A stretch of 64,000 nucleotides of DNA from Octopus sinensis (lineage: Eukaryota), in NCBI RefSeq assembly GCF_006345805.1, contig NC_043001.1:128588001-128652000 (forward strand), in the 5' to 3' direction. Made by a program: the position numbers and the translations under genes. Of this stretch, positions 1 to 64,000 are shown piece by piece. Below the pieces are notes generated by a model. The model worked only from the letters and a program-made list of their open reading frames with translations, searched no databases and had not been told where the DNA came from. Position 1 is the first letter of the stretch; each line of letters opens with the position of its first letter.

Positions 1-1640
1 AATTTGCATTTATTTTATTTATCATTATCTATCTATATTTTTTTATGAACATTGGCCATTTTTACACTTATTGTTGTTTCTCTCTTTTTTATATTTTCAT
101 TTTTGACATAGTTTATAAGGGTCTCTTTTATATATATTGTTTTCAATGTTGTCTTGAATTACAGAATTCATGATAATCATCATCAACAGCAGCACCATTA
201 TCATTATATTAACATCCTTTTTATTATCATCATCGTCATTGTTCTCATTATCATTATCATCTGTATCACCAGTTAGTAAACCTTTAGTTTTTTATGCTAC
301 GAAACTGCCTATTTTAAAGTGTTCACTCTCATATTAAACTTTTCATGATACTTTTATATAAGAACATTTTGTTAACATATGTTCCAATCACTGTTGACAT
401 CATCATCATAAGTTGGTTTTTCCGTCTCCTGTCCAGAGCTGTATTGCTCTCTCAACTGCTTTATAGAACCTTACACTCTACTGAGCCAATGCTTGTTTCC
501 AGTTTCTAGTTTATATGGTGTTAAGCAAATGAGGTGTCTATCAACTGTAATATTTCCTCTGGGAGAAACTGATCACAACATTGCAAGTCAATAAAATATT
601 TATAAATGTTTATAATATTACTGCTTCTTAGAGGATGAGGATATACAAGTTCTAATGACACTGAAAGATCACAGAGTAATTCTAGAGCTGTTTCCTATCA
701 TGGCTGCAGGATAGAAAATCCAAATTTTACACATGTGCCAGTGAAAGCTATAGTCCTGTGTCTGTTTTCAACTTAGACATTTGAGAGTTAAGTATCTTAT
801 CCAAGGATACAACACATCACTAGTTGTTTGATACCTTACTGATTTAACCATCTAAACTATCAGTAAAGATATAAAGCACTAGAAATATGTAAATGCCTCC
901 AAACATTTTAAGAATTCATAAAAACAAATTCTTGCCTATGGTTTCATTGAGCAGATATGAGATGAATTTTGACCTAGATTAGACATCACTTTTATCTCAA
1001 ACATTTCTATAAGATCTGGTGTCTATTTCTAACCGCTTGGTGAATAATTAAGCCCTAGAGTGTGAAGCATACTGTAATGAAAAGAATACTATTCGTGAAT
1101 TTGAACTCATGAACTTAGCAAGCTCCCTAACTATATAATTACAAAAAAAGAAAAACTCATGTGGCTGATTTTGTAAACTGAAAAACTTTCCTGCTTAGCT
1201 ACTTTGCTTTTGTATATAATTCAGCATTTGTGGTAGGATTTTCATCTGTAGTCCCTAGGGATAGTTGTGTAGTTAACAAATTTTATGTGTGTGTATGTGT
1301 ACATACATACACGTACACACAACTCGTATAATCTCGTGACTGTTACATAACACAACACATGACTGTTACATTACACAACTCGTGAGTGTTATATTACAAC
1401 ATTCAGAGCAGAACACCAAGTTCACAATACCTTCCACATATTTTTTTTAGAAACATTGAACTGTTTTAAGGATTACATCATGGATACCTAGCCAGAACTA
1501 ACATTTCTTAAAATTGGAATAGAAGTTTGTGCCACTAGTTGGTGGCTAGTTGATAGTATATCCACAAACTAAGTATATTTTACATCTTCTTGTATTAAGA
1601 TTTGGGATAACTGGTTGAAGTTAAAACCATTAATGTTTAA

Positions 1641-1859
1641 CCCTTTAGCATTTAAACTGACCATGTTCAGCCCAAATATCAAACCTATTTTATGTTCAAG
1701 CAAGCCAGATCCAACCTCTCATTCCTACCCTACACTGACATTCTAAAACTACAGCCATATCATCGAAAATCTCACAGCTACAAGATTATGCACATTTAAT
1801 TCAAGACCATGTGGCTAAATAGTCATTACATTAGATAGAGTAATCTGAATGCTAAAGGA
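1641..1859. mobile_element. piggyBac-like MITE (family F)
   Basis: TTAA-ccctttagcatt ... aatgctaaagga-TTAA. Confidence 0.8.
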
Positions 1860-1892
1860 TTAATTAACTATATTTTAATCATCACTACATAT

Positions 1893-2293
1893 AGGCGTAG
1901 GAGTGGCTGTGTGGTAAGTAGCTTGTTTAACAACCACATGGTTCTGGGTTCAGTCTCACTGCGTGGCACCTTGGGCAAGTGTCTTCTACTATAGCCTCGG
2001 GCCGACCAAAGTCTTGTGAGTGGATTTGGTAGACGGAAACTGAGAGAAGCCCGTCGTATATATATATGTGTGTGTGTGTTTGTGTGTCTGTGTTTGTCCC
2101 CCGTGTCCCCCTAGCATTGCTTGACAACCGATGCTAGTGTGTTTATGTCCCCGTTACTTAGCGGTTCGGCAAAAGAGACCGATAGGATAAGTACTGGGCT
2201 TACAAAAGAATAAGTCCCGAGGTTGATTTGCTCGGTTAAAGGCGCTGCTCCAGCATGGCCACAGTCAAATGACTGAAACTAATAAAGGAGTAA
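1893..2293 (+). mobile_element. SINE family B (CORE-like: gcgtggcaccttgggcaagtgtctt; central TA/TG microsatellite; gtaaaaga tail)
   Basis: tRNA-like head, then a segment resembling the MIR CORE motif tgtgaccttgggcaagt. Confidence 0.85.
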
Positions 2294-2519
2294 GCAATGA
2301 TGATTAAAATTTAAGTATGGACAGTTATATCAGTCCACTGAAGCAAGCGAAAGAATTGGTAAGACAACTTCAGAAAAAAGTTGTCTTGGGAGAGAAATTC
2401 TTATGGACAATGTGTTTGAAAAATACATTACTGGGTTATAAAAGATGTCATAAATAGGATGTGGGTCTGTATTGTTATGCTTCATCAACTATGGACACAA
2501 AATCTGTCATTTATAGTCT

Positions 2520-2900
2520 GGAGGCGCAATGGCCCAGTGGTTAGAGCAGCGGACTCACAGTCGTAGGATCGCGGTTTCGATTCCCAGACCGGGCGTTGTG
2601 AGTGTTTATTGAGCGAAAACACCTAAAGGTCCACGAGGCTCCGGCAGGGATGGTGGTGATCCCTGCTGTACTCTTTCACCACAACTTTCTCTCACTCTTA
2701 CTTCCTGTTTCTGTTGTACCTGTATTTCAAAGGGCCGGCCTTGCCACTCTCTGTGTCACGCTGAATATCCCCGAGAACTGCGTTAAGGCTACATGTGTCT
2801 GTGGAGTGCTCAGCCACTTACACGTTAATTTCATGAGCAGGCTGTTCCGTTGATCGGATCAACCGGAACCCTCATCGTCGTAACCGACGGAGTGCTTCCA
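2520..2900 (+). mobile_element. tRNA-derived SINE family A, tail type A1
   Basis: ggaggcgcaatggcccagtggttag...gtttcgattccc head with A/B boxes; ends gacggagtgcttcca. Confidence 0.88.
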
Positions 2901-3012
2901 TCCATTCATAGTCCACTAAGAACTGCTGTTCTTATAGTTAAACAGCAAATAATTAATTTGCTGATGTGTGTAAAGCTTTGTCGTCAAGCTGAAATTAATT
3001 AAGTAGAGGTAC

Positions 3013-3315
3013 GTCGCCTTTTTCAAGCCTAGCCAGGCTCATGGGCCCGGTTTCTTGGTTTCTGTGGCGTATGTGTTCCCCCCAGCTGGACGGGATGCCA
3101 GTCTATCGCAGCGTTACTCAAGAAACAGGAAGAGAGAGTGAGAGAAAGTTGTGGCGAAAGAGTACAACAGGGGTCGCCACCACCCCCTGCCGGTGCCTCA
3201 TGGAGCTTTTAGGTGTTTTCACTCAAGAAACACACACAATGGCCGGTCTGGGAATAGAAACCACGATCCTCCGACCGTGAGTTCGCTGCCCTAACCACTG
3301 GGCCATTGCGCCTCC
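3013..3315 (-). mobile_element. SINE family A, tail type A2
   Basis: Same head and body, different 3' part. TSD aagtagaggtac (3001-12, 3316-27). Confidence 0.88.
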
Positions 3316-3712
3316 AAGTAGAGGTACACTAAGCAGAAATAGTTGTAATATAGGTGGGTTCAATTATATTTAACATGTTTTTATTCACTCAACTGTAAAA
3401 AGACTTCCACTGAAAAAAATCTGTCTAGGGGCAGGTATGAGATATTTTGGCACAGCTTTTTTTGGTGCTGCCTACTTGGCATTGCCAATTCAATGCTGAC
3501 TTATTTGACATCAGATAGTATAGTGTTTCTCTCATTCTCTCCCTCCTCCCCTTCATCTCTCTCACTGTTTTTGTGTGTGTGCATACTTCTCTTTATGTGT
3601 GTGAGGAGGCAGAAAGTGTTTTTGTCAATCATGTTTAATTAATAAATTGTAATTGCTCCCTCCCTCCCCCCTCTCTCTTCCTCTCTTATTCTTTCTGTCT
3701 GTATGTATATAT

Positions 3713-3905
3713 TTCTTGTTTCTTTATTGCCCTCAAGGGGCTAAACATAGAGGGGACAAACAAGAACAGACAAAGGGATTAAGTCGATTACATTGACCCC
3801 AGTGCGTAACTGGTACTTTATTTATCGACCCCGAAAGTTTGAAAGGCAAAGTCGACCTCGGCGTAATTTGAACTCAGAACGTAATGTTTCTGCCAGCTTG
3901 CCACC
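3713..3905 (-). mobile_element. SINE family C, internally deleted
   Basis: Core gaggtcgactttgcctttc...ggggtcgataaa.aagtaccag; tail aagaaatagg. Confidence 0.8.
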
Positions 3906-4096
3906 TTATATATGTATATATTTCTGGGAGTGCATGCATATATGTGTATTTGCTTCCAGTGCCAAAAAATATTTTTGCTAAAACAGGCTGAATGTCCAGT
4001 CAGCCAGGCTAAGTTATCAGTGTCCAAACACTTGTGCCCAGTTGTCTCATTATGTGCTTCAAGACCTTATTAAAAGGTTAGCAGATGTTCTGGACC

Positions 4097-4134
4097 ATCG
4101 CTTCTCGGCCTTTTGGCTAAGATCAAAGTGTAGT
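4097..4134 (+). ncRNA. U2: U2 snRNA 5' segment (nt 1-38) of a disrupted U2 gene/pseudogene
   Basis: atcgcttctcggccttttggctaagatcaaagtgtagt is the canonical U2 5' end up to the branch-point recognition sequence (GUAGU). Confidence 0.95.
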
Positions 4135-4486
4135 GACGCCGTGGTGATCTCATTCTTGCTCACAACATCATAAGCGGAAAGTGTAACCTCTCGAAAGAGC
4201 TGTTCTTCACTCCTGCTCCAGAGCGTCGGCTGCGGGGTCATTCCGCAAAGCTCTATCTGCAACGATTTCATCTCAATCGAAGGAGAGGGGCTTTCTCCGT
4301 CCGGGTTGCGGATCCATGAAATAAGCTGCCGGATGAGATAGTGATGCCGACGACTGCTCGGTTCAAAGTCTCCCTTGACCAGAAATGGCCTGAACTCTTT
4401 ACATGAACACCACCCTGTACATAACTCCATGTCCCCCTACATGGCCTTGCTGTTTGCTTTTTGAGCCAAAAAATTAACCAACTAAC
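4135..4486 (+). mobile_element. CR1-clade LINE 3' fragment, (TAAC)n-tail family, inserted in U2
   Basis: Translates RRGDLILAHNIISGKCNLSKELFF...RLRGHSAKL...FSVRVADP*NKLP...FKVSLDQKWPELFT*, a CR1 ORF2 C-terminus. Tail ttaaccaactaac. Confidence 0.88.
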
Positions 4487-4615
4487 TGATACGGCTCCTA
4501 CCTGGGGCCATCGATATTAAACTGATTTTTAGAACAAGGTGAAGTGTTAGAGGTCTGCTCCGCCTTTGCCACGGGTTGGCCTGGTATTGCAGTGCTTCCA
4601 GGATTCAGCCCATCT
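4486..4615 (+). pseudogene. U2: U2 snRNA 3' segment (about nt 62 to the end) of the same disrupted U2 copy
   Basis: ctgatacgg...atattaaactgatttttagaac (Sm site) ...gggttggcctggtattgcagtgcttccagg (stem-loop IV with ATTGCAGT loop), closely resembling invertebrate U2. An A-run follows at about 4632-4644. Confidence 0.9.
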
Positions 4616-5226
4616 CCCACCCGGGAGATACAAAAAAAAAAAAGGTATTTTAACCCTTAGCAAAATAAAAATTTAACCTTTTAGCTTTTAATCCATAAAG
4701 CACTGGGATTTGCAATTACATAACACGGACTGCTAAGCACATTTTATGAAAATGAGACTACCATAAAAGACAAAAAAACAAAAAATAGTTAAAATATCTT
4801 CTTAGTATATAATGGTGGCAAGTTTTATATCATCTGAAGAGTCATTAGTTGAACTATTAGTCCTTTTGCATTCTGGTGGGTATCGGAGCATTTGAGTGAC
4901 ATTAGATCCCAACAAACACCCATAAATTAAATGCATTTATCTGGGCCACGATCGTGGCCTGTCAACCTGTGCCTGACTGCTATGATCGTGGCCTGTTGTG
5001 CTTTATGTGTTAATCCAACCATATCCAGCCTAAATATTTTACTTGTTTTATGTTCAACCTGGCCAGATTTGGCTTCTTACTCCTACTCCAGATTGTCATT
5101 TTAAAAATAAATAATCATGTTATCGAAATCTCAAAGCTACAAGATAATACGTAATTAATTGAAAACAATGTGAATAAATAAGCATTACATATGACAGAGT
5201 CATCCAAATACTAAAAAGGCTAAAAA

Positions 5227-5594
5227 AACCACATGGTTCCGGGTTCAGTCCCACTGCGTGGCACCTTGGGCAAGTGTCTTCTACTATAGCCTCGGGCCGA
5301 CCAAAGCCTTGTGAGTGGATTTGGTAGACGGAAACTGAAAGAAGCCCGTCGTATATATGTATATATATATATATGCGTGTGTGTGTTTGTGTGTCTGTGT
5401 TTGTCCCCCTAGCATTGCTTGACAACCGATGCTGGTGTGTTTATGTCCCCATTACTTAGCGGTTCGGCAAAAGAGACCGATAGAATAAGTACTGGGCTTA
5501 CAAAAAGAATAAGTCCCGGGGTCGAGTTGCTCGACTAAAGGCGGTGCTCCAGCATGGCCGCAGTCAAATGACTGAAACATGTAAAAGAGTAAAA
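5227..5594 (+). mobile_element. SINE family B, 5' truncated
   Basis: Homologous to 1893-2293. Confidence 0.85.
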
Positions 5595-6063
5595 TATATA
5601 GTGAATCAGTGTTTGTTATATGAAGAAAATGAGATTTCTATGATGGTTTGTTAGAAATTGTTAGCTTTATCATAGATACAAACTGTAATTTGTGTTGTTA
5701 ATAAATTAGAGGGTTGTAGTGTTGTGGTTTTGTTTCATTGAACTCCAGAGTGCTAATCATATTTTTCTTAACTTGGCTCAGAGTTCATAATGATAGACTG
5801 TTGCTGATCATATGATCATGAATTCATATCTCACTGTTTTTCCTGAATATAATAAATGTGTCAATTTTAATTAGCTAGAATAATACAGGTATAATTAAAT
5901 GCATTCATCTTAGTATTTGCATTTTTTTTTTTCTGTTGAGTGTTTGGTTTTAGGAATGGAATCTAGTTGTATTATGGTTGATAAATGATCAAACGATATT
6001 TGTAGAGAAATCGGAGTTTGTAAAAATTATCCAACCCATTTTTGTAAAGAAAATAGTACAAGT

Positions 6064-6481
6064 AGGCGCAGGAGTGGCTGTGTGGTAAGTAGCTTGTTTA
6101 CCAACCACATGGTTCCGGGTTCAGTCCTGCTGCGTGGCACCTTGGGCAAGTGTCTTCTACTATAGCCTCGGGCCAACCAAAGCCTTGTGAGTGGATTTGG
6201 TATACGGAAACTGAAAGAAGCCTGTCGTATATATGTATGTATATATATATATATATATGTATATATGCGTGTGTGTGTTTGTGTGAGTGTGTTTGTCCCC
6301 CTAGCATTGCTTGACAACCGATGCTGGTGTGTTTATGGCCCCGTTACTTAGCGGTTTGGCGAAAGAGACCAATAGAATAAGTACTGGGCTTACAAAAAGA
6401 ATAAGTCCCGGAGTCGAGTTGCTCAATTAAAGGCGGTGCTCCAGCATGGCCGCAGTCAAATGACTGAAACAAGTAAAAGAG
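6064..6481 (+). mobile_element. SINE family B
   Basis: Homologous to 1893-2293. Confidence 0.87.
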
Positions 6482-7599
6482 TTGTTGTTTAACCCTAGGT
6501 CAACTCTGACTGAACAAAATTATGATCAAAGACATTCTTTAAGCCATGACCATCCCATCTTTTATTAATCAAGCATCTTGGACCACATCATCCAATGTAT
6601 CCTTCCCTTTTTAAAACAGAAGGTGATTTGATTGAGATATGGTTACCATTTCTAGCTGGTTGAGTGACCTCATACAGACTCTGTCATTGACATCTATATT
6701 GAATTGTTAGATCAAGTAATTACATAGTCACTCTTTAGTTGATTTAGTAATAAAATTGATGTTGGTAGTGAGGTATTTTTCAAAAACTGTTTTTATATGT
6801 GGTCTACCAGATAAAATTTGGATACATATTCTACCTTTCAATGACAGTCCCTTGAAAATTATTATGTTTGTATTGACTAATTACTGTAAGTTTTTGTTGG
6901 GGACTAGGCTATATTTTCTGTAATTATTTCAGTGCAGCTTTGTCTAGACTGATGTTAATTATTTGGTGACTTGATGTAACTTCTATCAATAATCATGATG
7001 ATGATGATGATGATGATGATGATACTGTTTTATGCAACATTTCTCTAAATTAAAATTTGAAAAAAAAAAGAAGAAAAAAGAAAATACAAAATGTAGAAGT
7101 CATAAATTAATCTCATTTAATTATTTGTGTAAATTAGTTTGAATTGCGGATCTTTTAATTTCTTTTAATTACAACAGTAATTTTAACGATAATTTCTTTA
7201 ATTGTTATAAAGTAACAAATATTTAAACTCATCCTAAAATACAATACAAACACATATTACACATGTCTAGGTATGTACCACACACTACGCACACACACAC
7301 ACACACACAGAGGCAGGCATGTACTGAAGTCTGACTAGGTTTCTTTCTTTTTGGGCTGTCTGAGCTCACTATCAGTTCATCACAGGACATCATAAGTCTT
7401 CTTTTGCTAAATGTACTATCTGTTTCAGACTAGCAATACTTGTGCATTTATTATACATCATGGTGTGGATAGAACAAAAAAAAAACACAGCAAAACCACC
7501 CTAACCATTTGACTATGCATTCTTTACACAATCAAGCATATATTGTCAAATAAATGACTGTGAATAAAAGGGAAGAATAGAGCTCAAGGAGCATCTATA

Positions 7600-8030
7600 G
7601 AACTCACCCTTAAAACATGCTTGTGTGATGCTAAACATTAGTAAATTAATGCAAAAGCTAGCCTATCAATATTGCCGAGACATTGTTCCTTAGATGAATG
7701 CTGAAGGTGTCCTATGCAGATAAAATGACAAATATTGAAATCCTTAGATAAGCAAAGATCAATGGGAAGCTTCTTAACAGTATAAAGAATAACCTAAGTT
7801 CATTGGAACACCATAGGAAAAGAAAAAGCCTTGAGCACTTGGTGACAACTTGAAAACTGAAAGGAAAAGCAAGGCAGGGAAACAAAGAGAAGATACTTGA
7901 TGGGTTTACTAGAATAGCTTCTGAAAGACCAGGACAACAGCAATCTTATATCGTATGAGACAGGAGAGCATGCTGGTTTGTGGGACCTAGATTCTTATCA
8001 GTGGGAATTGTATGTTGCTGATGTCACAAG
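7600..8030 (+). mobile_element. Degenerate LINE ORF2 C-terminal remnant (RTE/L2-like)
   Basis: Decayed ...KALEHLVTT.KLKGKARQGKQREKILDG... resembles the GLEHLVTTGKIEGKRSRGRQR-type motif. Confidence 0.5.
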
Positions 8031-8165
8031 AATTTATAAACTTTTGAGAGAATGTGAAATAATTCTGTTTTTTTAGAATTGGATCTGGAAGCACATAAAA
8101 GTTATAAATAATAATCCTGATGCTTCAGCTTCTAATTTAAAACCCTACATTAACTTGAATCAACA

Positions 8166-8537
8166 AGGCACAGGTGTGATTGTATAATAAGTTTGCTTCT
8201 CAACCACATGGTTCTAAGTTCAATCCCACTGCATGGCACCTTGGGCAAGTATCTTCTACAATAGCCTTGGGTCAACCAAATCCTTGTCACTAACGTTAGC
8301 ACGCCGGACGAAATGCTTAGCCGTATTTCGTCTGCCGTTACGTTCTGAGTTCAAATTCCGCCGAGGTCGACTTTGCCGTTCATCCTTCCAGGGTCGATAA
8401 ATTAAGTACCAGTTACGCACTGGGGTCAATGTAATCGACTTGATCCGTTTGTCTGTCCTTGTTTTCCCCCTCTGTGTGTAGCCCCTTGTGGGTAAGTAAA
8501 GAAATAAGTAGATGGAAACCAAAGGAAGCCTGTCATC

Positions 8538-8568
<31 letters not shown>

Positions 8569-8744
8569 TTGTCCCCCAATGTTGGTTTGTTTACATCTCC
8601 AGAAAATAGTATTCAACAAAAGATCCAGTAGAATAAGTACTTGGCTTATAAAAAAAATCAAATACTGGGGTTGATTTGTTTGATTAAACCCTTTAAAATG
8701 GTACCCCAGCATGGCTGCAGTCCAGTGACTTAAACAAGTAAAAA
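8166..8744 (+). mobile_element. Decayed SINE B split by a SINE C copy (about 8291-8497)
   Basis: B head, C body, then B 3' half. Confidence 0.75.
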
Positions 8745-8761
8745 GGTATATCACATATCCA

Positions 8762-9126
8762 CTGACTCCTCCTCCTACCTTTATAACCTAGTGTCTATTG
8801 ACTCTCCTCCTACCCCTCTAGCCTGGTGTCTATTGACTCTCCTACCCCTATAACCTAGTATCTATTGACTCTCCTCCTACCCCCTATAACCTGGTGTCTA
8901 TTGACTCTCCTATCCCTATAATCTGGTGTCTATTGGCTCTCCTCCTACCCCCTATAACCTAGTATCTATTGACTCTCCTCCTACCCCCTATAACCTGGTG
9001 TCTATTGACTCTCCTACCCTTATAACCTAGTATTTATTGACTCCTCTACACCTATAACCGAGTGTCTATTGTTTCTGCTTCTACCCTTATAACCTAGTGT
9101 CTGCTGACTCTCCTCTACCCCTATAA
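8762..9126. repeat. Minisatellite, about 11 units of 32-36 bp (cctagtgtctattgactctcctcctacccctataa)
   Basis: Direct inspection. Confidence 0.92.
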
Positions 9127-9215
9127 ATGTAGTGTTTACTATATCATTTACCTCACCGGCTGAAAACCCTTTGATCTAGTTTTGTCTTATGCTTGTACCT
9201 TTTCATTATTTCCAG

Positions 9216-9280
9216 AAAGCTGATACCATAAACCTGGTTTCTCTCAGTCCATTCGATAACAATGTGGGTTTTGCCAACAG
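9216..9280 (+). CDS. HPS5: HPS5 exon (KADTINLVSLSPFDNNVGFAN-S), phase 0 to 2
   Basis: tttcattatttccag acceptor, AG/gtaagt donor, 65 nt. Joins the next exon as ...GFANS-MGQVFV, comparable to human ...VAVATSQGLVVV. Confidence 0.8.
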
Positions 9281-9716
9281 GTAAGTACTGGAATTACCAA
9301 ACTAATTGTCTCTTTAGTTTTAGTTTATCTTTAATTTAGATTTTCTTAATAAAAAGTAAAATGACACCAACCGAATATTGAAACTAATTATCTCACAGGC
9401 TTGGTTTGTTGTAAGATTAACTGTACTTAGTCATTGAGAGAAAGAGAGGAAGAAAGCAAAGATGTTCCCTCCCTCCAACACATATACTGTAAAACTGTAA
9501 GTGTTTGTGTCACCCGAACAAAGTCTAATGATCAAGTGTATAGCTCTGAAGTCATGACATTAATTACGAGGTCTGATCAATAAGTATCCGGACTGTTGCC
9601 ATAATAATGCATGCATTTACATATAGATGTGCATATATATACAAGTATGCATGTATATATATATATATATATATATATAGCCGTGAAGTGAGTTTGTGGG
9701 TTGCAGGACAGCAACC

Positions 9717-10107
9717 TGAGGAGACCTATTGAGTCAAGTACATCAACATCAAAATAAATATCAAATGGAAATTGTAGTTGTGATACCTGCACGTAAAAAG
9801 CACCATCCGAATGTGGTCGATGCCAGCGCTGCTTTGACTGGCGGCAGTGTCAGTGACATGTAAAAAGCACCAACCGATCATGGCCGTTTGCCAGCCTCCT
9901 CTGGCCCCTGTGCTGGTGGCACATAAAAAGCACCCACTACACTCACAGAGTGGTTGGTGTTAAGAAGGGCATCCAGCTGTAGAAACACTGCCAGATCAGA
10001 CTGGAGCCTGGCTCAGCCTCCTGGCTTCCCAGACCCCAGTCAAACTGTCCAACCCATGCTAGCATGGAAAACGGATGTTAAACAATGATGATGATGATAA
10101 TGATATA
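9717..10107 (+). mobile_element. Family D repeat (RTE-3'UTR-like, internal minisatellite, (GAT)n tail)
   Basis: ...gcaccatccga... units, tggttggcgttaggaagggcatccagctgtagaaac core, ggacgttaaacgatgatg tail. Confidence 0.85.
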
Positions 10108-10122
10108 TATAATCTCATCATC

Positions 10123-10510
10123 ATCATCACCATCATTTAATACCCATTGTCCATGCTGGCGTGGGTTGGAGAGTTGCACCAGGCTCCAGTCTGATGGTTT
10201 CCATGTCTGGATGCCCTTCCTAATGCCAACCACTTTACAGAGTGCACTGGGTACTTTTACGGGCACTCTTACATGGCACTGCACAGGTGCTTTTACATGG
10301 CACCACACAGGCACTTTTATGTGGAGCCAGAGGGACCAGTCTTAACACTTCTGCTGGGGATTATGGGTCTTCTTGAGTACAGCAAGGTGCCAGGCATCTT
10401 GGTCCTTTGTCATCTCACGTGAAAGGTTTAGTATTCTGAGGTCATTCTTCAGTACTTCGTCCCATGTCTTTCTGGGTCAACCACTTCCCCGTGTTCCATT
10501 TACTTTGAGG
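10123..10510 (-). mobile_element. RTE ORF2 end running directly into a family D-like 3'UTR
   Basis: Reverse complement: KVNGTRGSG*PRKTWDEVLKNDLRILNLSREMTKDQDAWHLAVLKKT, then D-like units, core and tail. Confidence 0.75.
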
Positions 10511-10540
10511 GATCAATACTTCTTTATGTATATGTATGTG

Positions 10541-10853
10541 TGGAGGTGCAATGGCCCAGTGGTTAGGGCAGCGGACTCGCGATCGTAGGATTGCGGTTTC
10601 GATTCCCAGATCGAGCGTTGTTAGTGTTTATTGAGCGAAAACACCTAAAGCTCCACGAGGCTCCGGCAGGGGATGGTGGCGATCCCTGCTGTACTCTTTC
10701 GCTACAACTTTCTCTCACTCTTTCTTCTGTTGGCCTGCTCGCTTAGCCAGTGGGGTGGCGTCATTTGAAGGCTAAAACAATGCAAAGCGCATTGTGACCA
10801 GCGATGTGTAGCAACATATGATAGCCTGGTCAATCACGGTGATCACGGTGATA
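10541..10853 (+). mobile_element. SINE family A, tail type A3
   Basis: Same head; tail ...gatagcctggtcaatcacggtgatcacggtgat. Confidence 0.85.
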
Positions 10854-11430
10854 TATGTATGTATATATGAAATTAAATAAATGACAAAGGAAAAAGAAAT
10901 TATGCAATGAACTCCATTTGTTTACTGCTGTTTCTGCTATAAAATGCAGTGCTGAGTGCTTGTGCATCACCTTATATTCTTCAGAGTAGAAACAGATGTA
11001 AGCTATTGAAGTTCATTGCATAATTTCCTGTTCCCTTTTCTCTATTAAGCTCTATACTCAACTAACACTTTATTGTGAAGCATATTTGTATTGAGTTCTA
11101 ACACCAGGTTACTATTACTGCAATGCCTTATGAAATATTAATATATATGATGGAATCACCTGTTGAAGGTGAATTATGACTATTCAGCTTTTGCTGAATA
11201 CCTGTACAAATGCTTTGTTTATGGTGATCAAATATATGTGCTGTACATTGGCTCACTCCCTCCTTCAAATAAGTTTTTATGTAATCACAGAGCAGCATGA
11301 AATGAAATGTTTCACTTGAGAATGCAATGCACAACCCAGTTCAGAAATTGAAACCATAATCTTGTAATAGTATGTGCAATACTCTAACCACTAGACCAGG
11401 CACCCTCGCTATAATATGTGTGCGTGTGTG

Positions 11431-11472
<42 letters not shown>

Positions 11473-11479
<7 letters not shown>

Positions 11480-11760
11480 ATCACATGACCAACCAGACCA
11501 TCAGATGTTGCTACACATTGCTGGTCACAATGTGATCGCATTGTTTTAGCCTTCGAACGATGCCACTCGCTGGCTAAGTGAGCAGACCAACAGAAGAAAG
11601 AGAGAAAGAGTACAGCAGGGATCACCACCCACGGCTGGAGCCTCGTGAAGCTTTTAGGTGTTTTCGCTCAATAAACACACACAACGCCCGGTCTGGGAAT
11701 CGAAACCGCGATCCTACGACTGCGAGTCCGCTGCCCTAACCACTGGGCCATTGCACCTCT
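11473..11760 (-). mobile_element. SINE family A, tail type A3
   Basis: Reverse-complement homolog of 10541-10853. Confidence 0.85.
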
Positions 11761-12098
11761 ACATATATATTATATAGGGAGAATTCACAAAAAAACAAAA
11801 GACAAAGATAGGTGGTGTAGACAACAAACAGATGTATTAGTATAACGCTCAGGAAGTGAAAAAGTTTTTAATGTTTCGAGCCTATGCTCTTCCACAGAAA
11901 GAAACAAGGAGAGAGAATAAAGAAGGTGTAGTGGCTAGCAATCTATCATGGTGAAGGCTGGACAGAAGGGTCACACAGGAGAGCTAGGGAGAAGGGGAAA
12001 TAACAAAGTGGTGGTGATCCCAAAACGAAGGTGCGCGTGCTTGTGTATAAGAGTTTGTATGTGCGTGTGGAAGAGGGCTGGTGATCTTGACGTGTGCA

Positions 12099-12135
<37 letters not shown>

Positions 12136-12605
12136 GAAATTAATTTGTGCAAAAATTAGTACTCCATCTAATGAGAGTATAATATTACTATAAATGCTTC
12201 ACACTTCATGCATTATATGCCCTAATAGTTTCATGTACATAAGTACATTCATCAAGCACTGATTGAACTTTCCAACCAAGAGGTTTACATATAAATAGGG
12301 GACAGGTGTGAAGTGATACGAAAGCAAAATGTACCTAATGGAAAATTCCATCAAGATGGGTGAATGAATAATAAAAAGACCAAAAGGTCGCTATAATGTT
12401 CTTTTTACTTTAGGCACAAGGCCTGAAATATATATGCAGTCGATTAGATCAACCCCAGTATTTAACTGGTACTTAATTAATCAACCCTGAAAGGATGAAA
12501 GGCAAAGTCAACCTTGGCGGAATTTGAACTCAGAACGTAAAGACATGAAATACCACTTAGCATTTCACCCACCGTGCTAACATTTCTGCCAGCTCACTGC
12601 CTTAG

Positions 12606-13745
12606 GTTACTATAATATTGATGATAGATTACAATGTTTAGCCAAGAGGGAGGCTATTATTACATTAAAAGACCAGAAACCGAATTTCTGCGATAAGCCT
12701 ACTTGTAGATTACTAAACCCAGCCAAATCCGAAATAGGGTTGGTATCTAAGAAGGTACATAGAAATATTAACAATAAAATAAGGAAAACTGCTGGCCTTA
12801 GACAGTGGGATAATAGCTTCACAGTGGTGGATTGGTTCAGTAGGATTAATAATAAGGATATAGCTAAATTTACCCAATTTGATATCGCTGATTTTTACCC
12901 CTCAATTTTAGTTCGTTGCCAGATAAGTTCATTGCCATCCAATTTGTTAATACATTCATTGATATGGAAACCATTGAATTGGATGTTATCAGACACACTA
13001 GAAAAAACTTTATTATTTAGTAAGGAGAAAACTTGGGTAAAAAAACCCAGATGGTGACGAGTTGTTTGTCTCTTTGGGGTCACATGACAGCGTGGATGTT
13101 TGTGATCTGGTTGGCCTAAATATTTAAAACATATTGAAGGATAGATACTCATCTCATGATACTGTATCATGATGATGGCTAGATTGTTTCTCACATACAC
13201 TTGATAAGTTTCGTAAACAGCTTATCTCAGCATTCAGTCAGTTAGGGTTGAAAATAACTGTTGTTACGAATCTTTCAACAGTGGAGTATTTAGATGTTTC
13301 ACTAGACCTAGATTCCTCTTCATATAAGCCACACCATAAAATTAATGAGAAATTAACATCCGTACATAGGCAATCCTGCCACCCTCCCAGCATAATTAAA
13401 TATTTAGTGGCAAATATTATCAAGGGAATGTCTAATCTCTCCTCTTCTAAGAAAATTTTGAGAGGGCTGCTTCATATTACAATAGATCATTAACAAATAG
13501 TGGTTTCAATGAAAAATCAGTGTATATGATTCTTTTACCTATAATAATAGTAATGGGCATAGTGAAGTCCATGATAAAGTACAACACCATAAAAAATATT
13601 CTCGAAACAGATCCAGAAAAATTTGGTTCTCCCCCTCTTTATTCTTCAAATGTAAAATTGAATGTCAGTAAAAAAATTCCCGACCCTCTTAGATATGCAC
13701 TTTCCTGTAGGACATAGATACAGGAAGATATTTAACAGAAATGCT
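12606..13745 (+). mobile_element. Degenerate Penelope-like element (PLE) reverse transcriptase fragment
   Basis: Frameshifted IITLKDQKPNF..PTCRLLNPAKSEIG..., QFDIADFYPSI, YLDVSLDL...YKP...SCHPPSIIK, PP.YSSNVK.NV motifs typical of PLE RT. Confidence 0.85.
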
Positions 13746-13784
13746 GTTAAATTATTGTACAGCTGCTGTCCTAACAGGAAAAAT

Positions 13785-14196
13785 AAATAGCACCATCCGA
13801 ACGTGGCCGATGCCAGTGCCGCCTTGACTGGCTTCTGTGCTGGTGGCACATGACCTGCTGTGCTTGAGGAGACCTGCTGAGTCAAGTACATCAACATCAA
13901 AATAAATATCAAATGGAAATTGTAGTTGTGATACCTGTGCCAGTGGCATGTAAAAAGCACCATCCGAACGTGGCCGATGCAAGCGCTGCCATGACTGGCT
14001 TCTGTGCTGGTGGCATGTAAAAAGCACCCACTACACTCACAGAGTGGTTGGCGTTAGGAAGGGCATCCAGCTGTAGAAACACTGCCAGATCAGACTGGAG
14101 CCTGGTGCAGCCTCCTGGCTTCCCAGACCCCGGTTGAACTGTCCAACCCGTGCTAGCATGGAAAACAGACATTAAACAATGATGATGATGATGATG
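13785..14196 (+). mobile_element. Family D repeat
   Basis: Homologous to 9717-10107. Confidence 0.85.
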
Positions 14197-15299
14197 ATAT
14201 ATATATATATATATATATGTATATGAACACACACTCACACACAGAGGGAGAAAGAGAGTAACTGTATCTCTGTCAGTTTTGCTGCAGAGTATTTTAATTG
14301 TTTTATTCACAGAAGTACCTTTACACATTGAAATATAGTGTAAGTGGCTGAGTATTCCGTAGACACTTGTATATTTAATGCAATCCTCCAGCAGAATTAT
14401 TATCATACAGTATGTGACAAGGCTGGTCCTTTGAATTACAAGTACAGTCCACCCAGTTGAATGGACCTGTTATTTCCTTTACTCAATTTCACTCACAAGA
14501 CTCCAGTACATCATAGACTACAGTAAAAGACACTTGGAAGATATTCCTGCAATGAGATTGAACCTGTAACTTTATCATTTAACCACTTAGCTAGGCCTAT
14601 TCCTTAATATCCCTTTATACTCTCTCTCTCACACACACACAAACACACACACAATTTTACCTTCATAATATCTTTTAGATCCATTTTGCATCCTCTCTTG
14701 AAGGCACATGGCCTTCACAACAGAGTTAAGGTGCTGAGAGCTCATGATTATAAGACAATGGGTTCAATTCTTGAACTAAGTGGCAGATCGTCTTCTTGAC
14801 CAAAGTTCTTCAATTTGTGTTACTCCAGTCCACTAAGCTGAAAATATGTTCTTTCTTGGAGTGGTTGGCGTTAGGAAGGGCATCCAGCTGTAGAAACTCT
14901 GCCAGATCAAGATTGGAGCCTGGTTCAGCCATCTGGTTCGCCAGCCCTCAGTCAAAATCGTCCAACCCATGCGTTTGGAAAGCGGACATTAAACGATGAT
15001 GATTGGCATCTGAGGGTTAACCCTGAAATGGCATCCTTTTCAGAGAATAGTCTTTTAATCCCAGTCACCTAAATACCTTGGAAATCTGGATAAACCTTGG
15101 TCTCATGAGCTTGTAAGCTTGAGACAGACTTTATCCATCTTGTCATAGATCAAATAGATCTGCAGTACAATATTAGTTGCTATATCATAGTGTGTTTATG
15201 TGTGTGTGTATGTATGTATAAGCAGGTTTATAGGTTACTAAATCTTATTCCCCTTTTTACTTCACTCTTTCTTTCTTTTTTTTTTATCTAATTTTCCAG

Positions 15300-15483
15300 C
15301 ATGGGTCAAGTTTTTGTGATGGAGACAAACATTGAGAAACGAACAAAGCCTGAGAAACTTCGTATGTCCAACATCCATGTAGGACGCATAGTGACAGCAG
15401 TGGCATGGAACACAACAGGATCTCAGTTCTTCATCGGTGACAACATGGGCACAGTTTCTATCATATATGTTTCAAACTCTAAG
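15300..15483 (+). CDS. HPS5: HPS5 exon (MGQVFVMETNIEKRTKPEKLRMSNIHVGRIVTAVAWNTTGSQFFIGDNMGTVSIIYVSNSK)
   Basis: Polypyrimidine+ccag acceptor, aag/gtatgt donor, 184 nt. WD-like H...VTAVAW...F.GD..G.V motif as in HPS5. Confidence 0.93.
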
Positions 15484-15618
15484 GTATGTTGTATCATTAT
15501 TGCTTATTTTTCACTTCTCTATTTTCTTACCAGTGTCTCACCATTCTTATGTTGTTCTCGTCACTAAAAAAACCTTCACTGCAACAACTGTTCCTACCAT
15601 TTTCTCCTTCACTTAACC

Positions 15619-15838
15619 TATTTCTTTACTACCCACAAGGGGCTAAACACAGAGAGGACAGACTAGGAGATTAAGTCGATTACATCGACCCCAGTGCGTA
15701 ACTGGTACTTAATTTATTGACCCCGAAAGGATGGAAGGCAAAGTCGACCTCGGCGGAATTTGAACTCAGAACGTAACGACGGACGAAATACCGCTAAGCA
15801 TTTCGTCCGGCATGCTAACGTTTCTGCCAGCTCGCCGC
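15619..15838 (-). mobile_element. SINE family C
   Basis: TSD about ccattt(t)ctccttcacttaacc. Confidence 0.87.
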
Positions 15839-16003
15839 CATTTCTCCTTCACTTAACCACTACCACCACCACCACCACAACCAGTAAAACCCACACATCA
15901 TCTCTTCATTTACTTCTTTCCCATTCCTTGGTTCTGGTCCGTGATCTGATCACCCACAGATAAAATTGTGTTTTTAATTGGATGAAAGCCATTGTAACAT
16001 ATA

Positions 16004-16228
16004 TATTTCTTTACTGCCCAGAAGGGGCTAAACATAGAGGGGACAAACAAGGACAGACGAAGGGATTGAGTCGATTATATCGTCCCCAGTGCGAAACTGG
16101 TACTTTATTTATCGACCCCGAAAGGATGAAAGGCAAAGTCGACCTCGGCGGAATTTGAACTCAGAACGTAACGACAGACGAAATACCGCTAAGCATTTTG
16201 CCCGGCACGCTAACGTGCCTGCCAGCTC
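16004..16228 (-). mobile_element. SINE family C
   Basis: Homologous to 15619-15838. Confidence 0.87.
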
Positions 16229-16416
16229 AACATATATATATATATATATAGAGAGAGAGAGGCATTGAAGCTGCTATCTCTTACTCAAGTTCAACCTGTA
16301 AAATGAAGGTGGTCGTAGTAGTAGTGGTGGTGGTGGTGGTGGTTGGGAAAGAGATTCTTATTTCTTTCATCTAGCGTAGTGGTTCTCAATCATTTTTTAC
16401 CTATGGACCTCTTTAA

Positions 16417-16635
16417 CCCTTTAGCATTTAAATTAACTATATCCGGCCAAAATATTCCTTCTGTTTTATGTCCTAACCAGCCAGATTCAGCCTGTCACGC
16501 CTACCTTTCAATGTCATTATAAAATATACATTCTCATCATCAAAATTTTGAAGCTACAAAATAGTGCGTGATTAATTAAAAACAATTTGAATGAAAAAGT
16601 GTTACATATGGCACAATAATCTGAATGCTAAAGGG
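16417..16635. mobile_element. piggyBac-like MITE (family F), nested in a hAT-like MITE
   Basis: TTAA-ccctttagcatt ... aatgctaaaggg-TTAA. Confidence 0.85.
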
Positions 16636-16892
16636 TTAATTACTATTTTATTCAGGTGGACCCCCATAGACATTCAATATTTAAAAAAAAAAAAAAGTAA
16701 TTTTATAGATATGTCTTTCAAAATTCCTGTTTTGTTTTTCACTCCTTCACTTATGTAGGTTTGCTACAGCACTCTTTGAGAGAACATGTTTCAGTGGCCA
16801 GAAACTTGTTGAACTAAGTTAAGCATCAGAGAAAGCATTAATCCATCTGTTTTTTTGTAATAAATATGTCTAAAGTAAATTTTTTTCAAGCT

Positions 16893-17128
16893 CCAACCAA
16901 TCGTGGCCGATGCCGGACCCCCCTGGCACCTGTGCAGGTGGCACGTAAAAAGCACCCACTACACTCGCAGAGTGGTTGGCGTTAGGAAGGGCATCCAGCT
17001 GTAGAAACTCTGCCAGATCAGACTGGAGCCTGGTGCAGCCCCTGGCTTCCCAGACCTCGGTCGAACCGTCCAACCCGTGCTAGCACGGAAAACGGACGTT
17101 AAACGATGATGATGATGATGATGATGAT
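16893..17128 (+). mobile_element. Family D repeat; other copies at about 14862-15003 (+), 18080-18420 (-), 21195-21320 (-), 61335-61555 (+) and 63843-63965 (-)
   Basis: Core and (GAT)n tail. Confidence 0.83.
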
Positions 17129-17277
17129 GACCCTTAAAATACTACTGTGGATCCCTAATTATTTTGCTTGCATTGACCCTCCAAAATCTTATACAGACCT
17201 CCAAGGGTCATATGGACCTTGGCTGAGAACCTATGATTTAGCAGAACACCATACTAGACATTCCAATTGAAAACTAT

Positions 17278-17640
17278 CTGATGATGATGGCAATCCCTCA
17301 AGGTCGAGGATGATGGTCTTTGCGCAAATTTACTGGTAAATCCGTAGGTGACCGATAAGACCAATTCTTGCTTGAAAAGATCGGTTGCAGTGCAGACATC
17401 TAGTGCCAGAAGGGAGAGTCGCACGTGGTTGTTGTTGGCGCTCCTTCCGTCGTCGTCTTTTCTCCTCCAGCTCTGCAGACCTTTTCGACTCGAAAGTCGC
17501 CGTTCCCTCATGGATGGTGGTTTTCCAGAGTGGTCTGTTTTTTGCCATTTCTCTTTACCATCGACAGTGTTGCACGAGATGACCTTTAATTCTCTATTGT
17601 TGGATTGAACTAGAAACACTAAGTTTTCCTTGTTCATAGA
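17278..17640 (-). mobile_element. RTE-clade LINE 3' fragment
   Basis: ORF 17330..17548: ...AKNRPLWKTTIHEG...CLHCNRSFQARIGLIGHLRIY (C-terminal CCHH), then a short 3'UTR with a (CAT) tail. Confidence 0.88.
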
Positions 17641-18570
17641 TGAAGCACAGTGTTATATGCAGCTTTTTGTTGACAATTTCACCCCCTATTAACTTGCTTA
17701 GCTATGATATAGATATCTATATTTGCAAAGACACAGCAAGTTGTTTTGTGATGGAAGTTTGCATTGACTATAAGCTTTCAAAGAGCTCTGAAGCCTGATA
17801 ATAGCATTTTTTTCATTAATTTCTTTTCTTTTTTTCCTTTTTTTTTTTTTTGAAGTCTTTGAGGTTTCCTTCTTGTTAGAGAGATGGTTGAATCCTCTTA
17901 AATGTCATTTAAAATTTAAAGAAACACAACAAAACAAAGTACTGGTGCCTTAATAAACTGCACGTAATATGCTCTGTGAAGTAGTTGACAATAGGAAGAG
18001 CAATACAACCTTAGGAACTAGGTTGAATGAAATAGGTTGGATGGCTTGACAGGAACTGGCAAGGCCAGGGATCACACTGAGTACCATTGTCTGTTTTGGC
18101 ATGACTCATATAGCTGGATGCCCTTCCTAATGCCTACCACTTTACAGAGTGTACTGGGTGCTTTTTACATGGCACCATCACCAGTGCTTTTTATGTGACA
18201 CCAGCACCCACGCCAATGCTTTTTACATAGATAATCATCATCATCATCCTTTAACATCCATTTTCCATGCTAGCAAGGGTTTGACCAGAGGTGGCAAGCA
18301 GGAGAGCTACACCAGGTTGCAGTCTGATTTGGCTTGGTTTCTATGACTTGATGCCCTTCCTAAGGTCAACCACTTTACAATGTGTGCTGGGTGCTTTTAA
18401 CATGGCACCAGCATGAGCTTGGTTATGTGGTACCAGCACAAACACCTTTATGTGGCACTAGCATGAGAATTTTTATGCGGAATATGAGTGCTTTTCACCA
18501 ATAATGATGATATTAATAATAATAATAATAATAATAAAAATAATAATAATAATTTTTCTTTATCTTCCAG

Positions 18571-18701
18571 GCTAAAGATTTGTTTGGCCAACCCCTTGAC
18601 GTGATACTCAACTTAGACTCAGCCATTGTTCAGATGGATTGGGCCCGTGAGAAGTTATTAGTTTCTACTCTAACAAGATGCTACTTATGTCTAACAGACA
18701 A
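18571..18701 (+). CDS. HPS5: HPS5 exon (AKDLFGQPLDVILNLDSAIVQMDWAREKLLVSTLTRCYLCLTD-K)
   Basis: tatcttccag acceptor, AA/gtaagt donor, 131 nt. Comparable to human [28 protein letters not shown]. Confidence 0.93.
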
Positions 18702-19100
18702 GTAAGTAATTTCACTCTGTCCAATTTTCTGGACCACTTCTCTTATATTCACTTTCTTGTAAGTTGTGGGTACACCCTGAATCCTCTTCACCACCATATC
18801 TCCTTCTTTTCCAACTGGAGTAGCCATCCATCTTTTTTTCTACTGCCAGACAAAATGCATAGCTGCATGTCTTCTAGCTTTATGTTCTAAGTTCAAATGC
18901 CACCAAAGTCAACTTTGGCCTTCATCTTTTCAGGATCCAGAAAATAACTATTAATCTTTTTCATACATACCTTTCCAAATTATTCTTAACCACTATTTCC
19001 CACTTCCCCCCCGTAGCCTCCCCATGCTCCTAAGTAGCCTCTTTTCTCTCCTCCTTATCAAAAGTGCTTAATACTACACCACTCCTTTGGATACTAACCT

Positions 19101-19330
19101 ATTTCTTTACTACCCACAAGGGGCTAAACACAGAGGGGACAAACAAGGACAGACAAACGGATTAAGTCGATTATATCGACCCCCAGTGTGTAACTGGTAC
19201 TTAATTTATCGACCCCGAAAGGATGAAAGGCAAAGTCGACCTCGGCGGAATTTGAACTCAGAACGTAACGGCAGACGAAATACGGCTACGCATTTCGCCC
19301 GGCGTGCTAACGTTTCTGCCAGCTCGCCGC
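19101..19330 (-). mobile_element. SINE family C
   Basis: 16-bp TSD ctttggatactaacct (19085-100, 19331-46). Confidence 0.9.
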
Positions 19331-19616
19331 CTTTGGATACTAACCTGTCAACCTCTACCCCTCTCTATTCACATCTTCTATTAACTTCACACACCTCTAC
19401 ATACCATGGCATCCCCTCTCATATAGCAACCCAATTCCTTTGCCCCACTAACAACCCCTACTGTACTCCCTCTCTATCTTCTCTCCTACCTCAGCCAGTA
19501 AACCAGTCAAATTATTTTCCTCAACTAATGGCCATTCCCTTTCTCACTATCCCAACCATTAATTCTACAGCATTCATACACACTAACACAAAGGACTACC
19601 ATTCACATACTACCCG

Positions 19617-19996
19617 TGGAGGCGCAATGGCCCATTGGTTAGGGCAGTGGACTCGCAGTCGTAGGATCGCGGTTTCGATTCCCAGACCGGGCATTGTGAG
19701 TGTTTATTGAGTGAAAACACCTAAAGCTTCACAAGGCTCCTGCAGGGGGTGGTGGTGAACCCTGCTGTACTCTTTCCCCACAACTTTCTCTCACTCTTTC
19801 TTCCTGTTTCTGTTGTACCTGTATTTCAAAGGGCCAGCCTTGTCACACTCTGTGTCACGCTGAATCTCCTCGAGAACTACTTTAAGGGTACATGTGTCTT
19901 TGGAGTGCTCAGCCACTTGCATGTTAATTTCACGAGCAAGCTGTTCCGTTGATCGTATCAGCTGGGACCCTCATCGTCGTAACCGACGGAGTGCTC
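19617..19996 (+). mobile_element. SINE family A, tail type A1
   Basis: Homologous to 2520-2900. Confidence 0.85.
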
Positions 19997-20225
19997 CTAC
20001 TACTACATACTACCTAAACTACCTCTTCCTCCTACTCTCCACCTCTACTACTATAACTCCCTACTACCCCTCCTTATTAAGCCCTAACCCATGAAATTTA
20101 TTTTCTCCTCTCACTATTCTCTATTTGAATACCTCCCCAGTTCCTCCTTCTAATATATTTAGCTCTCCACAAAATCATTCCATCTTTGAACTTCGTTCTG
20201 TGAACACCTCAAATGTAAGAGCTTT

Positions 20226-20316
20226 TCCCTGAAGATGGAGGCTTGTCTCATTCTACGATGGAATCAATTTACAAACATTATTTTGGGCCACCAAGCCCCC
20301 AGAAACAGCTGTCGGA
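20226..20316 (+). ncRNA. Type I minimal hammerhead ribozyme motif (PLE type)
   Basis: Stem I TCC/GGA, core CTGAAGA 20229-35, stem II TGGAGGCTTG/CAAGCCCCCA (9 of 10 bp), GAAA 20302-05, palindromic stem III ACAGCTGT, cleavage triplet GTC ending at 20313. Confidence 0.7.
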
Positions 20317-20486
20317 TTTCTAATACTTTTCTTTAATTCTTGATATCATTTCTATTCTGTGTAAGTCAGACCTTTTTGTATGTAAACATACATACATTTT
20401 GTATTTCATGTATTTAATATACTTTGTATATTGACCTGCCTAACTTGCTTATCCTTACATTTATTTCTCTCTCTCTCTCTCTCTCA

Positions 20487-20534
<48 letters not shown>

Positions 20535-20593
20535 CATCATCATCATCATCAATATTAATTAATTTTTGTATTTTTTCTATTTTTCATTTCTAG

Positions 20594-20626
20594 AGCCAAG
20601 TATTTCCAGATTGGGAAAAAGCTCAG
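20594..20626 (+). CDS. HPS5: HPS5 micro-exon, 33 nt (AKYFQIGKKL-R)
   Basis: tttctag acceptor, AG/gtaatc donor, phase 2 to 2. Comparable to human EKFWKIGNKERDG. Confidence 0.88.
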
Positions 20627-20845
20627 GTAATCCACTTTTAAATTACTGACATATTGTATGAGTGGACCTATGGCATGTGAGTTATTACTCTGCACGTGTA
20701 AGCGAAAGCATGGGATTGTATTCTCTTGTCTTTGTGTGTTTGCGAAATTACTGGAAAACTGCCTAACAGATTTTCTCTAAATTTGGCAGAAATACTCATT
20801 GGGTGAGTGGCTTGAAATGATGAAAATTTGGTTTGATTATCTTCA

Positions 20846-20878
<33 letters not shown>

Positions 20879-21743
20879 TTTGTGTACAGTGATGGGTTCG
20901 AGAGTTTCATTTATTTATGAGTTGATTTCTTAATTTCACCAGGGTATAAATACCTACAATGGTGATACCTAAAAACAAAATTCAGTTCAGTTTAAAAGCA
21001 TTGGTAAGTAGTGCATTGTAAGCCACACTATAATTTGCAAAATAATTTATCTGCATGCAGGGTATGCATTGCTCCTCTAATGCCTTTTTTTCCCATTTAG
21101 TTAGTTTCTATTGTACAAAATACTTTGTAACATTGGGGTAAGGTAGTGAGCTGGCAGAATCATTAGCTTTGTGCCATTTTGTACATCTTTACATTCTGCA
21201 CCAGACTCCAGTCTGATTTGGCATGGTTTCTGTGGCTGGATGCCCTTCCTAATGCCAACCACTCCAAGAGTGTACTGGGTGATTTTATATATCACTGACA
21301 TGGTGCCATTTGTGTAATTTGCCACGACTGGAATTTTACTTGGCTTGATAGCTCTTCTTCTCAATACTTGGCTTAAAGGTCATGTTCTAAAACACCAAAC
21401 AGAGAGGCTTGTCTAATAGTAATGCCAGGATAATATTTTATAATCGGTATCACTAAAAAGTTAACTGGAATCTTGCTAAAATATACAGAAAAGTTGAAGG
21501 TTTTACTTGATATGATTGGAAGAGATGGTTCCGTTGGACAGCAATATAGTGTAGTAATGAAGGTTTGAAAACTGATTAAAAATTAATGTTAATAATGAAT
21601 TCTTAGATCAGTAAAAGTGCATAAATTTGTAGAAGAGGGTTTGAAGCCAATTAGTTTGACATGTTATGTAACTTGCAATTGTTTTATTGACCTGTGAGGA
21701 ATAAAATGCAAGTTGACCCAAGTCAAGTTGTATTTATCGTGTA

Positions 21744-21785
<42 letters not shown>

Positions 21786-21880
21786 GGATCATTTGTAGAA
21801 AACATAAATCCAGAGAAGAAGCACGCTCTAAGATGTAGAGCAGTATATATTAAAAGTAGGGGAGGCTGGTTTATGGTATT

Positions 21881-22079
21881 ACCCTGGGTTTCCCATCCAT
21901 AAAGGATTTAGCTTTATGGCATATCATCAAACCCCAAAACCTGTTGGCCTAAGACCTCTTCAAAATATGGCTCTTTTGAAGAGGTCTTAGGCCGACAGGT
22001 CTTGGGGTCTGACAATACACCATAAAGCTAAACCTTTTATAGACAGTAAACCCAGGGTCTTCTCCATTTTTAATATATA

Positions 22080-22133
<54 letters not shown>

Positions 22134-22181
22134 TATATTAAAAATGGAGAAGACCCTGGGTTTCCTGTCTATAAAAGGTTT
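21881..22181. repeat. Two overlapping inverted repeats (probably PLE-pLTR derived)
   Basis: Hairpin 21881-22058 (85-bp arms, loop tatggctc) and hairpin 22030-22181 centred on (TA)n. Confidence 0.85.
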
Positions 22182-22417
22182 ATGTGACATACTTATCTAC
22201 ATGGCCGAAACAGCTGTAAGATGTAATCTATACTTATATTTATATTTACTTATATTTATATTCTCTTTTATATATATTCTACTTATTATACAACGTTACT
22301 CTTTTATGTACACTTTTTTATGTACAGTCTCTTATGTGGTGGTTTAATAAAGTATGTGATTGGGTATTATCTGGTAATTGATATTTGATTTAGATGTATT
22401 TCTCCATTTTCTTATCT

Positions 22418-22466
<49 letters not shown>

Positions 22467-22699
22467 ATATATGAATGACAAAAGAGCGGGAGTTGTGTAA
22501 TCACCTTCAGCTATGAAAAGATTGTAACAGCTAAAATTTTGCATGTTTTTCTGGTTCTTCTAAAGGACAATGTTTTATTATTAACTCATTCAGTGATTCC
22601 CAAAAGTTAAAAAAAAGAATCAAAACAAAACAAAAATAAACAAAAACATACAACTTCAAAAAAAAATGTCATATATTAATTATTGAATGTGTTTTATAG

Positions 22700-22790
22700 A
22701 GATGGAAAGTTTGGAACTTGTTTCTACCACAACACCAGTCTTTCAACGCCTTTAATCTACTCTGCCCGACCAGGCTCTCGTATGTGGGAG
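22700..22790 (+). CDS. HPS5: HPS5 exon ([30 protein letters not shown])
   Basis: ttttatag acceptor, GAG/gtaagg donor, 91 nt. Contains the hallmark G.FG.CF...IY.[9 protein letters not shown]. Confidence 0.95.
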
Positions 22791-23114
22791 GTAAGGAAAT
22801 CAATTAAAATTATTTTCTCTTTTTTTTATATTTTGTATCTCTTTCATTCGCTTACATGATTTCGAAGACCATAACTACTCAAGTCTTTAAGGTATTGGTT
22901 AATTACATGAAATATCTGCGGTCCATAATCCATAGCCATTAAGATTTGTTTTGCCTTTCCGACATCGACTTTTATGTATGTCACTCTTCTCACTTCTGTC
23001 TCTTTTTCTTCTCACCTTGCTTTCTCTCTCCTTCCTCTTCTTTCTGTATGCCTTTCTGTTTGTGATTGCTCAAACAATATATCATTGGTGAAATGATATA
23101 CAATTTTTGTTTTG

Positions 23115-23517
23115 TACATCAAAACTTCCATGCTTTCTGAGATTGCCAACACTACACCTGATTTTCTCCCCTCCATACACATGCAAGCATGTATCTGACT
23201 CATGCACAGCTCCCATGACTTTAGGAAACATTTTTTTCACGCTAAGAGTTGCTGAAGCATGGAACAAACTGCCGGCATCAGTTGTTAGTTGTCGGAGCAC
23301 TGCATCCTTCAAAACTTCCATGCTTCCTGAGATTCGCCAACACTACACTTGATTTTCTCCCCTCCATACACACACAAGCATGTATCTGACTCATACATTG
23401 TTCGCTTTCCAGACATTTGTACATTACTGCATATACTCTATATGCACTTTCTGACAAGTTGTGGTGCACCTGAGCACTGTATACAATAATTTCATTATTA
23501 TTATTATTATTATTATT
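23115..23517 (+). mobile_element. CR1-clade LINE 3' fragment, (ATT)n-tail family, with a duplicated 3' piece at its 5' end
   Basis: HDFRKHFFTLRVAEAWNKLPASVVSCRSTASFKTSML, then 3'UTR and (att)n. Confidence 0.88.
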
Positions 23518-23618
23518 ACATGAAACATGAAAAAATACATTTTAGCTTAATGCAAGTTTTCTGTCTCTCTTGTATAAATGGAGTCGTTTTATTAATTAAC
23601 TTACAAAAGTAATAGAAT

Positions 23619-24034
23619 AGGCGCAGGAGTGGCTGTGTGGCAAGTAGCTTGCTAAACAACCACATGGTTCCGGGTTCAGTCCCACTGCGTGGCATCTTGG
23701 GCAAGTGTCTTCTGCTATAGCCCCGGGCCGACCATTGCCTTGTGAGTGGATTTGGTAGACGGAAACTGAAAGAAGCCTGTCGTATATATGTATATATATA
23801 TGTATGTGTGTGTGTTTGTGTGTCTGTGTTTGTCCCCCTAGCAATGCTTGACAACCGATGCTGGTGTGTTTACGTCCCCGTCACTTAGCGGTTCGGCAAA
23901 AAGAGACTGATAGAATAAGTACTGGGCTTACAAAGAATAAGTCCTGGGGTCGATTTGCTCGACTAAAGTCGGTGCTCCAGCATGGCCGCAGTCAAATGAC
24001 TGAAACAAGTAAAAGAGTAAAAGAATAAAAAGAG
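23619..24034 (+). mobile_element. SINE family B
   Basis: Homologous to 1893-2293. Confidence 0.87.
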
Positions 24035-24314
24035 AGATAATAACAATAACAAAAAATATGGGTAAAAAACATTGAATAAATATGTTGTATACACACTCTC
24101 TCTCTCTCTGTTATACACTGCACTGGGGGGGAATACTGGTGTATGCCTATTAAAATTTTTGAGGTGGTCCAAAACATTCAAGCCATTACTGCAAGAAGTC
24201 ATGAGGCTGATGCATTGAATCATAACATTTTTAGTGAGTTGGGTCAACAACAATGGTGAAAAGTTTTTTTTGAGTCAACGACCTGGCCTCACCCATTCTT
24301 TCATTTCTTGTTTT

Positions 24315-24380
24315 TCCTCCTCCTCCTCCCACCACTACTGCTGCTGCTACTACTACTACTACTACACCACCACCACCACC

Positions 24381-24412
<32 letters not shown>

Positions 24413-24430
24413 AACTACTACCACCACCCA
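24315..24430. repeat. Compound trinucleotide microsatellite (CCT/ACT/ACC); one of many microsatellites in the window
   Basis: Direct inspection. Confidence 0.9.
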
Positions 24431-24433
24431 GTA

Positions 24434-24668
24434 AGGCGGCGAGCTGGCAGACACATTAGCGCACTGGGCGGAATGCTTAGCAGTATTTTGTCTGTCGTTA
24501 CGTTCTGAGTTCAAATTCCACCGAGGTCGACTTTGCCTTTCATCCTTTCGGGGGTCGATAAATAAAAGTACCAGTTTCGCACTGGGTTTGATGTAATCGA
24601 CTTAATCCCTTTGTCTCTTCTTGTTCATCCTCTCTGTGTTTTCGCCCCTTGTGGGCAATAAAGAAATA
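24434..24668 (+). mobile_element. SINE family C
   Basis: ggcggcgagctggcag head to aaagaaata tail. Confidence 0.87.
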
Positions 24669-25339
24669 AATTTATATCAGTAATGTCCAAGGCAGGCCAC
24701 ACAAAATTTGTGACATTTGCATAGTCAGGAATATGGTTGTATATGAGTTGATCACAAGCTTTTAGATAATACGTCATGCCATTAAATTTTTTAATTTGAT
24801 ATTTTTACGGTTTTAAATATGCAAATCGTGCTTCTCATGTGTGTTTTTCTGCGATAAACTGAGAAATGATGACGAGTGGCTATTCTGTAAATAACAATAA
24901 TATTTTATAAGCTTGAAGCTTATAAGCAATCACAGTGTATTGGCTAAAGAAAATGGTCTAATATACGCTCCAATATTAGACTATTTTCTTTAATTTTGGG
25001 TTTTATTTAGTCGACTTTAGGTGGAACCATGGCTAATATGGAAAAGTATTTGTGGGCCTTAGCAGAAATACAAGGTTGCATGTCATTGAAGGAGGTCAAG
25101 AATTGGTCTCCAGTTGATCTGGGAAATGTTTAGGGTTAGAGTTAAACCATCGACTTCACTGTCACCAACTCTATCATCTCTGTCATCAAGGTGTGGCTGT
25201 ATGGTAAGAAGTCTGCTTCCTAGCCACATAGTTCTACATTCAGTGCCTTGGGATGGCATCCTGGGCAAGTGTTTTCTACTATGTATGGGTCTGTAAAAGT
25301 AGACTCCATAGGTCATCTTCAAAATTTTCTAAGCAAACC

Positions 25340-25365
<26 letters not shown>

Positions 25366-25373
<8 letters not shown>

Positions 25374-25672
25374 ATCACCGTGACCGACCAGGCTATCAGA
25401 TGTTGCTACACATTGCTAGTCACAATGTGCTTCGCATTGTTTTAGCCTTCAAATGACGCCACCTTGCTGGCTAAGTGAGCAGGCCAACAGAAGAAGCAGT
25501 GAGAGAAAGTTGTGGTGAAAGAGTACAGCAGGGATCGCCCCCCCCCCCCTGCCGGAGCCTCGTGGAGCTTTAGGTGTTTTCGCTCAATAAACACTCACGA
25601 CGCCCAGTATGGAAATCGAAACCACGATCCTATGACCGCGAGTCCGCTGCCCTAACCACTGGGCCATTGCAC
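25366..25672 (-). mobile_element. SINE family A, tail type A3
   Basis: Homologous to 11473-11760. Confidence 0.85.
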
Positions 25673-25917
25673 TTCTATATATATATATATAAAAAAAAAA
25701 ATATCTTTTACTTGTTTCACTCATCAGACTGTGGCTATGCTGAGGCACTGCCCTGAAGAACTTTTGTCAAATGATATATACAAAGAGATTTGAAGCAATT
25801 ATTTAATCACATGCCTCTATCACCACCATCAGTTGCCCTCACCATCATTACCATCATCATCATCATCTAACCATTTATGATGTTGTAGTCTCACTGAACC
25901 TTTTGTTAACATTTCAG

Positions 25918-26000
25918 GTCGACTTCGAAGGACAGGTACTCAACACTCATCAGTTTAAACAACTGTTGGCAATCCCTCCATTACCTATATTAGATCTCAG
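25918..26000 (+). CDS. HPS5: HPS5 exon ([28 protein letters not shown])
   Basis: atttcag acceptor, AG/gtaagt donor, 83 nt. Confidence 0.95.
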
Positions 26001-26019
26001 GTAAGTAACATTTCTCTCC

Positions 26020-26460
26020 TGCTCTCTCTCTTTCTAGTTTTCTCTTGACTCTAATTCTTTTTCATCCATCTTTCTCTTTTCACCATTTTAATCTCTCCTT
26101 TGTTCTCTTCTTCCCATCCTTGATTGTTTGTCTCTCTTTTTCATATTTGACTGTATTTCTTCTTGTTTTTCTCTCTCTCTCTCCCTCTATTAGTCTCTTC
26201 TCTGTTATCTCTCTGCCTCCCTCCCTCTTTCTTTCTCTTCTCACTATAGTCTTTCTCTTTCTTTTTTAACTCTCTCTCTCTCTCCCCTCACCTCTGTCTC
26301 TCTCCTCATCTCTCTCTGATTCTGTTTCTCTTTTCACCTCTGTATCTCACTCTTCTCACTTCTATCTTTTTCCCTCTTCTCATCTCTCTCTCTGTCTCTT
26401 TTTCTTCTCACCTTGCTTTCTTCTCTCCTTCCTCCCCCTTCTGTATGTCTTTCTGTTTGT
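26020..26460 (+). repeat. CT-rich polypyrimidine tract, about 440 bp
   Basis: Direct inspection; lies immediately after the donor at 26001. Confidence 0.85.
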
Positions 26461-26695
26461 GATTGCTCAAACAATAAATGCATGCCTGCTTCTATTTAGC
26501 TGACTCATTTGTGAAATAAATATTTCATCAGAACTGGAACACCTACAAAGTACATGAACATCTCCCATGAGTCACTAAGCATCACCTATAGTTCTATTAA
26601 CTTGCTATTGTAACTAGTGATTGAGTAAAACAGAAGCTTTTGTTGCTGAGCTTCAGGTTATCTTTAATCAGGCAGCCTTAAAAAAAAGAAGAAGG

Positions 26696-27405
26696 GTAAA
26701 GACCTCCTTCGGTCATGAATGACCTTGTGATTGCACCTCGAAAGTTCCTCTCCTAGGCACAAATCCAGGTAAGGTTGTTTATAGAAGACCAGTTGATCCA
26801 ATATAGCAGCTCAGTTAACATCTGTTCACCTAATGGTCAGGTGTTCAATACTGAGACCTCCACTTCAGTCACGACACTGACCATGGGATTGCACCTAGAA
26901 AGTTCCTCTCCTAGGCACAAATCCAGGTAAGGTTGTTTATAGAAGACCAGTTGATCCAATATAGCAGCTCAGTTAACATCTGTTCACCTAATGGTCAGGT
27001 GTTCAATACTGAGACCTCCACTTCAGTCACGACACTGACCATGGGATTGCACCTAGAAAGTTCCTCTCCTAGGCACAAATCCTGGTAAGGTTGTTTATAG
27101 AAGACCAGTTGATCCAATATAGCAGCTCAGTTAACATCTGTTCACCTAATGGTCAGGTGTTCAATACTGAGACCTCCACTTCAGTCACGACACTGACCAT
27201 GGGATTGCACCTAGAAAGTTCCTCTCCTAGGCACAATTCCTGGTAAGGTTGTTTATAGAAGACCAGTTGTCACCCATGCATACCAGCCTCCCCTTTCCAT
27301 GCCACCGATGCTATCCAAGGCAAAGGCAAAGGCCGATACAGCTTGGCGCCAGTGACGATGCAACTCATTTCTACAGCTGAGTGAACTGGAGCAACATGAA
27401 ATGAA
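26696..27405 (-). repeat. Truncated SINE-like element (family E) whose 3' part is amplified as a 158-bp tandem repeat, about 3.4 copies
   Basis: gattgcacc recurs at 26729, 26887, 27045 and 27203. Confidence 0.9.
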
Positions 27406-28273
27406 AAGTCAGGCAGCCTTATGAATAAAAGAATTCCATTTGTGACCATTCCATCTCTTATTCAGTATTTCTCGAGTTAGAATACCTCATGTAGCCTTAC
27501 TGTTTGAAGACAAAAGGGCCAAGGTCAGATGTATGGCCATTACCCAAGGGTCCCCAAGCATTGGAAACACCTTTATCTCAGAGAAGCATAAAGTTTGGAG
27601 TTAAAAATGAAAAAATATATTTACAGCTATCAAATAAATAATTTGCAGTTTTTTTAGCTTGTTGAAGTGTTTTTTTAATTGAGTTCTTTTAAAATTATTG
27701 AACTTCCTTTTGATTTTTATGCTTTGTATTAGAAAAATTGTGTCAGTTCCCAAAATCTATAAGTCCAGGGCCCCACTAGATCTAAATCCAGCCTTAAGTA
27801 GGGTGTACTTTGAGTGATATTTGGCTACTATTTCAAGCAGGTTGAATGACCACATAGAAGTTACTTTATAGATCTGTTTAACCTTAAGTCAACCCCCGTT
27901 GAACAAACTTGTGATCAAAGGCATTCCAGCTGTGACCATTCTGAAAACAGTAGGGGTATGATTTGAGTGAGCTTTTAGTTGCTACTTCAAGCTGGTCAAG
28001 TTACTTTGTAGAGACTCCTAAAAACTGACTTCAGTTGGCAAAAAAAGAAGGCATCAAATTGGCAGTTGCTAAAGCCCAGGATAAAGTGCCAGGCAGTGTT
28101 TATTTTGGCTCTCAAATCTTACTGTGGTCAACTTTGCCTTTCATTCTTCCATGGTTGCTAAAATAAAGTATCAGTTCAAAGTAGATTAGTAAAATTATTA
28201 GAATGTTGGATAAACTGCTTTGCAGTATCTGTTCTGGCTCTTAGCATTCTGAGTCCTTAGATGGTAGACATAA

Positions 28274-28493
28274 CCCTTTAGCATTCAGATTCTCCTTTCA
28301 AATATATTATTTATCTATTCCCACAGTTTTAAATTAACTATGCATTGTCTTGCAACTTCAAGATTTCAATGAAGTGATAGTTTATTTTTCAGAATTACAT
28401 TGTAGGGCAGGTGTGAGAGGTCAGATCTGGTCAGTTTGAACAAAGAAAAGGGAAACTATTTGTGTTGGATATGGCTGGTTTAAATGCTACAGA
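28274..28493. mobile_element. piggyBac-like MITE (family F), opposite orientation, decayed; partial copies also at about 5010-5223 and 48594-48805
   Basis: ccctttagcattcag... tttaaatgctacagagttaa; the body is homologous to 1641-1859. Confidence 0.7.
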
Positions 28494-29145
28494 GTTAATC
28501 TGGTGTCAGTCCTTGGGCGCTTTCACTGGAATTTTAGCTTATTTTCCACATGCCATCTGTGGTTTCCTGACCACAATCTTTGATGATTTGTTGCAAGCAT
28601 TTGAGCCAAGTCTCTGGTTTGAGGATAACTTCCTGCCTTCTCACTAGTTTTGGAGGGATCTGAAAAATTTTAAGGGTCATGGGTGCAGCCATTCCTTTGC
28701 TGACTAAATGGTAAAAGGGAGGACAGAAAGGATCTTGTTCACGAGATGAGGTGCTGCATCATGATGGTGAAATGTGGGAGTTGAATATGGAAGATGTGCA
28801 GAGGCTAGAGAGAAATGTATCAAATATATGTTACTTGCTCTTTGCTCTTTGCTCCATATGGAATATAGGTCATTGAGGACTTTTCTCCACTGGTCACTGT
28901 TATGGGCTGTTGTTAAGTCCCAAGTCTCCCAGGGCTTGTTGGTTTTGAATTGTCATTGGTGCTTCTAAAACTTTGATTTTTCTAGGTAGAGGTGCTGACT
29001 GTATGCAAGAGGTGTTCCATATTAGCCTGGCCTCTGTCAATTTGACTTGTCCAGTATGAGAGGCCCTACAAGGAGCTTGTGCTCCACAGGCATAGCTCAC
29101 TGGTCATTGAGGCTCATAAACCATTGCACTGTAACAAGGACTCCT

Positions 29146-29856
29146 TTTTTTTTTCTTTACTTGTTTCAGTCAATAGACTACGGCCATGCTGGGTCACTGC
29201 CTTGAAGAATTTTTAGTTGAATGAATTGACCATAGGACTTTTTAAAACCTGGTACTTATTTAATCAATCTCTTTTGCTGAACCACCATGTTACAGGGATG
29301 TAAACAACCCAACACCGGTTTGTGGAGGACAAACCGAAACACAAAGACACACATATATGTAGATATTTATAAATAAGGATAATATCGATATTTAAATATC
29401 AATATTATCAAGTGGCCAGCATGGGAAAAATACCATACAAAGGTAATAATTTTTTACAACTAAAAATAAGGGTGTCTGAGAGACACCACCATGCCGAAAT
29501 AGCAGTCAAATCCCTGACTCGAAAAACCACGTTAACTGTTCATATCGCACCATGAGATAAGACAGAGGGACAAAATAGACTAGCAAAAAAATATTACTGA
29601 ATAATTCAAGATCCTGGATTTCTAGCTTTGCTTTAAATAAGCTTTGCCGTCATCGGTTGGATATGCTTTTGATATATGTAGATATATATGTATATGACAG
29701 ATTTTTTCAGTTTCTGTTAGCCAAATCCACTCACAAAGCCTTGGTTGGCTTGAGGTTATAGTAGAAGGCACTTGTCCAAGATGCCCTGCAGTGGGTCTGA
29801 ACCTGGAACCATGTGCTTGGGAAGCAAACTTTTAACCACACAGTCATGCCTGTGTC
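29146..29856 (-). mobile_element. Decayed SINE B split by a ~300-bp PLE-like piece (about 29380-29680)
   Basis: B 3' end at 29150-29350 and B head at 29700-29856. Confidence 0.65.
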
Positions 29857-30003
29857 TATTGAATATGTAATAAGAATTTGGTTGAAAAGCGGTAAACAAG
29901 CAAGCTAAGAGATCTGCTTCACACTAAAGATACCAGCAGTGGTGTGAGTTTGTGTTTGTGTGTGTATGTGCAAGAGAGATGACTGTTCTGTGAAAAGACT
30001 ATG

Positions 30004-30381
30004 ATGGAAGCACTCCGTCGGTTACGACAACGAGGGTTCCGGTTGATCCGAATCAACAGAACAGCCTGCTCGTGAAATTAACGTGTAAGTGGCTGAGCAC
30101 TCCACAGACACGTGTACCCTTAATGCAGTTCTCGGGGATATTCAGCGTGACACAGAGAGTGACAAGGCCAGCCCTTTGAAATACAGATACAACAGAAACA
30201 GGAAGTAAGAGTGAGAGAAAGTTGTGGTGAAAGAGTACAGCAGGGATCACCACCATCCCCTGCCGTGGAACTTTTAGGTGTTTTCGCTCAATAAACACTC
30301 CAACGCCCGGTCTGGGAATCGAAACCGCGATCCTACGACCGCGAGTCCGCTGCCCTAACCACTGGGCCATTGCGCCTCCAC
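30004..30381 (-). mobile_element. SINE family A, tail type A1
   Basis: TSD gaaaagactatga on both sides. Confidence 0.88.
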
Positions 30382-30642
30382 GAAAAGACTATGAATGCTT
30401 GGTGAAACAGCGTTGATGAAAGGTACATGTAGAAGACTGAAGAAGACGCAGGAGAAAATGGTGGGAATCCCTAAGATCTGTGTCATTTAATAGATGAAAT
30501 GATGAAGGTGTGTGATGCATGACAATATACTGTACTTAGACACCTCCAACTAATACCACCCTAGAAAACTCAGTGCTAATACTATGATGCTAAACAACGT
30601 GGACAACATAACTTGGTGTTATTAATATGTTTTCTTTATCAT

Positions 30643-30998
30643 AGGTGCAGACGTGGTTATGTGTTAAGAAGCTTGTTTCCCAACCACATGCTTCTGGTTT
30701 CAGTCCCACTGCAGAGTACCTTGGGCAAGAGTCTTCTACTACCGCATCAGGCTGACCAAAGTCTTCAGAGTGGATTTGGTAAATGGAAACTGAATGTGTG
30801 TGTGTGTGTGCGTGTGTATTTGTGTTTGTTCCCCACCACCACTTGACAACCATAACCTAGCAGTTTGACAAAAGAGATCGATAGAATAAGTTTTGGGCTT
30901 AAAAAAGTACTGGCGTTGATTCATTCAACATAAAAATTCTTCAAAATTAGACTGCGGACATGCCCCAGCATGGCCACAGTCTAATGATTGAAACAAAA
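30643..30998 (+). mobile_element. Decayed SINE B ending about 45 nt before an HPS5 acceptor
   Basis: Diverged homolog. Confidence 0.7.
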
Positions 30999-31041
30999 TT
31001 AACCTTTATACATTCATTTTATGACATTTCTTTCTCTACAG

Positions 31042-31119
31042 GTGCAAAGAATATAATCTACCAAAAGACGAGAAATGGAATGTTTTGTCTGTAAATTTTG
31101 TTCAGATAAAGCAAGTAAA
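31042..31119 (+). CDS. HPS5: HPS5 exon (CKEYNLPKDEKWNVLSVNFVQIKQV-K)
   Basis: tttctctacag acceptor, AA/gtaagt donor, 78 nt, phase 2 to 2 fits both neighbours. Confidence 0.85.
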
Positions 31120-31502
31120 GTAAGTTCTATTAAAAAAAGTTTATTATTTTCTATTTTCATCCCAATTTCTTATGGTAGCTGATAAAAATTTTCTGAGCTG
31201 AGTCTTAATGACAAAATAATTATAATTTGAATAAAGTTACAAAAAAAAGTAATAACAAAAATTTTTGACATTAGAATTCTATTCTTCTCATGACATTCAG
31301 TCATTGGCCATATTCAGTATTTCATTGGAACTAATTGTTGTTGAAACCTATTGACTACACACCATCATGAGTTTCTTGACAACAGACCACCGCTAATGAC
31401 TTGGCTCCACCAATAGTCACCTGACCTCGCAACACCACCATGTCTCCTGACCACCCAATTGTTGTTTATTTCTGTGTGCCTTACAGTTACAAAGGACATG
31501 TG

Positions 31503-31888
31503 TGGAAGCACTCCGTCGGTTATGACGACGAGGGTTCCGGTTGATCCGAATCAACGGAACAGCCTGCTCATGAAATTAACGTGCATGTGGCTGAGCACTC
31601 CACAGACACGTGTACCCTTAACGTAGTTCTCGGGGATATTCAGCGTGACACAGAGAGTGACAAGGCCGGCCCCTTGAAATACAGGTACAACAGAAACAGG
31701 AAGTAAGAGTGAGAGAAAGTTGTGGTGAAAGAGTACAGCAGGGATCACCACCATCTCCTGCTGGAGCCTCGTGGAGCTTTTAGGTGTTTTCGCTCAATAA
31801 ACACTCACAACGCCCGGTCTGGGAATCGAAACCGCGATCTTATGACCGCGAGTCCGCTGCCCTAACCACTGGGCCATTGCACCTCCAC
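31503..31888 (-). mobile_element. SINE family A, tail type A1
   Basis: TSD caaaggacatgt on both sides. Confidence 0.88.
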
Positions 31889-32242
31889 ACAAAGGACATG
31901 TATAGTTGTAACCATTACATAATACTGGGAGCTTATGAAACTCATGAACAACAAGATAGATCTACAGTTAGAACGTGCACATTCACTCACATACACGAAT
32001 AACAGTCAATTTTCTAATTGAACCAAGGAGGCTATGTCCATTTGTTTTTCAAATCATTGATTCTAGTTGATGCTCCTGTTGTTTTTGGTGACAGGACAGA
32101 GTTTCAACTTGGAACATGCAAAGCCAAAGCAGCTATCACAAGGTGTTCTGTCAGATGCTGTAACAATGCCACCATCCCACCTTGAACCCTGAACTGGTAC
32201 TTGCCTTATTGACCCTGAAAGGACATTAGGCAAAGTTAAGCT

Positions 32243-32855
32243 CATCATCATCATCATCGTTTAGCGTCCGCTTTCCATGCTAGCATGGGTTGGACGGTTC
32301 GACCGGGGATCTGGGAAGCCAGAAGGCTGCATCAGGCCCAGTCAGATCTGGCAGTGTTTCTACGGCTGGATGCCCTTCCTAACGCCAACCACTCCGTGAG
32401 TGTAGTGGGTGCTTTTTACATGCCACCTGCACAGGTGCCAGACGGAGCTGGCAAACGGCCACGAACGGATGGTGCTTTTACGTGCCACCGGCATGGGGGC
32501 CAGGCGAGGCTGGCAACAGACACAAATGGATGGTGCTTTTACGTGCCACCCGCACAGGTGCCAGACGGAGCTGGCAAACGGCCACGAACGGATGGTGCTT
32601 TTACGTGCCACCGGCATGGGGGCCAGGCGAGGCTGGCAACAGACACAAATGGATGGTGCTTTTACGTGCCACCCGCACAGGTGCCAGACGGAGCTGGCAA
32701 ACGGCCACGAACGGATGGTGCTTTTTACGTGCCACCGGCATGGGGGCCAGGCGAGGCTGGCAACGGACACGAATGGATGGTGCTTTTTTATGTGCCACTG
32801 GCACGGGGGCCAGGCGAGGCTGGCAGTGGACACGAGCAGATGGTGCTTTTTCAAA
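32243..32855 (-). mobile_element. Family D repeat with an expanded internal array, (AB)3B, 123-bp dimer
   Basis: Alternating ~62/61-bp units at 32409-32850. Confidence 0.9.
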
Positions 32856-33292
32856 ACAAATACTGCAAGGCATTCTATGCAACACTCTAATGACTACAAA
32901 TTTGCTGCCATCAAATATATAAAAGTTGTATGAAGTAGCATTGAATAAAATGTGTTGATATAAAGTCATATTTAACATATTCAAGCACACTGGGACATAG
33001 GAATACCTTGCATTGTGGAAATATCTCCAGGAGAAAATTCTCCTTCTAAGTGATGTGTAAAAACACTGAATGGGCTGTTTATCACATCATTAGATTGTAG
33101 GACGTGATTCTACATTCTTTTCGATTGTCAAATATAAGCACTAAATCTGTCAGCCTCTACCTGTTAAGAATGACTTCATTCTTATATTTGAACAGCAAAC
33201 AGTATATTTCCTGATGTGCACGAAACTTGGTCAATCTAGAATTAAATAAAGTCACACGAAGCAGCGTTGAATAAAATATATTCGGTATTTTA

Positions 33293-33528
33293 GGCAGCGA
33301 GCTGGCAGAACCGTTAGCACGCCGGGCGAAATGCGTAGCCGTATTTTGTCTGCCGTTACGTTCTGAGTTCAAATTCTGCCGAGGTCGACTTTGCCTTTCA
33401 TCCTTTCGGGGTCGATAAATTAAGTACCAGTTATGCACTGGGGTCGATATAATCGACTTAATCCGTTTGTCTGTCCTTGTTTGTCCCCTCTGTGTTTAGC
33501 CCCTTGTGGGTAGTAAAGAAATAGGTAT
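33293..33528 (+). mobile_element. SINE family C
   Basis: Full-length copy. Confidence 0.88.
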
Positions 33529-33841
33529 TTGTATAAATTCATATCTAACATGCTTAAGCATTCTTGTATGTAGACAGTTCTTCCACTGCAGAAATAATCC
33601 CAGGAGATAATTCTCCTCCTCAACAACATGGAGGGTGGGGGAAATAGATTGAGCTGTGAATGACATTGTTGAATTGTAGAATACATGTTTCTATGTTCTT
33701 TCATGTCATCAGCTACAAAACACCAAATCAGCTGAACTGAAGGTCAACTTATGTTGTTGATAGTAGGCAAATCCCAGCTTCCAGCTTTATGAGATTGAGT
33801 GATAAAGAATGAATTAAATTGAGTTGAAAAGTTAAGAACGT

Positions 33842-34206
33842 AGGCGTAGGAGTGGCTGTGTGGTAAGTAGCTTGCTAACCAACCACATGGTTCCGGGTTC
33901 AGTCCCACTGCGTGGCATCTTGGGCAAGTGTCTTCTGCTATTGCCCCGGCCGACCAATGCCTTGTGAGTGGATTTGGTAGACGGAAACTCAAAGAAGCCT
34001 GTCGTATATATGTATATATATATTGCTTGACAACCGATGCTGCTGTGTTTACGTCCCCGTCACTTAGCGGTTCGGCAAAAAGAGACCGATAGAATAAGTA
34101 CTGGGCTTACAAAGAATAAGTCCCGGGGTCGATTTGCTCGACTAAAAGGCGGTGCTCCAGCATGGCCGCAGTCAAATGACTGAAACAAGTAAAAGAGTAA
34201 AGAGTA
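33842..34206 (+). mobile_element. SINE family B (internal deletion)
   Basis: Homologous to 1893-2293. Confidence 0.87.
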
Positions 34207-34566
34207 ACTATCTGTTTAGCTTTGTTGTTGAGCTTTGGATCAGCTCTAGTTGAATAGACCTATGATCAAATACATTCCAGTTATGACCACTTCATCTTTT
34301 TAAGCTAAGACATTTTAGACAGTGAGGTATATGAAGGAGATTTGGTTGCTATTTCAAGTCAGTTGCTATTATAGAGCTTCCCTCCCTTACATTTCTGCAG
34401 TGACCATCTCATCGTTTTCTCTGACAGTATATCTAGGGATATATTGTACACTATATCCAGTTTGACTTTACATTTTTAATAAAGTAAGGTGTGATTTCAA
34501 AGAGATTTAGCTGCCATTTCTGGTAGACTGAACAGCCATTTTCCTTCTTTCCTTCTCTTTTATTAA

Positions 34567-34786
34567 CCCTTTCATTACCAACCCGGCTGAAACCGGCTCT
34601 GGCTCTGAGTACAAATGTCTCGTTTTCATAAGTTTTGAATTAAAATCTACCTCCAAACCTTAGTCATAATTTATGTTCCTAACACTAGCTGAATGATAAC
34701 TAAGTTATTTTACTAAATTCTTTGTTATATTTAAAGTAATTGAAAGAAACACTGAGCATCTCAAAATAAATACAGTAACGAAAGGG
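34567..34786. mobile_element. piggyBac-like MITE, second family
   Basis: TTAA-ccctttcattac ... gtaacgaaaggg-TTAA. Confidence 0.85.
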
Positions 34787-34980
34787 TTAATGTGGCGAAG
34801 TGGCCGATCCAGTTAAGTGCCAGATTAGGTTTCCTTTATGGGCCTTTACATTCTGAGCTCAAGTCCTGTTGGGATATAGTTTATCCATACTTTAGGCTCA
34901 ATAAAATACCAACCAGTCCCCTTACAATATGTTCCCCTTACAATACGTTACCATTATTATTTCTCTTATTTTTTGCTTAG

Positions 34981-35069
34981 GAATATGCTGTTAGCTTGGA
35001 CCGACAGTGCTATATTTATCTTCGATCCTGTTAATGTGCGGACAGTTCTTTGGTGTGCAGATCTAAAAG
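34981..35069 (+). CDS. HPS5: HPS5 exon (NMLLAWTDSAIFIFDPVNVRTVLWCADLK-E)
   Basis: ttttgcttag acceptor, G/gtatgt donor, 89 nt. Comparable to human [28 protein letters not shown]. Confidence 0.93.
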
Positions 35070-35128
35070 GTATGTGAAACCGTTGACTTTTCCCTTTCTT
35101 CTATCTCTCCTTTCTCAGTGTCATTGCC

Positions 35129-35570
35129 TTAGGTGGTGAGCTGGCAGAGTTATTAGCATGCCGGCCAAAATGCATAGCAGTATTTCATCCGTCTTTACGT
35201 TCTGAGTTCAAGTTCCTCCAAGGTAGCTTTTGTCTTTCATCCTTTCGGGGTTGATGAAATAATTACCTATTTCTTTATTAGCCACAAGGGGCTAAACATA
35301 GAGGGGACAAACAAGGACAGACATAGGTATTAAGTCGATTACATCGACCCCAGTGCTTAACTGGTACTTAATTTATCGACCCCCGAAAGGATGAAAGGCA
35401 AAGTCAACCTCGGTGGAATTTGAACTCAGAACGTAACGGCAGACGAAATACCGCTAAGCATTTCGCCCGGCGTGCTAACAATTGTGCCAGTTATGCAATG
35501 GGGTCAAGATAATTGACTTGCCCCCTCCCCGAAATTACTGGCCTTGTGCCAAAATTTGAAACCAATATCA
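35129..35570 (+). mobile_element. Older SINE C (+) with a younger SINE C (-) nested at about 35267-35482
   Basis: C head and core, then a reverse-complement C, then the remainder. Confidence 0.8.
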
Positions 35571-36299
35571 TAGTCGTTGTCATCATCGTCATCTGTTTTT
35601 TCCCTGCTGGCATGGGTTGGATGAGTATTTTATGCCTTGATGCTTTTCTTCATACCAACCCTTGTTTTCAAGTAAGATACATTATTCTGTAGTCTCTGCA
35701 ACATCAAACGACTCAGCTGTTAGACTTCTTGCTTATGTGGTACACAAAAATATCACTGTTATCCAAGCAGTGGCAATGTGAAGCATGTAGAAATACACAC
35801 ACGCACACACACACATGGATATCAGAAGGTATTGATCATGATCAGGCCAATTTCATACAGTGAAATTGAGCCCAGATCCACATTATTCTGAAGTAAACAT
35901 CATAACTACATTGACATGCTTGATCTTTTCAATAATTCACCTTTCAAATTTGGTGGTAGTAGTAGTAGTAATAGCAGCAGCAGCTGTAGAGTTTTAGGCA
36001 AAAATGCATTATTCTGATTAATTCTTTCATCAGTTATTTGGAAAGTACAGAGAAGACTATGCTTCTATGATGAAGTCAGAATAAGATTGAAACACTCCTC
36101 CCAGAGTTGATGATTTCTGATTTAGGCACAAGTCCAGCAGTTTTGAAGGAAGTACTAGTTTTGACTAGTATTTCATTTTATTGACTCTAGAAATGATGAC
36201 TGGCAAAGTCGACCTGTTCAGGACTTGAACTCAGGTACGTAAAAGAGTCACAAGGAATTTTCCCTGACTTTCTGAAGAAAAAAGAAAAATACAAATTTT

Positions 36300-36560
36300 T
36301 GTACTATGACTACTATGGGAGATAACTCAGGACTTTTCTGATTATTAGGTCCCTTTAACCAAGCACAGGCTTTACAATATCTGAAATCTACAACAGGTAA
36401 CATTAAATAGGTTACCTGTTAACTTAGGTATCATTTTTTTTAATGTAGATGGCGTCCAAGAGTAATTTCTTTTCTGAACGTTTCAGCAGTAATGACATGC
36501 TAACTGAATGTAGGAGAGATAACTGATTGCTCGATTCAGAAATAATCATGGTTAGAATTC
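36300..36560 (-). mobile_element. Decayed GIY-YIG (PLE) C-terminal remnant
   Basis: Reverse complement contains LLLDAIYIKK.IPKL, resembling the RLILEALYIKKLKPSLN-type motif. Confidence 0.4.
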
Positions 36561-36589
36561 ATTTATACACACAGGAGTGGCTTTATAGC

Positions 36590-36972
36590 CGCAGGAGTGG
36601 CTGTGTGGAAAGTAGCTTGCTTACCAGCCACATGGTTACAGGTTCAGTCCCACTGCATGGCACCTTGGGCTAATGTCTTCTACTATAGCCTCAGGCTAAC
36701 CAAAGCCTTGTGAGTGGATTTGGTAGACGGAAACTGAAAGAAGCCCATGAATATATATATATATATCTATATGTTTGTGTGTCTGTGTTTGTCCCTCCAT
36801 CATCACTTGATAACCGATGCTGGTGTGTTTACGTCCCCATAACTTAGCGGTTCAGCAAAAGAGATCGATTGAATACGTACTAGGCTTACAAAGAATAAGT
36901 CCTGGAGTCGATTTGCTCAACTAAAGGCAGTGCTCCAGCAAGGCTGCAGTCGAATGACTGAAACAAAAGAGC
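36590..36972 (+). mobile_element. SINE family B
   Basis: Homologous to 1893-2293. Confidence 0.83.
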
Positions 36973-37290
36973 AAACGAGCAATTCGTGACACTCGGGTTG
37001 CGTGCAATTCTGTTTGACTTTTTATGTGGCACAGGCGCAGGTATGGCTGAGTAGTGAAAAGTTTGCTTCCCAGCTATATAGTTCCAGTTTTAGTCACACT
37101 GTATCTTCTATTAAGGGCAAATGACTTCTACTATGGCCTCAGGCCTACCAAAGTCTTGTGAGTGGATCTGGAAGACAAAAACTGAAAGAAACCCATTATG
37201 TGTGTGTGTGTGTCTTTGCATCTGTGTTTGTTCCCCCACTATGGTGTTGGTATGTTTACATCCCTGTAACTTAGTGGTTTGGCAAATATA

Positions 37291-37790
37291 AAAATAATAA
37301 TGGAATTATTGTATACAGTGCTCAGGTGCACCACAACTTGTCAGAAAGTGCGTATAAAGTATATGCAGTAATGTACAAATGTCTGGAAAGCGAACAATGT
37401 ATGAGTCAGATACATGCTTGTGTGTGTATGGAGGGGAGAAAATCAGGTGTAGTGTTGGCGAATCTCAGAAAGCATGGAAGTTTTGAAGGATGCAGTGCTC
37501 CGACAACTAACAACTGATGCCGGCAGTTTGTTCCATGCTTCAGCAACTCTTAGTGTGAAAAAATGTTTCCTAAAGTCATGGGAGCTGTGGACATATTTAC
37601 AAAGTCAGGAGCTGTGCTGTTTTCTGGCTTTGTAAATATGTCCACTGGTGTTAGACGGGTGGAGTTTGCAAAGGTGCTCAGAGTTATTGTTTGTAAGATG
37701 GTTGATAATTTTATGGGTGTCTGCCAAGTCAGCTGCCAGACGTCGGAGTTTCAATGTGTCCATGCCCAGGGAAGTAAGGCGTTCAGAATA
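37291..37790 (-). mobile_element. CR1-clade LINE 3' fragment, (ATT)n-tail family, inside a SINE B copy
   Basis: ORF 37605..37820: YLPYSERLTSLGMDTLKLRRLAADL... Flanked by tggcaaatata at 37280-37290 and 37791-37801 (TSD or microhomology). Confidence 0.9.
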
Positions 37791-38081
37791 TGGCAAATAT
37801 ATATCAATAGAATATATCAATAGAATAAATACTAGGCTTCATAGAAAAAAGTAAATACTGGGATTGAATCATTTTACTAAAGTTCTTTAAGGTGTTGCCT
37901 TAAACAAGTAAAATCTTCCAGTCCAACTTTATTTTGAACAATTCACTCATGCTTTCTCCTGATCAAATTTGTGTAATTTGTTTTGTACAGTTTACACTAT
38001 ATAGTATGTATCATCATCATTGACCTCATCGTATTTACATCTGCTTTCCTTGCTGATGTATATTGGGCAGGTTGTCACAAT

Positions 38082-38668
38082 CTGCATCCTTCAAAACTTC
38101 CATGCTTTCTGAGATTCGCCAACACTACACCTGACTTTCTCCCCTCCATACACACACAAGCATGTATCTGACTCACACATTGTTCACTTTCCAGACATTT
38201 GTATGCACTATCCGAATCGTGGCCGATGCCAGCGCCGCCTCGACTGGCTTCCGTGTTGGTGGCACGTAAAAAAGCACCATCCGAATCGTGGCCGAAGCCA
38301 GTGCCGCCTTGACTGGCTTCCGTGCAGGTGGAACGTAAAATGCACCAATCCGACCGTGGCCGATGCCAGCCTTGCCTGGCACCAGTGCAGGTGGCACGTA
38401 AAAAGCACCCACTACACTCACGGAGTGGTTGGCGTTAGGAAGGGCATCCAGCTGTAGAAATATTGCCAGATAAGACCGGAACCTGGTGCAGCCTTCGGGC
38501 TTCCCAGATCCCCGGTCGAACTGTCCAACCCATGCTAGCATGGAGAACGGACGTTAAACGATGATGATGATGATGATGATGCATATACTTTATACGCACT
38601 TTCTGACAAGTTGTGGTGTACCTGAGCACTGTATACAATAATTTCATTATTATTATTATCATTATTAT
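38082..38668 (+). mobile_element. CR1 (ATT)n-family 3'UTR fragment split by a family D insertion (38206-38580)
   Basis: Same 3'UTR as at 23300-23517, interrupted in the middle. Confidence 0.8.
38206..38580 (+). mobile_element. Family D repeat (three internal units), inside a CR1 3'UTR
   Basis: Homology by inspection. Confidence 0.87.
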
Positions 38669-38875
38669 TATCTGAGTCAGTTCTTATTTATTTAGAGTTC
38701 CTACCCACCTAGAGGGGTCGGAGAACCACATTTTGCTTCTTGTTCACTTCCTCTTTGTGTTTCTCATGTTCATTCCTCTTTTCTCCGTTTGATCCCTTTA
38801 TTTATTTTTCTGCATTTCGTTCTTTATTTCCTTCTTTTTCTAATTTTCTTCCTATTTTTTTTTCTCTCTCTCCAG

Positions 38876-39748
38876 AAATTAATGACATTGCTGTGATAGA
38901 AAATGAAATGTACATTTTCTACCGGGGTTCAGAAATCAAGAAATTGTCGCTAATGACAGTCACTAACTGTATTTCATGGTTACAAGGCAAGCAGCGGCAC
39001 AAACTTTCTGAAGACCTAAGACTAGAATTCATGATCTCATTATCCTCTTCCCCACAGTCTTTGAATGAAACAGGTGTGTCAAATTACCAGGAACTTGGTA
39101 AAAGCGTGGCAGGTTCATTCTTGCAGAATAAAATCATACCAAAAGACATGGCTGTGACTACAAGATTATCTGCATTGCCATCATACTTAAATAGACCCAA
39201 AGAAAAGGTGGATGAAAACAGTGAATTTCCAAAAGAAAAGTCTGAGGCTAAGACCAACCTTGATTCTTGTATTTCCACTTCAGCACCATTCCAAAAGGAC
39301 TCTAACTGTTTGCAGTCTGACCGTCTTTCCTTATTCTTAAATCAAAATGGTGTTCAGCCTTATATTGAGAATCATAAATCACCATCAGAATTCTTTGAGA
39401 ATTCAATGCAACAGATCTTAATTGAGAATGAGGAATGTGACAAAAACTCCATCCTAACTTCTCCAGAAAACTGTGAAGAACCTTTGGAGAATTTGTATGA
39501 CCAGGAGATATTACACACGCATGATTCTGGGTCTCTGTATCGGAACTTGTTATCAGAGGTAACCTCTTCCAGTGGCAGGTCCACTCCCAGGCCAGTTGCC
39601 ATTCCACGGCCACGCCCCCTCAATCCATCGTCCATTAACAATGTATTGCTGTCCCCTTCAGTCTACGCAATGCTTAATTATACAAACATTACCAAGTATG
39701 AATCTCTAGATCAGGTTGGCGAAACAGAAGAAGGATCTCCTACTGTTG
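38876..39748 (+). CDS. HPS5: HPS5 exon, 873 nt (EINDIAVIENEMYIFYRG...GSPTV)
   Basis: ctctctccag acceptor, G/gtatga donor, lies in ORF 38740..39780. Start comparable to human DIQDVAVCRNELFCL, then Ser/Glu/Asn-rich sequence. Confidence 0.9.
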
Positions 39749-40940
39749 GTATGAAGATTTTTCCGTTTTATTTTCATTAAATTCTTTTCTTCTTCTTCTT
39801 CCACTGCTTTCATAGATTCCCATGACTCTCTGTCACCATCCAATTCTCTTATTACGAATTTGAATTAGGAGCTTCAGTCATAGTGAATCTTTTATTAACT
39901 GATTACACAACCATGGACACCACTCCAATGGATGTGTTTCAGCTACACCCTTGATGGAGCTTGATGATCCTCACTGTTGATTTTTTTAGGATTCCTCCAT
40001 TCAGCATCAATGTAAGAAGCACATTGACTAAGCTGAGCTCTTCCACTACCTCTTTACAATCCACCATGCTACAGTCCCATGACCTTGCCATATCCCTGGC
40101 AGGGTGGCTGAATGGTTGCTATGCCTTGCCATAGGGCAGCCCATAACTCATTCTATGAGATATTTTCCAATACTCACATACCCAATTTAAATTCCTACTC
40201 CTCATTATTACTAGCAATCATTATTATCAAGGGCTGCTAATTGGTAGAATCATTGGAATATTGGTCAAAATATCTTGCAGTATTTCTTCCAACCCCATAC
40301 ATGCTGATTTTAAATCATATCAAGGTCTATTTTGCCTTACATTCTTCCAGGGTTGATAAAATAAGGTATAAACCAACTTTTGGGGTCAATTTAGTTGATT
40401 GATCTCTTGTGCTTATGTTAAAAATTTAAGTTATAGATTGGCAGAATTGTTAAAGCTTGAGACAAAATACCTTGTAGTATTTGTTCTGGCTCTATACATT
40501 CAGAGTTCAAATCTCACTGAGCTTAATTTTGACTTTCATCTTTCCAAAGTTGATGAAATAAGGTACCAGCCAGGTATTGTGGTTGATGATATTGTTTGAT
40601 CCCCTCTCTGGAAATTGCTGTCTTTATCCATACACATCACATGACCATACCAATGCAGTCTTCTCTTGCACACTATATGCATTGCACTTTATACCCAATT
40701 TTCCTCTCAACATGTTTACACTTCAGGTGCCACATCATGCTTATTTCAATTTCAAGGTCTTTATATTTGGCAAGTTTATCATATTCCTGAGCAGGTACAT
40801 TTTTGTCAGATGGTATTGCCATATCTATAAATAGCCAAAATTATGATAGAAAACAAAGTCTAAGATGACATCCATAGTCAATGCTTTGAGATTACATATT
40901 CTTGCTATAACTACATCTGTCCTTTTTTCTCCACCAACAG

Positions 40941-41204
40941 ATGCTATTTTACCCAAAGGAGATGAAAATAAGAGTGTACGGAAGGTATTCAAGAAAAAGA
41001 AACCTACCATTGTACAGCTTGATGCACCCAGCTCTAAATCAAAAGCTGATCGTTCAAAGAAATGGAAAGTGTCCAAATTGTTAAGTTCTGGTTCCACAGC
41101 TGAGGACAAAGCTGACAAAGGGGAAAAGTTGGAACGTCCAGTCATAGTGGAGAGTTCCTCAAGAGATTGTCTTTCTGATTCCTCAGAAATGACACAATCA
41201 GCAG
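40941..41204 (+). CDS. HPS5: HPS5 exon, 264 nt (DAILPKGDENKSVRKVFKKKK...SEMTQSA), Lys/Ser-rich
   Basis: ccaccaacag acceptor, G/gttagt donor, phase 1 to 1, lies in ORF 40865..41209. Confidence 0.85.
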
Positions 41205-42211
41205 GTTAGTGTCTAGATTGTTTAGTATGCTATTCATTGTATGATACTGTAATGTCTAGTCTAACATCCGTTCTGTTTGACTCACACTTTTTGAAATTTT
41301 AAGATTAAGTGAAAAATTTCAAATTTGGTGTATTGATGTAATTTTTCATGCTGAATCTGTTGTTACTATTCACTTGTTCCAGAAAAAAAATTTAGAAAAA
41401 TATTACATTGTTTAATCATTTTTACCCAATCAGAAAATGTGTTTTGGAAAGCTGGCATTTTCTGCATGATAGCTGTCTATGACAATATGACATCATTAGA
41501 CAAAAACATTATGATGATGATGACAATGAAAGTTGTAATAGGTTTTAATGAATAAAGTCATGTGAAATGTTGGAATAGGCATATAAACAATATAACAAGG
41601 AAAGGTAGTGACACAACAGCAACAGACAGGTAAAACACATATGGTGGGAAAGCAGACTATACTTTGGTTTGTTACTATGGAAACAGGCACTAATATGTCT
41701 GTGGCTTTTGATTGGCTAAAATTACCTAAAATTTACAAAAATTTAAAGCTAGTCATTTTTTTATTTAATAATTTATGGTAAAATGAATTTCTTTTCCATC
41801 ATTTGCTGCTCAACCACACTATAGCTCTGACAAATGTGTGTGTGTGAATATGTTATCTATTACTTGGAAAAATAAATAAGGTTAAGTGTTAAGAAAGATA
41901 AGCTTTGAAAAAGGGACTAAAATGAAAGTAAGAAAGAAAAATGAAAATATATATATATATCTTTTATTAAACTTTTAATACTTTTTGATATTTATATAAT
42001 TTTTTAAAATAAATAAATAAATAAAATAATATAAAAATATACATAAATATATATATATATTATATATATATATTTAAAATTTATAAGTTTAAATTATTTA
42101 AATAATTATTAAATTTTAACTTTTATATTTTTTTAATTAATTGTATTTCTATGTATTGGTTTATGATTTTCACTGTTTGATTTGCCTAATAGTGGTTTTA
42201 TCTCTAATTTA

Positions 42212-42252
<41 letters not shown>

Positions 42253-42692
42253 GTTACGCAAATGATATTTTGAAAACAAAAGAGTTTAGTCTCCAGTTTC
42301 ATGTGTGTGTGAGTGTGTGTGTGAAACTGTTAAAGTAAATATTATTTATGATAAAAATTTGCACAATGACTTCAGAATAAAACCTTCCACTACAGTTTGT
42401 CTGCATTTATTATCTCTGTCTCCCACTCCGTATGTTGTTTTAGTTTTTCATTGCCAACATGACCCGACCAACAGGATAGACATCGTTTTATTATATGTTA
42501 GATGATATATATATGTGTGTGTGTGTGAAATTAAATATCTTAAATATTTAAGTATTGTCTACTTCTGCTTGAAACAATGTTTTTGTACAACAACTGGCAA
42601 CATGATTTGACATTGGGGTTGACTATTGTCTGATCTTTTTTTTAATGTCTTCTGTTTGCTTCATTGAATCAAGTGATATATCCTTTAAACAG

Positions 42693-43080
42693 TGGAGGCG
42701 CAATGGCCCAGTGGTTAGGGTAGCGGACTCGCGGTCATAGGATCGCGGTTTCGATTCCCAGACCGGGCGTTGTGAGTGTTTATTGAGCGAAAACACCTAA
42801 AAGCTCCACGAGGCTCCAGCAGGGGATGGTGGTGATCCCTGCTGTACTCTTTCACCACAACTTTCTCTCACTCTTACTTCCTGTTTCTGTTGTACCTGTA
42901 TTTCAAAGGGCCTGCCTTGTCACTCTCTGTGTCACGTTGAATGTCCCCGAGAACTACGTTAAGAGTGCACGTGTCTGTGGAGTGCTCAGCCACTTACACG
43001 TTAATTTCACAAGCAGGCTGTTCCGTTGATTCGGATCAACCGGAACCCTCATCGTCGTAATCGACGGAGTGCTTCCAACA
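42693..43080 (+). mobile_element. SINE family A, tail type A1
   Basis: TSD atatcctttaaacag on both sides. Confidence 0.88.
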
Positions 43081-43747
43081 AAAAATATCCTTTAAACAGC
43101 TTTCTTTTCTTCTACTTTTATTTTTTTATTAAACAGTTACCAAATTTATTGAAATAAGTGAACACAGAAAAAAACAAACAAACCCCCCAAAAGTTAATAT
43201 AAACAATTACAATAACAATTTTATTTTCTACCTCTTATTCTTTGTCATCTGATGCTGTCAGAAGTTACATTATTTGTGTGCCTATGCATGAATGTGCAAA
43301 TGTGTGTGTGTGTGTGTGTTTGTGAATTTCTATCATTACTGAATTTTATTTTCAAATTTTTGTTTGTTTATTTGGAAACAACAAAAAATTGCAGTTTATT
43401 TTTATCAAAACACCTGCTGCTCCAGTAGTTGATATGCCATTTCATTCACCTTATATTTTTATACTTATCATTTCAATCACTCCCTTCACTCCCTTTGTCA
43501 TTTTATATCCATTCCACCTGCTTGACCAACATTAAACACTGCATTTTATTACAAGATATGTGCCTCTATGTGTGTGTGTGTGTGTGTGTGTGTATGAAAT
43601 TGATAAATATAATTTACTATGAAAATTTAGTTTCATTTTGATTAAAAGACTGGTGACTTCAGTGCTCAATACAGTTCATCTGCATATTTTTTATTTTATC
43701 TATTTAAAAAAAAATTTTTTTGTTTGTTTTCAAATTTATTTTTTCAG

Positions 43748-44189
43748 ACAATTCTGCAATGGAGAGTTCAGTTGTTTCAAGTGACTCAAAAGTTTCTGGA
43801 AGCTCTTCCAAAGAAGAAACACCTCACTCAACCGTTCTTAGTCAGATTAGCAATCGGTCTGAAAGGCTGAATTCCAAAGCAAATACTGTTGCCTATAATG
43901 CAGTGCCAGACAGTTTGAGTACAGCAAAGACATCTTCAGATGAAGGAACGCCATTGAAATCGGTCTCCGACAGCAACAGCAACAGCAGTAGCAGTGGTGT
44001 CTTAATGACCAACAGGCTCGAAAGAATCGCTGCTACTGTCGGGGAAGTCAAGCATGAAATGAAGCAGTATAATAACAACTCTATGTCGGAGCCTGGCATT
44101 GCACCTTTAGAAAGTTCAACTGGAATGTTTGATGACACTGAACTTTCTTTGACCTCGGCCAAAATGAATTTAATGTCCATTAAAGATAG
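43748..44189 (+). CDS. HPS5: HPS5 exon, 442 nt (DNSAMESSVVSS...MNLMSIKD-S), Ser-rich
   Basis: ttttcag acceptor, AG/gtacgt donor, phase 1 to 2, lies in ORF 43720..44211. Confidence 0.87.
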
Positions 44190-44217
44190 GTACGTATATC
44201 ATTTTGATTGATTAGGT

Positions 44218-44428
44218 CAGTGTTTCGCAACCATCTTTTACCTGTGGCTTCTTTTGATTCCTGTTTTTACTCTTCTGGAACCCTCATATCGGTTCAATGT
44301 TTTAAAAATATCCTCTTATAGTTTTATAATTAGATATTATTTGGAATTGTATAAAAAAACATTGTTGAAATATTTTGTCTGTTGTAAAAGTGTAACCAAT
44401 TTATTACACATAAGTTTTATATGCATAC

Positions 44429-44465
<37 letters not shown>

Positions 44466-44639
44466 TATATATATATTTATATATATATTTATATTTATAT
44501 TTATAAATATATAGTGTGAGAGAGAGAGAGGTCTGTGAGTTATCTAAAGTTATAGTAGTAAATACTGGAATTTTTTTCTCCTTTCACAATATTTTACATG
44601 GACCCTCAAGGGTCATATGGATCTGGTTGAGAACCACTA
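44218..44639. mobile_element. hAT-like MITE starting 28 nt after an HPS5 donor site
   Basis: cagtgtttcgcaacc ... ggttgagaaccacta, with a perfect 8-bp TSD gattaggt (44210-17, 44640-47). Confidence 0.8.
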
Positions 44640-44964
44640 GATTAGGTTGTAATGCTGTGGTAGACACATTTAGCAAATAAGCACCGAAGGTACTGATTAG
44701 ATTGTCTTGGGTGTGAAGCTGTCTCCATGATGCTAAATAGAGACGTGAGGGTGTCATTTAGCTACCAAGAAAACTTAACATCATAGTTGAATAAACTGAT
44801 GGCAATTGGACCTGTAATGTCAAGATGAATGCTGATTATGTTTTCAAGTTTGGTAGTGGAAGTAGATCGGAAACATCATCCAGCTCTACAAACATAAACA
44901 AATCTGTTGGTAAATATAACATTTTAAAGACTTTAAGTCAGTTTTCTAAATAATGTTAATTTTT

Positions 44965-45268
44965 GTCGGTGGCACGTAAAAAGCACCATCCGAATTGTGG
45001 CCGAAGCCAGTGCCGCCTCGACTGGGACGTAAAATGCACCAATCCGACCGTGGCCGATGCCAGCCTCGCCTGGCACCAGTGCAGGTGGCACGTAAAAAGC
45101 ACCCACTACACTCGCGGAGTGGTTGGCGTTAGGAAGGGCATCCAGCTGTAGAAACATTGCCAGATAAGACCGGAGCCTGGTGCAGCCTTCTGGCTTCCCA
45201 GATCCCCGGTCAAACCATCCAACCCATGCTAGCATGGAAAGTGGACGTTAAACGATGATGATGATGAT
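44965..45268 (+). mobile_element. Family D repeat
   Basis: Closely similar to 38206-38580. Confidence 0.87.
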
Positions 45269-45439
45269 TATCTAGGCTGGCCATTGCTCACAATCAAGCA
45301 TGATTTGGTAGCAACATTCACAGTGTCTTCACTCCACTTTTACTCATGCGCAAACACAGTCACACTCCTGACCCTTACTTCCTTGCTCCCGTGAATATGA
45401 AGAACATGATAACTAAAAGGAGATAGAGCTATATTTACA

Positions 45440-45825
45440 GGTACTTACTTGTACTTGTGGCGACATTCACCCTGGACGGGTTGAGTCGGCTTCTTCTACC
45501 CATGGAAGAAGTTTCGTGGGAATATGTGGATTTCACAAGCGGTCCCCATCAATCCCGCATGTAGAGACATCCTGTTTGCCGGAGATTGTCCGCAGACGCA
45601 GGGACAGAACGACCGAGGAGCCGCCGGTTGCCGAAGCAGACACTCCGAGGATTTTCACCAGAGCCCCGTCTGCCGGGTTGTGGCCCTAATACCACTCGGT
45701 GTCAGACCAATCTGCCTTGGGTGGCCCTACCAGGAACCGAAGTTCCCGACGGCATAGCTCTGACACTACCCGTTGCCAGCGTCCCCACCACGGTGAGGAG
45801 GGGATGGACTTTGGGGATGCAAACT
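45440..45825 (-). mobile_element. Short GC-rich bipartite RTE-derived element (5'UTR-like part plus LINE 3' end, (CAAGTA) tail)
   Basis: Reverse complement starts ...cccctcctcaccgtggtgggg...agagctatgccg...cctggtagggccacccaaggcag, resembling RTE 5'UTRs as recalled, and ends gtcgccacaagtacaagtaagta. No coding RT. Confidence 0.6.
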
Positions 45826-45841
45826 TAGAGTAGCAAGAGAC

Positions 45842-45933
<92 letters not shown>

Positions 45934-45974
45934 GAACAATCTTACTTAGAAATGGATGTGTGCGTTCCGTCATG

Positions 45975-46391
45975 TAATAAATTAATAAATAGAACATATG
46001 CATATATACATACATATATGTATGTACCTACATCTACATGTATATATACATGCATATATGGGTACAGGACACCAAAAAAAAACGTCGAACACAATGAGAA
46101 ACGAAAACATAAACACAAAAACAAGGAACTGGACATTTCTTTTAAACAATGAAAAAATAGAGTACAGGACATACAAAACAAGGAAATGGACATTTCTTTT
46201 AAACAACGTACTCTGTTTTTTCATTGTTTAAAAGAAATGTCCATTTCCTTGTTTTTGTGTTTATGTTTTTGTTTCTCATTGTGTTTGACGTTTTTTTGGT
46301 GTCCTGTACCCATATATGCATGTATATATACATGTAGAGGTAGGTACGTACATATATGTATGTATATATGCATATGTTTTATTTATTAATT

Positions 46392-46396
<5 letters not shown>
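45975..46396. repeat. Long inverted repeat (about 190-bp arms, 42-nt spacer)
   Basis: taataaattaataaatagaacatatg...agagtac (45975-46165) mirrors gtactctg...catatgttttatttattaatttatta (46208-46396). Confidence 0.92.
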
Positions 46397-46427
<31 letters not shown>

Positions 46428-47628
46428 TCACACACACTATAAACTGATATTTGCTTATTGTGGCTTTAAATTACCCTAAAATCTGCATTCATCACACACA
46501 TTCATGCTATCTGTGATAGACTTGGCTGTCAACACTTTGCCATATTGTATATGTAACAGCTGGCTAGCATGTAAATAAGTTAATGAGTTCTATGGAGAAT
46601 CATCGTAATAAAAATAGCAACAATAAGAATTTATAATTCATAAAAAGAGTTACTGAAAAATATGAGTTGTTTCTAAATATTGGCTAATTTACAATTATAA
46701 AATATTAAGAAAATACAGTAGCTAAAAGGAATGTAATACTGTGAAAGGAGAAAAAAATTCCAGTATTTACTACTATAACTTTAGATAACTCACAGACCTC
46801 TCTCTCTTTCTCTCACTATATATATCTGAAACTATTCTTTCGCTTATATACATGCATACATACATACGTATATATATTGGATTTTACTCATAAGGTATTG
46901 GAATCTTATATGTATACCATTCTGCCTAAATAATAGATCTACAGATACTATATCACTGCATATCTCACATCTATTTTCATTCCTCCACCTCACTCTCTAT
47001 TTCGTATCTTATCTAAATTAATTATTGCTTAATCATCTTCTCACACCGTCTCCATTGAAAGGATATAATAAATATCCTAGAAACAGCTGTAAGACCTTCT
47101 ATTTATAAATGTTCTAATATTACACACCCTTGGTTTTTTATCTCATTACGAAAAAAAAATTTTATATACACACGCTGAGTTGGACCCCTTATTTGCATAA
47201 TCACCAAACCTGGAACTTAACTATGGCCTATCCATAGTACACACACACACACACACACACACATATTAGCACTGCTAAGCTTTATTATTTCAGTAAGTCT
47301 TCAAAATCTTTCTAACAGGTAAATACAAAATATGTTCCAAAATTTAGATTTTGATTTTTGTTTTAATTATAAAATTACATCTCTCAACAGCTAAAAGCAC
47401 TTTTGGGGGCTTTAAAATTATTGCATATATGTTCAAATATATTTTTTTTAGATCTAACCATTTTCTTCAGGCAAAATAGTAAACTGGGGCAAAATGAGTA
47501 ATTTCTGATATCTTGTTATTTTTCTCCTATATCACAAAGCAAACATAACAAAAATACAAAAAACATCATGACGATGTAATGATAGTATTAGTAGTAATAT
47601 CAAAGTAAATATCTGTTTATTTTTTTAG

Positions 47629-47746
47629 TTTATCAAGTAGAACAAAGTCTTTCATCAAAAGTATCTCCAGATCTAGCATCCTGTCCCGAGGAGACCAATT
47701 AGTGAATGTCCTAAAGAAAAAGTTACCTGAGATTGGTGATGGAAAG
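47629..47746 (+). CDS. HPS5: HPS5 exon, 118 nt (LSSRTKSFIKSISRSSILSRGDQLVNVLKKKLPEIGDGK)
   Basis: ttttttag acceptor, AAG/gtaagt donor, phase 2 to 0, open frame. Confidence 0.85.
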
Positions 47747-47987
47747 GTAAGTGGTTTATTATTCTCATTCGTCTATCCATATATGGATGATGATCATGTC
47801 ATTATTTATGAATGTGTCCAGAAGTTACTGAAAAGTCCCTTTTCTTTTATCAATGTACCAACAGCTCTAGACTGTCTTGGTCCCTTCTTTTGCTCAACTT
47901 GCCTCCTCAGATGTTATGAAAACTTTTTGTTTGGTGTGGCTTATTATAAGTTCCTTGTTACACAGAGTTGGTTTACCTGAGAGTATA

Positions 47988-48402
47988 GGATCTTCTCAGT
48001 TTGAACGGCAGTTTTTTCTAGCGGTGTCATATGAAATTGTCACCCATAATTATGACCCTAGTATCGATCTATTGCATTTCAATCTGTTTTAGGGTTAGGG
48101 TTAGTTAGGGGAGGGGGGAAGGGTATCTTTTTTTTCTTCACAAATGTAAATAAACCCAATCTGTTTCTTAAATGAAGGACATATTCATATGGCACAGAAT
48201 GTTTTTTTACCTCAATGGACGTCAGTGATTGGTTGAAATTGAAGAAAAACAAACAACAAATATCTTACAAACTATAGAATTTTCTCAATAAAGACAAGAG
48301 AAAAAGATGTTTTATAAACACATTCTACCAGTATACGAAGTTTAAAATCTTGTAGTTACCTAGAAATTATATTAAAAACTGCCGTTTAAACCGAAAAGAT
48401 CC
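47988..48402. mobile_element. Merlin-like MITE with an internal (TTAGGG) tract
   Basis: About 29-bp TIRs GGATCTTCTCAGTTTGAACGGCAGTTTTT / AAAAACTGCCGTTTAAACCGAAAAGATCC, 8-bp TSD agagtata (47980-87, 48403-10). A terminal GG with an 8-bp TSD fits Merlin. Confidence 0.75.
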
Positions 48403-49689
48403 AGAGTATATTTACTTTTAACTCCAGGTGTTCCTGAAAAGTTACCTACAGCAAGTTATAGTTCTGTTTTGAGGGAGAGAGGGAGGAATCATGTCTCTTA
48501 TTTGCATTATTATATCATTATATCATTACAGAGGTGAAGTTTAAAATTACTAATTTTACAAACCTTTCTGGATGGTAAAAGAATTAACTTAAACCCTTTA
48601 GCATTTAAACCAGCCATAACTAGCCAAAACATGCTACTTGTTTTTGTTCAAACTGCCCACATCTAGCCTTTCACATCTACCCTGAATTGTCATTTTGAAA
48701 CTAAACAATCAAACAATCATATCATCCAAATCTCAAAGGTAGGAAATAATACATGGATAGTTCAAAACAATGTGATTAAATGAGCATTACATTTGACAGT
48801 AATCAGAGTTGAAATGCTGTTTGATTTTTTTTCACCGTACAATTTCCATTATCCCACTACCAAATTTGCTGTCACCCCTTCCTTCCTTATTCATCTATCA
48901 CCCCTTCTTTTCTCATTCATATTTTGTGACAGAGAAAAACACAAGAGTATTGTTATAAAGGCAGTGAGCTGGCAGAATTGTTAGCACACTGGGCGAAATG
49001 CTTAGCAGTATTTTGTCCATATTCAGGTTTGAAGTTCAAATTCCACTGAAGTCAACTTTGCCTTTCATCCTTTCTGGGTCAATAAATCAAGTACCAGTTG
49101 CATACTGGGGTCGATCTAATTGACAATTCCCTTTCCCCAAATTGAATCTAGGCATCGATGAGAACAGTCTGAGTAGTCTCTTCCTGAGGACTTTCAGGTC
49201 AAAGATCATGGACAATTTCCAAAAGTCTTTGACTTGGCAGTGCTACAGAGGGGCATTGCCTGTTTGAGGCAAGCTCTTCAGGCGTGGAAGTGCCAACAGC
49301 CAAACCTGCTTGAGATGCTTGCAGGGGAATGAAACAGTTCTACATGCAATAATTAAGAGTCTATGCATTAGAGAGTTGTAGGATTGTGTGGAGCAGCTGT
49401 TGTCACAAGTAAGATAAATTTAGATGTCTACTGAGTGTATAGTGAAGATCAACACACTACCTTCCCTTAGCAGAGAAGGAAGGCAGATCTTTCTCTGCTT
49501 AGTGGCTGTGGTAAAAGAGTTTGTGTGATGGGCCCATCTGAAAGGTCAAGCCCTTTATCAAAAAGTGGTCAATAGTGGCAAGACTGGTGAGACTGAATGA
49601 GTCTACTCTGAATATACTTTTCTAAGCAGGAGGAAAGAAACTGGAAGAGAGGGCACTTTCCCTTGCTTTCGAGATGGCAGAGTAGTCCG

Positions 49690-50215
49690 GGATTTTTGTG
49701 TGGAGTTTACCCCTTGCACTCCTCACACAAAGACGTATGAGATGGCTTGGGCATGTTAGCCGTATGAAAGATGGCAGAATCCCCAAGGACATACTCTACG
49801 GAGAGCTTGCTAGGGGTACTAGGTCTGTGGGTAGACCGCTCTTACGTTACAAGGATGTTTGCAAAAGGGACATGAAGGCCTGCAACATCAATATTAGCGG
49901 TTGGGAGGCAGTTGCTGGCAACCATGGAGACTGGCGACGTACCGTAAGAGAGGGAATACAAAGGAGTGACAGAGAGAGAGAGAGGAGAAATGGAAAGACA
50001 GGAAAAGACGGCAACAAGAAACTATGGCATTACAACCAGCCAGAAACAGTCTTCGCTACATTTGTGATACCTGCCAGAGGGAGTGTTTGTCCAGGATAGG
50101 ACTACACAGCCACAGCAGGAAATGTATCAGGACATGAAATGTAAAAGCCAGACTAGACTACTTTATGCGCAACTCCATTGTCTCCCGAGACAAAAAGGAT
50201 GCCAACAACATTTAT
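49690..50215 (+). mobile_element. RTE-clade LINE 3' fragment
   Basis: QRRMRWLGHVSRMKDGRIPKDILYGEL..G.R..GRP.LRYKDVCKRD, frameshifted to CDTCQRECLSRIGLHSH. 3'UTR tgtctcccgagac...ggatgcc. Confidence 0.92.
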
Positions 50216-50798
50216 TATTTATTTGAAGTAAAGACTATTTGCTAACATAATGTGGCTCTCCTGGAAGGGATAACTGTTACTGTTGTTTAGCACCAGAAAA
50301 CATCGTTCCCATCTGGCTATCCGATACAATATCTCTGTCCTTATTTTTCTGAATAGGGAGTTGAAAACATAAAGACACAGATATTGTGTCATATAGCAAA
50401 CTGGAAACGATCTTTCCTGGGGCCCAGTTAGAATTTTCTTCTGGTCGAGTAAACCATCCCACTCAAAAGATCCCTGAATAAGGGTTGTTTAAGGATGTTG
50501 AATGAAACACCCATGTTTCCAAAGAATCCGTCTCAACACATGGCTATGATGCTCCCCCACTACTTCTGCTCGTGATCAGCAAACCCACTTTGTGTTGGCA
50601 AATAGTCTTTACTTTGAAGAACTGTTACTGAATATCTTCCTTTGAGAGATTTAGAAATAGTAATGTTTCTATTTATTATTTATTTCTCTGCTCTCTTTTA
50701 TATATTCCCTATTATATCCTTTAATGTGGTAGTATCTTTAATGTGTTTTTATAATATTTAAAAGTTAAAAAATTAAAATACATGAGTAGCAATCGTTC

Positions 50799-51175
50799 TC
50801 ACATCGACAATGCTCTTCTTAATATGTGTGACGTACCACTTAAAATAATCTCTTGCCCTTCTTGCAGGGATGATAAGCTAGGTATCATTCTCAAGTAATT
50901 TTCAGTTCCTTTGTTGATAATTCCTAGTGCTTCTAGAATCACTGGTATTGTAACTGCCTTGAGATGCCACATTTTTTTCAATTTCAATGAGCAAATCTTT
51001 ATATTTTCTGAGCTTGTCAAATTCTTTTGCCAATATATTATGATTATAAGAAATACGCATGTCAATCAATAAACAAACTTTGTTGTTTTGGTCTTTCACA
51101 GCAATATCCAATTTACTAACTTTGGCTCAGCCTGTATGTACTGGAAAGTCCCAAAGAATCATTACATTTTCTCCC

Positions 51176-51176
<1 letters not shown>
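50799..51176 (-). mobile_element. R4/Dong-like non-LTR element, restriction-like endonuclease fragment
   Basis: ILWDFPVHT....KLDIAVKD....CLLIDM......KEFDKL.KYKDL.IEI.KMW.LK...IPVI..ALG.......GTSHILRRALSM*. Confidence 0.85.
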
Positions 51177-51206
<30 letters not shown>

Positions 51207-51211
51207 TATCA

Positions 51212-51242
<31 letters not shown>

Positions 51243-51243
<1 letters not shown>

Positions 51244-52437
51244 GAGTGAGAGAGCAGTGCATGCCATCAAAGTGACACTGGGGTAAAATATATGAAGCCC
51301 AGTATACCCATCATGACTACCCGTCTGATAAGGGTACACTAGGCACATGCATCACAACCATATGTGCGCGATATAGTGATCTCATATCAAGATAAACAGG
51401 ACATGACCTTGCAGGTAGGGGCCCAGTTAGAATTTTCTTCTGGTCGAGTAACCCATCCCACTCAAAAGGTCCCTGAATAAGAGTTGTTTAAGGATGTTGA
51501 ATGAAACACCCATGTTTCCAGAGGTGATTTATTCAAACCCCAAAGAATCCCTCTCAACACATGGCTAAGATGCTCCCCCACTACTTCTGCTTGTGATCAG
51601 AGATGCACATATCATCAGCCACTAAGGGACATGCTCAACTGGTTAAGGTCAAACAACTGACAAGCAAATCTGTGGTATTGAGCAGAATATTTGCTCTAGC
51701 CCGTCTTTTATACCAAGACAAAACAATGTACATGATGACACTTCCAATCAGTGTTATCATGTACATTATTATTACTATTATTATTATTATTACTATCATT
51801 ATTACTATTATTATTATTATATTATTATTATTATTATTGAGTGAGAGAGCAGTGCATGCCATCAAAGTGACACTGGGGTAAAATATATGAAGCCCAGTAT
51901 ACCCATCATGACTACCCGTCTGATAAGGGTACACTAGGCACATGCATCACAACCATATGTGCGCGATATAGTGATCTCATATCAAGATAAACAGGACATG
52001 ACCTTGCAGGTAGGGGCCCAGTTAGAATTTTCTTCTGGTCGAGTAACCCATCCCACTCAAAAGGTCCCTGAATAAGAGTTGTTTAAGGATGTTGAATGAA
52101 ACACCCATGTTTCCAGAGGTGATTTATTCAAACCCCAAAGAATCCCTCTCAACACATGGCTAAGATGCTCCCCCACTACTTCTGCTTGTGATCAGAGATG
52201 CACATATCATCAGCCACTAAGGGACATGCTCAACTGGTTAAGGTCAAACAACTGACAAGCAAATCTGTGGTATTGAGCAGAATATTTGCTCTAGCCCGTC
52301 TTTTATACCAAGACAAAACAATGTACATGATGACACTTCCAATCAGTGTTATCATGTACATTATTATTACTATTATTATTATCATTATTATTATTATTAC
52401 TATCATTATTACTATTATTATTATTATTATTATTATG
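51243..52437 (-). repeat. Tandem dimer of a 595-bp retroelement-like unit with (AAT)n tails; partial related copy at about 50400-50585
   Basis: tgagtgagagagc at 51243 and 51838; the units are essentially identical and separated and flanked by (ATT)n. Confidence 0.92.
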
Positions 52438-52486
52438 ATCAGTATTATTAATTTATTAATTAATTTTTTTTTTGTTTTTTTTGTAG

Positions 52487-54857
52487 GAAATTATTGATTT
52501 CCAAATTGCTGAAGAAATGATTAACCCTGAAACTAATGTCGACACTGGTGAAGAGGTGGCATGGCATATGCCTGTCATTGAGAGCAAAAGTTATGCTGAC
52601 ACAACAAGTTTAGTTGCAGCCACAGATGAGGCTCACGAAGAACTGGACTGTGTCGAGGTTTTATTGCATCCCGATCATGTTGAAGATGTCATTAAAAAAT
52701 GGGTCGAATACTTACATCTCACCCAGAATGCTGTATTGCACAAGTTGATAGACTTAGAGAAGCATTCTGAAAAAGACACTGTTTCTACTTCATCCAGTGA
52801 CAATTTGTTGAATGAAACTTCTTTGCAACATATGCCAGACCCTCAAAAACATCCAACAGATAATGGTACCTGCAAGGCAAAGGTTTCTGCGAAAACCGAC
52901 GATAAGAATTGTGAGGTGTGTTCAACTAAAAATCATATCAATGAAGCACAACAGCCTGTGGAGAAAATGACGTCATCTTCTCAGAAGGTTGTATCAGAAA
53001 ATGAAGCTCATAACGTGATTGTTGATAGTGGTGTAGAACTGTTTAACCCTGAGGCACAGGTGCACTCTTCTTTGGAACAAGAAAGTATTGAAGACAAAAC
53101 TGAAGGTCAGACGTTAGATATGGACCGGTCAATCTACACGAGAGGGGTTACTTCTTCCTTCATTTCCACTAGTGATTCTAGTTTTGTTGACCCTGAAGAA
53201 ACTGCAGGAACTGTAGGTGTAGGTTTCAGTCAAAAAAATTCTCGTCACGAGCATGGCTTTGTGGGAGAGTCTATCAACAGCACAGGGGAGCCTGTTGAAA
53301 GTAGTAACTCCTGTGTCAATGAAGATCATGATGATGATTATCAGGAGAAGGAGAAAATAGAGGAAGAAGAGGAGGAAAAAAAAGATAGTGATAAAACAAG
53401 TACTTCTCTAATAGCGGATTCTGATAGGAGTAGTAATGATAAACTGAACAATATTGTAAAGGAAGTGACAAAGAAAGATGATGATGAAAAACTGAATGAT
53501 TCTAAAGAAATTGAGAGTTTATCTTCAAAAAATATGGGAAAGGAACACATTTCCCCTGTAAAAACATTAAATGAAAACTGTAAGAATTTCCACATTAATG
53601 AAGGGTTTGAAATGTCTGGGAGTCCAAATTTCTTCTCTCCTGGTTCTGTTAAAAAGTCTGATTTTGGTGAGCCAGATTTTGTTGAGAAGGTTTCTAATCC
53701 CACATTATCTGAATTCTCAACGTTGAAAGATGCTTTCGGTTCTGATCATAACATCATCAGCAGTGAGTCTGTCTTGGATCAGACCGATTCCAATATATGT
53801 GAGACAGACAGGAGCCAAGATACTGCAGAAATAGGATATAATTCTCTCTTTTCCAGTGGAGAATCAAAGGAAGATGATAGAATACAGTTTGCTGAAGATC
53901 AAGGAAGTGAAACAGGAAGCAAATCAGCAATGGATTCTTCCCACACGGGATCTGACAATGGCAGTCATGATAAGAAAGAGGAATGTCTGTTTGAACCCAA
54001 CACACATGCTTCAGTTTTTGAAACGGTTAATAATGTTGAAGACAACCATAGTGATATCATGAATAAAAACAATAATGTACTTGGAAAAATGGATGGAGAA
54101 TCCAAGGACAACCAAAATGAATTTGACAAAAATTCTTGTGAAAGCAAAGAAAATGATCCTCACCAGAAATGTAGTTGTAGTCCAAAAGAACAAGATGATG
54201 ATGAAGAAGAACAACAACATGATGAACTCTGTGATCCCAAACTATTTATGAAATGTTTTGTTTCTGACCCATTCGGTCTTTCTTTAGAACAACACAAACT
54301 TGCTTCCATGTTAGCTGTTGCATGTTTCCAGACTAAATGCACTGGAGATATCTGTTCCAAAGTCTTTCAAAGTTCTTGCTTTTTCCGGTGTGTTAACACC
54401 GCCACAAGTCCTTGTGCTTCTCAAAAGTTAGAGCTATCCGATGCCAATTCCTCCTCAAAATCTATTGATACTTCTTTGCTCAGTGAAAGCGAAACTCAGT
54501 CATTCAGTTCATCATCCAGTTATGTTAATAGCTACAGTAAACCAAAACATATCTTGTTCACATATCAAACATCACAGTTTGCTTCCGGAAGTTGCTCACC
54601 AAAAGACTGCCATGGCAGATTCTGTCATCTTTTCAGCAGATTTGTAGAGACACAGCTTCTGGAAGGTACCAGAAGCAAATTATCACCTCACCCCCCAGAC
54701 CATGTGCTTTCAGTGGAAGAACATTATGACTGGCAAATGTCATTATTTATTCGGTGCTATTTTCATTTACTGTCTCTAGATGTTGTCCGACGCCATGTTT
54801 ACAGTTACCATGGTTACTGCTTCAGGAGTTGGTTAGCTCTTGTTCATTGTCTTCAAG
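52487..54857 (+). CDS. HPS5: HPS5 giant exon, 2371 nt (EIIDFQIAEEMINPE...RSWLALVHCLQ)
   Basis: ttttgtag acceptor in frame with ORF 52517..54865, G/gtaatt donor. SLVAATDEAHEELDCVEVLLHPDHVEDVIKKWVEYL is comparable to human [36 protein letters not shown]. Confidence 0.92.
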
Positions 54858-55738
54858 GTAATTAGCATTTCTCACCTCCTTTACATCTTTGAATATTTGT
54901 TATTGTGTCCAATCATTACCATTTTATTTTCCACTTTCAAAGAAACCCTCCCTGCACTTGTTAGAATGAAAATAAACTAAAATATGCTTTGAAACCATCA
55001 TTTTCCTAAATAAAACACATATTGGTTCTGTTTCACTTATTATTGATGCTAGTTAGTTAGTTAACTAATTAATCAATTGCTTGACTAATTGTTCAATCAA
55101 TCAGTTGGTTTGTCAGACTCCTTTTGTTGCCATTTGTAGCTTCATCCACGATGTGTCCTCATGTTTAGCCCCTTGTGGGCAATAAAGAAATACATATTTT
55201 TATATGCATGTGTGTTATTTAACCCCAAGTAAATCCTAGTCAAGTTGTCCTTTGATCAAAACTTCACTCCAGCTGATATTATTTTTGTAAACTCATGTTA
55301 TCCAATATGCCCTTTATTATTATAATTACATAATAGGCTGTGATTTGAGGGACGTTTAGATACTACTTCTTGCAGGCTGGACAACCACTTAGATGCTTCT
55401 TCATAATGGTAGTTATTATTTATGAGGGCAATAGTATGGCTGTGTGGTTAGGAAGCTTGCTTCTCAACCACATAGTTTCAGGTTCAGTTCTACTCTGTGG
55501 CACCTTGGGCAAGTGTCTTCTTAGGTTGACCAAAGCTTTATTTTTCATCATTTATTTGTTTCAGTCATTTGTCTTGAAGGATTTTAGCCAAACATATCAA
55601 CCCCAAGACTTATTTTTTTAAGCCTAGTACTAATGCTATCATTCCCTTTTGCTGAACTGCTAAGTTATGGGGATGGAAACACACCAACATAGGTTGTCAA
55701 ACAGTGGTAGGGAATAAACATAGACACAAAGACACACA

Positions 55739-56968
55739 AAGGGGTTGGACAAAATAATGGAAACACCTTAAAATTTCAAACAATTTTATTTTAATGTGGG
55801 GTAGGACCGCCTTTGGCAGTAATTACAGCTTGAATTCTATGAGGCATGGACTTGTACAAAGTTTGAATTGTTTCCAAAGGAATTTTCGTCCATTCTTCAG
55901 CTAAAACAGTTTCCAGTTCTTGTAGTGATGATGGTGGGGGATATCGACTCCTTACTTGTTTTTCTAAAATGCACCATAAATGTTCAATAATATTGAGATC
56001 TGGGGACTCAACTTCACTGGAATGTTCCTTGTGTCATTCAGTAACGACTTTAGCTGAATGAATTGGTGCATTATCATCCTGAAAGATTGTGTTTCCCTCT
56101 GGAAACAGTTCCACAACCATAGGATGAATTTGATCAGATAAAATGCTTAAATAATCTTGACTATTAATTTTGCCATGAAGGAAATCCATTGGGCCGATGG
56201 ATTTCCAAGATATAGACCCCCATATCATCATAGATCCTCCTCAATGTTTAACAGTTGGAAGAAGGCAGTCTGGATCAAATGCCTCTTTTGGCTGTCTCTA
56301 CACGTATACTCAGCCAGTGGTCAGAAATAAGGTAAAGGATGACTCGTCCGAGAAAATAACATTCTTCCACTGCTCTAGGGACCAATTCTGTAGGTTTTTA
56401 CTCCACTCTAAATGCTTTGCAATGTTTGTTTTTGAAAGTAGTGGTTTTCTGATTGCAGCCTCCTGTGAAATCCAGCTTTGTGCAGCTCCTGGCAAACAGT
56501 TTTTATGGAAACTGGGCGCTTGAAGTGGTCATTAAGCTCTGCAGTAATTTTGGGAGCTGTACTTTTGTGATTCTTTCTAACAATTCGCATAAGAGTCCAA
56601 CAGTCCCTTCTGGAGTTTTGTTTCGACGAGGAGGCTTTTCCCTCTTTCTCAAAGGCTGCCATTACTTTTGAGACATTACTTCTTGATACACCAAACATTT
56701 TGGCTGTTTTCATTACGCTAGTGCCTGCAGTACGAGCACCAACAATCTGACCTCTTTGAAAGTCCGATAGATCTGTCATTTTAATGACTTTTAATTACCT
56801 TTTTCTGATGATATCTGAAAAGAAACAGCAACTTTAGCAAAACATATTAAGCTACACTAATAATAAATTAAAAAACATAGAAATAAACAAGCTTTTGATG
56901 GGTTTATAGATATTTCAGAATTATGATGCAATGATGCTAGGTGTTTCCATTATTTTGTCCAACTACTG
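55739..56968 (-). mobile_element. Tc1/mariner DNA transposon, 1230 bp, transposase pseudogene, inside a SINE B copy
   Basis: TIRs (ca)ggggttggacaaaataatggaaacacc / ggtgtttccattattttgtccaactactg+TA. Frameshifted MTDLSDFQRGQIVGAR..., IFSDES, FQDDNAP, SPDLNIIE. Confidence 0.95.
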
Positions 56969-57364
56969 TATAAATATGATGAGCTTCTTCCAGTTTCTAT
57001 TTACTAAATCAACTCACAAGGCTTTGATTGGCCCAAGGCTATAGTAGAAAACACTTGCCCAAGGTACCATGCAGTGGAACAGAACCTGGAATCATGTGGT
57101 TGGGAAGCAAGCTTCTTACCACACAGCCATGCCTGTGCTTTGCGATTGAATTTGGTCGGTGGAATCTTCTGTTGTGTGTATTCATGTGTGTGAAAGTGCT
57201 TGTGCCTCCTATAACAAATAGGAGAGAATAACCTGTTAAATAACATAAAAATAACATGGAAAAATTTAGAAAACAAAAAAATTTCTTCTAAAGTAATTAT
57301 CTATTTTTATATGAATTATCATTTATCTTTTAACATTTTTTTTTTGTTATTATCCTTGTTTCAG

Positions 57365-57491
57365 AGATTGGTAAAGATGATATAATTGGAAAGTGTCTAC
57401 AAAAGAAAAAATTGCAACAAGCTGTAGACTTGTTACATTCAGAAGATATACATTTTTCAGCAATGGTATGCATTGTTGGACATCTTTCAAG
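57365..57491 (+). CDS. HPS5: HPS5 exon, 127 nt (EIGKDDIIGKCLQKKKLQQAVDLLHSEDIHFSAMVCIVGHLS-R)
   Basis: ccttgtttcag acceptor, AG/gtaagg donor, phase 1 to 2, open frame. Confidence 0.85.
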
Positions 57492-57844
57492 GTAAGGTTT
57501 CTCTGAAGTATGAGCCCTTAATTTGTTTGATGCTGTTGAAAATCCTATAGCACACCTTCTGGTTGCGTTGGACTCCTATTGAAACTCAATCCACATTAGT
57601 TTTGTAAGTTCACCACTGTTCCCAGACTACCTTTGATGATGATAATGCCACCACCACCACCACCACCAATGTCTTCATCATGATCATCTTTTTTTTTCTT
57701 TATCTTTTACTTGTTTCAGTTGTAGGACTGCAGCCATCCTGGAGCACCACATGATTGGTTTAGTCAAACAGTTTGACCTCAGTACTTATTTTCCAAAGTC
57801 TCCTACTTGTTCTGTCAGTCTATTTTGCCAAACAGCTAAGTTAT

Positions 57845-58289
57845 CATCATCATTATTGTTCGACCGTGGTCGAGACAATGGAATTTACCATGCTACACCA
57901 GACTTCACGGTCCATCATAGCATTACGGAGGTCCTGTTGCTGGATGCCTGTATCCCTGGAGATTACATCAGGGTGGGAGAGTGTGCACCCTCTGATATTG
58001 CGAGTAGATGGCTTCCAGAGGAGAAGAGTAGAAATTACTTCTGTTTCAGCTCTACAACAATGTCCAGCAAACTGGACTCTCCTACCTTTCACAAGAGATG
58101 ATACAGGTGGTAGTTTCCCATATATTTGCATTTTGGTTGGATGGCGCTTCCACGAGAGGTTTTGAGCTCTCATAAGGAGGCGAGTGTAGGTTCCACCCAA
58201 CCGCCTCTCAAGCTTCTTTGATAACGTCCAGGTTTCTGAGCCATATAGTAGAATTGGTTCGACTGTGGCTTTGAAGATTTCAAGTTTGA
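57845..58289 (-). mobile_element. RTE-X-like LINE 3' fragment inside a SINE B copy
   Basis: ORF 57853..58200: GGTYTRLLMRAQNLSWKRHPT...RRVQFAGHCCRA.., with a (TGA) tail. 11-bp TSD agctaagttat at 57834-57844 and 58290-58300. Confidence 0.88.
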
Positions 58290-58642
58290 AGCTAAGTTAT
58301 GGGGATGTAAACAAATCAACACTAGTTGAGGGATGGGGACAAACACAAACACGAAGACACACACATAAATGCACGTGTGTGTGTTGAGAGAGAGAGAGAC
58401 CAAACAAACACTAATGAGGCAGGTGTTAAAAAGACTAGTTGCTATTGATAAGGAGCCCAGGACCACTTGAGCTATCAGTTAGAGCTTGTTTCTTTTTTAA
58501 CTTGGAGGATGTAAAACTTTGTTGTCTCTGATTAATTTCTCTGCTTTCAACTTTTTAGCTGAAGGACTGCATCTGAAATGTTGAACATTTCACTCATCGC
58601 ATGTTCTCTGTATGCTTTTATCAATTTTACTACATAATATGA

Positions 58643-59245
58643 TACCTATTTCTTTATTACCCACAAGGGGCTAAACACAGAGGGGACAAACAAGGACAGA
58701 CATAGGTATTAAGTCGATTACATCGACCCCAGGGCGTAACTGGTACTTAATTTATTGACCCCGAAAGGATGAAAGGTAAAGTCGACCTCGGCGGAATTTG
58801 AACTCAGAGCGTAGCGGCAGACAAAATACCTGTTTCTTTATTACCCACAAGGGGCTAAACACAGAGGGGACAAACAAGGACAGACATAGGTATTAAGTCG
58901 ATTACATCGACCCCAGGGCGTAACTGGTACTTAATTTATTGACCCCGAAAGGATGAAAGGTAAAGTCGACCTCGGTGGAATTTGAACTCAGAGCGTAGCG
59001 GCAGACGAAATACCTATTTCTTTATTACCCACAAGGGGCTAAACACAGAGGGGACAAACAAGGACAGACATAGGTATTAAGTCGATTACATCGACCCCAG
59101 GGCGTAACTGGTACTTAATTTATTGACCCCGAAAGGATGAAAGGTAAAGTCGACCTCGGTGGAATTTGAACTCAGAGCGTAGCGGCAGACGAAATACCGC
59201 TAATCATGTTGCCCGGCGTGCTAACGACTCTGCCAGCTCGCCGCA
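58643..59245 (-). mobile_element. SINE family C trimer (184-bp period) within one TSD pair
   Basis: Units start at 58643, 58827 and 59011. TSD ttactacataatatga (58627-42, 59246-61). Confidence 0.93.
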
Positions 59246-59611
59246 TTACTACATAATATGACACCAGCCTCACTAGGGTCTGTTTCATCATATATATATA
59301 TATATATATATATTAGTATCAATAACAAGGAGCATGGAGATTTGTACATCCACAAAGTTATTTTATTGTAATTTGTATGTTTAACGTAGTTTAATTTTTC
59401 GAATTTTAACCAATCCTATGCAGTGGGACAGAACCTGGAATCATGTGGTTGGGAAGCAAGCTTCTTACCACACAGCTACTCGTCACATTATTTTAAGCAT
59501 TTAACTTTTTGTGTACACATTAATTTCTTTCATACATTAGTTACAAAACATCCATGCCCACAGCTTGAAACTGGCATAGGCAACCTTATTTTGAGAAGCA
59601 GGCCATTTTTT

Positions 59612-59876
59612 ACTTGTTTACTTGTTTTACTCTTTTACTTGTTTCAGTCATTTGACTGTGGCCATGCTGGAGCACTGCCTTTAGTCAAGCAAATCGACCC
59701 CAGGACTTATTCTTTGTAAGCCTAGTACTTATTCTATCAGTTTCTTTTGCCGAACCGCCAAGTTATGGGGATGTAAACACACCAGCGTCGGTTGTCAAGC
59801 GATGTTGGGGGGACAAATACAGACATACAAACATACACACACACATATATACATATACATATATACGACGGGCTTC

Positions 59877-59907
<31 letters not shown>

Positions 59908-60239
59908 ATTTGGCTCAAAAGCAAATAGCAAGGCCATGTGGGGGGACATGGAGTTAAGTACAGGGTGGTGTTCATGTAAAGAGTTCAGGCCACTTGAGGT
60001 CAAGGGAGGCTTTGAACAAAGCGGTCGTCAGTATCTTCACCATCTCGTCTGGCAGCTTGTTCCACGGATCCGCAACCCGGAGCTTCTTTCAGTTTCCATC
60101 TACCAAATCCACTCACAAGGCTTTGGTTGGCCCGAGGCTATAGTAGAAGACGCTTGCCCTAGGTGCCATGCAGTGAGACTGAACCCGGAACCATGTGGTT
60201 GGTTAGCAAGCTACTTACCACACAGCCACTCCTGCGCCT
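59612..60239 (-). mobile_element. SINE family B hosting the CR1 insertion; other interrupted B copies at 37032-37910 (+), 55545-57135 (-) and 57697-58400 (-)
   Basis: B halves are contiguous once the insert is removed. Confidence 0.85.
59879..60081 (-). mobile_element. Second copy of the (TAAC)n-tail CR1 family, 5'-truncated, inside a SINE B copy
   Basis: Reverse complement gives RVADPWNKLPDEMVKILTTALFKASLDLKWPELFT*, the same 3'UTR and a (TAAC)n tail. 7-bp TSD gcttctt at 59872-59878 and 60082-60088. Confidence 0.9.
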
Positions 60240-60420
60240 ATACAGTTATATACAGAATATTAAAATAACCTAGATGTCTTTCCACTGCAGTGACTGCACT
60301 TTGTTACAGATAGTTATCATAGAGGTGGTAACAGTGATGATTGTGAAGAACTGCAATTCCTCCATCACTGTATATTCTCTTTGTATATTCATGCTGTTGA
60401 TTGCAACCCATTTATTTAAC

Positions 60421-60810
60421 ACTAGCAGTATCGCCCGACGTTGCTCGGGTTTGTAAGGGAAATAACTATATAAGCATTTTTAGAGAGTTATAGCAAAAAA
60501 ATGCATTAAAATGGAAAAAAAAATGAAGGTAAATTTTTTTGTAAATCGTTGACTCATCGTAGACATTTTTAGAGAGTTACTTCCCTTATATAATAGCGAA
60601 AAAATGCATTAAAATGGAAAAAAAATGATGGTAAATTTTTTTTTAAATCGTAGACTCATCGTAGACGTGCGCTAATACCCAGAAGGGCTCGATATGAATC
60701 ACGACTATAAGATACCCGGTTTTGGTTAAACTGCACCGCAAAATGTGGGAGTAGTTAGGAATCTAAATCGTAGGAGACAGATACACAACTTCACTTTTAT
60801 ATATAAAGAT
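60421..60810 (+). mobile_element. Helentron/HINE-like non-autonomous rolling-circle element
   Basis: Starts actagcagtatcg-cccga-cgttgc-tcggg (hairpin), has an internal ~107-bp tandem duplication, ends ttttatatataaagat. Confidence 0.6.
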
Positions 60811-60847
60811 TAATGCAACCATGCTATTTCTCATTTGTATATTTCAG

Positions 60848-60992
60848 GTTGTTTAGTTTCCGTCCAGCAGAAATCGTAGAGTTTTCCGTACAGAATTCAG
60901 AGCATGTACAACCACTTGATGTTCTCTACCTCAGTTACTTACATAACTTTCCCCTCCATCATTTCCATTCCTACATGATGGCAAGAATCAAC
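60848..60992 (+). CDS. HPS5: HPS5 exon, 145 nt (LFSFRPAEIVEFSVQNSEHVQPLDVLYLSYLHNFPLHHFHSYMMARIN)
   Basis: atttcag acceptor, AAC/gtaagc donor, phase 2 to 0. Roughly comparable to human [27 protein letters not shown]. Confidence 0.85.
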
Positions 60993-61094
60993 GTAAGCTT
61001 CGATAAGTAAGTAGAAAAATTTATTTCCATTCTTTATCTCAGAAAGCTTGTCTGCCACAACAGAACTGAGATCCTAAACTTTTAAGTGTCACAT

Positions 61095-61335
61095 AAAATA
61101 ATGTTCATCCTTCGGGTTCGAAGATGAACACTGGCATCATCTGGTGGAACTGCCGCTATGAGACCGGAGGTGGCTGGTGAGGCCAATCCGGGCAAGGAAG
61201 CCCCTCCCACAGGTGGGGCAGAAGGGGGTAGGGGCCGTGCTACTGGTGCAGGCGGCTCTGGCTTTCCGCATCTGGCGTTTCTGCTCTGCTGACCGAATCT
61301 GTCCCTCCTCGGCTGTCCCTGCTCCTGTGGTGATT
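61095..61335 (-). mobile_element. RTE (BovB/Expander-like) LINE 3' fragment
   Basis: AEQKRQMRKARA...CPTCGRGFLARIGLTSHLRSH, then a terminal stem-loop gttcatcttcg-aacc-cgaaggatgaac. Confidence 0.88.
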
Positions 61336-61840
61336 GCACTGCGCCAGGATGCTGGTACCACGTAAAAAGCACAGGTAATGGTGCCATGTAAAAAGCAACC
61401 AATACACTCTGTAAAATGGTTGGTGATAGGAAGGGCATTCAACCATAGAAACCAAACAGACCATGGAAAAGTGGTGCAACGCCTGGCCTTGCCAGTTCCT
61501 GCCAAGCCATTCAACCCATGCCAGCACGGAAAACCGACATTAAATGTTGATGATGCCTTCTCCTTATAATTTAATGTCCACTTTTCCATGATTGTAAAGA
61601 ATTTTTTTAAAGCAGATTTTCTACAGCTGGAAGCTTTTCCTGTCACCAATCCTCACCTGTCTCCAGGTAAGGTAAGATTACCCCATGGCCAGATATTTGT
61701 CATCGAAGGCCAGAAACAAACATTGTTTGTATGACTGATGCCTGTTTGCAACCATCACATGATGTCAAGACAAGGGTGCACATGTGCATGCACGCACACA
61801 CATGCACACACTTATATACTGCTGGTTTCTTCTGGTTTCT

Positions 61841-62080
61841 TATTTCTTTATTGCCCACAAGGAGCTAAACATAGAGGGAACAAACAAGGACAGACAATGG
61901 GTTTAAGTCGATTATATTGACCCCAGTGCGTAACTGGTAAACTGGTACTTATTTAATCGACCCTGAAAGGATGAAAGGCAAAGTCGACCTTGGCAGAATT
62001 TGAACTCAGAACGTAGTAACAGCAGACGAAATACTGCTAAGCATTTCGCCCGATGTGCTAGTGTTTCTTCCAGTTCGCCG
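61841..62080 (-). mobile_element. SINE family C; further decayed copies at about 12440-12602 (-), 40220-40620 and 48958-49140 (+)
   Basis: Homology by inspection. Confidence 0.8.
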
Positions 62081-63063
62081 CTTCTTCTGGTTTCTGCCCA
62101 CCTTATCCCCCTACGAAGGTTTAGTTGTCCTGAAGCTATAGTAGAACACACTTGCCCAAGGTGCCTTGTATCTGAAAGCAAATTCAGCTGTGAATAATAA
62201 CTTCTAATACATTATGTTAAAAATTCCTTGGATGGAAAAGAAAAGGCAGAAAGCTACTTATGGGAGGCAAACCATGCATCTTCTGACAGACATGCTATAG
62301 ATTACATTAAAACAACTTTCCCGCTTTCAGCCATCCAACTTTCCCGCTTTCATGCCTTGATCTTACCAGTGGGGTGGCATTATTTGAAAGCTACAACAAT
62401 GTAAAGAAGCACATTGTGGTGTATAACAACATTCGATAGAGTGGTTGATACAGTGATTGGTGATGTACCTCAAAACAAATTCATTATCATTATCGTTTTA
62501 ATGTCCACTTTTTTATGTTTGCATGGGTCAGACAGAATTTGTTGAATTAGATTTTCTATGGCCAGAGGCTTGACATCATCTTTAAGTAAAATCTCCAGAT
62601 GCTCAACATCAACTTGGAGGATGCAGAAGGGCTGGTAAAGGACCACCAATGATGGGGAACACTAGTGGACCTTGATGGCGCTTCACACAATTACACCTCT
62701 GGGACCCCATACCCATCAAGCAAGAACTTGAAGCAAGCATGGCCAAATGCCTTTCTTGTCACCAACCCTCACCTGTTCCTGAGCATGTTTTTACAGAAGA
62801 TTAGACTTAAAGAAAACCCCTGGTTTGACAGTGACACTTGTTTACAACTATCACATGATATCAAAACAAGGGGACACATGCGCACACTCACATGGCAAAT
62901 GTCTGTCAGTTATCATCTACTAAATACATTCACATGGCTTTGATCAGCCTAGGCACTTACCCAAGGTGCTGTGCAGTGGGATTTAACCTGAAACCACATG
63001 GCTGACAAGCAAACTTCTGAACTACACAGCTATAAATATTTATTTTATTTTTTTCCATCCAAG

Positions 63064-63176
63064 GTGTTTTTCACCCAATATATCATCAGCTATTATTTGT
63101 TAGTGAATTTGCTTCAAGATATACTTCGGAGTATATCTAAACTGGCTGACCCTCTGATTAAACTCATGCTCACCAG
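63064..63176 (+). CDS. HPS5: Possible next HPS5 exon (VFFTQYIISYYLLVNLLQDILRSISKLADPLIKLMLT); 3' boundary uncertain
   Basis: ttttccatccaag acceptor with phase 0, as required, in the frame of ORF 62998..63333. The donor (ag/gttcaa) is weak and I see no clear homology. Confidence 0.3.
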
Positions 63177-64000
63177 GTTCAAATGTAATATTTTATACTT
63201 AACCAGTGCTTATATTCACTACTCCATCGACTTGTCCACAACCTGGGGTAATACACAATTGATAGGAAGTTCAAGAGTTACTCTCAACTCTACTCAGGCC
63301 CAAGGTGGTAGTACTTGTCGAGAGCCCAGTTAGGTAATGGAAATTAGGAGCTTTGAACCTAACTTTAAATATAAAAGAAATAACTTTAGGCTGCAGATTT
63401 AATATCATTTTTTTCTATTTTAATTAATGGTTCCCATATGGCCTATATAAACTGATTCTTTTAGTTGTCTTTCAGTTTTGTCCATTTCTGTTATCTTGTT
63501 TTTGTTCCACAACAAAAAAGTTGTTTAAAGTTTCTGATTCAATCTTTTGGTCAGTCAGTTTGTATTTATTGTTGTTCAAGTGGCTAAACACTGCATCACA
63601 AACAGAAGACTAACTAATAGGAGACCATCCCTGTTATGGACAATGGAATGAGAACAATCTACCCATGTAGGTTTAAGTATTCAGTTAAAAATTCTGAGAA
63701 GATTAATGAATACAACAGCTATATGAAGCAGGTTGAAGGATACAATGGTCAAAATGTGATTATGACAACCAAGACAAGGACACAAGTTTGAATATATCAC
63801 AGTATAATACTCATTTCTTTGTTTCTATGTTTGATATATATATCATCATCATCATCATCATCATTTAACGTCCGCTTTCCATGCTAGCATGGGTTGGACG
63901 GTTCAACTGGGGTCTGTGAAGCCAGAAGGCTGCTTCAGGCCCAGTCTGATCTGGCAGTGTTTCTAGATATATATTTGTTTTTTTACTATTTTAAATATAC

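What the first reader, a model, noticed from the sequence alone, without database searches (positions are those of the whole stretch)
4097..4645. U2 snRNA split by a CR1-clade LINE at U2 nt 38, near the Utopia/Keno target site
Seen: U2 nt 1-38 (4097-4134) joins directly to a CR1 ORF2 C-terminus, 3'UTR and (TAAC) tail (4135-4486). The sequence then resumes as U2 from ctgatacgg through the Sm site and stem-loop IV. About 22-23 nt of U2 (atctgttcttatcag...) are missing and there is no TSD. Known: the NeSL-related RLE element Utopia and the Tx1-clade element Keno insert into U2 genes, at about nt 37-38 as I recall; CR1-clade elements are generally regarded as non-site-specific. Inference: this could be a third, independent U2-associated retroelement lineage, or a U2/LINE chimera in which the 5' junction was resolved on U2 RNA or DNA. 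Caveat: the only other copy of this family in the window (59879-60081) sits in a SINE, so any specificity is at most partial.
Basis: partly seen in the sequence, partly recalled or inferred. Interest (0 to 1): 0.85.

Follow-up and report, generated by a model that had tools for sequence, protein, structure and literature searches.

The report
LINE fragment inside dead U2 copy
A dead, reverse-transcribed copy of the U2 splicing RNA in an octopus genome is interrupted by the tail end of a very common CR1-like jumping element; this is an ordinary nested insertion (or a one-off copying chimera), not a new retroelement that targets U2 genes.

Summary
U2 nt 1-38 (4097-4134) joins a 352-bp 5'-truncated LINE 3' end (4135-4486). 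U2 then resumes at nt 59-63 and runs to its end (4618), followed by 13-16 nt of U2-gene 3' flank and an A13 run.

The interpretation as a U2-associated lineage fails:
- The LINE is a generic CR1-like family with more than 2000 candidate copies.
- 29 other copies all have unrelated flanks.
- The junction is unique in the 2.7-Gb genome.
- The LINE's 3' junction, the one set by target-primed reverse transcription, lies about 21 nt downstream of the Utopia/Keno site.
- The U2 copy lacks the U2 genes' conserved upstream flank, so it is a processed retropseudogene, not a gene.

Best reading (0.65): an ordinary LINE insertion into an older U2 retrocopy, with loss of 20-24 nt.

Rival (about 0.2): one multi-template retrocopy. 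In its favour, U2 nt 36-40 proved to be the recurrent 3' limit of at least 34 dispersed short U2 5' fragments. Some have target-site duplications and some head 5'-truncated SINE or LINE copies. This is the class known from mammals as 3'-truncated snRNA pseudogenes.

The scan had already noted U2-LINE/SINE chimeras elsewhere in this genome.

The parts
3740..3905 (-). tRNA-type SINE copy upstream; context only, not part of the structure
   Evidence: Read directly. The same SINE family is seen in L063, L076 and elsewhere in the window.
3911..4055 (.). Old dispersed repeat that ends about 40 nt before the U2 piece; context only
   Evidence: 449 candidates at 73-85% identity. All hits stop at query position 134-167, i.e. 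by about window 4061 at the latest.
4072..4078 (+). Weak candidate for the upstream copy of a 7-bp target-site duplication (AAAAGGT), preceded by TT
   Evidence: the only shared 7-mer between 4031-4092 and 4619-4720. It could be chance. If real, 18 nt of unexplained filler (4079-4096) precede U2 nt 1. A 16-mer taken from this filler region (4077-4092) is unique in the genome.
4097..4134 (+). U2 snRNA nt 1-38 (stem-loop I and the single-stranded linker up to the branch-point-recognition GUAGU)
   Evidence: 38/38 identical to own-genome U2 genes. Rfam U2 40.2 bits in the relaxed scan. The upstream flank is unlike the U2 gene flanks.
4135..4406 (+). 5'-truncated CR1-like LINE: last ~90 codons of ORF2, in frame from 4137; internal stop at 4317-4319 where relatives have Trp; natural stop at 4404-4406
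   Evidence: Longer relatives carry RVT_1. The C-terminal region is 39% identical to bird CR1-type protein fragments. The 5' end falls at the same base as copy L018.
4407..4473 (+). LINE 3' UTR
   Evidence: Aligned to 29 relatives. The whole 352-bp piece is 3.4-3.9% from their majority sequence.
4474..4486 (+). LINE microsatellite-type tail (TTAAC, CAAC, TAAC). The last 4 nt (4483-4486) could equally be U2 nt 59-62 with one mismatch.
   Evidence: Relatives have (TAAC)n or (TTAAC)n tails of varying length.
4487..4618 (+). U2 snRNA nt 63 to the 3' end (3' strand of stem IIa, stem-loop IIb, Sm site, stem-loops III and IV)
   Evidence: Rfam U2 59.8 bits. 10/147 differences from the nearest U2 genes. 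Three of these are pairing-preserving changes in stem IIb that are shared with a U2 copy at C28:7666393-7666415.
4619..4634 (+). 3' extension identical to the first 13-16 nt downstream of real U2 genes (pre-U2 3' trailer)
   Evidence: Comparison with 29 U2 gene loci.
4632..4644 (+). A13 run taken as a poly(A) tail (the first 3 A may be templated by the gene flank)
   Evidence: In U2 genes this region is A/T-mixed, so 4 T-to-A changes in 16 nt would be needed to derive it from the gene flank. Another U2 retrocopy, L111, also carries a poly(A).
4640..4646 (+). Weak candidate for the downstream copy of the 7-bp target-site duplication (AAAAGGT)
59886..60081 (-). Second, shorter copy of the same LINE family, in a SINE, with a 6-bp target-site duplication (CTTCTT on the + strand)
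   Evidence: 90.9% identity to LINE reference positions 1666-1861. The SINE sequence is continuous across the insertion.

Best explanation
This is a two-step relic with no function.

Step 1. A 3'-extended, adenylated pre-U2 transcript from a U2 variant with an altered stem IIb was reverse-transcribed by a poly(A)-using LINE machinery. It was inserted here as a full-length U2 retropseudogene.

Step 2. Later, a copy of an abundant, non-site-specific CR1-like LINE integrated into that dead copy by target-primed reverse transcription. Its (UAAC)n RNA tail was primed at the TATCTGATA stretch of U2 (nt 59-67), which resembles the tail. Reverse transcription stopped at the family's usual 5'-truncation point, about 352 nt from the 3' end. 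The cDNA was then joined to the upstream DNA after U2 nt 38, with loss of 20-24 nt. The lost segment lies between two copies of the U2-internal direct repeat TATCTG.

Shown: the anatomy, the retropseudogene nature of the U2 copy, the generic nature of the LINE, and the uniqueness of the junction.

Inferred: the order of events, and that the 5' junction formed on DNA and not on U2 RNA.
For: The LINE family is generic.
- More than 2000 candidate copies exist. The best 29 are 95-96% identical, most continue upstream into ORF2, and each is followed by different DNA.
- The second copy in the window sits in a SINE.
- The junction 24-mer is unique in the genome.

The LINE copy looks like any other truncated copy.
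- Its 5' end falls in a cluster of 5' ends at reference positions 1487-1504, shared by 6 other sampled copies. L018 ends at the identical base.
- The 3' junction shows tail/target resemblance (TAAC against TATC), as in relatives whose tails run into TGAC- or TAA-like target DNA.

The U2 copy is a single processed retrocopy.
- The two U2 pieces are collinear, in one orientation, and lack only 20-24 nt.
- It carries the pre-U2 trailer plus A13 and lacks the conserved U2 promoter flank.

The frequency is as expected. By my own pairing of the coordinates of the 5' and 3' U2 seeds, this was the only locus of roughly 60 with a large insert. I estimate that about one such case is to be expected in a genome this rich in repeats.

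The ages are compatible. The LINE piece is 3.4-3.9% from its relatives' majority sequence. The U2 3' part is 4.8-6.8% from its source.
Against: The 5' break falls on a hot spot.
- 27 of 34 sampled short U2 5' fragments end at nt 36-40.
- Some of these fragments are heads on 5'-truncated sense-strand retroelements: a SINE in L076 and an RTE-like LINE in L099. That is the same architecture as the window's 5' junction.

The U2 3' piece starts close to where three 5'-truncated U2 retrocopies start, at nt 56-58 (L126, L120, L119).

In the two cases where this LINE family's target change could be read, it was 0-6 bp and not a 20-bp deletion.

The 5' U2 piece has 0/38 differences, while the 3' piece has 7-10/147. 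This is weak evidence, P about 0.07-0.15.

There is no microhomology at the 5' junction.

No empty or intermediate site could be examined.
Confidence: 0.65

Rival explanations
1. The whole block 4097-4644 is one multi-template retrocopy made in a single event.
- Reverse transcription was primed on the A-tail of a pre-U2 RNA.
- It ran to the loop of stem IIa (about nt 59-63).
- It jumped to the 3' end of a CR1-like LINE RNA and copied 352 nt to that RNA's usual 5' end.
- It then re-entered U2 RNA at its favoured single-stranded entry point, nt 36-40. This could be the still-tethered 5' part of the first template or a separate U2 5' fragment. It ran to nt 1.

On this reading the LINE was never inserted into U2 DNA.
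For: All three junction positions are recurrent ends of retro-copied RNA in this genome.
- U2 nt 36-40: 27 of 34 short fragments.
- U2 nt 56-58: 3 of the 20 3'-seed U2 loci fetched.
- LINE reference positions 1487-1504: 7 of 30 copies, counting the window's own.

U2 heads on a 5'-truncated SINE and on another LINE family exist.

Internal template switching onto single-stranded snRNA segments is documented in mammals (PMC4476161).

Earlier scan notes report multi-template U2-SINE-SINE and U2-LINE-tail retrocopies in this genome (not re-checked here).

The divergences of the three parts are statistically indistinguishable.
Against: It needs three templates, with U2 used twice, in the right order and orientation. 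No second example appeared:
- None of the 34 short-fragment loci has a U2 3' part within about 600 nt.
- None of the 5'-truncated U2 copies has a head upstream.

A poly(A)-primed enzyme would have to jump onto the tail of a LINE of the kind that recognises its own 3' end (my assumption for CR1-like elements; not tested here).

The only flanking duplication is a weak 7-mer, and it leaves 18 nt unexplained.

My rough expectation counts favour later insertion by between 1:1 and 100:1.
Confidence: 0.2
2. A U2-headed LINE chimera (U2 nt 1-38 added by template switch at the end of an ordinary LINE insertion) landed by chance directly upstream of an older, 5'-truncated U2 retrocopy.
For: U2-headed 5'-truncated elements exist. 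5'-truncated U2 retrocopies starting at nt 56-58 exist.
Against: It requires an insertion exactly at the 5' edge of a U2 fragment, in the same orientation. By my rough estimate the chance is of the order of one in ten million per insertion, and there are only some tens of U2-headed insertions.
Confidence: 0.02
3. The LINE belongs to a lineage with a real, if partial, preference for this U2 site, i.e. a third U2-targeting family beside Utopia and Keno.
For: The 5' junction lies within 1-2 nt of the Utopia/Keno site. The U2 sequence at the 3' junction resembles the LINE tail.
Against: 0 of 29 other copies have U2 flanks. The junction is unique. None of the 34 short-fragment U2 loci is followed by this family in the local comparison, and no other of roughly 60 paired U2 loci carries a large insert. 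For target-specific LINEs the fixed point is the 3' junction, which here is about 21 nt downstream. The target is a dead retrocopy.
Confidence: 0.02

Closest known systems
Nested LINE insertion into a processed snRNA retropseudogene (the U/poly(A) class, Group III of Doucet et al. 2015, PMC4476161)
   Same: A U2 copy with a 3' A-run, no promoter flank and a candidate short duplication at a TT/AAAA-like site. It is later interrupted by a 5'-truncated non-LTR element with a small target alteration.
   Different: The retrocopy derives from a 3'-extended precursor. The host is a cephalopod, where the responsible poly(A)-using LINE is unidentified. The loss of about 20 nt is larger than the 0-6 bp seen for two other copies of this LINE family.
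snRNA/LINE chimeric retrocopies made by template switching (U6/L1, U5/L1 and U3/L1 chimeras; SINEU heads; PMC4476161, PMC4494074)
   Same: A 5' snRNA piece joins, in sense orientation, directly to a 5'-truncated LINE 3' end. The snRNA break lies in a single-stranded segment, as reported for U5 and U3.
   Different: The LINE's 3' flank here is the rest of the same snRNA, which classical chimeras do not show. The partner is CR1-like, not L1.
Utopia (NeSL-related, restriction-like endonuclease) and Keno (Tx1 clade): U2-gene-targeting LINEs (PMC4640811)
   Same: An interruption of U2 close to the branch-point-recognition sequence.
   Different: Those elements have a precise 3' junction, with U2 resuming at standard nt 39, and most or many of their copies lie in U2 genes. 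Here U2 resumes about 21 nt further on, the family is dispersed with unrelated flanks, and it is CR1-like by similarity.
3'-truncated ('tailless') snRNA retropseudogenes (Schmitz 2004 and Doucet 2015, as cited in PMC4476161 and PMC4494074)
   Same: The dispersed octopus U2 fragments start at nt 1-14 and end at nt 36-40. Several have 8-13-bp duplications, and the truncation falls in a single-stranded segment.
   Different: They occur in a mollusc and cluster very tightly on a single site. They also serve as heads on SINE, RTE-like and possibly CR1-like copies, so more than one LINE machinery or a discrete U2 5' RNA fragment may be involved.

Membership tests
U2-targeting non-LTR retrotransposons (Utopia / Keno type) | Many or most copies of the family are flanked by U2 gene sequence | tested here: not met
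   0 of 29 other sampled copies have U2 flanks. The junction is unique in the genome. The second copy in the window lies in a SINE.
U2-targeting non-LTR retrotransposons (Utopia / Keno type) | A precise 3' junction, with U2 resuming at standard nt 39 | tested here: not met
   U2 resumes at octopus nt 59-63, about 21 nt downstream. The site is defined in PMC4640811.
U2-targeting non-LTR retrotransposons (Utopia / Keno type) | Restriction-like endonuclease (Utopia) or Tx1-clade AP endonuclease/RT (Keno) | tested here: inconclusive
   Only the RT and C-terminal part could be read, and they resemble avian CR1.
CR1 clade of LINEs | RT and ORF2 C-terminal region group with CR1 elements | tested here: inconclusive
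   RVT_1 is present in relatives. Identity to bird protein fragments is 39-43%; I take these to be CR1-derived because CR1 is the dominant bird LINE (my knowledge, not tested). The conserved LERVQ...SLEKRR.RGDL block is aligned. No phylogeny against L2, Rex1, Jockey or RTE was made.
CR1 clade of LINEs | Short 3' UTR ending in a microsatellite-like tail rather than poly(A), with small or no target-site duplication | tested here: met
   (TAAC)n or (TTAAC)n tails in all 30 copies. Target changes of 0-6 bp in two readable cases.
Processed poly(A) snRNA retropseudogene | Homology limited to the transcribed region, with no gene promoter flank | tested here: met
   The upstream flank differs from the two conserved classes of U2 gene upstream flank. 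Downstream homology stops 13-16 nt after the RNA end.
Processed poly(A) snRNA retropseudogene | 3' A-run and flanking target-site duplication | tested here: inconclusive
   An A13 run is present. The only duplication is a 7-mer, AAAAGGT, at a TT/AAAA-like site, and it leaves 18 nt of filler.
Template-switch snRNA/LINE chimeric retrocopy | snRNA piece joined in sense to a 5'-truncated LINE 3' end, the whole flanked by one target-site duplication in non-snRNA DNA | tested here: inconclusive
   The first half is met. The 3' flank is the rest of U2 and not unrelated DNA, and no duplication specific to the head+LINE unit exists.

The most novel reading that the evidence does not exclude
The block is a single retrocopy in which a reverse transcriptase left a U2 RNA at the stem IIa loop, made an excursion onto a CR1-like LINE RNA, and re-entered U2 at the branch-point-recognition segment. 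The same entry point, or a discrete U2 nt 1-37 RNA fragment, would generate the dozens of short U2 heads and TSD-flanked mini-copies scattered through the octopus genome and joined to several LINE/SINE families. That would point to a LINE-family-independent route by which the 5' domain of U2 is fed into retrotransposition. Possible routes are RNA cleavage plus end-to-end template jumping, or RNA ligation.
Probability: 0.15. Interest if true: 0.45.

Novelty: new member of a known kind. Interest (0 to 1): 0.2.

Why it matters
As a candidate third U2-targeting retroelement lineage it would have been notable, but that reading fails. What remains is an ordinary relic.

Its one point of wider interest is that the break at U2 nt 38 is not random in this genome. 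It coincides with a sharply defined class of 3'-truncated U2 retro-fragments and U2-headed chimeras. This extends to a cephalopod, and to non-L1 elements, the mammalian observation that snRNAs are captured at single-stranded segments.

Tried and rejected
Cross-species or population test of the empty site.
- The look-up of sequencing runs on the flank listed runs of six coded organisms.
- A run search with the LINE/U2 3' junction (4445-4545) listed none. This shows nothing about absence.

Other attempts that led nowhere:
- An exact-protein look-up of a flank ORF (4931-5101) found nothing on record.
- The 18 nt between the candidate duplication and U2 nt 1 are not from a multicopy RNA. A 16-mer taken from this region (4077-4092) is unique and there is no Rfam hit.
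- Pfam on the L099 piece gave nothing. Its RT motifs were read by eye.

Readings I rejected:
- A source U2 gene already carrying the LINE, because the junction is unique.
- A U2-headed SINE family, for the same reason.
- A pre-existing slippage deletion between the TATCTG repeats. L082 looked like an example but aligns better as a different 20-nt deletion.

Full report
**What is there**

- Window 4097-4134 is U2 nt 1-38, identical at all 38 positions. Octopus U2 genes have one extra A, so nt 38 here is standard nt 37.
- At 4135 the sequence switches without overlap to the 3' end of a LINE, which runs to 4486.
- In frame from 4137, the LINE piece encodes the last ~90 codons of ORF2. It has one internal stop (4317-4319) and the natural stop at 4404-4406. 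A short 3' UTR follows, then a 13-nt tail of TTAAC, CAAC and TAAC units (4474-4486).
- U2 resumes at 4487 (nt 63) and runs to the end of the Rfam model at 4618 (59.8 bits). It may resume at 4483 (nt 59) if the last TAAC is read as U2 TATC with one mismatch.
- Between 20 and 24 nt of U2 are absent.
- U2 contains the hexamer TATCTG twice, at nt 38-43 and nt 59-64. The lost segment is essentially one period of this repeat.

**The U2 copy is a retropseudogene**

Twenty-nine U2 gene loci share two conserved classes of upstream flank and a conserved downstream flank.

- The window's upstream flank matches neither class.
- Downstream, the window follows the gene flank for only 13-16 nt (4619-4634). 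An A13 run (4632-4644) follows.
- Deriving that run from the A/T-mixed gene flank would need four T-to-A changes in 16 nt, against about 5-7% divergence in the U2 body.

I therefore read it as a poly(A) tail on a 3'-extended precursor.

The 3' part differs from the nearest genes at 10 of 147 positions. Three of these are pairing-preserving changes in stem IIb that recur in an uninterrupted U2 copy at C28:7666393-7666415. They are therefore inherited from a variant source, and the post-insertion divergence is nearer 5%.

A 7-mer, AAAAGGT, preceded upstream by TT, occurs at 4072-4078 and 4640-4646. It is a weak candidate target-site duplication and would leave 18 unexplained nucleotides before U2 nt 1. 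A 16-mer from this region (4077-4092) is unique in the genome.

**The LINE is a generic CR1-like family**

- A genome search with 4135-4486 gave more than 2000 first-look candidates. The 29 best other copies are 95-96% identical.
- Most continue upstream into ORF2, and their 3' tails abut 29 different sequences. None has U2 on either side.
- Relatives carry RVT_1.
- The ORF2 C-terminal region is 39-43% identical to bird protein fragments, which I take to be CR1-derived. It is labelled 'jockey' in Octopus vulgaris.
- The window's copy is 3.4-3.9% from the majority sequence of its relatives.
- Its 5' end falls in a cluster of 5' ends at reference positions 1487-1504. Six other sampled copies share this cluster, and L018 ends at the identical base.
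- The second copy in the window (59886-60081, minus strand) lies in a SINE with a 6-bp duplication.

**Test of site specificity**

- The 24-mer across the U2/LINE junction occurs once in the 2.7-Gb genome, even with two mismatches allowed.
- For Utopia and Keno the fixed point is the 3' junction, with U2 resuming at standard nt 39 (PMC4640811). Here the 3' junction, the one set by target-primed reverse transcription, is about 21 nt further downstream.
- I paired the coordinates of 5' and 3' U2 seeds myself. This was the only locus of roughly 60 with a large insert.

The 'third U2-associated lineage' reading is therefore not supported.

**An unexpected complication**

A search for the U2 5' piece followed by a non-U2 base, and then for a 17-mer from nt 14-30, turned up many loci that hold only a short U2 5' fragment.

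- Of the 43 loci I could read, 34 are such fragments. They start anywhere from nt 1 to nt 14, and 27 of them end at nt 36-40.
- Several are bracketed directly by 8-13-bp duplications (L091, L093, L095, L105, L106).
- L076 is such a head on a 5'-truncated, sense-strand SINE inside an (ATT)n microsatellite.
- L099 is a head on the RT region of a different LINE, which looks RTE-like by eye.
- The end point lies in the single-stranded linker between stem-loop I and stem IIa, at the branch-point-recognition sequence (structure line).

This is the class described in mammals as 3'-truncated snRNA pseudogenes, together with internal template switching onto single-stranded snRNA segments (PMC4476161; PMC4494074).

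Earlier notes of this scan report further U2-LINE and U2-SINE chimeric retrocopies in the same genome. I did not re-check them.

**Weighing the readings**

The window's 5' junction has exactly the architecture of a U2-headed chimera. Three 5'-truncated U2 retrocopies start at nt 56-58, close to where the window's 3' piece starts.

A single-event, three-template retrocopy is therefore conceivable: A-tailed pre-U2 down to about nt 60, then the LINE RNA from its tail, then U2 from nt 38 to nt 1.

Against the single-event reading:
- No second U2-X-U2 locus appeared among the 34 fragments or the 5'-truncated copies.
- It needs U2 twice in one event.

For an ordinary later insertion:
- About one interrupted U2 copy per genome is expected at this repeat density (my estimate).
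- The LINE copy has the family's usual 5' end.
- The 3' junction shows the tail/target resemblance expected for priming on DNA.

The cost of the later-insertion reading is a coincidence of roughly 2-10% that the upstream break falls in nt 36-40. It also needs a deletion larger than the 0-6 bp seen in two other copies.

The divergences do not separate the models: 0/38, 3.4-3.9% and 5-7% for the three parts.

A chimera landing by chance next to a truncated U2 copy is negligible.

I put later insertion at 0.65, the single-event chimera at about 0.2, and a real target preference at about 0.02.

**What could not be done**

No full-length LINE, no further U2 fragments and no C28 variant could be fetched.

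**Verdict**

The site-specific interpretation is refuted. The object is an ordinary, non-functional nested retro-insertion or, less likely, a one-off multi-template retrocopy.

The side observation of a sharply bounded U2 5'-fragment class in a cephalopod is a new instance of a known phenomenon.

Noticed in passing
Loci L063, L065-L073, L075-L081, L085, L089-L101, L103, L105, L106 (own genome, dispersed): At least 34 short U2 5' fragments start at nt 1-14, and 27 of them end at nt 36-40. Some have 8-13-bp target-site duplications directly at their edges. Others are fused to a 5'-truncated sense SINE (L076) or to an RTE-like LINE RT region (L099). Only 100 of the 137 exact 17-mer hits were listed, so the true number is higher.
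   Followed up: partly
L003, L005, L013, L015, L018, L021 and window 4135: The 5' ends of copies of the CR1-like LINE cluster within 18 nt (reference positions 1487-1504, about 352-370 nt from the 3' end). This is either a truncation hot spot or a short non-autonomous derivative of the LINE's 3' end.
   Followed up: partly
L122 (G000:C10:100192262-100193462): A 97.5%-identical U2 copy begins at nt 41, preceded by unrelated sequence. That is 1-2 nt from the Utopia/Keno 3' junction. What lies upstream was not examined.
   Followed up: no
L066 (G000:C12460:4938-7962), just upstream of the U2 fragment: A sequence ending in a CTAACTAAC-type tail lies 12 nt upstream of a U2 nt 4-38 fragment. This could be a U2-to-LINE-tail template jump or a chance neighbour. 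It has no match among the sequences held locally.
   Followed up: partly
G000:C28:7666376-7666467 (minus strand): An uninterrupted U2 copy shares the window copy's pairing-preserving stem IIb changes (C-G and U-G in place of U-A and C-G). This suggests a variant U2 gene lineage as the source of the retrocopy. It could not be fetched.
   Followed up: partly
G000:C3:19698341-19734058 and C7:25264272-25388337: U2 genes stand in loose arrays with two distinct classes of conserved upstream and downstream flanks. L111 is a 5'-truncated U2 retrocopy with a poly(A), and many others are tailless.
   Followed up: no
window 59886-60081 (minus strand): A second, 197-bp copy of the same LINE family with a (TAAC)n tail is inserted in a SINE with a 6-bp target-site duplication.
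   Followed up: yes
window 4059-4430 (minus strand): A 123-codon open frame runs antisense through the LINE piece, the 5' U2 piece and the upstream flank. It is probably fortuitous.
   Followed up: no
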